Shown one piece after another: positions 1-64,000 of a stretch of 64,000 nt of DNA; position 1 is the stretch's first letter, and the number at the start of each line of letters is the position of its first letter. The notes beneath the pieces are model-generated. The model saw nothing but the letters and a program-made list of their open reading frames with translations. It was not told where the DNA came from and searched no databases. The stretch spans positions 5,208,001-5,272,000 of the forward strand of contig NC_087245.1 of assembly GCF_037042905.1 (NCBI RefSeq). The letters run 5' to 3'. Source of the stretch: Lytechinus pictus. Its lineage: Eukaryota. A program made the position numbers and the translations under genes.

Positions 1-2859
1 TTTTTATTTGAATATTTTCTTTGTTTCTACTCGTAAAACAAGCACTGCTACCCTGAACGTCACTTTATACACTCTTTTCTATGTCGCTGCCTTTTGGCTT
101 CAGAAAGCCTATTTAACCACATTACTTAATCTATCAGGATAAAATATATTATATAGTATGGAAGTTGACAAGCATTATTAAAATCCTCTTCAACCGAAAT
201 TTGTGAAAAAGTAATCAGAGTGGAAACTTGCAGCATTTTACCCTGTAGTGTTTGTTTTACTTTGAAAGAACGCCATTTCACACTGACATTAGTGAAAGTA
301 AATCCATTTACGGACAATTCTTCTTATCATGTCACTTTCACCGTAGAAAATGCTATCAACGTTCAAAGGGAAGAGTAAAAGTGAACTAAATATCTCAGAC
401 TGGTATACGTCAGTATTGGGTCAAACGACTGCCTTATATTCAAGAAGCTTCAGTCAAGACAATGACTAGTGATGTAAATCAATGACACATCTTGGGATAG
501 TCAATTACCTACTAGGTTTCAGCAAGAGGACATGTTAGGTTCACATCTACTCTAGATAACATCTTTGTATGTTAGCTCGAGTGGTGCAGTGGGGATGTAC
601 TAAGAATAACTCGAAATAGTGTCCTATTGATCTCGTGACCCTGAATTTGTTTAGATATCAAAATAAATATCTTATCTCGCATGATTGACTTTATTACGAT
701 TCTTTCTTTCTTTCCTCCTTTCTCATATGACTTTCAAACAGAATTGAAAATTCAAGGTTGATAGATGGCCCGGAACACTTGTCTCTCTACAAAATACAAC
801 CGTGATTCCTGAATGTGTTTGGTGAGTAAAATGATTGTCTGATCCTGAGTTTCCATATTGCCGTTAATTGCATTTTTTTAAACCCTTAAATCCTACTTTT
901 CTTCTGATGCATGGACAAGACATGAAATTTAAGTTCTAACTAAATTACAAATGACTATAATGAATACTGCCAAATGTAATGCGTAGTATGCTATTTTAAT
1001 TTAAAAAAAAAGTGTAACTCTACTTCTATCCCAGCTAATTTTAGTTGAAGTGTGGCAAAATTACTTTGCATCAAAATGTGCTTGATACAAAGAATCTAAA
1101 TTCAGTTTACAGATTTAACTGATAACATTAAAATCGTTCGAAAAATTTGAATGACCTATTCCATGCGTAACTTTTATTAAAAGAAGAATTTTATTAACTC
1201 GCCATTACACGAGTTCCTTACTTATATTCGCTCAGATCTACAAGGCTACCATAATTATACTTGGATTTTTGTTAGTTTTATTGATCCTTTTCGTTTTATT
1301 GGATTTATGTTTTCTTTGATTGGAAGGCGGATTAAGCGGATTAGATTAGCATTGACCATCTTGGTATCTGGTATTGCTCGAGACTAATCTTTAAGATGGT
1401 ACATGCCCCTTGGTAGTTATCAGGTGGGACTTGTTTCGAGTGTGACAGGAGTTAATCGAAGTTCGCTTTCCATCAAGATATTAATAGTCTCACAAACATT
1501 TTGTTATGAGAAAAAGTGTATTTTATGGCATTTTAAAGATGGACAACCAATTTCATCAAACCGGCGTCATATTCAATTTTTTTTCAAAATTAGCGATAAA
1601 ACAAAGGCGATTACTTTCCGGATTCTTGTGTCTTATTCTTAATCCGAATACCAGGGTTGAAATTGTATATCAGATGATACGAACATTCACATGGACCTGA
1701 TAGATACCTTTTTTTATCAAATAAGTACTTAGTCTCTAGAATATGTAAAGGACTTTATTCCTTTTATTGACATAATAATAATGATAATATTATAATAATA
1801 TGCAGCATTTATATAGCACGTCATACAAATGTTTCAAAGCTCTGCATACTGTTACCTCGGCTTTAGTAATCCTTTAATACTTTATATTGGCATAAATACT
1901 GAAATCCGTCGATGTAGGAAAAAACATCCGTGACCTTAAGAAATAAATCAATATTGATGTTGATCTGGAATACGACCCTCTAATTCACATAGCATCTTGA
2001 TATCAATATGCATTAGAAACTGTGGTCCAATTGGCAATTATTTGGAACGACTTTCTTGAGATTACAGCCGTAAACCCCACTATATCAATTAATGTGCAAA
2101 TATATCAGCGGTGGTACACGTGACGACGTGTCTAGAATATATGAATTGACATTACTAGTCGGTTAAAAGCACCTAGATTATTCCAAAAACATTTTCAATC
2201 GAAGTAAATTTGTAATACTAGCGAAATGACAAGTGATTGTTTGTATCATTCTGTACATACAGATGAAAAATGTCATGAGGTTTCACAATGTTCAAGGAGA
2301 TGCCAATTCTTGTAATTTATTTGCATGTTTGAAATATCCTATTCTGAATAGTATCATAACATTCAGGACGAATTTTGTGATGCAAGATTTTATGTAAATA
2401 TATGGGCGTGAGAATACCTACGTTTCTCTTTGTTTTATTAATTCAGTAAAAATGTATATGAATTAGAAAAAAATGAAAATATAGGACTTTACTGAACAAA
2501 TTAGACGCACTTGATGACAATATCGTTCTTGTTGATTTCAGAACAAAGAACATGACGAAAATCTCAATGATCTTGGTGTGTACAACTAAACACTAATTTA
2601 TAAGCGGTAAGAGATAAACCGTCATTTGATCCAATCAGTTTTATGTACAGTGTCCGCTCCCTGGGGATAAATTCCAACCAGTCGCATCTGAGGTACGTTA
2701 CTCATTGTATGCTAATACGATGACTTCCACACCCTACACCCGCTTATATAGATTGACGTCTTGCTTAAGACGCCAGCGCCCATGTAATGCTTCCCCCATG
2801 CAACCCCATTACTGAGTTTTCGCATTTGCGACGGGATGGATTATAAAGCATAGTGAATC

Positions 2860-3085
2860 TTTTTAAAATGCCCGTCATAATTTTCAAATGAACAGTTTAG
2901 AGGTCTTTGTCGAAAATTGATGAACCGGGACAGCTGATCGTCCTAAGGTTTGGAGCTGACGAAAAATTGCACTGTCGTTTATCCAAAGTCCAGGACGACA
3001 CTTTACTTTTATCTCACCGATTCTCGACAGAGGCCCCTTTTTCATGAAGTGCTTTTGACAATAGATTCTCCATGTTCCAGGAAAC
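2860..3085. repeat. Old dispersed repeat with internal inverted repeat, copy 1
   Basis: Alignable by eye to 38428-38655 (shared TGTCGAAAATTG, AGTCCAGGACGACACTT, TCACCGATT.TCGACA, GCTTTTGACAATAGATT). IR arms at 2905-2923 and 3014-3032. Confidence 0.75.
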
Positions 3086-4479
3086 GTTGTGTAGAAATGC
3101 ATACACTGCTTTATGAAGTGTTCATGAAGTGTTTAGAAATCGTGTAGGTGGTTGAGGTGGATGCTTGGGTGGGTGTGTGTGTGTGAAAGAGGGGTGATGT
3201 GTTTTGTGTGAGGGGGTGTGCTTGTGTGTGTGTGTGGAATGATGGATAAGTGTCTCTCAGCGTGCACACAGTTACTTTTTCCACACTGTTTCGTTCTTCA
3301 CTGAGCAACTTGGTGTAAATGAGATTTTACGACCTTCTGGAGATTGTCTCGTAGTCAGTCATGCATACCAAGATCCATAAGAAAATGATACCAGAATATG
3401 CAGGGAGGATAACTCTACCAGGAAATACAAATAAATCAATTTTAAATGTTCATACTTCAGGTAAGACAACTTCAAACTGTATGGACATTTTGTCTCACTT
3501 TTTTTAATCACTCTGTTGATCAATATAATGAATCCCTTAAGGACAAAAATCATGTCGATATGATGGATAATTATAACCACTATCAGTCATTTACAAATAT
3601 TCACCACCCCTCCCCGTATCCTGCACATGCCGTTGCACATTTTCTTACAATGACTCGGTATAAATATTTCATTTCTAAATTGAGGAGCATATTTCCTGAG
3701 CGAATAATTCGCTAACAAGTTGCCTTCAAGCATTTCGCGTTTCGTTATTGAATTTATGAATTCATATCACTTCCCTTTGGGAGTTGAACAAAAATGAATT
3801 GCTCTCGGGTTTCTGACAAAGCACCTACATATCGATCGAATTTTAGCTCATTTCGTACATATTTGCCAATATGTTTGTTTCTTTTACATTGTATATGTGC
3901 CTACAATACATTCTATTTCAATTGATGAATAGAAGTACTCTAAAGATTATTACCGGCGGTGCAATTTTAATGTGTATTTTGTGTATTTCTGGGCTGAACT
4001 TGCCAAATTGATATTGAATTAAAAAAAATCAATAAAAGTAATGACTTTACATATAGACTCTACATACAATAATGAGACACCGTGAAGAACAAAATGCATT
4101 TCAGATTGTTCTCTTTATTCATATATATTTTTCTCGTTCAAGTTTTAATTACATCTGTCCCAGATCTTAGGATTATACTTTGGAATTTTCTCCAGTTAAG
4201 ATTTACAATTCACTTTATTCGTTCGGCGGACTTTTCTTTCCCCTTATCATTCGTCCCCATGCATTTCGCATGACGTTCTAAAGGAAAGCATATTCTGACT
4301 GTAACAAATTTCTGGTGGTTTATACATTTTCCAAATTACCAGTGATATTATGATGCATACCATGCATTCGTATTGTTTGTCGAGATGAGATATTCTGATA
4401 TCTGTTAGTTCCTTGCAACCATAAGAATATTTTTCAGAATCAAACTAATCACTTTACCCAAACTGTAACCTATTGCTAC

Positions 4480-5200
4480 TGCGTCTGCTGTCAGATGCTC
4501 CTTCCGCCCTGAACATTTCGGAATAAACATACCTTTTGAAATATGGTTCATATCTCTTTTGTCACGTCCCCTGAACTTTGATGTAGGCCTATCTACCTTC
4601 GCCAGTCTCGCTTTTGAATATGCCGCTCATGTACTGAGGGATTATTTCTCTATATTAAAATGTTATCATTGTTACCAGTGGTTACTTAGAATCTTTACAA
4701 AGAATTTATCAACTTGGAATAAGTTTGTTCATTATGTTGGTAAACGAACCATTGGCGGAGTCTTTTACCTTTTGAATAATCCATCATCGTATCTTCATAC
4801 CATTTAAGATGGGACTTTGGTGGTCAATGTTGGCAAACTTTTTCTCTTTCCGCTCAATATCATATTTTCTGTTCTGATGTCAAGTAGAGATAACACATCC
4901 CCAAATAACTAACAATTACCTGATTAGGCCTTTGTTTTAAATTCTTTTGGTCCGGATGTCCTTATCATTCTTCATAATATCCTACATTTCTGCTGTTTTA
5001 ATTCTGTAGACCAAGGGTTTATTATTTGTTCATGTCACGTATCTGTGTAAAAGGACAGGCCATACACATAATTTCTTGGTCATGTATTAGGGGGGGGGGT
5101 GTTGGTCCATTGCCCCAAGTTTTGGTTTATTCTGTTGGAAAGTTGGCTTGTAGATTGGCAAACATTCAGCATCGTATTTGTCTTATCCCAATGGCTTTCC
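4480..5200 (-). mobile_element. Heavily decayed retroelement RT remnant, possibly Penelope-like
   Basis: Minus-strand fragments such as 'RYDDGLF' (~4775-4795) resemble an RT catalytic (Y.DD) motif; many stops and frameshifts. Confidence 0.25.
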
Positions 5201-6600
5201 CATTTACTTAGAGATATAGTGCATGTCTACAAACCTTTTTTAGATAATGGTTCATGGACCCCCTGAGGGCCTATCATCACCACAGGTTATCACTCCCTGA
5301 TTCTAACTTGCCATAATACCGTCCATTCAACAATTCATCTACGTTACGCTGCCTTTTGCTAATGCATGTCCATTAGAATTGTCGGCAATCGTGGTTCGAA
5401 GTAATCGTGACTCGAGGCAAATCTATATTCAGGTCGGGTTCGAAGTATGCAACTTCCAAAGTATCAGAATATCAATTTGTGAGTCCTTTTCTGCTTTTTA
5501 TTTATTTTTTTAAACGTCAGATCTATCTTATATTTTTTTTTCGTTGTATCACAGATATTAGCTCTCGAGCAAACTCTTGACCGTGTATAATGCAAACCCT
5601 GAGTAGATATTTTTATCAAATTCACAGTTACACCTATCTGATTTATATTTGTTCGGATGAAAACACATTACCTTTCTTTAGAGTGTCAGGATTCATTTCC
5701 AAGATCCGATTACAATAATGCCTGAGTGGCAGCAAGTGGGAGTTGATTGAATGAATCACTTTCACCATACAATATACCGCAAATTGTGATGATAATATTT
5801 GTATGCAGTACGTGCGTACCTAGGGAATAAGGCAATCAAAGTCAAGTTTTTTTTCTTGGATATCAATTTCTCTATTGAAAAAAAAAACCTCTTGAATGCT
5901 TTACCAGAATCTTTAATTGATTCACTATTATCAATTTCTTTCCAATTTTATAAATTAGTTTGGTAATTGAATAATTCTTAAAGAATCACATTCATAGTAA
6001 TAGACCTATTTCCTCCAGGGTAAAAATAATTGATTAATTCTTGTTTGTATTTTTATCATGCTTTTATATTGTACAATTTGAATTTGAATATGGAAATAAA
6101 TTAATTGAATTGAATGGTAATTAAAAGAAATCAGCGACACAAAAGGTACTCATAACGTTCTTATATCTGATTTCTCTAGTTTTTTTTTTAACATGTATTG
6201 TACTCTCGTTTAATCGAAATCTGTACCAGTTACAGGAATTTAAAGCTTTCTCCAGGTCGCTGTAAAATTATGTTGAGACTCGTTTACCGAATTGTTTTAG
6301 TGGCATTTTATCGATATAGTAATAATAATGACAATATACTTGCTTATGATACGTACATCACAGAAGTATCCCAGTGCTCTACTCTACTATGCAGCATCCG
6401 TGACCGTTTCATGGCTTGGCCACATATATTCTGTGAACTGCTACCAAACACGTACGAACATGACGAATGATTTTTAGACCATTTCGTAAGACCTTAAAAG
6501 GCGGTTCGCAGACCGTTCATAGACAGTTCGCACGTTTGCAGCATTGCCGTTGGTCTTGTCCAAGATATGTTGTAACGTCGTACGAAACCCTGTATTCTTA

Positions 6601-7307
6601 AGCCCCTTTCACAATTGAAGTACGACCTGTTTACAACCGCCTGCAACAATTTTTTCCCGTTGTTGCACGATCGATCTCTTGGTGTCTTGCGAGCACTCGC
6701 AGTCGTTGTAGACGATTGCACAAACTCGAGGTGGTCGTGACTGGTCGCATATGAACTTTGAAGATGTTCAAAATCCAAACGCGATCAAATACGATCGATT
6801 CACTCGCATCAGATCGTACCGTCGGTCTGGAGATCATCGTGTGAGTGTTGTTCAACGTTGCACGACTTGATGCGAGATGTGGCACAACTAAGTAGTCGCA
6901 TTTAGTCGACTGGAGGTCGTACAACACTTGCACATGTGCTAACGACCTACATGTATCATGTGTATAGGGACCAGTCTTACGACTGGGTGCGATAATAATT
7001 ATATAGGCCATAAGACTGTTGTAAGACCGATCGCAACACGGCTTACAACATTGCACTACCGTTGCATTCGCGTGTATGCGACCATTCCACTCGTGCAACA
7101 CTCGCATGTGATCGCACGAGCACAATAAGAGCATATGCGACTCACTCGTGCAACGGGGTTTACTGGTTGTTTTTGTTGTACGACAGTTGTTGCATTGTGA
7201 AAACCTCTGTGCGATCTTATAAGATGACTAGCGATAAATGCCTGTTGCAGCCTGTCGCACGACCAAAAGGTCGCAAATGGTCGTACGTCAATATTGTGAA
7301 AGGGGCT
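6601..7307. mobile_element. Non-autonomous PIF/Harbinger-like element (707 bp)
   Basis: TIR AGCCCCTTTCACAAT (6601-6615) / ATTGTGAAAGGGGCT (7293-7307); TTA target duplication at 6598-6600 and 7308-7310; interior rich in TCGTACGA/TCGCA subrepeats. Confidence 0.85.
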
Positions 7308-7635
7308 TTAAGGCGGCCGTATAGACGTCGTAAATACGATGAAAGATTTTGTATGATAGAGGCATTTCTAGAAGCTTTAATTTCTTCGATAACCGTAAGA
7401 AGGCGTTAATTTGTTCGTAGACATGGTTCTTCTTCACATACAATATTTGTGTAGCCATTGAGTAAAATCTGATTATGTTATTGGCATTGTACTTATGACC
7501 GTAAAATCGTTTAGTTTTGGCCCAAAGAATATCTGTCCCTGCTATGATTCTCTACTAACCCCCATACTTCGTACGAACGGGAAGATCGCTAAGAACCCAT
7601 CGGTCAAACGAACCTTTGTGACTGTAGCTTTCTGT

Positions 7636-7810
7636 TTCAAGGAATACAGTCCTGGTGGCAAGGTACCCGTTTACCTCCGCTGAGTTGAGAGCAGCACAGT
7701 GCGTATATATTTCTAACTGAAGAAAAATAACACCGTGGGTAGGAAATAACGCCAAGGCTTGGGATTCGAGCCATCATCATCCCATTTGAGTATTGTGAGT
7801 CATTGGGGCA
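7636..7810 (-). mobile_element. tRNA-derived SINE fragment, same family as 40089-40355
   Basis: Reverse B-box (GGCTCGAATCC at ~7762-7772) and body 'gcactgtgctgctctcaactcagcggaggtaaacgggtac...attccttgaa' matching the 40089 copy. Confidence 0.7.
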
Positions 7811-7849
7811 TGAAGCTCCTTGCAATGCAAGTGATAATTTCTGGGAAAG

Positions 7850-8330
7850 CCTGGTAACTTTTATCCGGGGTAGATATTTCCATGAGAATGATACGCGCCT
7901 TAAAACCCAAGTTACTAACAAAATGAATAACAACATCGATATATCACATAATGTGTGTCAGTCAAATCGCAATCAAAATCTATGAACAAACATGAGCATT
8001 CCTGCATGGAGGTCGATATGGAGAGTAAATTGCGAGCCTTATTTCAAGAAGTGTGTCAAGTGACATGACTTTACGACGAACGAGTAGACCCTGGAGAATC
8101 GAGCAAATTGTGAGTATAATCGCATAAGCAAGGCAGGAATTCCGGAGATATACTGTCGGCTCAAATACTAGAGTGACCATGTGAGTTCATACCTTAAAAT
8201 CAAGATAAAGATCAGACCAGAATCAGTCTCTCAAAGATAAAATTGTAAATAAGGACCCATAGCTAATTTGGGGGACGAAGAACATGATTGGGGTTACTGA
8301 TTTGGAAATTGGCATCCCCAGTTCGTTACA
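7850..8330 (-). mobile_element. Decayed L2/CR1-clade LINE reverse-transcriptase fragment
   Basis: Collinear degenerate RT motifs on the minus strand: VPQ..G.LFTI (GVPQGS.LGP.LF), LAYA[D]YT (YADDT) and VSNLGF (VRNLGV thumb). Confidence 0.5.
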
Positions 8331-10209
8331 ACACGACATACAAGACATAATTCAAGCGGTTTTTTTACCCCGTTCTCATCAGACGTGTCAGGTCCTTTCG
8401 GTCCTTTAAAACCTTGAATGTGAAAGTATTTGACTGATCAATATCCAATGTCACTTTTGGATGTATCGGTAATGTGTTGTCTCTGGTATTTTAGCCGCCC
8501 CAAATTTTGACAGTGAGAAACATTTTTTTTTCATTTGGGGGCACTAGGGGCGTCGCTGTGATTCTATGAGAAGAGTAAAAGAACCAAAAAATTCCTCAAT
8601 GGAGCGTTAAAAAGGATGTCCCACCCTCTCCCGTTGTGTGCACATGCATGAATTCAATTTTCAAGCACTATCTCAGTGGGTTATTTCTTATAGATTATTT
8701 TGTGACACTTTAAGTTATCAAAAGCGATTTTTTTTCTGTTTGTGAGAGAGCACCGCAAGCAAGCCAAAAGTCCACGTTTTTCCCCTCTAGTAAATGCACT
8801 TATGTAATCGATAAATTACATGACTAACGATCGATACTTTGCAAGTTTATCTGTCACCTAACACCAAATGTGACAGTTTCTGGCACCTACCTAAATATAA
8901 ATTAAAAAAAATGCAAAGAAATAACAAAACTTTACAGTATATCAAGTTAATTCGTTCAAATTACTGCAGAAATCAATTTGCTTTAAAGCGTTTGTTACTA
9001 TATTATTAATCTACAATTTTGCATAATTGAGCTTTAGGTAATGGGTTTTGAACTGATTGAGAAGTCTATTTGGTTTTCATATCTCATAAACACAGTGATG
9101 TACGTGTAGTATTACGATCAGCCGTAAGAGACAGCCTGATTCCCTTGGAGAGGAATCGAATGTTTCGTTTCAAAATAGTTCTCATGGTGCGATCATTATG
9201 AAGATATTAAGAGACATACCTGGATTGATTGTATCCTCATGATTGGTTGTTTTTATTCAATTTAAAATTCATTGAGTTGAAATGAAGTTAAAGCCAGAGG
9301 GTGTTTATGGAGGTGCTGCCTTGAAATGCGCGTTACAAATTGGATAATATTCAAGGCCTGTTCTATTGTTGTCTCATGGAGTCACAAGTAGCTAACATAG
9401 TCATACGTAGAGAGAAGTAGGGAAGGGTATGGGATCGGATAAAGATTATTGCTATCGACAAATTATTCGCATCTTTCTTGTTCGTGGCATTTTATACGCA
9501 ATTCAACCCAAAGCCTTCACATATCTTTCACATTCAATTTCTATTCCCTTGCCTCCAAACCTTGTTTTTGTTATTTCTAATATTTATTGACAAAACAAGA
9601 TGACTAGTTTATTTTCTGACACTACACAGCGATTCACCTCTGTTTCTTTATCTAAATATCAATTTCTCATCACGAAATTTACATTTTTTTAAGTTACCTC
9701 AACTTTCGTAATGGATATTTGGCGTTCGAATTGAATTTACTATCATTCTGGATCTACGTGACCTGCAATAATGCATGTGATGAAACAAAATCATTGCACC
9801 AACGAATTTCACCAATCTACCTGTCAGAGACAGAGTCTGAAAGAGAGAGAGAGAGGGGGGGGGGGGGGAGAAGAAAGAGACTGCTTGCACTACGTTTAAT
9901 ATCTATATTTAAGATAAAAATTAAATCGTTGTTGATGCTCGTCCGTAATAAAGCGACTGGGTTTTTGTTTACCTTCTATACTTGTAATCATGGTAATGAA
10001 CATTTTGCTTATTGTAAAAGAACATATTGAGGAATGATAGGCCTACTTCGCGAACCACCAAACAAATTTTGATTGCTCCAAATTTTAAGTGCTTCCTTCA
10101 TTTCATTCTTGGACATATGAGAGTTCGAATTGCAAATGTATCAATGTATAACGCTGATTGATAACTAGGAATGTGGGTGTAATAATGTATGTTATTACCT
10201 CTTACACAT

Positions 10210-10445
10210 ACCGGTGTGTTGGCTCAGTTGGTAGAGTGTCCGTCTCACAACCGGGAGGTCGGGAGTTCAAACCCCGGCCTCGTCGGACCAAAAATTGTTA
10301 AAAGATGGGAGTTGCTGCTACCCTTCAATGATAGGATAGAGCATAGTCGATCTGCCGCTGCCGGGCCGACGAACAATTGCGCAAAACAAATTTTCGGAGT
10401 ATTTCATTTCTTATGGCTATTGCGTACAATAAAAAATATGGATTT
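10210..10445 (+). mobile_element. tRNA-derived SINE (head resembles tRNA with CAC loop)
   Basis: A-box TGGCTCAGTTGG, anticodon-like arm TCCGT-CTCACAA-CCGG, B-box GAGTTCAAACC. The acceptor stem does not close and the sequence continues into a non-tRNA body ending near AATAAA. Confidence 0.75.
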
Positions 10446-11105
10446 TCATGTGATCCCAAACTATTAAGAGATCTTGGAAAAAACTCGTCTGCATCACACG
10501 TCACTGTTGCAGTCATCAGTATCATGCAGTCGTTACACTATTAACATAAATCGTCATAGCTGATGATATTGTCAGAAGCGACGTGAAACAGACTAATGCC
10601 AAAAATGGCTTTAATTTAATAAACATATTTGGTTGCTTATATATCCAAGAAAAATCCAACAACTCCAGAGTCTCTCGATGTATATCTGATGATAGATGAG
10701 GAGATGATCAGCTTAGAAAAAAAAACTATTACAATGGTTACACCTGCGAACCTATGCTGACAATCAGGCTTTTATATTTTCTAACGCTTCTTTGCTATTT
10801 CTTTGTTACACCAAACGTGATAACTTGCTGTTTTGGCTATTCTTACAACAGAAGATCACTTCAAAATTAATGGTTTCGGAATGAATTATGAGATGAATAG
10901 TAACCCTTTCCTTGCAAGTAAGATCAGTTTCAAAATTCAAAATTGAAAAGCAGCTTCAGGAATCTATTGTAAAAAAAAAACATTTTGAGTACCTTTAATT
11001 TTTGCTTGTCGGAGATTTTATTAGACGGAAAAGTGCTTCTCGAAATGTCTGTGACCTTCAATCATTTTCCCTCCTGAGGAGGTACACTGGTAATGATGCC
11101 CTTAA

Positions 11106-11713
11106 AGGGATACTCCGCGCTGAAAATATTTTTATCTAAATTAATAGAGTAAAATTCACAGAGCAAAATTCAGAAAATTTCATCGAAATCGGATAACAAA
11201 TAACGAAGCTATTTAATTTTAAAGATTTGCGTTATTCCAGTGAAACAGTTCTAGGCATGTCTTCATGAATATTCATTAGGTGAGCTGATGATGTCACATC
11301 CCCACTTTCTTTAAAAAAATGTTATTACATGAAATCATAATAGTTTTTTTTTATATAAATGAGTAAATGATTTGTCTCCATTGTAATAAATTAGTTGCAG
11401 CAAGAAATAACTAATGCACTTAATCAGTTGTCAACTCAACTGTTTTAGGTCTTGGTAGAAAACCTTTGAATAAACCTAATTTCATATAGTAAAATACAAA
11501 AGAACAAGTGGGGATATTACATCATCAGCACACCTAATGAATGTTCATAAAGACATGCCAAGAACTGTTTTATCGGAATAATGCAAATCTTAACATTCAA
11601 TAACTTTGTCATTTGTTATCCGAATTTTGATCAAACTTTCAGCATTTTGTTTTCTAAATTTTACTTTATTGAGTAATATATATATATAAATATATTCAGT
11701 CCGGAGTATCCCT
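11106..11713. mobile_element. Kolobok-like MITE (TTAA TSD, AGGG termini)
   Basis: TTAA|AGGGATACTCCG ... CGGAGTATCCCT|TTAA, with long imperfect internal inverted arms (e.g. GATGTCACATCCCCACTT / AAGTGGGGATATTACATC). Confidence 0.85.
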
Positions 11714-12929
11714 TTAAGCATTTAGTCACTGTCAAAGTGAACATCAGTATATAAGAATATAGAATAATATAAAAAAGTGTGTCTGTTTGTGTGTGTGCAC
11801 GCGTGCGTGTGTGTAGCCACGTGGTTTTTATACGGTTTGGATTACCCTAACCTGCAGATTTTTTTATTTTTTTTTTGGGGGGGGATGGGAGGTCTGAATA
11901 TGTACCCTATTTGCATTCATAAACTTAAATTAAATTAAATTGTAAATGGAGTTGAAACACAGGTAGTGGCTCAGATGATAAGGAGGTGGCGGAGGAGAAT
12001 TATGATAGAGGTTAGATATCTGCTGCTTTAGAATGGAATGATTGGTGAAATTGCGAATGGCAATTGAGATTTTATTTTAAAAAAGTACACTCCGCAACAC
12101 ATATGAATATAGGTCAACGCTCATGGGATTACAACAACAGAAGGGAAACGAGAAGCAAGGGGGATGAATGTGTTTGCTAATTTGGATTGTATAAGCAGCA
12201 GGAATTTGAGCAAATAGGGAAGATTGAAACAAGTAGGGCTAAAGGAAGGTGGAGACATGCAAGGCGGGAAGAGACGTGCTCAAGTAGGGCAGATAAATGA
12301 AAGTAAATTGGATTCATGATGCAGGTAGACATGGCTTAATTTCAACAAGAAATGAACTAACGGAGCCATTGACAGTGCAATATAAAAAGAACAGCGAAAG
12401 CATGCTCTGGAAGTCGACGTTTTTCGCATTGAAATATTTAGTATCTTGTTTTATTTTCCACTTTTAAAGACGGTGTAATACACTTCAAAAAATACATAAT
12501 CTACTGGATTGAAAAATGATATACTAAAAAAAAAGGATTTGGGATGATGATAATCGAAACATATTTGTATTCACACATAGCTGTAATTAATCTCTTTCTA
12601 CAAGTATCGCTTTGATCTTTGAAGCTAACTCTTGCATAATTATGATTGTAAATGCTCATAACGTTCACGCCGACGGTCATACCAGTATACAAATGAAATG
12701 TACAATACCACTGTAAAACGCAAGAAAAACCAATGCTTAATTGCGCTTAGCGCAAGATAATTTTGCGCTATAGCGTCTGGCTGATTACAAGTACTAACAC
12801 TGAGTCTGTTCTCCCCCCCCCCCCCAGTTTTAATGCCCGAAACCATGATTATGCCCGAAATTATAATTACCAAAATAGATGTTACGATATCAATTCAAGA
12901 TCACATTTTTACTCCTAGCTGTGGGAGGC

Positions 12930-13175
12930 AAGTTGCCATGGTAATGTTACGAACCTCATGACCCAATCAATTTTCGGCCATCTTGTTTCATCGAGTTGCC
13001 ATGGTAATGACAAGCTTCCCCAGGCCAGCATTTTCAGGGATAAACATCTTGATTGATCACCTGGGTGGTTCTACTCCAGTCGTGAGCTTCTCTGCGTGTG
13101 CCACTATTGGCCAATCGGGAGGCGTGTTAGATTGATGACTGTTGTGAGCAACCAATCACGAGGGATGTTATAAGA
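12930..13175 (+). promoter_or_regulatory. Promoter-like module: 2 RFX X-box-like sites, CCAAT boxes, GC box, weak TATA
   Basis: Identical 16-mer AGTTGCCATGGTAATG at 12931-12946 and 12994-13009; CCAAT at 12963 and 13152; palindromic ATTGGCCAAT at 13106-13115; GGGAGGCGTG at 13117-13126; TATAAG at 13169-13174. Confidence 0.55.
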
Positions 13176-13199
13176 GAAGGTGAAGGGATCAAGCTCTAC

Positions 13200-13500
13200 T
13201 GAGGGTCAAAATATAACTCTTTTATTTGTCCTACAATTTGTATGGAGCTTATTTGCCCGAGGTTTTTGCTCCTTCTGTCACAGCAATTCTGTGAACCTCT
13301 CCAGATTAGGTTTGCAAGTCATCATTCCTTGTCATAATGTTTTGGTAATTAATTCTGATAGTATATAAGTGATTAATAGCTGAAGTGTACGAACAGCAGC
13401 AGATTCTTCCGTTTAACAAGTTAACAAATATTGGACTGAACATTTGCTTTTGGTAAAAAATGTGACCGAGGTGGAAATGAATCCAGGAGATGAAATATAG
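13200..13500 (+). other. Candidate non-coding first exon (start approximate) ending at a consensus splice donor
   Basis: ATAG|GTGAGT at 13500/13501 lies just downstream of the promoter module. The exon contains only a tiny uORF (ATG AAT CCA GGA GAT GAA ATA TAG) that stops exactly at the donor. Confidence 0.4.
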
Positions 13501-16418
13501 GTGAGTAAAATTGGTGCATAAATTATGTTTATGTGATCTTGGAGAATGGTTGAATTGATTATCATGACAATATCGCCAATGATTTCATTTTTTTACATCG
13601 ACATCAGATTATTGTGAAAACGGAACTTTCCATTTCAGCTTCGAAAGTGAAAAAAAAATCTAGTTGGCCTATAACCCGAGCGTAACTTTAGTCATCAAGT
13701 ATGGGATGTATCAAGTCTTATTTATTTAGAATGCGATTATGATGCTAATGCTTTCCTGAGTCTTTTTTTTCATTAAAGTAACTTAAATGAAACAAATATA
13801 ATTTATGCGATAAAATGATAACGAAATCCTAATTGCCAATTTAGATTAAGGGGGGTTTAGTCTTATACATTTCGTTCGGTGGTACCTTCGATTTTAAAGA
13901 TGATAGTTGTCAAAAACGACTGGGAAGCTTTGGAATAAATTAATATATATATTATCAAGATGGTGGAAAATGTTTCCATTTCAAGTCCTGAGTTTAAACA
14001 TACAAAAACAATGTTATCAAGAACGTGATGACAGTGCTATGTTTGATAACTGGATGAAACGGGGGCGGGGCGACTCCAGGAAGTGAAGTTTATATGATGC
14101 AACATTTCAAACTATTGGCCAAAAGACAAAATTGATTGTGATGGACATACCTTTTGGTACAGATTAAGAGTGGTTTAATTTTCAAACAAACCCTGACTGT
14201 TTTATTTAGCACGTTACATTATATAACGAAGTTTAAGAAGTGGGATCGATCATGTTTACTTGAAATATGCTGACTAGGATGATACCCCGATACCCAGAAA
14301 TTGTAAATGAGGTTAGAACGTGATGTCTCGCTGTCAGGAACGTAATTGTCGAAAAAAGTCGTATACCTGATAATGTCCCTTTATGTTTATAGTTATTATA
14401 AGTGTTCTTGTTATTTTTTTCTAAAGGATGCTCAGTTTTGTAGCAAACTCAAACTCGGACCAGTAATAGTTCGTTTGTATTAATAATACGGCGATGACTT
14501 CATCTAACCGGTCTAATCTAATTGGTGAGAAAGTACGATCTTCAACAGCGATTCGTTTTAATTCTGATTAATATTACCACCTTCTTCAACAGTCTTCTAA
14601 AAATACTTTTTTTATACAAATATGTTAATTCTTAAATGGTTCACCTTTGAAGTAAAGAAAAATATGGATTCGGTTTATCCAGCTGATCTTGGCCTAAGGG
14701 CGTGGGTTAGTTTCGGCGTTTTGTTTGCTCTACAAAGACTCTGGCAATGATATCTGTAGGCAGAGTACAGTATAGAGATAACCCCAGGCATGCAATATGT
14801 TCAATTATTTCCCCTGTAAGCATGCAATATTTGTCTCCCATGTATGTCATTTTATATAAAGGTTATATATACCAGGGATCCATACCTTCCACTAGATATC
14901 CCATTTATTATATTTGTGCAATGGCAAAAGTGCCTGAGAGAATTTGGGGATAAGATTGTAATGAAGGAAAGATATAGTGGGTTTCCATTCCAGGTCAAAT
15001 TCCTCACTCTTGATTAAATTGATATCACCTTCACAATGGTCCCCCAGATATTTTGTTCATTAATTTCCCACGTAGTTTTAATGAATTCCGCCCAACATAT
15101 ATAACTCAAATTAGTATGCCCATGGAGTTAAATATTGGTTGTTTATCTCATTTGTAGAATTAGGATAATTGGATTTTGACTGCTGCATGGTCATCTGCGG
15201 GAATCTGTCTATCAATTAGGTGATTGCTGACCGACATATGGTCAGTGGGCCATGTCACCGAGAGATATATGGCGTGAATTGAATTTGTTAAAGACGGAAT
15301 CAGACCTTACGAGAAATTAAACAAAAATAAACTAATTCCAAAATTTTCAGCTATTGACTAATTTATCGTCAATTACGAAGGTTAGTAGTAAAGATTTAAA
15401 GTTCACCTTCACGGGGAAAATTAGCTCGAATTTACAGCGTGGAAGTCTTGTCTGCCGATACATGTGTTGAGTTATTCACATTCAATGTGATGAAGGGTGA
15501 CGGGAACATTGAACTATTAAATTGGTTATTTCTATTTTTTAAAGATGGATAACTTAACTCAAGCAAATCAGTACATGCATGTCATTATCAAGGTGTTAAC
15601 AACATATCTATTATCAATATTATTACAACATGATATGATCAGCAAGTTTTCCATTGATAATTATGTTTAATTTTCTAGCCTTCAGTGAGCAGATTAATCG
15701 ATGTTATTGTCATTCAGTAACAAGTCTCTAGTTTTTGTTGGTTTGATTCCATTTCCATAGTATAATTCAATTCAATTTCCATTTATTTCATTCTAGATTT
15801 AAAAAAATACATAATAGAAGATATCCGAAACTATTTACAAGCCAACAAGCCTAAGTAAGAATGAAAATGTAATGGGGGAACTGCTTAAATAAAGTAAAAA
15901 AAGCCTTGGCTTTATTTAGCTTCATTCGTTAGTAATATTTGCAGTGGTAGTTTAATAGGAGGCGATTAGTGGTGGTAGATAATGAGGCGTAGTAGTAATT
16001 TTAGCAGCAGCAGTAGTGACCCGTTTCGCAAAAGCTGTTATGAGCAGGAGCATAAAAATTCAGGAGTATCAAAGCTTATAAATTTTAGTCTTGATTGATT
16101 TGTATAAAAAGAAATGCTTTTGTTCGACAAGGACCATACATTCAGAAAATTTAGAAAATACAAAATAATTTGTATGTACAACGGAATAAACGTTCATGCA
16201 GCCAATGTTGTAATTATGCATTTTTTCACTTTAATCATTCAACGATGAATCACCGTGCCTCTTCATGGGTCAAGCTTTCCTAATTTTACGGAATGAGCAT
16301 CCATCAATCGACTTTGTTCTTTAATTACAAAGATTGAAGTGTTACCTTGCCCTCATAGTCCTCGTCACAATATCATGTAGGTTTCCGTGAATTAGAAGCC
16401 GTATGTTTAATAACACTG

Positions 16419-16577
16419 GGTGGGTGTTTCATAAAGCTGTTCGTAAGGTAAGAGCGACTTTAAGAACGACTGGTTATCCTTTCTTGTGGTAAATGGTACA
16501 TTCATTAGCGATGGTTTAGCGCGTAAGAAAGGATCACCAGTCGTTCTTAACTTACGAACATCTTTATGAAACTGCCC
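16419..16577. mobile_element. Short palindromic Harbinger/Tourist-like MITE
   Basis: GGTGGGTGTTTCATAAAGCTGTTCGTAAG ... CTTACGAACATCTTTATGAAACTGCCC with CTG on both flanks; related copy at 49583-49745. Confidence 0.75.
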
Positions 16578-16924
16578 CTGGAAGATTTGACCGTTAAATA
16601 TATTGCAATAATTATACTCTCACGCAAAAAATGTTTGAAGTGCTTACCCCTTCATTGTTTGAGAGATGGGGGGTAAATAATTGCCTGAGTCCTCTTTTCT
16701 CCAGTGGTATACGCAAATTCCCATTCTTTTTATTTGATTTGTTCTTCTCTTTTATTCTTCTTCTTCTTCCTTTTCTTCTTCTTCTTCTTATTCCCTGTCC
16801 TCCTCCTCGTTCTTCTCCCTTTAATTGTTGCCACCCCTCACTGCATGTCAATTGTGTGTTGTCAGAATGTGTCAATTACAAGCGAAATATGATTCTATCG
16901 ATTGATATTTGTATATGTTTGATT

Positions 16925-17400
16925 TTTATTTTGTATTCATTTATTTACCACTCATGGGATGGCACAACCTATCAGCAAATGCTGCTTTTCGTAAGAGTCC
17001 ACGCACAAATAAAAAGTACAATCACCCATGGTTATAATAAAAGCACAAAAATCATAAAATATTGGTAAAACAAAGCAAAAATACAAAATATAATAATAAA
17101 GCAAATATTTATGAAAAACGATAAAAAAACGAAAAGAGAACTAAGAACTAACTTCTGATTAATATTATAATTTATGGGGCAAGGGATTGTTGGAGAGAAG
17201 AGAATGATGTAGGATTCGTTAACAGTAATCAGGACGAATTGTGGTGAGTATGTTTTTAAGATGTGTTTTTAAAGTAATTTAAAGATACAAATGGGAATTT
17301 TCTTTTCAATAGAGTTCCATATTCGGCACCTCGGTATCGTATTTCGTTTTTAGGTAATACGATTTACAGAGGTCTTATTTTTTCATGTTATTTTCTAAAT
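16925..17400 (-). mobile_element. 3' remnant of a CR1/L2/Crack-like LINE
   Basis: Minus strand encodes fragments resembling IRYRG..IWNS and FK.HLK.Y (typical ORF2 C-terminus), followed by an AT-rich 3'UTR. Confidence 0.45.
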
Positions 17401-17732
17401 GCATATATCCTCCACAAAATCCCATAATGATAAAACAACCCTCTGCTTCATTTTGATGATAAATTATGTGTTACGTCATATTTGATGACATTCTCTTTTC
17501 TTTCCGCTTTTCACCCTCATGAATGTAAGACGGGCGTACTCTAAGTGGATGATCACCCGCATGTCATTGAAGAAAACACCAAGATGGGGAAATGTAAAGG
17601 AAAATATTTACATTCCCTACTCATTGTTCACTTGTTTTCTTATCTCCAAACAAGTCATGATACTTTACTTGTATATCACCTGATGGCAATGATTTTAGTT
17701 CCAATTTCCTTATCTATCATAACACGGAGAAT

Positions 17733-18736
17733 CAGGGTTCCCAGCCCATCAGGGAAAATTATTTTACTTTTTTTCCAGTCAGGGAAAAATCAGGGAATTC
17801 GATTTTTTTTAAAGGGGAATCCAACCCAAATAAAAACTTGTTTTTATAAGAAAAAGATAAATCAGACAAGTTGATATGTGAAAGTTTATTTAACAATATT
17901 GAACAAACAACAAGAAAGTTATGAATTTTTAAAAGTTGTGTATATTGGTAACCACTATACTCATGGAGACTTCAAATTGGCCACATATGGGATGTCATAG
18001 TGATGTAAGGCAAGGACTACTCTTCCATGTATTCCACTACATATTATGGCTAAAATGTCATTTTTCCGAAAAGTTTTATTTCAAATTACATTTTTCTTTC
18101 ATGAGGACATTAAAAAATATACTACCTGGGTTATATTTAGATTACTGCCCCAGGGGAATGGGTACTTAGGAGAAAACCACAAAACCCTGATAATAAAATA
18201 CATGGCCTATGGGAAAGTTGTCCTTGCCCCTTGTCATAATTTACTTACCCAGTTGCCAATTTGACATCTACATACTATTAGTGATCCCAATTTCAAAGTA
18301 GCTATAACTTTCTTATTGCTTGTCCGATTTCTTTCAAATTTTCACCATTCTGTTTAATTTATTTTTATCCTTCCCAACACAACATTTTATGGCCAAGGCT
18401 GGATTCCCCTTTAATACCTCATATCAGGGAAAAATGCCTCAAATGAGGAAAAAATAAGGGAATTTGATTGGCCCAAAAGTCGAAAGCACGGTAGTCAGTC
18501 AGAATATGTTATATTTTGTTGCATATCAAAACAACATCCATTGAATGACTGGATATGGTGGTTTTTTTTTTTGTTTACTAATTAGTTTAACAATATTGTT
18601 TTTATACTGAAAATACATGTAATTCACTGCAACAACTTAGAAAACATGTGAAACTAAGAATGGATTAAATAATTATCAGGGATTTTTTCTACTACATCAG
18701 GGAATTTTGTTTTCTTCTTGAAAAGCTGGGATCCCT
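17733..18736. mobile_element. Old non-autonomous DNA transposon (CAGGG termini, hAT-like) hosting a Kolobok-like MITE
   Basis: TIR CAGGGTTCCCAGC / GCTGGGATCCCTG and repeated TCAGGGAA subterminal motifs; no TSD recognisable. Confidence 0.55.
17813..18410. mobile_element. Kolobok-like MITE nested in 17733-18736
   Basis: TTAA|AGGGGAATCCA ... TGGATTCCCCT|TTAA. Confidence 0.85.
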
Positions 18737-19190
18737 GGTTCGTGTGATTCTTACTAATTAGCCAAATACAGAGCTGTTATACATGGGAGGAAATGGTTTT
18801 TGCTATCATCTTGATTATATTTACTTTAACCGTAAAGCCTAATGTTATTCAGATTCATTTTTTTACTGGAAAGGTTTTCTCACAAGAGCTCAGCAGGAAA
18901 TTTATTTTGCTTAGAGAAGTTTGAGAGCTTTCTAAGATTGTACTTTTTTCAGCCTCGACAATATTGTGATAAATCTTCAAGCAAATTTCCATTAAATATC
19001 ATTTCTTTGTACATAATTGCGATACAATAATTGTACAATTTCATCGAAGTATCTGATCCACTTCAGTTGGCGTGACATTTAAACACATTCACGAAGAAGA
19101 TCTTTCTAGTTGATAATAATGATAGTAATAATGATTTCTAAGGAGGTAATAAATTGATTTAGCAAAGGCATGATAGCGCTTTAACACAAT

Positions 19191-19448
19191 GGCCCGTATT
19201 TTGAAGTCCAATTTAACGTTACCATGTTCTAAGAAACTATGTGCTAAAATTATGGGTAACCGAAAATGTTAATATTTCTTGCTTTAGAATGCATGTTTTT
19301 ATTTTTACGGTGCCTGGGCTATAATGGTTGAAAAATTAGTTATTATTCCCAGCCAATTATGAATGAATAAGCATTATAAATTGAGCATGTACTGTTAAAG
19401 GTGTTTTAGGACCATTGACCTACCAAAACCGAGTTTAGAATATGGACC
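19191..19448. mobile_element. Degenerate MITE
   Basis: Imperfect TIR GGCCCGTATTTTGAA / TTTAGAATATGGACC. Confidence 0.5.
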
Positions 19449-21835
19449 ATTAAGATGAGATTAGATATTAGATTATTAATGTTCGTATCACTGAAACGCA
19501 AAAAATATGGCATGACAAGAACAAAAAGTGGTGAATAGGAAAGGAAATCAGTGTTTCCCTGCGTGGGAGGTAGTTTGAGAGTTTGGATTTACTAATCGCA
19601 TGGTTGCCATGGGTTGGTATGTCTCGTAAAATCTGCATTGGCTGCCAGTTTGCCAACAAATATCTTTCAAGATTTTGTTAATTCTATACAAGACACTAAT
19701 TGGCCAAGACCCCAGCTATTTTTCTGAGATTTTAGTTCAAAGCAAAGTTCACAGACACACCCACATCCCGCCAAGTTCGAACTATATTTCTTATTACGTC
19801 CCCACTCGTAAAACCAGATAACTTTGGGAGATTGTACAATTATTGTCCGCGCAGCCCCAAAATTATGGAACACCTTAAGACTAACATTAAATTAGATATT
19901 CTCCATCAAAAGAACGTTCAAACTGAGACTAAAGACCTTTATTTTCCATTTATTTCCAAACAATTTTTTTCTTTCCTTTTTATTAAAACAATTTTCTTTT
20001 CCAAGCATTTCAGGAGCTCTTAGAGCGCAGAAGAATATATATATATATATATATATATAAATGCACATAGTTCCTGCGCTATGTGAATCAGTATCATTAT
20101 GTACCAACCGTGCTATTATCGAACGGATTCACAATCTATAAAGCCTCTGCGATTCTGTTTCGCCTAAAGTCAGAATTCATAAGATCGCGCTCCACTTAAA
20201 CATATCGTACAATGTGTAGTGTAATTTAATAGATTTTATGGGCGTCGTACGATCTTTGTTAAATTTTTAAAATATTACATCAACTGGGCAGAATACTGTA
20301 CGAGTCTTTATGACCGTCATACAATATTTTGTGCGATCTCCATACTGCTGTGTTTTTGGCCCATTTACGACGCCATTTATATTTCATGAAATCGTGAGTT
20401 GGCCGTAAAAATGTCATCATACCAATCGTAACCCATGGCCACCTACACCTCCTGTCCCCAAAATAAATAGAATCATAGAATAAAAAAATGATCCATCGTA
20501 CGATGATCGGAACAAAAATCAAATAAAACAAACAAATAAGCACTTTTCTATCTTAGAGCCACTTGAACTGGGCGACATTTTTTTTTTTTTAACGATTGTT
20601 TTTGCTTCATTTTTTTAATAACTGGTATATAGCCTACCACAGTTCTGGGAGTTCTAGGAAAGGTCACCGGATAGTAGTTCCTTAATAAAGAAACCATTAA
20701 ATTGAAAATATGATCACTAAATCTTAGTTTGACTTTACGAGCAACGGGAAAGGGAATATCAAATTTTTAAAGACAAGAAGTTATTAAAAGGCCAAGAACA
20801 TCCCCATAACAATTTTTTATTTGTATAAACACTGAAAAATTTAACAAACAGAACTTTGGAAATTTCATCGAAATTGGAAGTGAAATATCAAAAGGATTTT
20901 CTCATTTAACATGAAAAGACGGGAAATCCCCACCTTGAAAAAGTAGAATCACCATTATTGTAACTTATTATCAACCAATCAAGAGCTTTTATCATAATTA
21001 AAGTTCCTAAATGGTTTCGAAAAGCTAAAAAATACCCGATTTGACCTTTTCCCAGTTGTTTCCTTCTAATTCTGTTGCAATTTATTAAGAACTTGACTAT
21101 TCCTCTATCCATATCATGCAGTGTTATTGTGTGAATGGTCAAGATCATGAAGGTGATACGTGATGTACAACAACAACAACAACAACAACACGCGATTGAT
21201 AATTTGCATAATAGCTGGAAGGAAAAGAAAAAAAAAGAGAATGAGAGATCTTGTGGAGACTTGTTTTTCAAAGCAATTTCTTAGAGGAGATTACATGTAA
21301 AGACACGAGAAAGTTGTTTGATATGTGCTTTGCGGCACCCGTTTTTGTTGCTTTGTCACTAATTGTTCACAATGCGACACGAAATGTTAAGAATTATGAC
21401 ATGATTAAATGACAGCATAGAATAGACCTATATTTGAAATATGAAGCTTTGATCCATTAGTTATATTTTGATCTCGGATTACTGTTATTAGATGAATTAA
21501 AAGGCGAATCCGATTGAATATCCCATTCGTTGTGTTTTATGCCTTCTCTGTATACTGAATTTATTGTGAATCCTTGGTATCGGTTTCTGTTTGTTTTGTG
21601 GAAAAAAAACAATGATACTATTTTTTGTTACCCTCGAGCTGTATCCACTCACAAATATTTGTTTTCTGTTTGCTCCATGTAAAATCAAAATGTCGTGTAG
21701 TAGTAAATTGGGACTCTCATACATTTATCTACATTGAATCCTCTTGCATCCTCCCTCAAGACTTTCCAATATGCGAGTTAAGTGATTTTACGAACTGGCT
21801 GAAACCTCGACTGGTCTCCAAAACATGAATTGTAT

Positions 21836-22836
21836 TTTTGTCTCGCCTGCATATAGCAGAGCGAGTCTATAGGCGCCGCTTTTCCGACGGCGACGATGGC
21901 GGCGGCGATGTCAATATCAAAGTTTAACCTAAGATTAAGTTTTTTTAAATAACATAACTTAGAAAGCATATGGACCTAGTACATGAAACTTGGACATAAG
22001 GGTAATCAAGTATTACTGAATATCCCGCTTTGGTTTCAGGTCACATGACCAAGGTCAAAGGTCATTTAAGGTCAATGAACTTAGACCATGTTGGGGGAAC
22101 CAATATAGAAATCTTAACCTAAGGTTAATTTTTAGAAATGACATAACTTAAGAAGTATGTAGACCTAGTTCATGAAACTTAGACATAAGTGTAATGAAGT
22201 ATAACTTAACATTATTCAATTCAATTCAATCTTTATTTCGCAAATAGGATAAAAATACAAAGAAACATCAAATAATGTGATTAGATAATAAAATAAATTG
22301 CGTGGTTTTCCATGAAGGTTATAAGAAACCTGCAAGGCTGGATCGCCTAAACATATGCCCGAGTTCCAGGTCACATGACTAAGGTCAAAGGTATTGGATC
22401 GCCAAAACATATGCCCGAGTTTCAGGTCACATGACTAAGGTCAAAGGTCATTTAGGGTCAATGAACTTTGAGCATGTTAGAGGTATTTGTTGAATCAGTT
22501 TCAGGTCACATGACTAAGGTCAAAGGTCATTTAGGGTCAATGAACTTTGGCCATGTTGGGGGTATTTGTTGTATTACCATCGTAACTGAGAAAGTTTATG
22601 GATCTAAGTCATGAAACATAGACATAAGGGTAAATGGTAATCAAGTATTGTTTTGCACACATCTTAGATCATATGATCATGGTCAAATGTCATTTTTGGT
22701 CAATGGACTTAGTATTTTATTATCATATGGATGTTTTCTTTTGTGAATAATTATTTCATAGCTGTTTTCAAAGTCAGCACTGCTGCTATACTGAATCGCG
22801 TAATGCAGGCGAGACTGCCAGAGGCGTTCCACTTGT
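21836..22836 (+). mobile_element. Helentron/DINE-1 (HINE)-like non-autonomous element with internal tandem repeats
   Basis: T-run, then a 13-bp subterminal IR GTCTCGCCTGCAT (21840-21852) with a nearby partial inverted copy. A (GGC/GAC) microsatellite and tandem ...CAGGTCACATGAC.AAGGTCAAAGGTCA... units follow. The 3' IR ATGCAGGCGAGAC (22803-22815) is followed by a small hairpin GCC-AGA-GGC and a TT end. Confidence 0.7.
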
Positions 22837-25800
22837 TAAATAAAGAGAGACCCTTATGTGTTAGAGAATAGATTTATGTGACGATATTTTCACACTGTGG
22901 ACACTTCGAGAGTGTAACTGTTCACAGCGTGGACCTGGTGGACTATGTGAGTATGCATGCTATTCACACTGTTGAAATGCTTAAATTTAACAGTGTAAAT
23001 GAGATTTCACACTGTGAGCACACTGTGACAGACACTGTTACATACACTATAGAACACTGTGTTCTTTCCAGGAGAGGAAAAACAACAACAAAGCCCCTTT
23101 AACGGTGATACAGTTGGAGCACCATTACAGATGTAATTTAGAACCTTTCTGTATTAAAAGGCACAAAAGCTGCTTACACTTACAGTGTGTTATCGGGTTG
23201 AACACACAAAAAGTTCAAATTTGGACCTTTGATCTTAGAGTATATAAAAATGACAAATGAAATCGTTCTTCTCGCAAATTGATGCTTGATATGGAGAATT
23301 TTGATAATGTTTTATTCATATATAAAGGTTAGATTTCTCAAATCAGAATAAATGTTTTACCCGTGTTGAACGACAGTCTAGATTATGACGGCTATGTAAT
23401 GTTTTTGACGCGAAATATAATTTATTCGGAATCACAGGCGTTCATTTCATTCTTGTTTAGTCTGGGGGGGGGGGGAACACGTACATACGTCCACCTGTCA
23501 TTTTCTTTGGGTTTAATGGACTGTTTTGGATATGATTTATATTTCATATTGATTCAGTTCTCAAGAGGTATGTTTACTGCTGATTGTATTCATAGGGAAC
23601 ATACAGAGATCATGGGGTCGTGGGACCAATGTGGTTCTAATTTATGAAACAGCTTAAAAAGTATATATTCGAGTAGTCATTTTGTGATCGTGAAAACCGA
23701 TGAATTGTGAAGACTTATTTTTTTTTTAAGAAATATCCCAGCCTACATTGATTTATGAACCAGAGCACACGGAATTTTCAATCTGTTAACCTCTCTCTGA
23801 TTATCCAACTTGTATCCAAAGTGAAGCATATTCGCTGCAGTGCTTTAAATTCCTATGGTTTTACTCCGCTCTGATATAAAATAAATTTGTTCTGATTAGG
23901 ATGCAAAGAGACTTTTGTTTAACTCTAGCTCTATGGTATGCATTCACTTTGGTCCAAACCTCAAGATTTGATATGTGCTTTATACAGCGCTTATCCCCTT
24001 TGCAAGAGAAGATGTCTAGACTGCATCTCACGCATGTCAGAAGAAGTTTTTAATAAGTAGCTCTTCACCATGAATAGAGAAGTCAATCATTACAGAGTTG
24101 TACATGTACTTTACTACCCTATACCACAGGAGATAGAATTTCGTTTCTCCTTCCTACCCATCTACTCATGTTCATGCTTAGGATTTCTATATCTTACAGC
24201 GATTATACTGGAAATTTACTTGAAATGATGCAAGTTTCATCCCTCGTCTTTTCCTTAACTAACAAGACAAATGAGGTCTTTGTAATACATTATATATTAG
24301 CTGCTAAACAAAACAAAAAATCCCCGAACGAGATGAGTTTGTATTTCAATAAGATAAATGTAAAATCACAACATAAAATATAGTGACATCACCGGTTCTC
24401 CCGTTTGCATTGTGAGAACGGTTTCATGAAATGCAAACATGAAAATATCGCAACATTCTTGTTATACATCAGAATTTCATTAAGTTTAGGATTAGATTAG
24501 CATACATGTTTCATTTTATTTATTTTCTTGATCAAATGAATGTCGGGAGGAACTTGACCTTTTTTCCTTTCTCGATCCGTTCTTACTCTTGGCTTCTCCA
24601 CTTCTTTCTCCAGCGTAATAGAGGAAGACACCTGATAATAGGTGTGCTGTCATGAGGCTTATGTGACTGTCATTTATCCTCGTAAGGGCACCAGAGGGGA
24701 GACACTAATATTCAAGTTAAATCAATTTTTCACCAGAAATATTCCTCCTTGATCTTCAATAATTATGAATGGCCACATTAGAGTCCTCATTCTTTCACTA
24801 CTCACCTCACCAATCTATTTTTTCCGTGTGTCATTTGGTCCTTATTATCATGATTATGGATATTGACAAGAAGCTCGCATGCCCTATTTGCCGTTTTAAG
24901 AATATCGATGCGTCCTTTGTCTCTTGGAATAGTGCGAAAAACCATCGGACATCCTCAACTTTCAAATGGATCTCACACATTAGCCTCTTCGGGATGTACA
25001 TGTACAGAATATATCTTCTTCTCTCATCAGGTCAACCAGTATGCTGTGAAGCACAGCTATTCTTAGAATTGAATTTGTTAAGGAGCAAGACCAGTAACGA
25101 AACAATATCGGACAAAATGTGGTCGGAGGGATGGTGGCTTCCTTCTAGCAAACCTCTCGTTTGAATGTCAAAATGAACCGCAATCTCATTTTCGATTCTG
25201 AAAAATGTCATCTTATTTTCAGAGGTTAAATGTGTGGGTGAATACGTTGAGGGTTAAAGGCATGACAACTAACTTTGATCAAAACAGAATTCTGCATTTT
25301 GGATGTTAACACAGACACGCCCTCCCTCCCTTACAATGGCACACAAATACACATAACCCAAACAGGACGATTTCATATTTTACACACCGATTCAAAGATT
25401 TGGCTTTCTAAAAACATCAAATATATACCTTTCATGACAGAGTTTTACTAATACTTTCCATATTGTGCCCATTGCACTGGCATTATTGGATGCATGCTTG
25501 CGATGCCGACACTCCTTAAGGTCTCTAAAACCGGCGCAAAGAATGTTCTACCTGCAGTTTAGGCCCTCCTTATCAATTCATTGTGGTCAGGTAGTGGCGT
25601 CAAAACTCACAAGCTTTGGGCAGTTAAGACAGTTTTCTCGTGGAATTAGACAGTCTCCATCACTTGCGATTTTCTGAAGAGCATTAAACCTCGTCTTTAT
25701 CTTAGTAGTTATAAGGTTGTATAATTCTATACTTTATTGCAAGCGCTTTGGGCCTAATGTGAAAACATAGAATATATAATAAGTAATAATAATCGATAAT

Positions 25801-26970
25801 GATGAATCTGATATTTTTAATTAGCTATATCACAAACGTTGTGCAATGAACTATAACCATTTGAGGGGAAACAAATCAAACTGAAGAAACAATAATTATA
25901 GATCTGACGAACCCCTAAAAAAATCATGACAGGACCAACGGATAACAGTACACTCTATAAAATTGTTCTTGTGACTCGAAACGACTACCAGATTCCACCA
26001 GGATCGTAATGATTTTCGCGACACTTGACTTGAAACAATAAACAGAAATTGTCATGTTTGTAGCCCCTGAGAATCAGCTATCCTTTTTTAGTCAGGATTT
26101 ACTTATTCTACATCTCAGGATTAACTTATTCTACATCTCACCATAGTTAAAACGCTCCGCTCGAACAGTATACTATAACTCTGAGTATTTTTTGACAGGT
26201 GAACGCGTTGATATCGATAATGCATAGCCTTTTTCATTTATTTGACACATGTATGATGATAAATAAAAATAGCAACGTAGATAAAATGCTTTGCTCTAGG
26301 GCAATCCACAACTTTCCAATTCACAATGTACGTTTTCTTTCTCCTGAAATGGAATCACGAGCGTTTTATCTCTTGTCCATGCATGCTTCCTCACACTCGA
26401 CCATCCATTCATGATGTCATCACAAATTGGAATTTAAGGAGGAGAGAAGTACCACCCTGAAGAATGTTCCTCCATATAAAGGAAGTAAAGACTGACAAGA
26501 GGAATCGAATCTGATCATTGACGTGCCCAAACTGTATTATTTTCCATGATGCACTTTCACCCTTCCTCTGAACTTTGGTTAATTGAAAAACAAGTACGAA
26601 GAAAGTAGAAACATAGTCATCTTGGCATTTATTTTTTTTAATCTCTGTAGTAAAAATAGATATTAAGAGAAAGGTCAACAGTAATTGCCGTTTGTATCAT
26701 TCACCCTTCTTCAGGGTTCTCAGGAATACTATCATTGTTTCCCTCCCGCAAATGACGTCATCGTCATTTGAGGTAGATTGTTGTCCTTATATTGGAATCT
26801 GGATGAGGCTAAAGGTAAATCAAAGTGTAGACATTTAAAGAAACTCTGTATAGTTTAGAACAGGTTCATCCATATTTGCTTCAGATTCAGATTCTTCATA
26901 AGCACGATACCAGTACACTAGCACTTGAGCGCAGCCATCGTCAGAGCACCGAAAAGCAATTGAATCTATA

Positions 26971-28316
26971 CAGTGCGTATAAAAAAACGGGACGGCTTTG
27001 AAAAGTCTATAAAAAATTTGTTTCAAATTATGATATCTGTATTTTGATGTTAATAGATGCTCGGAAATCTTATCTTTGAAATGCAATTTAAAAAAATTGT
27101 TTGTTTTCATGCTTGAGCGAACACGGGACGTTTTTGTCGGGGTTTCAAAAGGAGGCTTGCGCCAGAATGGCAGAGTATGAGTAATATGATGATTAGACTT
27201 CTTGCTAATCAGCAGACTCCCTCTTAACCTTTTCGTTATCTGTGCAATAATTTTCGAATTATGCTGTCGAATTTCATTTACAAATATATTTATTTACTTG
27301 AATTATTTTGTTTTTTCATTTAAACTTCTTTTACCTTTGAATTTTCCTTCATAAGTAAGAAAAGAAGACTTTTTGTCAACCCAAGCAAGAAGATTTGCAT
27401 TATTAATTGGGAAAACTTATGTGTGAAACAAATTATCTTATGGTACCTTTAAAAGACATGAATCCATTTCTCAAGGGGTTATTGATTCCTTGACCAAGTT
27501 TAATTATGTGTTTGACATGACAAACAGGAAGGGATCCATGTCTTTCAATGGCAATGGTGTATTGAGTCAATTTTGAAGGAGCTAGATATGGCAGATCGGG
27601 AAAAATGTATTTAAAAATTGTGAGCGAGCGAAGCGAGCACGCAAATATTCCCACTTTTTTATTACAATATCAAATTTTGTGATAGATTTTGACATAATAT
27701 TCAGAAAATAATATCATATTTCACTTTCTATCTTTCCTTTTATTTCCTTTCCACCTTTTTTTCTTGGTCATGATTTTTGTTTAATTGAGGGGGAGCATCC
27801 CCGAGCCCCCGCCCATCTGTATGGCACTGTTCAAAAGGCACCATAACCTTTGTAGCACACAATGAAAGGATTTGGAAAAAAATACACGCTCTCCCATACT
27901 TCGGTTGAAAAAAAAATTGTTTTTGCTTGAAGAATGAAAATTCGCAGCTAAAATAGAACATATTAAAAAGAAACAACAGAACAATTCAAGCAAATAAATA
28001 GATTTGAACATGAATTTTGACCGCATAATTTGGAAATTATGACAAAGATAATGAAAAGGTTAAAAGGAAGTCTGCTGATTTGCAAAAAGTCTGATCATCA
28101 TATTTGTCAATTTATGCCATTTGCGCGCAAGGCTCCTTTTTAACCTGAGACAAACACATTCCGTGTTCGCTCAGGCATGAACGAAACTAATTTCTTTTAA
28201 AGGCATTTGAAAGATAAGACCTCAGAGCACATATTAACACCAAAATATAGACATCATAATTTGAAACCAAAATTTTATAGACTTTTCAAATCTGTCCCGT
28301 TTTTTTATACGCACTG
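26971..28316. mobile_element. Tc1/mariner-like non-autonomous element with ~350-bp imperfect TIRs
   Basis: TA|CAGTGCGTATAAAAAAACGGGAC ... GTCCCGTTTTTTTATACGCACTG|TA; arms ~26971-27325 and ~27960-28316 align as inverted repeats; no transposase ORF. Confidence 0.85.
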
Positions 28317-29409
28317 TATAGGTGCAGAATAATGCACGTATTCATTTTCATTTGAATACGATAAGATGTCACAAATGATGGAATCCCTTTTCAGAGCTAG
28401 TAAGAATAAGCCATCAAAGATTAAGAATCTACTTATCAGGATATCGTCTCCACGGTTGCTTGAGAGAAAGAACAGAATCATTTGGCCATGGAGTTATTAA
28501 ACACAGATTGGCTGTCCAAGAGGCCATCAACTTAATAACATAAGGTTTTGTTAGTCATTAGGAAACGATAGCGCTATAGGTGAAAACTTAATTTCATTAT
28601 CTGATAGTAGATTTTGCATGAAATTACGGGACTCACATTTTAAAACGGTTGTATTCTTCAGCTAGTTATTTGATAGCCCAATGAAACATCTCTGTGCGCA
28701 TTATGCTTGTTTTATATTCATAAAACTTATCTTTGGTGGAAACAAGTGTGCGATGAATAAAATTAAGTTTCTATCACTTTTTTGGCATATGGATTCACCC
28801 TCTTTTAATTTTGTAGAATTTAAAGTAATTTATATTTCACATCTCAATTAACATTGATTGAAATTGGATATGACCCCCAAATCAACCATTATTTTGATAT
28901 AACTTTTCCTCTTCAGAGATTTGCGTGAAAATTGAAATAATGTCTGTAACCAAAGTAAGGTTGCAGTTGTGATGTAAATGTTTTACGTATTAGTTTGAAA
29001 TTGCATGTCGGATTGGTACATGTAAATAAAATAAATTGATAATATTTGGATGCAATATCCAGTTTTCAAAAGGTTATTTTGTTTCAAATATTATAGTAAG
29101 ACCGTTTTCCTTCCGTTGACGCCACGTACAATAATCATTTTTTTTTACTTTAACACCAACATGGACAAACCATAAATCGGAGGATTTCTACTGGTCTCTT
29201 TTTAATCATTAGAAATGAAAAATCGTCATTATGATTGTTCGTTTTGAATACCCACTCCGATCACCATGTTTGTCTACATTTTCTCACCCAGTAACGTGAC
29301 GCTTTAACGGCCAGAATGACCAATGATAAGTGTTTGTATCATTTTCTGTAAATTCTTGATGGATTATTGATGAGGGATGTAAAATCAAAGTGGTCATCGG
29401 TTTACTTAA

Positions 29410-30447
29410 AGGACAAGTTCACCCCGACAAATAGTTGATTTGAATAAAAAGGGAAAATCCAACAAGCATAACACTGAAAAATTCGTCAAAATCGGATGCA
29501 AAATAAGAAGGTTATGACCATTTAAAGTTTCTCTTTATTTCACAAAACAGTTATATGCACATCCTGTTCATTATGTAAATGAGGAGACCGATGACATCAC
29601 TCGATCACTATTTCTTTTTTATTTTTTTATATTGAATATGAAATATTCCAATTATTTCCTCATTGTCCTCTGAAAATAGTTCTATTTCTCTCTAGACATG
29701 TGGTATTGGCATTGTTATAATATTTCATGGTTCAGTTAAGTTGGTCCTTAAAGGACAAGTCCACCCCAACAAAAAAGTGATTTGAAGAAAAAGAGAAAAA
29801 TCCAACAAACATAGCACTGAAAATTTCATAAAATCGGATGTAAAATAAGAAAGTTATGGCATTTTAAAGTTTCGCTTAATTTCACAGAACAGTTATATGA
29901 ACATCCTGGTCGATATGCAAATGAGGAGAATGATGACTTCATCCACTCACTATTTCTTTGTATAATAATATTGTATAATTCAAACAATAAAAAACAAAAG
30001 AAATAGTGAGTGATGGACATCATCGGCTGTCTCATTTGCATGTCACTGAGTTGTGCATATCACTGTTTTTTGAAAAATAAGCGAAACTTTAAAATGTCAT
30101 AACTTTCTTATTTTACATCCGATTTTGATGAAATTTTCAGCGTATGGTACTTTGATTTTTCTCTATTTATTCAAATCAACAATTATCTGGAGTGGACTTG
30201 ACCTTTAATGTCAAATTGGTAGAAATTGTAATATTGTACAATTCAAAAAAAAGAAAAAAGAAATAGTGAGTGGTGGACATAATCGACTCTCTCATTTGCA
30301 AGTCACTGAGTTGTGAAAAATAAGCGAAATTTTAAGATGTCATAACTTTCTTATTTGATATCCGATGTTGATGAAATTTTCAGCATTAAGCTTGTTTGAT
30401 TTTTCTCTATTGATTCAAATCAACATTTTCTTGGGTGGACTTGACCT
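29410..30447. mobile_element. Kolobok-like MITE (outer copy), interrupted by a same-family copy
   Basis: TTAA|AGGACAAGTTCACCCC ... GGGTGGACTTGACCT|TTAA. Confidence 0.85.
29752..30204. mobile_element. Kolobok-like MITE (inner copy, 453 bp)
   Basis: TTAA(29748-29751)|AGGACAAGTCCACCCC ... GAGTGGACTTGACCT|TTAA(30205-30208); arms match those of the outer copy. Confidence 0.88.
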
Positions 30448-31762
30448 TTAATATACTGTTATTTTTTATTCATCTAATAGACACTTGGCCACTTTTCCAT
30501 TAAAAAAAAATCAATTTTCGTTGAAATAAAAAAGTTGTGACTGAAAATTTTATCAAATCATGAGCACTTGGGGGATGCAAGTGGAGTGTTGATAATCACA
30601 CACAATCACCATTCCTCTGGTATACTGTATTTATTTTTTTTCTAAATATTTCATTGACGAACCTCTGTGTTGGGCCACATAGAAGGTTGAAAAATGTTCA
30701 TTTTAGGATTATAACCATGTTTCACATAAAATATAGGAGGAACAATGGAAGAATTCCAAAACGGAATATTGCGTGACGTCATCGACTTTTACATTTACAT
30801 ATTAATCTTGGTGTGTATCTTCTTCAACTCCCTTGTGAAACTACTACAAGAGCTTTAAAATGTAAAAACTTCTTATTTTGCATCAGTTATTTATAAGGTT
30901 TTCAGTAATATATTTCATTTCATTATGTTAAAAGATATTTTCAATGGCATTAACTTGTATTGGGGGTAGAGTTGACCTCTAAACAAATTACTTCGTTACG
31001 GGCTTGTATATGATGGACGTAGGTTACGAGCTAATTAACGAAATTCACTTATATTTCTCGCTGGTTTTCTATAATTTTTATGTGTGCGCCAGCCAGCTGT
31101 CTTACAATAGAAATTAAGTTTAAAACCTGGGCTGAGTTTAATCTTTGGACAAGAGGAGGGGGCGCCCTTTACACCAAGGTAAAATGAATTTAATGCAGTA
31201 CCTTCTAATAATTCCCCTGCACAATTCCAGGGTTGCGGATGAGACCGACATCTTTAAAAAGAATCATTATAAAAAGCGACTGATCGGATATTATTGATAT
31301 GATTTATTGCACGCAATAACCAATGTAACCAAATGTATTAGAGTTGGATCGGAGCTTGGTTGGGTTATTGGTACAACTGAGAATTCGTTTATCAGCAAAT
31401 AGAGAACATCGTCAGACCATGGGGCATCTAGACAAACCATCAACATTATCAACGGGCCTTTGAGAATTGGTCACTGAAACAGTTTAACATGTTATTAGTC
31501 GTTTGGGCGATGTAATTGAGCAGTTTTAACCTGGAGTAACGTAAATTATTCGCGGTCGTCAGAATGTAAGTTGATTGATTATTCTTGAATGTGGTGTAAG
31601 TGGAGCGCATCAAACATGTATGTTATAGATACCTAAACTTTGTGCTCTTGATACACGATTAACTTATTATTCACGGAAAGGGAGAATCTGTTGTAAAAAA
31701 ACAACACTGAAGAATGATAGATTGTTTTACATGCGGTGTAGGAATATCAGTCATTATGATTA

Positions 31763-31928
31763 CACTGTAACAAATTAAGTGCTAATTTAGCACTTACAGT
31801 GCTTGTATAGTGACTGCACTACGAGTGCTGATTTTCTAGTTTAAATTTGAACTAGAAAATCAGCACTCGTAGTGCAGTGACTATACAAGCACTGTAAGTG
31901 CTAAATTAGCACTCCATTTTTTACAGTG
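31763..31928. mobile_element. 166-bp near-perfect palindromic MITE (CACTG..CAGTG, TA flanks)
   Basis: 83-bp arms with no loop (centre 31845/31846) and about 5 mismatches counted by eye. Confidence 0.9.
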
Positions 31929-34900
31929 TATGTGACCTGATAAGGCATTATTGGTGGGAATCTGCTTTGTGAAATTGTATGTTTAGAAAATGTCACCCAC
32001 ATAGTAAAAGTTTTCCATTTTAAAGGAAACTCTCGTTTCAAACTGTCTTCATGTTTGGAAAAAATTTCTTAAAACGACATTCTGTAAACGACTGCTCTTC
32101 AGATGACCCAAGTATCAAAAAACAAATCGAGTTCTGGATGTAGCTCAAGCTCACATTATTGATCTAGTCTTTAAAGACGCAATACCTATAGTCTTGTAGA
32201 AATAAAGTTAGCATATACTTAAAACCGATCGACACCCATGCATGTCACAGCAAATAATGCTCTAAATGATTGATGATCAAGGTGTTAAGTTCATGCTGTA
32301 ATGATTATGTTTTGTATTCTAACTTAGAAATGTAATAGATTTCGTAGTGTAGAACGACTTGAATTGACAAAAGTAGCAATAATATAGTTTGACTTTGAAG
32401 TGCCTTTGATTCCAGTATTTTATGCCTCCCACGAAGATTATATTTATATTCTAGGAAAATTAACGATCGATGGACCACCTTATAGATTTTGATACATACA
32501 TGTATAGGCTGATAGCTATGTTTAAATAAAACGGACAAACACACACAAGAAGAACCTAAACAAAATGTTGAAACCATCAGCGATACTTTAACAATAAACT
32601 GTGCAACGAATCGATGAATACAAATTAATTTGATGTTATGGTCCATTAACATGAATTGCCCCTAATTCTATACTGTATATTTCATGCGTGCCTCCTACGA
32701 AGATTACTTTATTTTATGAGATCAATAGAGATAACGATTCATTGATCCGCTTTTAGAATTTTGATCGATATCGACTAATAATTGATCGTAACAGTATAAA
32801 TTTTGAACTGAATGATTAATAAATATTACAAAAAACAAAAACAAAAAAAATAAATGTAAAGCCATTGATATAATATTGCTGTGGCAAATGCTTAAGGAGA
32901 AAAACTGATAAAGAGTGTACTATTTATAAACAGCCTTGTAGGATATGGTAAGGTCCAAATAAGTGTCCATCTCAGGACTTGCTGACGGCATCACCAGTTT
33001 CCATTGGTGACAATGAAAACTTTAGCTGGTATTTATTTTGCTATATATTTCGATGATATCTCATTCATACTTGTAATTAATTTCCAATAAGTGATAATTG
33101 ACTATCACACATGTAAAACAAAAAACTCACGTCAAAGAAAAAAAAACTCATATAGTCTCGCCTTTTTTCTTCATCGCAATATCCATAAACCAACTCTGAT
33201 TATACTTTCATTTTTTTATGTATGATGATTATTGCACAGATGGTGATATCAATATTCCTCTTTTTGTGGGTGGGGGAGGAGGGAGAAATAAAATATAATT
33301 TTGCAGTTGGAGAGGGAGCATTTAGATTACTCAAGTTTTGCCGTCACAGTATGCAGATTGGTTGAATAACTCCCATTTTAACATGTTATCACCGATTAGA
33401 CGATCTAGGTTTTTTTTTCTATTAAACCAAAGATTAACAAAAGACTTTTACATTTTGTTTGCAGGGTTAGAATTAATTTGTCATTGAAACGGGTAACTTG
33501 AAATTTGATATATTTCATTCTCCAAATTGCTAAAATCAACTCAATCGAGATACGATCCTGGATGTACTTTACCCATGATATCGGTTCGACCTAGAATGAA
33601 CTTATATGTTACTTTATGATAATCATTATTGACTGAGGAGGAGAATAACGAATCATTTTCTTTTTATTTTGCCGGTGAATTTATTCTCCATCTTAAATAT
33701 CTCACCTCACCTAAAGTGAAAACAAATTTCAATTACTTTTAGCTGACTCCTTATGTACAAAGAGACGAGCCAGGATTAATAAGCCAGTGTGAGCTTTTTT
33801 TTATAGGTTCCAGCTTTCTCGTTACAAATCTTTTCATATTAAAATTACCCATTCACGGACGCACGATTTTGACTGGGCAGTTATAGAGCAGAGCACGTAC
33901 TATCTTTAACCGGTCTGCCTCCTTTTTCATTTGATGGTGTATTTAAGGATTGGAGGGAAACAGATTAGACTTTTATATAAAGAAAAATCACAATTGATAA
34001 TGAACAAAATTAATTAACGATTTCTCTCATTATAATTATCTATGCCAATTTTTGTCCTTATGTGAAAGCTTTTCTCAAGATCTACTTCATTACAGAAGCA
34101 TATGCATGGGGGATCAAAAAGTGATGTTTTTACGAAGCATGCAACGGTTTTCACGAAACTTGCAACGGTTTTCACGAAAATGACAGAATGTGTATGTATC
34201 CGATGTTACATTTAACATGTTTAAGATAATCTAATCAACCACATTGAAATATTGATTTAGAGATCTTCAATGATGGTTCTTTGAGTACGGAAACTAAATT
34301 CCGTCTTTGTAAACTCATTTTCAATTCAGATGACGAAAAGTATTGTTCGGTAGACTTCGTGGGGGTTGGGCCTTCGGATCAGTGACGACATGAACGCGAA
34401 AAAAAAGTAATGAGCATGATAAGAGCGCTTCAGAGTTTGCTGTAGACGGACTCACTACCAATCATATCGTGATAATAATCGTAAGTATGCTAAAGTACCT
34501 GAAGCAAAGTTATGGTTTTTATTGTTGCGGAATTTCTCAAGTAGTAGAGAGCAATCGCGTCCTTGTAGTTGGATCTTGTTGTATTGAAATCCAAGTGTGT
34601 TATCATCAGTTGGTGCGTGGGTCAGCATATATGAGTAAAGGGGGTTACATAAATATGAAGTGGGCATCTAGCATTGGCGTAATGCATGTCAACGTCATTG
34701 ATGTGGATAACATGTTCAACAGATGATGGGTGTTTTAAAGATAAAATCCATGTTCACCATATCATGTGTTAGAAAATGCCTCAAAGCCATCAGAAAAGTT
34801 AATAAATTAACGCTTCAGTAATAATATGAAAACAAAATGACAATGGCTGTATTTGAAATTGTATTTTTGAGGAATTGCGAAATCCTTACGTCAAAGTCAC

Positions 34901-36229
34901 ACGTGCGATACGGAATCCAGACTTAACACTATTATATCACGGTACAATCGGTCGGATTAGAGTCGCGTTCATTCGTACGAATTGTAGATATACACGTGGC
35001 CATACTACTTACTAGCATTAACAATAAGAAATATATAGATTTTTCTCAACCGGGCGATAAAAGTAAAACAAGAATAATGACATGTTAACGTTATACGTCT
35101 GATATTTACCAAGTTTGTTAACAGCGATTGGATATTTAATGACCATGTCGCAATGAATTGGGATAAACATAATCAGAAGTATGTAGATAACATTTGATAC
35201 CAACAGAACAAGGCAGTATTTACTAAGATATTTTTTTTTAAGAACAAACCATTCTGTTTTTTTGCTTACAACTATGGATATCCTGCAACTCTACATTCCT
35301 CATCGTAATTCGAAGAAGGCTCAGTTGAATATATAATGATGCTGATAACCTTGGAGCTCGGTACTTTGGAATAAAGGGTGTTCTGATTGATAGTCATCTT
35401 ATTTTTTCAGTTATTAATCGATGTTTGAGAAATACCAGAATTCCATGCATTATCCAACTAACGACGCAGTCGGTGTTTGTGATAAAAACAGATTCATTTC
35501 ATTTGACCATGGTGTTTTATTACATGCATTTATAGTGGAGTGAGCTTTCATGGCTACCCGTCAAATCACAATGTATATAAATATATTTTCTGTGAATTGG
35601 TATTTTGAAGAAATGGGCTTTTTTCAAATGAAACGCTATTCACGTTCAAGTGTCGTTTATTGGAGATCGAGCTTTTCAAATGAAATGGATGGTCAAAGTC
35701 CCACAGAAAATACCGATTGGTATCAAGTTCAAGTGAATAGTCTTTGTTGTCCAAAACGAGCACACCTTTGTTAACGACAAAACAGTCACAATAACCACTA
35801 TTTAACGACGATTATTGATGCGAAATTACCTGTCTTAGCAGGTTGAAAGCGATATGATGGAAAATTATGTAGCACTCACAAACTATTTCATCAAGGTTCA
35901 CGTATATGAGGACATAACTACCCTTAAATGGATGATGTGTGTAATGTTTCTAATAATTGTTACAGGGAATTTTAACTTTCTCAGTGTGATATACGTTTGA
36001 TCTCAATGCATTTTGTTTATAGAGAATTGAACAACTTTGAGATTCCTTGTTAATCATTCAGTCCCCGGTGGTAATATTTACTCTGTGCTTTTACATCCAG
36101 GACGTTCATTTGATAGGTTGAACATTTTGAAGGCAAATCTGATCAGTTTCAAAATCCCACTAAAGAAATCTGCGATTGAGAGTAATATTGTACAGAATTG
36201 TCCAATTGCGCCAAACTCGCCACTGTATA

Positions 36230-36430
36230 CACTCTTAAAATGTTGGGCAACATACTGTCCACACAACAATATATTATTGGTTAATTTTTTTTTATCCAAC
36301 TCTGGGTAGTTTTCAGCCAATACTGTGTAGTTTTCACCCAAAGCACACATTATTGGTTAAAAACTACCCAGAATTTGATAAAGTTTTAACCAATGTGCGG
36401 GCAGCATGTTGCCCAACACTTTTAAGAGTG
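36230..36430. mobile_element. Palindromic MITE (CACTC..GAGTG, TA flanks)
   Basis: CACTCTTAAAATGTTGGGCAACAT ... ATGTTGCCCAACACTTTTAAGAGTG, plus an internal IR TCTGGGTAGTTTT/AAAACTACCCAGA. Confidence 0.85.
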
Positions 36431-36996
36431 TATATATATATATTTTTTTATTCGCCACTGTATAAATATGTCTATTCGAACTTAAAGATCAGTTGTGCAC
36501 ATGGGGGAGGGGCAATATATCTTAAAACGCTTTATGTATCAAACATATTCATCATGTTGAATGCCAAATAACTACTTTCAAGGACTGTAGAATGTAAATG
36601 TCATATTGTTTGTGTGCAGATTGTAAATATGTATGGGTTTTTGTTAAGGTAATTTTTGTCGTGATGATATTCTTAAATATTTTTATATTATTCGAGTAGG
36701 TAAATTATTTCAATTTCATTTATCAAATCACGTTTGTGAAAATGTGTTTTAGGTAAAATGTCATGAATTCTTTGAAAGATGACATTGTTGACAATGCTTA
36801 TTTTAGTAAAAACAAGTTTTATCCATCAAAAGAGGAATCTTGCGGTATATAGTGATTGTTAGTCCTGGCCGTAGTGATTGTGTTATTTCTTTAGTCATAT
36901 TGTTACTATTTACAGTCTGATTGAGATCACATCATGATCTCTATTACACCTTAACATGACTTTGCACTTATATCCTCATCATTGTACCACAATGCA

Positions 36997-37876
36997 CACT
37001 ATAAAAAAACCCTCTGAATTAGTAGTTAACACTTAAATATATATAAAAGTAGAATTTATTATTTGTAATTATTTCTCTTTTTTTCAGTAGATTTAACTTG
37101 TCTTTTAATGTACTTGAGTTACTTCATTTATTTGGGTTCAATATGATGTACATTTACGAAAATTCACGTATATTACAAGCTTGCTTCGATTAAGTAAATC
37201 TAACTCCAATTAGGCAAAGATAATTATTACTTATAAAATCATGTTGAATGTGCTCATATTTTTCAATTAACGCCTTATTTAAATTAAATTACTGAATATT
37301 CATTAAGAGCAAGTTAATGTTTTTTTTAATAACTGTCATATCTATTTGTGTTTGAAATTGTTTTGGATTAGGGGGTGCAAAATATCTTATTCTTTGTTGA
37401 ATCAAATGAAGAGCAACATTAAATAGTCACTCATCAGAAGATTTCAGATTTCTTTTTAGTTTTTCGGAAAATTTTAATATTATTCTTATTGTTTTATATG
37501 TTATATAAATATCAATGTCAGTACCTATACATGTACAGGTAGGTGACAATGCATAAAGTCTAATATTTGGATAAAAGATGTCTAAGATGAAACTGATGCC
37601 ACTAAAAGTAGGACGATAGGGAAACTTTCGAATCACGAAACTAAATTTACTTGAGTAAGATGGATGCAAAGAAAATAAGTTAATTTTATTTAAAACTGCC
37701 AAACTTATAAATACTTGAAAAAATTAAGGTGTTACTTAATTTACCCGAGTGAGATAGATGCAAAGAAAATAAGTAGATTTTACTTAAAACTACCAAACTT
37801 ATAAATACTTAAAAAATTAATTCAATTTTTTGCCTCAATTTTATTGAGTAATTTCAAATAATTGTTTTTCACAGTG
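36997..37876. mobile_element. AT-rich CACT..AGTG element with a ~95-bp internal tandem duplication
   Basis: CA|CACTATAAAAAA ... TTTTTCACAGTG|CA; duplicated GATGCAAAGAAAATAAGT...CCAAACTTATAAATACTT at ~37660 and ~37755. Confidence 0.5.
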
Positions 37877-38427
37877 CACCATTTTGTATTTAATGGGATA
37901 AATTTTGAAATATCACGAGATGTCACATGGCAGCTGTTTGGTGTTTTAAGGTCACATCATTAGGAGTCAGCTTTAAATAAGAAGCTAACGGCCGTATCTA
38001 TCAACAAAACACGACTCATCGATTTTTCCTTAGTTTGTTGCAATAGCTGTCAAACAGATCCAAGCCCTTGCATATTTTGGGTTGAAAAGATGTACTTCAT
38101 TAGTTTTTGTTTAACTGAGTTACCAGTCTGGTGTGTTAGCTCAGATAGTGGAGCGATGGTTTCACAATCCAGCGACATTGGGTTGCAATTAGGTGTGTCA
38201 GTACCATTGGACGCATTCAAATCTTTTTTACATTAGCCGTCAGTCCCATGGTTGGTTACAACAAGTACTAGCAGTCATCAGCAGAACGTCCATCACCACC
38301 TTAACTCCCCTCGGCGCAATCAGCTTTTACAAACAGTGATTCACATATTCATTTTTTTAACGCGGTTTTGTGTGAATAGCGTATTTTAGCATCCACTTTG
38401 CAGACGCTTTCTACAACGCAACAATTC

Positions 38428-38655
38428 CTTTGAAATTGCAAGTCAAATCTCGATGGACATATTAGAGTTCATTGTCGAAAATTGGTAGACCGGGAAAGCG
38501 CATCGTCATAAGATTCGGACCAGATGGAAAATTGAAATATGCAGTTTGTCCAGAGTCCAGGACGACACTTCTGTTTTGATTCACCGATTTTCGACAAAGG
38601 CTGCTTTGTTATGAAGGGCTTTTGACAATAGATTATCTGCGTTATAGGAAGGGTC
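38428..38655. repeat. Old dispersed repeat with internal inverted repeat, copy 2
   Basis: Homologous to 2860-3085 in the same orientation; IR arms at 38470-38489 and 38580-38599. Confidence 0.75.
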
Positions 38656-40088
38656 TGTGAAGTGATTGCTAATATTCCCTATTGTTTATAGAAAGGTGCA
38701 TTTTTATAAGTTTGCATGTTTGCTGCTGGCGAGGAGTAGCTTTGACGGTCTACCCAAAACATATACCTCTGGGAGGTATATAACTGCCTGGCATGCTTTA
38801 TCTTTGCTTTAAGTTGGTCTAATTTTTGTATTGTTTTGTGACGCACATAAGCGATGGCGAAACACTTTTTTTTCCGCCGAGGCTGTTGTGGGGAAAATGG
38901 CTGATTGATCGCCAGTTACAGTGATCGTGTGTTACAGTACAGTGATCGTGTGTATAGGTCAAAGGTACATTCTTTCAATCGTCACTAGGAATCGATGATA
39001 ACAAATGACATGCCCGTGAGTTTTACTGAAACTCTTTCTTTCACACAAGTCCCTCTTCATATCATTCTCATTCATTCCCTCTGACCTTTTCTCCTGATTA
39101 TGTTCGTCGATGTGCGTTTACATGTGTTTGAGAATTCCAATCGACATCGTGTGTCCACCCAAACTTATTTTTTTCATTCACTTGAGAAAATATTTGAAAG
39201 CAAATGGGATTGAAAATAATCACGCAATTTTTGTCTATTGAACGAATTTCATTATTGGATGCATCATTTTACCAAATATTTGATTGCAGTATGTTTATAT
39301 CTTGATAAGATAGTGATATGATAAGTGATATGATTAGTGGTTTGATAATGGATTTTTTTATTATCTTATGCATGTGTGTTAGGCCTACCTTATTGTGCTT
39401 AGATCGGACCTCAGATTGATTTTGAATAATATATATTCCATGAATTTTAAAATATTATATTTGGGGCATCCAGATTTCGTCTGCTTCGAAGTAAAGACTA
39501 AACGCATAACAGCGTAAAGTATTGACATTTCAACGGAAACAAGGGTGCCTCGAAAGCTTATTTTGTTCTTCTTAATGTCTTGTTGATCATTTATGGCATT
39601 GAAGTATTGATTTTTAAATTGTATTTTGCAGGGGCGATTTTGCTTGTGAGTTTACCTCAAGGTTGAATGTCAGTAATTTAAGCCAATAAAAGTTGCTTGA
39701 ACAAGCTTTTAAACCTAATCGATGGAAAGGGAATACTCATGCGGGCATAAGTGTGTACGTTTGTTTCTTTGATGATAAGATGGTAACTTGTACCGGTATT
39801 TTGAAGTTTATTCATAAGGTCAACTGGGCGGCTTCAAATTCATTCCTTGCGATTGTGAATGTGAACAAATAACACTTAGTTTGCTTGCTGCTATCAATAG
39901 TATTTGATTGAGGCTAGAATCTATAACAAATAACAAAGTATCATAAGCAAGCACCGAAAATGTTGGTCTTCGTATATAAACCGTGTGAGCACCATGTTTA
40001 TCAAATTGGATGGATGGCTACATGAAAGGGCTACTATTCACTTAGTGCAGCTATGGAGTTCTTAATTAATAATTATAAAATTTTTGTT

Positions 40089-40355
40089 GCGTTATGGACC
40101 AGTGGATTAGCCTGCGGACTTATAAATAGAAGGTTGTAGGTTCGAATCCCAGTCATGGCGTATTTTCCTCTTGCAAGAAGTTGATCCACACTGCTGCACT
40201 CGACCCAGGTGAGGTGGATGGGTACGCGGTAGGATTTATTCCTTGAACGCTTTAGCGCATATTTGGCGCCTCAGTTATTGTCGGGGTGATTATGATATCG
40301 AGTGTCAAGTGCAGTAGAGTATATACACATAGTAACTGTGCTATATAAATTGACA
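40089..40355 (+). mobile_element. Near full-length tRNA-derived SINE
   Basis: A-box TGGACCAGTGG (40095-40105), B-box GGTTCGAATCC (40139-40149), central block GCTGCACTCGACCCAGGTGAG..ATGGGTAC, and tail GCTATATAAAT (the reverse of this tail also appears at ~1806-1817). Confidence 0.8.
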
Positions 40356-40568
40356 TAGCATAAATATGAAGAAAACACTAGTGTGGTTTTTTTTTTCTTT
40401 AATTTATTTCACTTTATTATATGAAGACATTGTAAAAACAGTCCGAAGACTGACAAATACAAAGTTAACAGAAAAAGGAAAAATACATGAAATGATATAC
40501 CTACGAATTAACAAAGATTAAAAATAACAATATAAGGGTGAGATTAAATACTGTACTTCAGGTTCATA

Positions 40569-40786
40569 CACAGTAAAAACGCTCTTTAAGATTTTATACA
40601 ACGCTGTTTACTATATGAACCTTACAGTATTTGTTTAACCATTTAAACAATCATGTTTGATTTATTGAAGATTAGATATTGAAAATTATACTTTGTTGCT
40701 TAAGATTTAAACACTTGTTTATAAACTGTTTAAACAATTACTGTAAGGTCCATATAGTAAACAGCGTTGTATATTTTTTTACTGTG
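40569..40786. mobile_element. Palindromic MITE (CACAG..CTGTG, TA flanks)
   Basis: TA|CACAGTAAAAA ... TTTTTACTGTG|TA; internal IR ACAACGCTGTTTACTATATG / CATATAGTAAACAGCGTTGT. Confidence 0.85.
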
Positions 40787-42033
40787 TACACATAATAGAA
40801 ACATCATTAAGTAAGGATTATGCTATACAAAAAAATTGAACGAGAATAACAGAAAAACAAAAAAATATTGGGACATGTTGATTAACATTTTTGACCTGCC
40901 AACCCCAAACCAGCAATATTTGGCCAAAAATGAAGTGTGCGATTTTTTAATATCTGGAAGAAGCACATCATAAGCTTTCAAAATGATACAAACTTGATCA
41001 ACAATTACCAACACAATTACTTGATTGAATATAGAAGAAATTCAGTGAGAGTTCCAGAGAATAAGGAGAAAAGAAGGTTTGAAATTTAGGGTTCACTCAA
41101 GCATGAGATGAGCACACTGTGTAAACACTGTCCAGAATAACTTGTCTTTTATAGAACTTTACACCTACAAATTTTGGCAGTAACTATGAAGAAGAAAACT
41201 AGCTTTCAGAGCTAATTTTCTCATTATTACTCTGTAAAGACAAATTATTTAATTGGTTATTTACTGAGAAACTTTGTTTTGGGTTGGCTGGTCACGTATA
41301 ATGCTGGCTCTGTTGAATATGATGTGGGCGAAAATGCCCCTTCTCCGGCTTTAAATTACATAGGTGGATTATCTTGAGCAAATATTGTCATAATCAGATA
41401 TTGTTATAGCGATCTGTACTCGTCTGTACTAAAGGGCAGTGTTAAAAGGTCATGTAAATTGCTTTACTGTCATCTTTGTTGCTAAAAGGAGTACTGTGTC
41501 TGTCAAGATAATTATCATCAAACATATTCAGGTACATGAAACCGACCCCAAAGCAAACAAGGATATTTCATTCAAAATAACGTAATAGCTTTGATTTGTC
41601 TGGTGCCGGTTTCATTGATGTGACTGTAGCCTGAGTGACATTCTAGAGTACCTCTGAGTCTGCAGCTAACAATACATATATATTTTTGTTCGGATTTTTT
41701 AATGTGTTTTTGACACTTTGATATCCCTGGTCTTTTACATAAAAATCGACTTCCAAATAGCGAGTGGAATATTGAAATCACACACTCTGATGAGGATGAT
41801 CAGATATTTTCATACACTTTTTTTTACATTATGTATTCAAAGAGTTTACTTTGCGAGAATCCCATTCGAATTATATTTCACTCGCTACGAATTTCAACAA
41901 ACGTGAGCCATCATTACTTCCCGAAATACTTGATACTTGATGAGATCATTCCTCTTGCAGCTCCAAAAAGCTAAACTGGAATGAACTTTGCAATATGTCG
42001 TAAAAGATTGGTGTCATAGTGAAGATCTCTATT

Positions 42034-42350
42034 TTACAATAAAAGGAGAGTGCGTTGTGCAAGTAAAAACATGGATACATCTAAAAGAACAAGAGATCCG
42101 GTTGGAGGCTGCAGATTTCTAATAATGGGAAGCGCAGCCTCTTTAAATGCTGGTAGACCTGTTGTGTATACAACTTCGCCAGGCAGGTGGTTCGATATTT
42201 GGATTGTCTTTGGGAAGGAGTATTTGTAGGAATCAATTGACGATTTTGGCAAAGCAAATTTCAGTGTATGGTCCTTCCTTGCAAGATATGTTGCCGGAGT
42301 GACTATAGCTGGCATTGGCATGTTGACCGGTCAGTAGCGAATCTTGAAAA
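42034..42350 (-). mobile_element. 5'-truncated LINE (CR1/L2/jockey-group) ORF2 C-terminus
   Basis: ORF 42034..42321 reads R.DH..KF..P...IDSYKYSFPKTI..SNHLP..VV....L..FK, matching the YSFFPRTI..WN.LP...FK tail of non-LTR RTs. Confidence 0.75.
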
Positions 42351-43647
42351 GAAGAGAGCATTGAAATACTGTTCATATTAATAATAATACGATTTGCTGT
42401 GTGACTAAATCATTGTGTCCCCTTTTTATACTTGGGTTCATTAATTGGGAAATAAGATAAGTAAGTTGTCGATAATCAACATGCTAGTTTGCATTTATTT
42501 TGCGCTCAATATCCATGACAGGCGGTGATGATTCTAAGCGATTTGCAAATGTAATGATGTCCTACGCTATCCATTGGATTCTGACACGCAATGACCTTAT
42601 TTCATTCTACTTATACTGTTTATCGTCATATTCAGGGTATCCATTCGTATCATGGTTAAAGAGTTGCATTCGTCGTGTACTCGGAAGTTATTTGATCTAA
42701 TTCTTATATTTGAAAAAGAAATGACGCCAATCTTGCACCGCTAGGTTTTATTAATTTCCCGAAATGAGGCGGTGAATGCTTACTAATGTAGCAATGTTTG
42801 GATTCGACAACTTTTTGACGATTGTTTTTATGCAGGAGCCATGTGTGAATTCTGTCGTTTTATTTGACGAATACAGGTGAACTATAGCGACATCGTCTAA
42901 AAACCATTTGCAAAATTGATGCTGATGGCTGTTTTGCGAATACTAGCTACTGTTAGATGAAAATCGCAATATCTTTTTTTTTTCAAAATTTCCTTGCGAT
43001 GAGAAAACGTGACAAAAAATTCAACTATTTGCAAACCTTGCAACTTATTACAAACATTTTCTAAACTTTTTTTCAAAACCTGACGAAATCCCACATTTCG
43101 CCACGTAGTATAGGCCTATTCGCCGATTTCGTCAGGGTTCGTAAAATATTGCACATCACCGTTCGTAAAAGATTGCAAGAAAGTTCGTAATCAGTTTTCG
43201 TTATTGCAAACAGTTTTTCTTGTCCCAGAGAAATTTTGAATATGTTAATTCAAAATTTCTTCGCGAATCTATTTTTCCGCAAACAGTACTGTCGCTAATG
43301 TTTGCAAGGCAGTCATAAACATTTGCAAACGGTTGTAAAACGGTGTAGCTGAAGTTCTTTTTGATTCGCCAATGATAGTGACCAAGTTACTGCATGGTTT
43401 CTTTATAATGCAATGATGAAAAATGTGTGCCTAACATTGGCGAACATATTTTCCCCCCAAATTTGAAGCAGTTTGCAAATAGATTATCGATATTGCAAAT
43501 AAGTATTCGTAAAGCTAGCATTACGCTGAAACCGAATCAGCTGCGAATCTATCCGAATACACGTATTCTTGGCTTTTGACATTGCAACACTCGTCAGAAA
43601 ACTTGGCGAATCCAAAATTCGCAACGTTTGTAAGCAATCGCCACTAA

Positions 43648-44313
43648 AGCTAGGGTTACACCAAAACCGAATTCTCCCAAATGAATTCGGATCAATTATG
43701 CACAAATATGGCCTGTTCGGATGGATTTGGTAGATTCTGAACCTATTCGTCCTCTGATTCGGGGAGACGAATGGGTCCGAAAAATGTCCCGATTCAGCGC
43801 AGAATCACCAAGAATTGACCCGAATCAATTTAGCCATCCCAAATTAAGCCGTATGCCACCCGAATAGTGGCAAGAATCGAGCCAAAGGTGCCTTGAATAG
43901 AGCCGAATGTTACCCGATTGCTCCGATTACAGCAGAATGACGACCCGAATGTTGACCCTAATCGGAACAAATATGGCCAAATGAGCCGAGCTCGGACTTT
44001 TACGCCCCGAATGATACTAATAGTTCTGAATCTGCCCAGAATACTCCGAATGCCTCCCCTAATCCAACCGAATGTCATCCGAATACATCCCAAACGTGGC
44101 CCGAAATGAATTTGTTGTGGTCACAATTGTGAGTATTTTGGAGGGTAGGCTGGTTTTGAACATTTCAAAACGAGCCAAATTCCTTCGCCAATGTTCCCAA
44201 ATCCCTCCCGAATTTTCTCGCATTCGCAGAGGGAGAACAGAATACCTCGAAACCACCGGACTACGTGTATCCGGATGGATTCGCAACAGATTCGGTTCCG
44301 GTGTAACTCTACT
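43648..44313. mobile_element. Harbinger-like non-autonomous element rich in CCGAAT subrepeats
   Basis: TAA|AGCTAGGGTTACACCAAAACCGAAT ... ATTCGGTTCCGGTGTAACTCTACT. An inverted fragment of its right end sits at ~43511-43566, and it abuts an older TTGCAA/TTCGTAA-rich repeat (~42790-43645). Confidence 0.7.
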
Positions 44314-46179
44314 GAGACACCCCCTCACAAGCGCCCGTTCAGGATTAGATTGTTAGATTCATCATGCGTAGGATAGAGTCCCGCTCATGCCGGAAGACGT
44401 CTATAAAAAGTGATGCAATAACGTTGCGTGTAAACATACCTCACTGCTGGGTTTCGTGCAGGTGTGACTACAGTTGGAAAACACTCCATCCATTGGAAAT
44501 GTTAGTCCCGTGTAAAGGAGAGCCATAATCTATGCACGTGTCACCAATACACTGTTCGTCAAAGAGTAGGGTGGTAACTCGATGTATTCCACCTGATGGT
44601 CACCGACAGAAATATATTCGAATGTCAAGTTCAACCGCCATAATATTCAACACTTTGGTTGTGGCCATTAACTGGGGGGAAGTCGCTTTATTGGTCGTGT
44701 GACCGTTTGCGACAACTCACGATATGTTCTGCACACGATTGCAAGGGTCCGGCAAGGGTCGCAAATAGTCAAATGACTAACTGTGAAACAAATATCAAAC
44801 TTTAACATTCCGCAGGTAAATTATTCAAATTCCACCGTGAGATCCTCTTTTTTGGGCACCCGGTATAAACACACAAACAACCCTACCCCATGCACATAAA
44901 ATATCTCTCCGAATTTTTCACCCGTTCAGAGAAGTGTGTGAAGTTAGACATTTGCCACTCAGAAGCTTGGTGATTAACTTACATGCACGGCGGGGCTAGC
45001 AACGGCTTATATAAACAGAAAGCAAATTAGGATTTGGAGGGATTTCTTCTTGCAAACTTTGAAGTCGAGTAAAATATATTCAGTAGCAAGAAGATTTAAG
45101 TTAAAATGTTTGAAATTAGAAGGTGATATCCGTGTATAGGGGATCCTTTCTATTTACGAACGTTTGGGATTTATATTTCATTACAATAATTATTACAAAT
45201 AAAACATGGAAGAAGTATGGAACATAGGAATTTTGATTGTATTTTCTAAATATTTGATAATTTTGAATTTGACAATCATTTGACCCCAAAACAGGTAAAT
45301 ATTCGTGATTGTGTAATGGAGAACGCTTTTCTCAAGAATCCACTGACCTTTCTTTGAATTTGCGCTTTAACTGCATGCATTTACTGAATGTGTTGAAATT
45401 ACGAATACATAATTGCTGTGATTATATCGGAGACTAAACAGTAGACCTGAGAATTAGGTGAAAAGTATTAGAACAGAAGCAGAGATCTCAAACACATAGT
45501 AAAAATGGGGACATAGGTAAACTAGAAAATCCTCTTGAAATGTTCTTTCAGAAATCATGTTCGATTCCATATCGCCTTTCCGTACTCTGTCACTTTGCGT
45601 ATCCGGGTGAAGCGAACGTGAAAGAACACCACCATTAAACCTTTCTCTCTTAAAACTCTCCTCCAGATGCTTGAACTTCTTGTTTTAATGCAATAGCTTT
45701 ACATCACATGAATGACGTCATTACATCACAAGGTTTCGAGGATTTCCCCTAAAAGGTTTTGGTCTCTTCTTCCCGAGTAGTCTGCATACTTCAAAGGGAA
45801 ACCCTGCCTTATTGAATTGAAGTTTCTCTGGGTTTTTTTTTCAGATGAGATATTAAATCATGATATTGTATGTAGAATTTAACAATGAATCAAATTCATC
45901 TGGTATGCATTAGTATTTGATGTACTATTGTCATAGAGGAGCAATATCTTATTCCAAGGACAATACAAAAGTATATATGACCATTACGTTAATTTGCTAC
46001 GCGTATTGCAGTTGATGCGCGAGTGTGTACCCAACGTTATACACCCAGTTCGCATTTCTGCTAAAATTAATTAAAAGGTCTATTGCAGTTGAGATTGGGG
46101 GATCCTCGTAGGTGTTAGAAATGAGCAAAACTAGCCATTATTGTAGATAATTCGGTAACACGACTATTTGGGTGTTTAG

Positions 46180-46673
46180 GCAAAATCTTGAATAGCATAC
46201 CATTAGATATAAAATTAAGCCCATCATTAAATAGTTCCAAAAGGAAAATGAAATTTTATTAACTTCAAAACTATTCACAGGTGCAATGATTTTACTCAAT
46301 AAGATGTGTGTGTGGTGTGTGGGGGTGGGTGTGTTTGTGTGTGTCTGTCTGTCCAAATTTGTAAATAGGTGTTGATGATTGCATGTATGCATGTACCTTT
46401 TAAATGTTATCTTTTGTTTAAATCGGTAATACATACTTAGGTTTATAATCATGTTTGGATCTTGGCTTTTATATAAGGCTCAGCCTTTCTGCCACTCCTT
46501 ACACTTTCATTTCTATCCGAGTAAAGTAATTTTTCATTTTTTTTTATCGTTTTGCTTACTATTAATGTCATAATTATTTATATTTTTAATATTGTCTATG
46601 TTATTATGTCTTTATATATGTCTGTTTTTAATGAAAGTATTAAATAAATGAATTGAATTGAATTGAATTGAAT
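46180..46673 (+). mobile_element. 3' end of a CR1/L2-like LINE with (TTGAA)n tail
   Basis: Translates KILNSIPLDIKLSPSLNSSKRKMKFY* (WNSLP..IK...SL..FK pattern), followed by an AT-rich UTR, AATAAA and (GAATT)n. Similar tails lie at ~5885-6115 (+), ~15765-15920 (-) and ~22215-22340 (-). Confidence 0.7.
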
Positions 46674-47259
46674 GACAATCTGTTAATATCAAATATGGTA
46701 ATTAAAATGAAGGAAAAATGTATGGCTGGCATTCCCTAACCTGGTAGGGCGCTATTCCTTACAGCGCTTACCTGCATGTTGCAAAGTGAAAAATTTGGAA
46801 TGTAAAGAATTAAATATATATATATTGCTAAAAATAGTTTAGGGGCAAATAGATATAAACTAGTTAGCTTTAGATATTAAAAATATATTTGTTTTATTAT
46901 TAGTTTGAATATTTTTCATAAGCTTTGTTCTAGCTCGATCTCAATGAAACATTCACATAGATATAAAGTAAACAAGATTTCATGGATCACTGTAAGGTGT
47001 CAAATATGTAAGAGGTGCTCTTCGAACAAACTAGAAACCTGAGATTGAAAATGACAAGCATCTTAGAGGGGAATCAGAACAGAGGAGAAACAAATCTTAC
47101 GAACGGAGACGGTTGTTAGGAAGAGTGATGACTGTAAAGGGCGAGGACGGAAATAGGGTTGTAGGCAGCACATTTTCTGACCGGGGCAAGCCATGTAAAC
47201 ATCTTTGAAGTACATGTATGTAAATGAGACCTTTCGGTTTTCTTCTTTTTTCTCTTTGT

Positions 47260-47490
47260 TACTAGATTGGTCTGAATCAAATTATCGCATTCGCCATCTC
47301 GTTCTATTGGTCGAGAGGGAAGAGGCAACCTTGACGTCATTCGTGATCGTGAAGTGCAAAAGGTTGTGTTTTCAGCGAATGACCAAAATCACCACCGGTT
47401 TATCAGAGAATGGACGATCTCCTGATAGTTAATAAGGATGTCCGTGGGTGTCTGACTCTCACACGAATGGAGCTTACGCGCTAGCAACAG
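47260..47490 (+). promoter_or_regulatory. Candidate proximal promoter of the GPCR
   Basis: Two reverse CCAAT boxes (ATTGG, ~47266 and ~47306), a perfect CRE palindrome TGACGTCA at 47332-47339 and an RFX-like half site CTAGCAAC at 47481-47488, all 320-550 bp upstream of the ATG. Confidence 0.45.
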
Positions 47491-47808
47491 GAGATCAAAT
47501 TTTTCTCCTCGATAACTTATAGTATGTTGACAATCGGCTGGTCCTGCAAACCTGTTTTGAAGGTATACCTTCGAAACTGATATACGTATCTATCTACCAA
47601 AATGATGTAAAGTCGACTAGTGAATTGGCTGAAGAGTAATATAACACTCTATTCCACTTCGCCAAGGAATTGGAATCTTGGTGAAGCTATGTGAAATTTA
47701 GGAGCTTCATTTGTAACATTTTAACTGTGAATTGATTTTTTTTTTGGCGTGGAAAAGTTCCTTGAGAGTGTAGCATTTCATGACAAATAGAAAATACAAC
47801 ACAGAAAT

Positions 47809-48820
47809 ATGACAATGGATGCCCATGATTCAGATGTAATGTCTTATTTGCCCGGGGAAGGACCAAGTCAAAATGCTAGCGATGGATTAGCTTATTGCGT
47901 TTATTCATATGAAAAACTCAAAAGAGTCAACAAAACTGGGTTTCAGTCCGAGAACGATTTCTTCTCCAACTTGACCAGGACATGCTACAATGTTAATAAC
48001 TTCACTTGCCCAGCATATATGTATAACCTATCTGACAATGAATTGATGGATCATTTAGCGTACATCATGCCGCCTGCGCATTATGAGTATGCATTTGTGG
48101 TACCGTTTGCAGTTATTATTCTTACGTTGGTAGTCTTTGGATTCTTCGGAAACCTCTTCACCATCATAGTGATCTTGCGGAATCGTGTCCTGCAATCCAC
48201 CTCCCACTATCTTGTGAGTTTAGCTCTCTCTGATATGTTGTTACTCGTGCTGACCGGACCCACGGAAATTCTGGTGGAACTCAAGTATTGGCCCTGGACC
48301 TATACAAAGTTTTTCTGTCATGCTCGATTCTTCCTGATAGAATTTTGTCTTTTTACGACAGTGTTGCACATAACCGCATTCACTATCGAACGCTACGTAG
48401 CGATCTGTCACCCGATCAAAGCCAAAGCGTTCATCTCAACCTCTCGTGCCATTAAATTCATTATCGCTATCTGGATCTTAAGTTTTGTCATCAGCATCCC
48501 TTTGGCTCTCGCTTACCACCTCAAACAAGCGTGCGTCGGAATCGAAGAGTCCACCGTCTGCCAGACCACAGATGAAATGGACAGTCGGGTCAACCATTTC
48601 TACGTCTTTTCAGCAACGTTTCTTTTTCTACTCCCCATGACTCTCATCATCGTACTCTACTCGCTCATCGCCCGAGTCCTCTTCGGTGTCAACATCAAGG
48701 TCCCCATGAGAAGATCGAGTTCCACGAAATGTCGTATTCGGGTCAATGGAAATCTCAAGGCCAAGGAAGACAAAGAGGACCAAGTTATTACGATGCGAAA
48801 ACAAGTGGTTAAAATGTTAG
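47809..48820 (+). CDS. Class A peptide GPCR (GHSR/MLNR/NMUR/NTSR/TRHR-related), coding exon 1: N-terminus, TM1-TM5, ICL3
   Basis: ORF shows GN (TM1), LALSD (TM2), WPW..FFC (ECL1/C3.25), FTIERYVAICHP (TM3/ICL2), W in TM4, FLLP (TM5) and RKQVVKML. A canonical donor TTAG|GTAAGC lies at 48820/48821; the exon is 1012 nt, so the intron is phase 1. Confidence 0.95.
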
Positions 48821-49165
48821 GTAAGCAATGTTCGTCTTTCTTTGGTTTTTGAGTGGTTTGTGTGTACTCTAAGATTATTAATGATTTCCATTTAAAAATA
48901 TATATAATGAATATTATCATCAACACTAAAAGTATTAACAAGTATCGAGAGGAAAGTTTTTTGTGAGATAATGTCCATCTCAAGTCTCCGATCCATTTCT
49001 AGAAGTTATTAAACAGATCGATTATTTGCTATGTTCATACCCAATTTGAACAATAAAATGAAGCAGTTTGGCAACAATTATTGATAGAGCAGTGAGATCT
49101 AGCCTACTTAAAGGGGATCACGCCTTCTTTTTCTCACAGTATATAGGAGGATGAAACTCTTCTTA

Positions 49166-49326
49166 GAGACGCACCATTAGATATCCGGGGGGGGGGGGGG
49201 CTGGAAGTTTTTCCCAAAAAATGGAGCAAGGAAAAAAAAAGCTTTGCTCAAAGAAGAAAGGAAAAAAATTGCATCAACCCAAACTTCCAGGCCCCCCTTG
49301 TCCCTGTTTATCTAATGGTGCGTCCC
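49166..49326. mobile_element. Small Harbinger-like MITE in the GPCR intron
   Basis: TTA|GAGACGCACCATTAGATA ... TATCTAATGGTGCGTCCC|TTA, with an internal G-run. Confidence 0.8.
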
Positions 49327-49582
49327 TTATACAATTAAGTTTGCATGAAAAATTGATAAAATCGCAGAATAACATTTAAAAAAAAGGAAAATGGAAATAT
49401 TGGACAATAAGAAATTGATGAGAATGTCGAAATCAGTCTGGAGATCCTCCCATTGACAATACAACCAAGATCTATGATATGTCACAGTACAACTATCCTC
49501 TTTTACTCTGAAAAGATATTACAAACCCTTTGTCCATGGTATGGCATATGAAACCTGTATTTCATATCCTTCCATTACACCC

Positions 49583-49745
49583 GGTGAAGCTGTTCGTAAA
49601 GTTACGCACAACTTTACGCACGACTGGAACATGTTCTTATGTCTTAAATGAATGACATAGGGATGTATCATCAAGCACAAGAAGGGGTCACCAGTCGTGC
49701 ATAAAGTCATTCGTATCTTACGAACAGCTCTATGAAACACCCACC
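49583..49745. mobile_element. Relative of the 16419-16577 MITE in the GPCR intron (left end deleted)
   Basis: AAGCTGTTCGTAAAG...ACGACTGG / CCAGTCGT...CTTACGAACAGCTCTATGAAACACCCACC. Confidence 0.75.
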
Positions 49746-50216
49746 TGATTGGATAGCCTTGATAAAACTGACAATTCAAATAAAATATGTAGTCCTACAA
49801 GAAATAATGGTGTTGTAGAAGTGTGACATTACACATTTCGGCCGCAACATTAGCGATTAGCGATCTCAACATTCAAGCGCTCTCAACCTTATTATTTGTT
49901 CATTTTTTTCAACTATCATTGATTCGTTTCTTTGATTTTCTGTTTTCACACAAGCTTACTTGTTCTCAGGGGTTTCATTCTCCTGTTCTTATAAACCTAG
50001 TGAGGAGTTGCCTGGTGTGATGGCAACTTTGTTTTACGTCAAATGATACAGACCTGATCGAGTTATTTAAGATTGTTTTGACGTTTTAGGTTAAAAAATT
50101 ATAGCCACCTCACTTCCTACCTTTTGGCTCTTTTGATCTTGTCATTGTTTCCATGCACAATCTTCTTGTTCTTCATTAATACTGTTCTTTTTTACTATTT
50201 TTTCTTGATTTTGTAG

Positions 50217-50536
50217 TTGTGATCGCGGCTAGTTTCTTCATTTGCTGGTTCCCGTTTCACCTGATCCGCATCTTGCCCTTCTTCAATTTGGATAGTTGGC
50301 CTCAGCATATCAAAGACATCTACTACAGGGGGCTTTATCACTTCTCAATCGTTTTGCTCTATGTCAGCTCCGCCATCAACCCCATACTGTACAACGTGAT
50401 GTCTGCAAGGTTTCGTCGCGCCTTCAAACAGACCATACTCTGCCGCGAAGTAAGCTCCCCCCACAATTCAATGACCACACGGGGTCATTCGACTTATATA
50501 ACCCGCATGTCGTCCATTAATAGTTCAGCTCTGTGA
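50217..50536 (+). CDS. Class A peptide GPCR, coding exon 2: TM6, TM7, helix 8 and Ser/Thr-rich tail. Spliced protein is 443 aa.
   Basis: A long polypyrimidine tract ends in TTGTAG| at 50216. G+TT restores the frame as KML-V-VIAASFFICWFPFHLIR. CWxP and NPILY motifs and helix 8 'SARFRRAF' follow, with TGA at 50534-50536. 1012+320=1332 nt. Confidence 0.95.
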
Positions 50537-51975
50537 GGGGAGAAACAAGATAATTAATTGCTTAATCTTTTGAGAAAATTAAGGCTTTACAATTCGATTA
50601 CGGGAATTTAATTATTTCTTTGGCAGCTATATACTGGGAAGGTTGTAATCTTCCAAAAAGATATTGACGGGATATAAGGATAACGATTTCGTGATGGCAA
50701 ATACGTGACAATTTTCAGGTTTCTGACTACAGATAGTATTTAATGCTGTATCTTTCCCGCCCAGTACAGTGAAGAGTCTCGTTACGACCTTCGTACTCTG
50801 TGGGTACGGCGGTTCTTTGGTGAAATCCAGTCATGCCTGGATCGAGCCCTACTGCTGAACTGATCAACGGATACAGTCTGATCAAGACCTCTCAGTCAGT
50901 TAGGACTAGTTTAGCAAGATGATCGTGATGATCAACAGCGCTCTGGCTCACAGCTCAAATATTTTAGAAATCAAGATATTCGAGTAGATCACCAGGGCAA
51001 TCGATCAAGGTCGAATGGCGCCGATCATGGGAGATTGACTCCGTGTGTCTTGCCGAACTAGATCGACCAGACTGAACTATGTCTTGATCGGGCTTCATCA
51101 AGTAGATTAGTAAGGCAGTGGGAAACAGGTATTTTAAATCCTCCTAACTCAATTCAAGTGAATGCTGGTAGCCTCGGACGAATGGCCAAACATTTAAGAA
51201 TAGTTCCGATCTTTTACTGAAAGATTAACAGTCCTTTTATGGACAACATTACATGATGTAAAAGCAAACCTTATCAAGTTCCCATATTGTTTGTTCCGTA
51301 TCTTTGGTATCCAGATCCACCACAGGCAAATATACAACTGAGTCCAAACTTTTATATTAGTTAATACTAATATTTCTTAAATCATAAGTTTACTTATGAT
51401 CTAACTTACAATTTACTCCTTTACTTACAATTTACTCCTAACCCTACAAGCAGCCGTCGACGGGTCAATGTAGATATTATTTTAGTATGGGACTGAACAA
51501 CAAATGAGATCATGCTTATCGCATCCGAGATTCTCAGGTTTGAGAAGAATACTTTTTTGTAAGAATTGGTTTGGTGGATAAATGAATCAATCGCTTTATA
51601 TGTATATAAACGAAATCCATTTCAAGTGCAATGATGATTATACCGGATTATACCTCCATCATTGTTATGGAATTAAAATTACCGTTTGAATCAAGGAACA
51701 TAAAAACGATCATTAGTATTTATTTTACATTCAATAACTTAGAATACAGTTGACAATGGTTGATATGGAAAATGATGACGTACCCAGTTGTAAATTTCTT
51801 GTTGTAAATAGTGTCGATCAAATTGATTAACTCAATTGATATTCTTTAGTACAAGATGCAAAATGTTCTTGAAAAGGCAATCGAAACATCGAGTATCGTT
51901 TGTAATAATTTTTTAATAATCTTTCTTTTTCATTTTTTTAACCCTTTAAAATCATTTTTTTTTAAATGACACCAA

Positions 51976-51981
51976 AATAAA
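51976..51981 (+). terminator. Candidate polyadenylation signal for the GPCR (3'UTR ~1.45 kb)
   Basis: First AATAAA I found downstream of the stop codon; weak evidence in AT-rich DNA. Confidence 0.3.
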
Positions 51982-52410
51982 CATTCGTTATATCAGTACG
52001 GTCTTTCCCCCTTTAGTGATGCTACTACCAAGACGTTGTTTCTGATAAATAGAACATCAGCGACTCCATTCAGTTACAGCTTTGATATATAGAATCACAA
52101 CGTGTACAAGCTAAGCGATTACACTCATCTCATCAAAAATCACATTGAAATCGGTACAAATAATCGGGAATTTACCCACGCGCGATTAAAAAATTAATAT
52201 ACTTTTGATGGACATTATTTTTTAGATGCATATCAAATTATATATAAAAACACATACAAGTGTGAGAAATTATACATGTACAAAAGCTTTGGCAACTCTA
52301 TTAATATAAATGTTGTGAAAGAAATGGGGGGGGTAAGAGAACAATAGAAGGCGTATAGCGTAAAGTTCCCCAGAGGGTTAATCGGATCGAGTTGTCCTAG
52401 CACCATCCCT

Positions 52411-52488
52411 TCTCTGTGGTCTAGTGGTCATGGTGGTTAAGGCACCGGCGTTCTTAGCTGGGGGCCCGGGTTCGACTCTCGGCAGAGA
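52411..52488 (+). pseudogene. tRNA-Glu-like pseudogene or SINE head
   Basis: TCTCTG...CAGAGA acceptor-like pairing, A-box TGGTCTAGTGG, arm CCGGC/GCTGG, and GGCCCGGGTTCGACTCTCGG T-arm. A 9-nt extra segment in the D-loop and a non-canonical anticodon loop argue against a functional tRNA. Confidence 0.65.
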
Positions 52489-54736
52489 CATATATGAAGC
52501 CTCGCCAAATTGCCAAAAGGTAGGATAAACTCTGGGAACATTTCTTCAAGATGGGTATATTTTGTATTATTATAGTCACAGGTAACCGTAGACGAAATAT
52601 AAGCTGGTAATGTGTATAGAGTATACGCGCGCACATTGTTTGCGTTAGATATCATAGAAAAGGGGAGGGTGGCGCCGAGATAGTTTGATACGGGTGGGGA
52701 CCGGGGAGATGGCCTACATAACAGAGCTCCATGTAGAGCTACACAGTGTAGATCTATCTTCTTCTTTTTTTATAGCATTCCTTCCCAATGGTCCCCTTTC
52801 ATTCATTTTCTTCCTCTCTTTTCTTCACTATTAAACTACCGATCAGCTCCCATGGGCCTATAGGAATAACGTGACTGTACTAAGGGTGACACAATTGCAA
52901 AAAAAAAAAATGAGTGAAAATATTTACATAATAACTATTATCTTACTGTTGCTACTTGTGCCTGATAGGCCATGCCCCCACCTGAAAAACCAAACCCAAA
53001 AATAGAGAAAAATAAAGAAAAGGAAAAGGGTAATAAATAAGATAATCTCTCAATATTATGTCAAACTCTTTTTTTAAATCACAAAATCGATGTTTTTATT
53101 GATTTGCTCGCAGCTTCTTAGAATTTGGCCCCATAGGTAAATCATATTTTGCCCAATCATTATTTTGCCTCTTTACGTCTCTGATTGTAGCAACAACAAT
53201 CATCTCTTATTATGTATAAAGCATTTCTTGTCTATCTGGCAGGTCGTTTAGCATTTGACCTAGGCCTGTTGTCCATGTTTATTCGAATGTGGCTCTCATG
53301 GCACTTGAGATGCAAGAGGGTTTGAAATATCCTGTGTCTCAGAATGATAGAGTACGCTTGTTGTTATTTCATGTCCTTAAAAGCTTTTACTTACATTCTC
53401 ATTTTCAATAGATTTAAAAGCTCATTTCACCTTTATTATTTTCACACCCTTGGACAAGTCTTTATAAAAATCATGAAGTGAAGGATCCGTTTCTGATGCA
53501 ACCCCATGTAACTTTTTAAAAGTAGCTTGTATGATAGGCCTATATCACCTTAAATGTATAATTTAACTTACCATACTTATCAGGAGTTTATTATGCATTG
53601 GCCTGGGGATTCATGGCTTTGATGAATGTGCATCTTTTTGCAAATAACTTCGAATTTTCCAACATTTTTAAACAATTAAAAACAAACATGTACAATATGT
53701 TTGATAGGGCTCGACAGTCATAGATGAACCATATTTAAGTATTCAATATCTTCTTGAAAAGAGGGATTCAATATGAAAGCAAATATAAAAGCAACTTATT
53801 TATTAAGTTTTGGAGGTAGATTCTAGACCAACTTTAAAAAAATGCTAGCTTAAGGCATAATATCCATGATTTTTTCTGTTCCTTTTTATGATAGACTTCT
53901 GCACAACGTAGATTTGAATAAAGCATTAAAATTAAGAGGTATTCCACATCAATTTGAATAGGGGTTAAACTTACCAAAGGGAGGTTAAAACTTACCAGAG
54001 GTTACATTATATCAGGCATGCTTTATTTCTAATTCTAAACCTTTATCACCTTCTTGTACCTCAAGCACTAAAGTAAGATGTGCGCTCGTATCTTTCTTAT
54101 TTCATGTAAGGTGTTAGTATCCGACTCCAATTTGTTTTTCTTTATCTGTCATACCGCCCAGATTTCGAATCTCTCTACTATTGTGTTTGCAATTTGCAAA
54201 ATCTATTTTGGATTTGCAGAATATGTAAAGAAAATATTAAACGTACTAAAATATTAGAAAAAATAAATCCGTTTACTGCGGATGTTTACGGAAGGAGACC
54301 GCACATGGCACTAAACAGAAAGAAAAATGTATTCCTATTTTTGGAATAAAAATTAGAAATGTAACAGTAACACATTAGAAAATGTGTGTATTACTTTCAT
54401 TATGGCGTCTCTTGATCACGAATGATAATTTTGGAAGGGTGACCCCCAAAATAAACCGTGTTCCTTAACTCTATTTTAGTGATATCCTATGATCTATTTG
54501 AAGCACTGACTTACGACTGATGTTTCTTATTTATGCTTATTACAACACTGAACCTTACTGCTGAACTTTAATGATACAATTCAGTGTATGGCTACTACGG
54601 CGACTGCTACAGCTGATACTACCTTTACTACTACTACTTCTACCACCACCACTACTATACTACTACTACTACTACTACTACCACTGCCACTACTACTACC
54701 ACCATGCACCACCACTACTACTTATACTTCTATACC

Positions 54737-54772
<36 letters not shown>

Positions 54773-55483
54773 ACTACTTATACCAACACTACTACTACTA
54801 CTTCTACTACTACTACTTCTATAATACTACTACTACTAATACTACTTCTACTGCTACTCTTACTACTATTCCCTCTCCCCTGATCATATTGTGTTAAAGC
54901 CATCGGATCATATAGCTTACATTTTGTATTACTTCCAGTTGTGCATTCATCTCTCTTGCATCAGTTTATTGAGACTATTTACCCGAAGTATCCCCCCTTC
55001 TTCCCATGCTTTTCTCAATTCATCTTGTCAAGTAAACTTCTCATGGCCGCCCTTACGTGACCCATGCAATTAAACCGCCACCTCCGAATCTCATGAATTT
55101 CCTTACCCTTACTTACAGCGTCACTGCAAAAATAGTAACATTATCAACAGTATTACTATTTCGATTACCAATACCTTTACAAGCAACATGATTAGACTAC
55201 TACTTCTATAACCACTACTACAACTATCGGTACTACTACTTTTCTTTCTATTTTCCGCTTTTTCAACCTCTGCTTCAACTAGTTGGCACATATTCCAATC
55301 CAAATACATCCAACTATAAATGTTTACTACTACACCGATGAACTTATTACTACCATATTACAATTTTTACTGAGGCAATACGTCTACGACCGATGCGACT
55401 TCAACGTCAACAGTAGCAGCATCAGCAACTATTACAGGCTTCTACGACGACGACTACTAGTATTACTTCTCCTTCTACTGCTT

Positions 55484-55535
<52 letters not shown>

Positions 55536-55714
55536 CTACCTACCATTTTACTACTACTACTACTACTTTTACAACGACTTCCACAATTACTAGTACTGCT
55601 GCTATACTACTACTAAATGCTGCTACATGTGCTACTATTTAGACTACTATTACTTTTACCACTCTTGCACTACTACCATTACAGGACTACTATTATTATT
55701 ATTATACCAATACT

Positions 55715-56350
55715 CTGCTTCCAGTGGGAGAGGCAGTGGTGCTTCAAGATAATGTGGATAAACGCATGCATTGTTTGTGCATTTGGAGTATATCATACTT
55801 TTATTCCTTTTGTGCAGGTGTAAAAACATGTATACAAGTGTAAATAAAACAGTTGTGCTGATATTACTGAACCTGCATCCCACTCGAGAAGACTCTGAAA
55901 GGCATCAAGAGATAGAGTGTGAACTGGATCCTGTTTGGAGATTTTCCTTGTCGATTCTTGAGACGAAGGAAGAAGCGTATATATCTTGAAATAAGATCCA
56001 TATTCTCTAGTTCTTGATGACAATTCCTGAATAAAGGACTAACAGGCAATATCACCCAAGTTGAATCGTTTAAGGAACAACATGTCTTTGACGATGTATG
56101 ATGAGCAAACGATTCCCACTTCAGGATTATGCATGGACGTCATATTTGAGATGAGGATTTTCAGGATGTAGTCACCAGTGTCGTAACAAAGACTACCGAG
56201 TGTGTGGTTCACATCATGTGACAATAGTGCCTGAAGTTGCAACTCCAGAAGGCGGAGACAATTAAAGTTAGCCTTCTTTACCTAAGCATCTATGAGTATT
56301 GAAGTTGATATTCTGGTCAATGTAGAGACCAAGGTATTGTTTACAGGCTT
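55715..56350 (-). mobile_element. Decayed LINE ORF2 3' fragment inserted in the (CTA)n field
   Basis: Minus strand reads 'KQYLGLYIDQNINFNTH' (KYLG.ID..L.F..H thumb motif) and 'LSLDAFQSLL' (SL..FK tail), then a T-rich UTR. Confidence 0.6.
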
Positions 56351-56405
56351 CACTATATACCGCACGGCTATGCTATTAATACTACTACTTATACTACTAC
56401 GACTA

Positions 56406-56637
56406 CACTCTAAATTACAGGGATTTAAAACAAGTCCACATGGACTGTAGTTAGGGACCAATCGAATTCCGGATTTAGTTTGAATCCTTAAGATTCATTT
56501 TTAAATCTCGAAAGATTTAAATTTAAATCATTTGAGATTTAAATTTAAGTCGTTAGGATTAAAACTAAATTCAGAAATCGATTGGTCCCTAGCTACAGTC
56601 CATCTGGACTTATTTTAAATCCCTGTAATTTAGAGTG
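56406..56637. mobile_element. Palindromic MITE (CACTC..GAGTG, TA flanks), well-paired arms
   Basis: CACTCTAAATTACAGGGATTTAAAA...GTCCA.ATGGACTGTAG.TAGGGACCAATCGA and its reverse complement at the right end. Confidence 0.9.
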
Positions 56638-56645
56638 TACTACTA

Positions 56646-56854
56646 CGCTCTAAAGATCAAGGATATATAATTAATCCACATCGGATTTGTTGGAGTTATT
56701 TTAAATCTTTGGGATTAACTTTCAAATCTCAAAAGATTCAAATCTTTCAGATTTATATTTAATTCTACAAGGTTTAAAACTAAATCTAATATTCGGCTGG
56801 TCACTATTCACAGCCGATCTGGATATATTTAAAATCATTGATTTTTTTAGAGTG
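56646..56854. mobile_element. Older related palindromic MITE, 8 bp from the previous one
   Basis: TA|CGCTCTAAAGATCAA ... TTGATTTTTTTAGAGTG|TA; interior resembles 56406-56637 (AAATCTC.AAAGATT, AAAACTAAAT). Confidence 0.7.
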
Positions 56855-58279
56855 TACTAACAGTACAACTACTTGTACTGCTGCTACTACTATTACTAAC
56901 AGTACTACTACTTTTACTACTACTACTGCTGTTAAACTAATACTTATGCATGCACTACTACTACTACCTCGACTGATATGGAAACTTCTACCTACACTAC
57001 TATTTATGTTGCAGCAATTTAGAATACTTTTTATTTACTATTACCATCACGTATCCCCCCCCCTTTTTTTTATTATCTACTACCAAAGATCATACGACAC
57101 TTAACTCAATTTTTCACCCCGGCAATTACCAAACTCACAAATGAACTAATGCTACAATATCGCGACTTATTGTTCTTTTCATATCGTTTGCTTTTTAAGC
57201 ACTATGCATATTATGTGGAAGATTATAGGCGGCTGGTTTTTCTCTTGTCATGAAAACAAGCCTTGTTGTCGGTTCCATCACTAATACTCTTCATTTTGAT
57301 AATTCTTCCCCGTTATACGCATCTTATTTTTACTTGTTCATTTTCCTCCCTCTGTTGAGAAAATATTGTCTCAATACTGTAAATTGGTGATGAAAGCGCA
57401 GAATTGTGTTGCTAAAATATACTGCAATATTTGTATTCCAAGCTGTGATCTTGGTACTAAAGATCTAACGTTTAAATGACTTCAAAGACACCTTCATCTG
57501 GAACAGATTAAATGCGGAAAAGTAATGTAAAGAAAATGATACGTTTAATTATCGAAAATCCATGATTCACTCTGAGGTTTTCTTTATTGGGGTGTCTAAT
57601 GTTGCGTACAGGTGATTGGACCAAGCTCATTATTTCATTTCTATCATCGGCCCTCAAAATACCTGACACAAATGATTCTACATTTAGATCCTCAATCTTT
57701 CGGGAATACATTGATACATTCGCGCCAAGCATGAGGATAATTATGGTGATTAAAAACTAGAATTCTCTTTTTAATTTGTTATAGCTGAGTAGTTAAAGCA
57801 ACTGACTGGAAATAAAATGTTCATGGAATCTATGACCGCTACGACTCTTTATTTTAAGCATCTATGGATCTATTGATATCAAACGTACGTTTGTATGTCA
57901 CGGTTTAAATTCAACGTTCACAGAGACCGAGGTGTTTTTTTTTCTTAACCCAACTTTATTTTGTTTATGTATGTATGCAGCGTGGTCTGAATGTTTTAAT
58001 CCAAGTAGAATTAATAATCTTGCAATAGTGGTAATGCCGGAAACATTTCAACTATGAGCAGCCGAGAAGCCATTTAGTTTATGAACAGAATATCTGTGTG
58101 GCAGTTACAATGACAATGATTTTATTGGACCCATGTCACTCTCATTCAGGTATTTAAAAATAATGATATGAAATAATTTATTCAAAAGTATTCACAAAAT
58201 ATTTATATATTTACAGAAATAGTGAAATAATTACTTACTAACTGGCAGCAGTTGCTCTCATAGCATAACCGCTTCAAAT

Positions 58280-58913
58280 TCAATTTTGTTTGTGTGCGCG
58301 CAATCAGGCGAGTGTCTGAATATAAAACATTTCCAGTTGTACTCACGTTCGCATTAGTGGATTGGTGATATAGATTTGCTCTTCATGATTTCCTAAAAAC
58401 AGTCTTTAGAATGCCCTTTTTTTGTCTGAATATCAAAAGTTTTCAGCTCGCGCTTCGCGCTCGCATTATTTGTTTAGTGAAATACATTTGGTCTTAATGA
58501 ATTTCTACAAAACTAGCCTTAGAATGCATCTATTCTGGTCTGAAATTCAAAATTAGTGAGATAGCCTACGGATCATGTTCATGATTACAAAGAATACAAA
58601 AAGTGCTTCATGTGTTTCTAAAAAAAATCAGGAAGCGCATTTTAGATGACTATTGTGAGATGTGTATGCTCTTCATGAATTCCCCAAATATAGTCTCTAA
58701 AATGTTTCTGTTTGAGGTCAATACATACAAAAATTTCAACTCGCGCTTCGCGCTCGCATTGTTTGTTTAGTGAGATAGGTAGGTTCCTACGTATCATGAT
58801 TACAAAATTTTGCTTCAGTATAATGTCCCTTTTTTTCGCGCGCTCAAAAATTGTGACTCAAATTTTTTACTGGTGCCCCCCCCCCCAACGCTGTGACCCA
58901 CGGTACGCCACTG
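58280..58913 (-). mobile_element. Partial hAT-like non-autonomous element with tandem units containing CTCGCGCTTCGCGCTCGCATT
   Basis: Terminus TACGCCACTG (reverse of CAGTGGCGTA) at 58904-58913 after a C-run; repeated units at ~58447 and ~58740; the other terminus was not found. Confidence 0.55.
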
Positions 58914-61900
58914 TGTGTGTGTGTGTGTATGTATGAAATAGGGCACATGAAATCATGATGGGGAATAGAAACAATGAAGAAAATCAATGGGAAAACAATT
59001 TAGAAAGAGAGGAGTTGACGATTTATTGAGACCAATTAGAGTATTGTGAAAGAGCAATCCTCAATTTATGTAGGATTAATAGATGAAACAACTAAAATGA
59101 CACTTTATTTGGCATTTTGAGCTCACTTATTAATTATCACTGGGAGGTATACAATTATTTAAATTGTTGATTAGTGTTGTTTTCGACACACGAGAGCTTA
59201 GGCAGTCTTAACCGAGTGTTGGAAATAGAGAAAGTTTATTCGTTTCTGATTGTTTACAAATTTATAACAAAGACCATATTTTTTTTATTTCATTTTATAT
59301 CACTTAATTGATTTCAAAAATTCACGAAACCTCTAGGGCTTTATATTAGAATATTTCATATTATCACGTGGTGCTTGCATTCAAAGGCACAAAGATATCC
59401 AACCTTTAATTCCGAATATGGTCTTTTAATAAAGTTGCGTTTGATATCTTTGAGTTTTGTGTGGTGGCGTACACATCTTCTTTCTTCCTTTCCCCTTGTA
59501 ATGTTTCAAAAGCGGATTTTTTTTTCCCCTCTCTCTCTTTCTTTCTTTGTTTCGGGGTGCGGTTGTAGAATCAGTATTTCAAAAAGCAAAATGAGATTTT
59601 TTTTTTTACTATTTATTGTCACTACCTTTAAAACTTCACCAGTTTACATCACTTATCAACTTAATACTTGGTAAATCTCTGTTTCTCACTTTTCATGCAG
59701 TAGGTTTTTAGAGGTTTTTCTTTCATTCACGTTTATTTATGTTCATCATAATTTCCTTTGTCCATTTATTTTTCTATTCATTTAATTTTCCTTTTCTTAT
59801 TCGATTCTTCTATCCGACAGATTGTTATTGAAAATGACACAATCATTTCACTCATATCTGCTTTTATATTTCAGTCATGTTACTTCCAATTATTAAGAAA
59901 AAAATTGCTTAAAGTAATCTGAATCAGTGGCTTACCTTTGACATTTTTTTTCAATCGCGTTCACTCACGTTTTGCACCCATATTAAAAGTTCAATCTTCA
60001 CATATTTTATCTCGAATCTATTCTTTATTTTCACTTGCTTGAAATATTTATCACTGCTTTTTTCTGTTGTTGTTTTTGTTTTACTTTAAGGTGGGCGTGC
60101 CGAGTTCTGCGTGTCATCGACAAACGACTACTACAACAACTGTGATTTGAAGAACCATGAATGGGTACTTCACATTATAACATTGAGAACATTATTTGTG
60201 GAGTGTTTATGTTCAAACTCCCTACTAACCATGCTAACGTTATGATAGTCTGAAAGACTTGATATTCCGGTGTAGTCTCATTGATATGCTTTTCTAGGCT
60301 TTAGATATTTACATAAACTGTTTTCAATATAAAACAGTACATTTCCTTTATGTAAATGTTATATGTTTGACCAAATTTATTTAATTACAAAAGTCGATTT
60401 GGGTAGTCCGCAGGTCATCAAAAGATGGCCTTTGCATCTTAATCATTAATTTTGCATGGCTTACGCTAGCTTTTTGTCTTTCGAAACATGGATAATAAGT
60501 TCTACTGCCAGCAAGCAACTAACAATTTGGCGAGGAGCTCAGATGAAGGAATAGTAAAAGTTGTTTTCTAGTATTTCATTTCAAAAGAATTAAGATAAAT
60601 AAAAGACAATTTGGTTTTGGAGGTCGTGAAAATAGTTAAAATAAACAAGTATATTTACTTAGAATATCGCCGCTAAAGGTTATGTGAGCTTGAAAACGTT
60701 TCACAATCTATTAAAGCTGAAAACATAAGCATACAAAAGTTATAAATTACCTAAAATTTTGTATGTATATATATGTATGTATACATGATTGTGTGTGTAT
60801 GTATATATATATTTTTTTTCATATACGTTACTAGCTTCACTAAAAACGGGCCTATTTATTGATCTTGATTTCATGTTTGATTTGAATGGTTGAAGGGAAA
60901 TTTTTTTAGAACAAAAGGATTAGTCAAGCTATTGGGCAATATCTTTAAACTAATTCCCCTTTAACCATGAAATTGAAACACGAAATCAACACCAAGTGAT
61001 GGAGTATATGCGAATGCTTTGCTGACTTGGCCAAAGTAGTGACGAACATATACAATTTGGGATGTCAAAATCTTAATTTAAAAAAAATATATATATATTG
61101 ATCTGGTGAGATGTCGAAGAGTGATAATTAGAGAAATGTTCAGAAAGATATTCATTCTGCTGCATGCTTGTTTCATACCATCACACTAATATTATGTACA
61201 TCTCCGCTGAACGCAAGGTGCCAATTTTCCTGGTCAACACGAACTGCATCAGTCATTTCACAGATAAGTGCGGAAATAGAAATAGAAGATGAGCAAAACA
61301 GACAAGTCTCATTTGAAACACAAAGGCATTTTCTTTGGAAGCTGTCATCAATCTAACAGAAATTGGCAAATCACTGGCCTACCATTCGAGCTAATATTTT
61401 GTTCTTGGCTATGTTTGTTCTTGCATCAGTGTAAAATGGTATTCACATAATATATTTTATGGAAATAGCGCCAAATTTGATATGTGGTCGCAGTAAACAC
61501 GAATGTGGCCAAAATATGTCATATGGCTTAAGCAATCTATACTTATCTGTTTGTTCAACCTGAATAGCCAAATACACAACAAAGGGACTAACGATATAGA
61601 TATTTTCAACAACAAAAGCTCGTTTTTATAAGACAGTATGCGAATTTTTCGTTACTAAATATGACTAAATGTCGCAATCAAAGTAGGCCACTCTTGGGCA
61701 GCGGGGTTAATGTGATATGCATGAAAGAACTTCAGCTAAAAAATTATGTCACTAATACATTATTTTCTTTATTCTACTAACAACGTGACCCGGTATCTAC
61801 TGAAATGTTTATGTCATCCGTTTGCTGGTTACGTGACTTTGTTTCCTTTTTATCTTATAATTTTGTTTCCTCAGCTTAGTAATGGCTTCAAGAAAAAATA

Positions 61901-63753
61901 TCAAATCCACGAAACTCTCCTTTCCCTTAATATTGTACTTATCTGCTTTCGATATTTGTCATGACATTTCTCCAACTTACATTTCTTTATTATTATTTGA
62001 TCATCATAACTGTTCCAATATTGTCATCTTATATTATGTTATTTAAATCGCTTAATTATCTCGCTTCCATGATACCATATCCTAGATAACGCTGCCGCTA
62101 TATGAATCGAACAGTGTGAGCCTCATCTTATGTGAAGCAATAATGTCCCTCCCTGTATAGGCATGTATTTCAAAGTTCGTAATGATAATGAGTCGTTATC
62201 TATCATAACACAATTCATCTACAATATTCCTCCGCTTAAAATTGATTGAAATTGTATCATATAGATATATTTTTTAAATTACTGTTTAATGTAATCATTG
62301 TAGCGTCTTGAACTTCGTGTTAGATTATGTGTTATGAGGTGTTTGTATGTTGAAAGCTTTATTACAGGTATAAATTCATACAAAAACAACAACAAAGATC
62401 AAAACGAAAAACAGTGTTACCTGTGTGTGTAATATCTAATGATATTGAATATGACAAATTATTATGTTTAATTGATAAATGTTTGATTTTCTTAATAAAA
62501 ATAAAAACTTTCTAAAACTATTTACCATAAAGTCACAACACTTTCTTTTTTAAAGATACGACAAAATTGATTATTCACTTTTGTAAACCATGTTAGATCC
62601 CAAATTTTTATATGAAATAGAAAGCAAATAAATGAATTATGTGTAAAATATGCATATTTGCATAATAAATTATGCATAACTTAATGGTTTAATATGTCAT
62701 GCATCTAACAATGCTTTCAAGTAGATTGCCTAATAGGCTGGTAGTGACAATATTCGTTGTATTGTTGGGGCGAATCAGCCCCCGGTCTTTAACGAGGGAT
62801 TAAAGGAGGTTAGATGAAACGTTTGACAAAAAAGATAATAAATTTCTACTGGTCACTCAGATTCATAATATACAATAAGAACTTTTGCAATCTGCTCTTG
62901 ATTTGCTCACGAAGTGGCCAATGTATTTTTTCAACTTTTTGCTGAAATCATTAGAAAAATCCAAAATAACTACGAGGAAGCCTTGCAACTGCAGTAGCCA
63001 CCGATCATTATAAATTCCTATGAAATAAAAGCTTCTTAATTCACATATTCCTGTTTGTTGTCTTGACCCTTCCATTCCTTTCTAATATAAGTACAAATAC
63101 AGCAACAAACCACAGAAAACCGCAGATAAACCACAGAAAAAGTACAAAACCTCTTATTCAATAAGACATGTCCTTTCCTCTACCACTGCTTTGAACATCC
63201 TTGTTCAATTTCAACATTATGTGCATGTTCTTAACTCTAACCTGTAGAGTTAGAATTAAGAAAAAAAAACACGTCCAACACAAGAATATCGTATGGTGCC
63301 CACTTTTTGCAGACTATATTGAGACATCTTAACTACCCCACCCCGAAAGTAGAAGGTCTTTAACAACCCGACGATGATTGTTGCAATTTCATTTTATTTA
63401 ATAATCGTTTCCTTTGTAATCGTTATACTTTTCTCTATTATTTTATTTCTTTTTACATGTCATCAATCAGTATTTCAGATTATTGTGATTGTTCTGTGCG
63501 TGTAGCTCTGTGGCCTATGTGTTGTTTTGTTATGTTTTGTTTTATATTTTTGGTTCAATAGACCATGAGTGAGACTCTAAAATATAACGCAGTAGTCACT
63601 CAACAGTTCAGCCATGCGGGCAGTCCTGTTACATTTCTATCTACTAATGACAAGAAAAAGTGCATTGATGTTTTCAGGGAAGCACCTTCAATTTACTGGA
63701 CTAGAATAGATGAAAGATATTAACCTGATGTATACCTGCCTGTGGCCTTTTAC

Positions 63754-63953
63754 CTTATAATGTTTTTGATGATAAGACGGAACTGACCGACATATTTATG
63801 AAAGTAGGAAAATAAGGCCCCTGTTACAAAGGCGTCGGCTTTGAAGCTTGCCCCGACGCCTACAATTTGAAGCCGCCTCGAGATCATTATTATTACCCCT
63901 GTTATATACACACAATCCGGCTTCATGTCGCCTATTTTCGTAACACGAGTCAC
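63754..63953 (-). other. Possible internal exon of a minus-strand gene entering from beyond the window
   Basis: ATTTCAG|GTG acceptor and ATAAG|GTAAAA donor bracket 200 nt that are open in one frame (VTRVTKIGDMKPDCVYITGV...); no family recognised. Confidence 0.2.
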
Positions 63954-64000
63954 CTGAAATTTCATTTAACTGTTTGTAACTATAACTATATTGTCTGCCA

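Follow-up and report, generated by a model that had tools for sequence, protein, structure and literature searches.

The locus between positions 47809 and 50536 of the window (the whole stretch of 64,000 nucleotides of Lytechinus pictus DNA that was analysed) raises the question of which family of peptide receptors it belongs to. An earlier note, made from the sequence, had read it as an orphan receptor that joins a pocket of the ghrelin/NMU kind to intracellular loops like those of TRHR. We consider it reasonably probable that the gene and its orthologs form a separate deep branch of the superfamily that holds the NMU/pyrokinin/capa, the ghrelin/motilin and, by similarity, the neurotensin receptors, with the TRH receptors as next relatives, and that they would respond to an amidated peptide with a penultimate Arg through Gq and calcium. 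In kind the gene is ordinary, and relatives have already been predicted under the misleading automatic names 'GHSR type 1-like', 'neuropeptides capa receptor' and 'pyrokinin-1 receptor'.

Gene structure and expression

The gene model has two exons (47809-48820 and 50217-50536, + strand) separated by a GT..AG intron, and the spliced reading frame of 1332 nt comprises 443 codons and a stop, giving a class-A GPCR of 443 aa. Coding exon 1 (47809..48820, + strand), recognized by its ORF and a phase 1 donor (G|GTAAGC), encodes residues 1-337 and the first base of codon 338, and holds a Cys-containing, N-glycosylated ectodomain of about 95 aa, TM1-TM5, ICL3 and the first residues of TM6. Coding exon 2 (50217..50449, + strand) follows the acceptor TTTGTAG and contains TM6 (CWFPFHLIR), ECL3, TM7 (NPILY) and helix 8, ending in ...QTILCRE. 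Both exons match Pfam 7tm_1 (9.2e-38 and 5.5e-8, respectively); the window has three other ORFs that reach 130 aa, none with a Pfam match.

Intron 1 (48821..50216, + strand; 1396 nt, GT..AG, phase 1) is defined by its splice signals and by contig joints. In the runs X1 and X2, which we guess to be probably RNA, one contig each joins 48817 to 50214 and skips 1396 nt (GT..AG, cut +3); given three ambiguous letters, this joint is the same as the 48820|50217 boundary. Behind it, the contig pieces 50214-50451 (X1) and 50214-50391 (X2) are joined to exon 1, which is itself covered by contigs of both runs, with a few stranded RNA reads from X19 and X20 in addition. The evidence of expression consists of the X1 and X2 contigs and these few raw reads. 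The spliced two-exon model proposed in the earlier note is thus borne out by the splice signals and by the intron seen in the contigs of both runs. The 5' untranslated region (47500..47808, + strand) is given at its minimum length, since record 1 of the X1 contig is colinear over 47500-48115 and continues upstream.

The locus is an intact, transcribed gene for a rhodopsin-class peptide receptor; the cross-phylum conservation, the contigs spanning the intron joint and the intactness of the motifs rule out a pseudogene or a chance ORF. A high-copy repeat with inverted arms (49585..49748, no strand; arms at 49599-49627 and 49691-49719) lies inside intron 1 and is not part of the receptor. Its summed contig depth runs into thousands, with many loose ends and joints to the opposite strand.

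Receptor class, copy number and orthologs

Judged from the protein sequence, the L. pictus receptor belongs to the class-A GPCRs, as it carries the 7tm_1 domain, all of the x.50 anchors (N115, D142, R195, W222, P276, P350 and P393) and the cysteines of the C3.25-ECL2 disulfide (C170 and two in ECL2). The motifs E194-R195-Y196, C347-W348-F349-P350 and N392-P393-ILY are intact. Counting from the anchors places P151 at 2.59, E153 at 2.61, C170 at 3.25, E178 at 3.33 (codon 48340-48342), F351 at 6.51, H352 at 6.52 and R355 at 6.55 (codon 50267-50269), which reproduces the whole of the numbering given earlier.

The gene is single-copy in the L. pictus genome, the next paralog being just 33% identical. 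Two other urchin loci were considered as paralogs and rejected: G000:C17:13911578 encodes a generic QRFP/CCK/orexin-like receptor and was kept as an outgroup, and G000:C12:18597041 encodes a serotonin-type receptor and was dropped.

Each of the five echinoderm classes (urchins, starfish, brittle stars, sea cucumbers and feather stars) has orthologs, as do hemichordates (acorn worms). The identity amounts to 95% in Lytechinus variegatus (P0001), 85% in S. purpuratus, about 50% in starfish, brittle star and sea cucumber, and about 47% in hemichordates; the crinoid ortholog is P0112.

The ligand pocket

In the alignment, E3.33, F6.51, H6.52 and R6.55 are the common state of the NMUR, pyrokinin (PK), capa, GHSR and MLNR receptors. 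The description of the pocket as a mixture of ghrelin and NMU family hallmarks does not hold, as these families have the same four residues. By the same comparison, the E3.33-R6.55 pair with F6.51 and H6.52, which in GHSR is the E124-R283 salt bridge (PMC7438500), is not diagnostic of GHSR. The TM2 motif P2.59-x-E2.61 was correctly called NMUR-like rather than GHSR-like: NMUR and PK receptors have the same spacing and GHSR/MLNR have one residue fewer (PMC9019041; PMC7438500). In GHSR, D99 and R102 (TM2 P2.58-x-D2.60 and R2.63) are needed for ghrelin function, whereas in the L. pictus receptor D2.50 and the TM2 proline stand one residue further apart, the acidic residue is E and not D, and the third position after it is not Arg.

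In NMUR2 the C-terminal Arg-X-amide of NMU is bound by E2.61, E3.33, R6.55 and S7.38 (PMC9019041); the L. pictus receptor has all four, as E153, E178, R355 and S381. Together with F6.51 and H6.52 they are kept across the ambulacrarian clade, with the exceptions of D3.33 in the crinoid and M6.52 in the second sea cucumber paralog. Residues specific to the clade are T2.57, a hydrophobic residue at 4.60, Y5.39, Y7.35 and I/L7.39.

Phylogenetic position

In two ML trees the ambulacrarian receptors form a clade with high support (100/99 and 99/98), which falls outside NMU/PK/capa (99/97), GHSR/MLNR (100/100) and TRHR (100/98). This agrees with the placement, in the earlier note, of an invertebrate-deuterostome receptor near the base of the GHSR/MLNR/NMUR group, as the clade branches there and inside none of the families. 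The ML phylogeny that the note had recommended, here with GHSR, MLNR, NMUR, PK/capa and TRHR sets, showed no nesting inside a TRH-type or NMU/pyrokinin clade. The deep position is unstable between the two trees: with far outgroups its sister group is NMU/PK/capa (88/72), and without them it is GHSR/MLNR plus NMU/PK/capa (95/83). In AU tests, neither a union with GHSR/MLNR and the amphioxus receptor (p 0.21) nor one with TRHR (p 0.14) was rejected, and a union with vertebrate NMUR was disfavoured (p 0.025).

The trees cover the NMU/PK/capa, GHSR/MLNR and TRHR sets, and what the clade represents may be the counterpart in Ambulacraria of NTSR, GPR39 or ETHR. Deuterostome orthologs of ETHR, including S. 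purpuratus SPU_027212, were proposed by de Oliveira et al. 2019 (PMC6660194). The Saccoglossus member of that data set is a different gene from that of the ambulacrarian clade, and none of the hemichordate sequences in the set has the clade's TM3 motif.

Relationship to known receptor families

A possible but doubtful reading makes the gene a somewhat diverged ambulacrarian ortholog of the bilaterian NMU/pyrokinin/capa receptors, with a ligand that would be an unrecognised NMU-like PRXamide peptide. The sister position in the tree with outgroups argues for it, as do the best matches outside Ambulacraria, which are pyrokinin-1, capa and NMU receptors, and a query of the urchin genome with bird NMUR1, which had the L. 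pictus receptor gene as its top match and brought up no further NMUR-like gene. The likeness to NMUR1/NMUR2 and PK/capa receptors takes in ERY, CWxP, NPxxY, C3.25, S5.42, F6.51 and H6.52, as well as the P2.59-x-E2.61 spacing, E3.33, R6.55 and S7.38, the latter group being the same as in NMUR2 (PMC9019041). Nevertheless, vertebrate NMUR1 and the protostome PK/capa receptors form a group that excludes the ambulacrarian clade (99/97 and 99/95), and the second tree, as well as the AU test with vertebrate NMUR, also speaks against the union. With human NMUR2 the tick PK1R, a true protostome NMU-type receptor, reaches 230 bits, against 184 with NTSR1; the L. pictus receptor reaches about 144 (summed) with NMUR2 and about 162 with NTSR1. 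That a tick receptor should be far closer to NMUR2 than a deuterostome ortholog would be unexpected, and since the L. pictus receptor, unlike the tick one, scores lower with NMUR2 than with NTSR1, a plain NMUR ortholog is not what it is. Moreover, the signatures of the NMU family, taken from our own alignment and not from a published definition (G2.57 and G7.39 family-wide, Q6.54 in protostomes, D6.54 in skate NMUR1), are all replaced, by T2.57, I6.54 and I/L7.39 in all members of the clade. The L. pictus receptor also differs from NMUR by its long Cys-containing N-terminal ectodomain, and by L4.60 and V5.35, where NMUR has the N and Y that hold the terminal Asn of NMU. The automatic name 'GHSR type 1-like' would imply a ghrelin/motilin-type ortholog with a ghrelin- or motilin-like ligand, which we regard as very unlikely. 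Such an ortholog would share with the L. pictus receptor the E3.33-R6.55 pair, which splits the pocket in GHSR, together with F6.51 and H6.52 (PMC7438500), a hydrophobic residue at 7.39 as in GHSR/MLNR, and an intron that interrupts the coding sequence between TM5 and TM6, and the AU test did not reject the union. However, neither of the two ML trees joined the clade to GHSR/MLNR, and the TM2 spacing and the missing counterpart of R102 set the receptor apart. A query with P0336, a MLNR/GHSR-family receptor that the tree places among the motilin receptors, ranked the L. pictus gene fifth in the urchin genome, after generic peptide receptors. Of the groups compared, GHSR/MLNR show the least identity to the L. 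pictus receptor in TM1 and TM4; they come close to last place in TM2 and TM5 and are last but one in helix 8. In a separate search, an owl motilin receptor query retrieved motilin and ghrelin receptors only.

That the gene is the ambulacrarian counterpart of the vertebrate neurotensin receptors, in which case a neurotensin-type system would predate vertebrates, seems unlikely to us, even though NTSR1 is the best-scoring of the solved receptors with both exons. Among the solved human/rat receptors, exon 1 scores 108 bits with NTSR1, 99 with NMUR2 and 96 with GHSR, and the TM6-H8 part 54, 45 and 42, respectively; ECL3 is of equal length and aligns almost gap-free, and TM7/helix 8 share SSAINPILYN and FR..F. 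These margins are small, though, and NTSR1 is also the second-best match of the tick pyrokinin receptor. The suggested kinship is one of similarity in these alignments. In addition, NTSR1 has R6.54 beside R6.55, R327 6.54 being a key polar residue of its pocket (PMC7438500), and in its place the ambulacrarian clade has I6.54 (I354). A TRH-type receptor, as the inner segments might hint, is extremely improbable. The L. pictus receptor carries ITAFTIERYVAICHPIKA and RKQVVKML, which correspond to the TRHR-like ITAFTIERY.AICHPIKA of TM3/ICL2 and (R)KQV.KML before TM6, and its ICL3 resembles that of TRHR too. The intracellular loops had been called TRHR-like, and ICL2, the start of TM6 and helix 8 are indeed nearer to TRHR than to GHSR or NMUR: at the end of TM3 and in ICL2 the identity is 67-70% with TRHR and 46-55% with GHSR/NMUR. 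The likeness is not exclusive to TRHR, as the same segment reaches 74% with the amphioxus receptor and 58% with pyrokinin receptors. As it is common to the amphioxus receptor and, largely, to the PK receptors, the TRHR-like ICL2 looks like retained ancestral sequence. A word search with TM6-H8 (25 candidates) also retrieved protostome 'TRHR-like' proteins, and the union with TRHR, as given above, was not significantly worse in the AU test. Against this, fish TRHR finds its best match (6.8e-42) in a separate urchin gene (G000:C2:58870666-58872415), which sits in the TRHR clade (100/98) beside a Ptychodera TRHR-like protein. This gene has Y3.33, Y6.51 and R6.52, whereas the L. pictus receptor has none of the pocket markers common to nearly all of the TRHR clade (Y3.33, N3.37, W4.60, D5.42, Y6.51, R6.52 and K/R7.39). 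The TRH-type ortholog is thus a different gene of the same genome, and TRH-type identity is for practical purposes refuted; the absence of Y3.33 had been remarked on in the earlier note.

Putative ligand and signalling

Returning to the reading as a separate deep branch, the residues that bind Arg-X-amide in NMUR2 are all kept, and the ligand would thus most likely be a peptide with an amidated C-terminus and a penultimate Arg. With roles as in human NMUR2, E2.61 would hold the Arg of the peptide, which S7.38 would contact too, E3.33 would hold the terminal amide, and R6.55 the last side chain. As in GHSR and NMUR, the pocket would have the E3.33-R6.55 pair as its floor. Where NMUR has polar residues to accommodate the terminal Asn of NMU, the L. 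pictus receptor has L4.60 and V5.35, suggesting a hydrophobic last residue in the ligand. Gq/11 is the signalling route of all the named relatives, and by analogy with them the L. pictus receptor probably couples to Gq/11, so that ligand binding would raise intracellular calcium.

The orphan status given in the earlier note stands, as no ligand or deorphanisation for the ambulacrarian clade was found in the literature searched, although older papers may already name the clade. An undescribed neuropeptide signalling system, as the note went on to propose, is a possibility and no more. We tentatively suggest, as one possibility, an ancient deuterostome/bilaterian lineage that is separate from the NMU, ghrelin/motilin and TRH receptors and may be the invertebrate counterpart of NTSR that has so far been missing, with an unrecognised Arg-X-amide peptide of echinoderms and hemichordates as ligand. 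If this were true, these animals would have a neuropeptide system that is so far undescribed in them. To our knowledge, no invertebrate ligands are known for the ghrelin/motilin or neurotensin systems, and for this reason the origins of these systems are unclear. Echinoderms and hemichordates are an outgroup for reconstructing which of the vertebrate peptide-hormone systems are ancient. Since the orthogroup is conserved, single-copy, expressed and basal, with an intact Arg-X-amide site, it is a concrete target for deorphanisation. Discovery of the ligand would reveal either diverged NMU-type signalling in Ambulacraria or a further ancestral system lost in vertebrates.

The C-terminal tail

The body of the 443-aa model stands, but its last 29 residues (50450-50533) are an alternative read-through tail. 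This tail (VSSPHNS...SSINSSAL and stop; 50450..50536, + strand) starts with a GTAAGC donor that directly follows CRE. At 50451 the X1 contig departs from the window sequence, to continue for another 179 letters, and contig depth is zero from 50464 onward. Similar read-through tails are present in Diadema and S. purpuratus models. An alternative distal C-terminal exon was sought within the window and not found there. It is located beyond the window, about 17 kb downstream (L025:3513-3632, equal to G000:C1:5275513-5275632), and matches the tail of the L. variegatus isoform X1.

Phylogenetic position of the receptor

The class-A peptide receptor encoded at 47809-48820 and 50217-50536 is an orphan belonging to an ambulacrarian-wide lineage that branches at the base of the NMU/ghrelin-motilin assemblage, of which neurotensin receptors are perhaps also part. 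The top protein match was from Lytechinus variegatus (95% identity), followed by S. purpuratus (85%). Orthologs with about 50% identity were found in Diadema, one brittle star, three starfish and sea cucumbers, another in one feather star and others with about 47% identity in three hemichordates. Beyond these the scores fall sharply, from more than 200 to about 150 bits and lower, the next matches being protostome pyrokinin-1, capa and NMU receptors. The gene is single-copy in this urchin genome, the next best locus being only 33% identical. Sea cucumbers have two paralogs (P0009/P0010 and P0014/P0017 (=P0397)), the second more diverged (K3.32, M6.52) and auto-named 'pyrokinin-1 receptor'. P0111 from the beetle Phyllotreta striolata (730 aa) matched over two stretches for 215 bits, a score that other insect pyrokinin receptors do not approach, and is probably the product of a gene model in which two receptor genes are fused.

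The 60 sequences used for phylogeny comprised the ambulacrarian clade, an amphioxus 'GHSR-like' protein, vertebrate ghrelin and motilin receptors, bird and skate NMUR1, NMU/pyrokinin/capa receptors of rotifer, mollusc, nemertean and arthropods, TRH-type receptors of fish, hemichordate, arthropods and nematodes, the urchin's own TRH-type gene and, as outgroups, three distant urchin receptors; NTSR, GPR39 and ETHR were outside this sampling. In the first tree (IQ-TREE, LG+C20) the ambulacrarian clade (100/99), NMU/PK/capa (99/97), vertebrate GHSR/MLNR (100/100) and TRHR (100/98) were each recovered, and the ambulacrarian clade was sister to NMU/PK/capa (88/72). In the second, with far outgroups removed and stricter columns, the clade (99/98) was sister to GHSR/MLNR plus NMU/PK/capa, which were joined at 95/83. 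AU tests did not reject its union with GHSR/MLNR (p 0.21) or with TRHR (p 0.14) and mildly rejected union with vertebrate NMUR alone (p 0.025). The deep placement thus differs between trees, and what is robust is a separate, well-supported lineage within none of the three families in the tree (NMU/PK/capa, GHSR/MLNR, TRHR).

Searches of the urchin genome with family queries bear on assignment to each of these families. A fish TRHR found another gene (6.8e-42), with two coding exons at G000:C2:58870666-58871322 and 58872176-58872415 (stretches L002/L021), which carries Y3.33, Y6.51 and R6.52 and lies within the TRHR clade beside a Ptychodera TRHR-like protein, so that the TRH-type slot is occupied. 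Bird NMUR1 retrieved the present receptor gene best (5.6e-29), with none closer, whereas with a MLNR/GHSR-family query generic peptide receptors came out on top and this gene ranked fifth. Against solved structures the two halves of the receptor matched NTSR1 best (108 + 54 bits), then NMUR2 (99 + 45) and GHSR (96 + 42), and the TRHR structure matched the first half only. A tick pyrokinin receptor, compared as a control, reached 230 bits against NMUR2, 184 against NTSR1 and 159 against GHSR; a protostome NMU-type receptor is therefore much nearer to human NMUR2 than the urchin protein is, which argues against plain NMUR orthology. The receptor may have a neurotensin-type affinity.

In De Oliveira et al. 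2019 (PMC6660194), SPU_027212 is listed as an echinoderm 'ETH receptor' that groups with genes of hemichordates. Those hemichordate entries are genes other than the ones in the ambulacrarian clade, the comparison being confined to the hemichordate members of that data set. The accessible portions of the reviews and surveys by Elphick, Semmens, Thiel and colleagues mention no ligand for such a receptor, and no deorphanisation of the clade was found in the literature searched; the clade may already figure under an NMU or GHS label in the trees of Mirabeau and Joly 2013 or Jekely 2013. The receptor is an uncharacterised new member of a known receptor kind, and a moderately interesting deorphanisation target.

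Ligand pocket and intracellular face

Counting from the anchors N115 (1.50), D142 (2.50), R195 (3.50), P350 (6.50) and P393 (7.50) gave P151 (2.59), E153 (2.61), C170 (3.25), E178 (3.33), F351 (6.51), H352 (6.52) and R355 (6.55), exactly the residues of the earlier note, which took E3.33-R6.55 with F6.51/H6.52 for a hallmark of GHSR and NMU receptors. E3.33, F/Y6.51, H6.52 and R6.55 with an acidic TM2 residue occur in all the NMUR, pyrokinin, capa, ghrelin and motilin receptors aligned and are missing from almost the whole TRHR clade (Y3.33, Y6.51, R6.52 and V/L6.55 instead), so the set is a superfamily character and not a mixture of family hallmarks, and the pocket is a common inheritance, not a chimera. 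The earlier reading was supported in part, in its placing of the receptor near the base of the GHSR/MLNR/NMUR group. Its view of TM2 as NMUR-like also held, since the spacing P2.59-x-E2.61 is that of NMUR/PK/capa, whereas in ghrelin and motilin receptors this stretch is one residue shorter and has Asp. This agrees with D99(2.60) of GHSR (PMC7438500) and E102(2.61) of NMUR2 (PMC9019041).

In NMUR2 the terminal amide of the ligand contacts E3.33, its last side chain contacts N4.60, Y5.35 and R6.55, E2.61 and S7.38 hold the penultimate Arg, and the salt bridge E3.33-R6.55 is conserved (PMC9019041); in GHSR the same bridge splits the pocket and is essential (PMC7438500). Like NMUR2, the urchin receptor and its whole clade retain E2.61, E3.33, R6.55 and S7.38; unlike NMUR2, the clade has L/I/V/A4.60 and V/I/L5.35. 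It also has fixed residues of its own (T2.57, Y5.39, Y7.35, mostly H7.36, and I/L7.39). From the retained and changed positions we infer a ligand class by analogy: an amidated peptide whose penultimate residue is Arg and whose last is probably hydrophobic.

The mosaic with TRHR-like inner segments proposed before is real, although TRHR is not alone in resembling the inner face. At the end of TM3 and ICL2, identity to the urchin protein is 67-70% for TRHR, 55% for GHSR/MLNR, 46% for vertebrate NMUR, 58% for pyrokinin/capa and 74% for the amphioxus receptor; in the same order the values are 45-53, 32, 34, 39 and 44% at the end of ICL3 and start of TM6, and 44-56, 27, 19, 48 and 31% in helix 8. 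In the outer half of TM6 they are about 20% for TRHR (29% for the urchin's own TRH-type gene), 44, 41, 41 and 29%. The simplest reading is that ancestral sequence was retained on the G-protein side. Gq/11 is the signalling route of all the named relatives, which makes Gq/calcium output likely for this receptor.

Gene structure and splicing

The sole long open frame of the 64 kb is 47809-48852, whose coding use stops at a phase-1 donor (G|GTAAGC, 48820/48821) and resumes at 50217, preceded by the acceptor TTTGTAG. The spliced frame of 1332 nt gives 443 residues and a stop, with a Pfam 7tm_1 match in both exon parts. This intron is spliced out in contigs assembled from two public sequencing runs on this organism that are listed only as probable RNA: position 48817 is followed directly by 50214, the 1396 letters left out have GT..AG ends, and, given three ambiguous letters, the joint coincides with the expected 48820|50217 junction. 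Exon 1 also carries a few stranded raw RNA reads of two further runs, in a single orientation throughout. The gene is thus real and spliced as proposed. The exon 1 frame extends 10 codons into the intron (48821-48852, GKQCSSFFGF, then stop), and intron retention would yield a five-helix truncated product; contig depth falls to zero past 48867 and the spliced form alone occurs in the contigs, which cannot show absence.

Of the proposed 443-residue protein the seven-helix core stood untouched and the C-terminus did not. GTAAGC directly follows TILCRE (donor at 50449/50450), the contig of run X1 departs from the window at 50451, with 179 letters beyond, and coverage is zero from 50464. L. variegatus isoform X1 is spliced at the identical point after CRE; its tail was not found within the 64-kb window and is matched (92% identity) about 17 kb downstream by a distal C-terminal exon at L025:3513-3632 (G000:C1:5275513-5275632). 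The last 29 residues are therefore a read-through alternative, and such a tail is predicted for S. purpuratus and Diadema too. With the distal exon the urchin protein ends in RDCV, and the C-termini of the orthologs from starfish, brittle star and sea cucumber read T-x-V/I, so that the main isoform may carry a PDZ-type C-terminal ligand.

In the glycosylated N-terminal ectodomain of about 95 residues (47809-48100, residues 1-97), several N-glycosylation sites and three cysteines (C30, C59, C67) are common to the echinoderm orthologs, as are two cysteines in ECL2; the hemichordate orthologs lack the three N-terminal cysteines.

The window is gene-poor over 1-47000 and 51000-64000, and the other ORFs of at least 130 aa (6631-7134, minus strand; 16631-17068 and 24769-25164) have no Pfam match. 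The intron holds a very high-copy repeat with 29-nt inverted arms at 49585-49748 (also 49210-49323 and 49894-50007). Its contigs add up to depths of thousands and show numerous loose ends and 'opposite strands' joints, so it is a dispersed, MITE/SINE-like element transcribed from many places.
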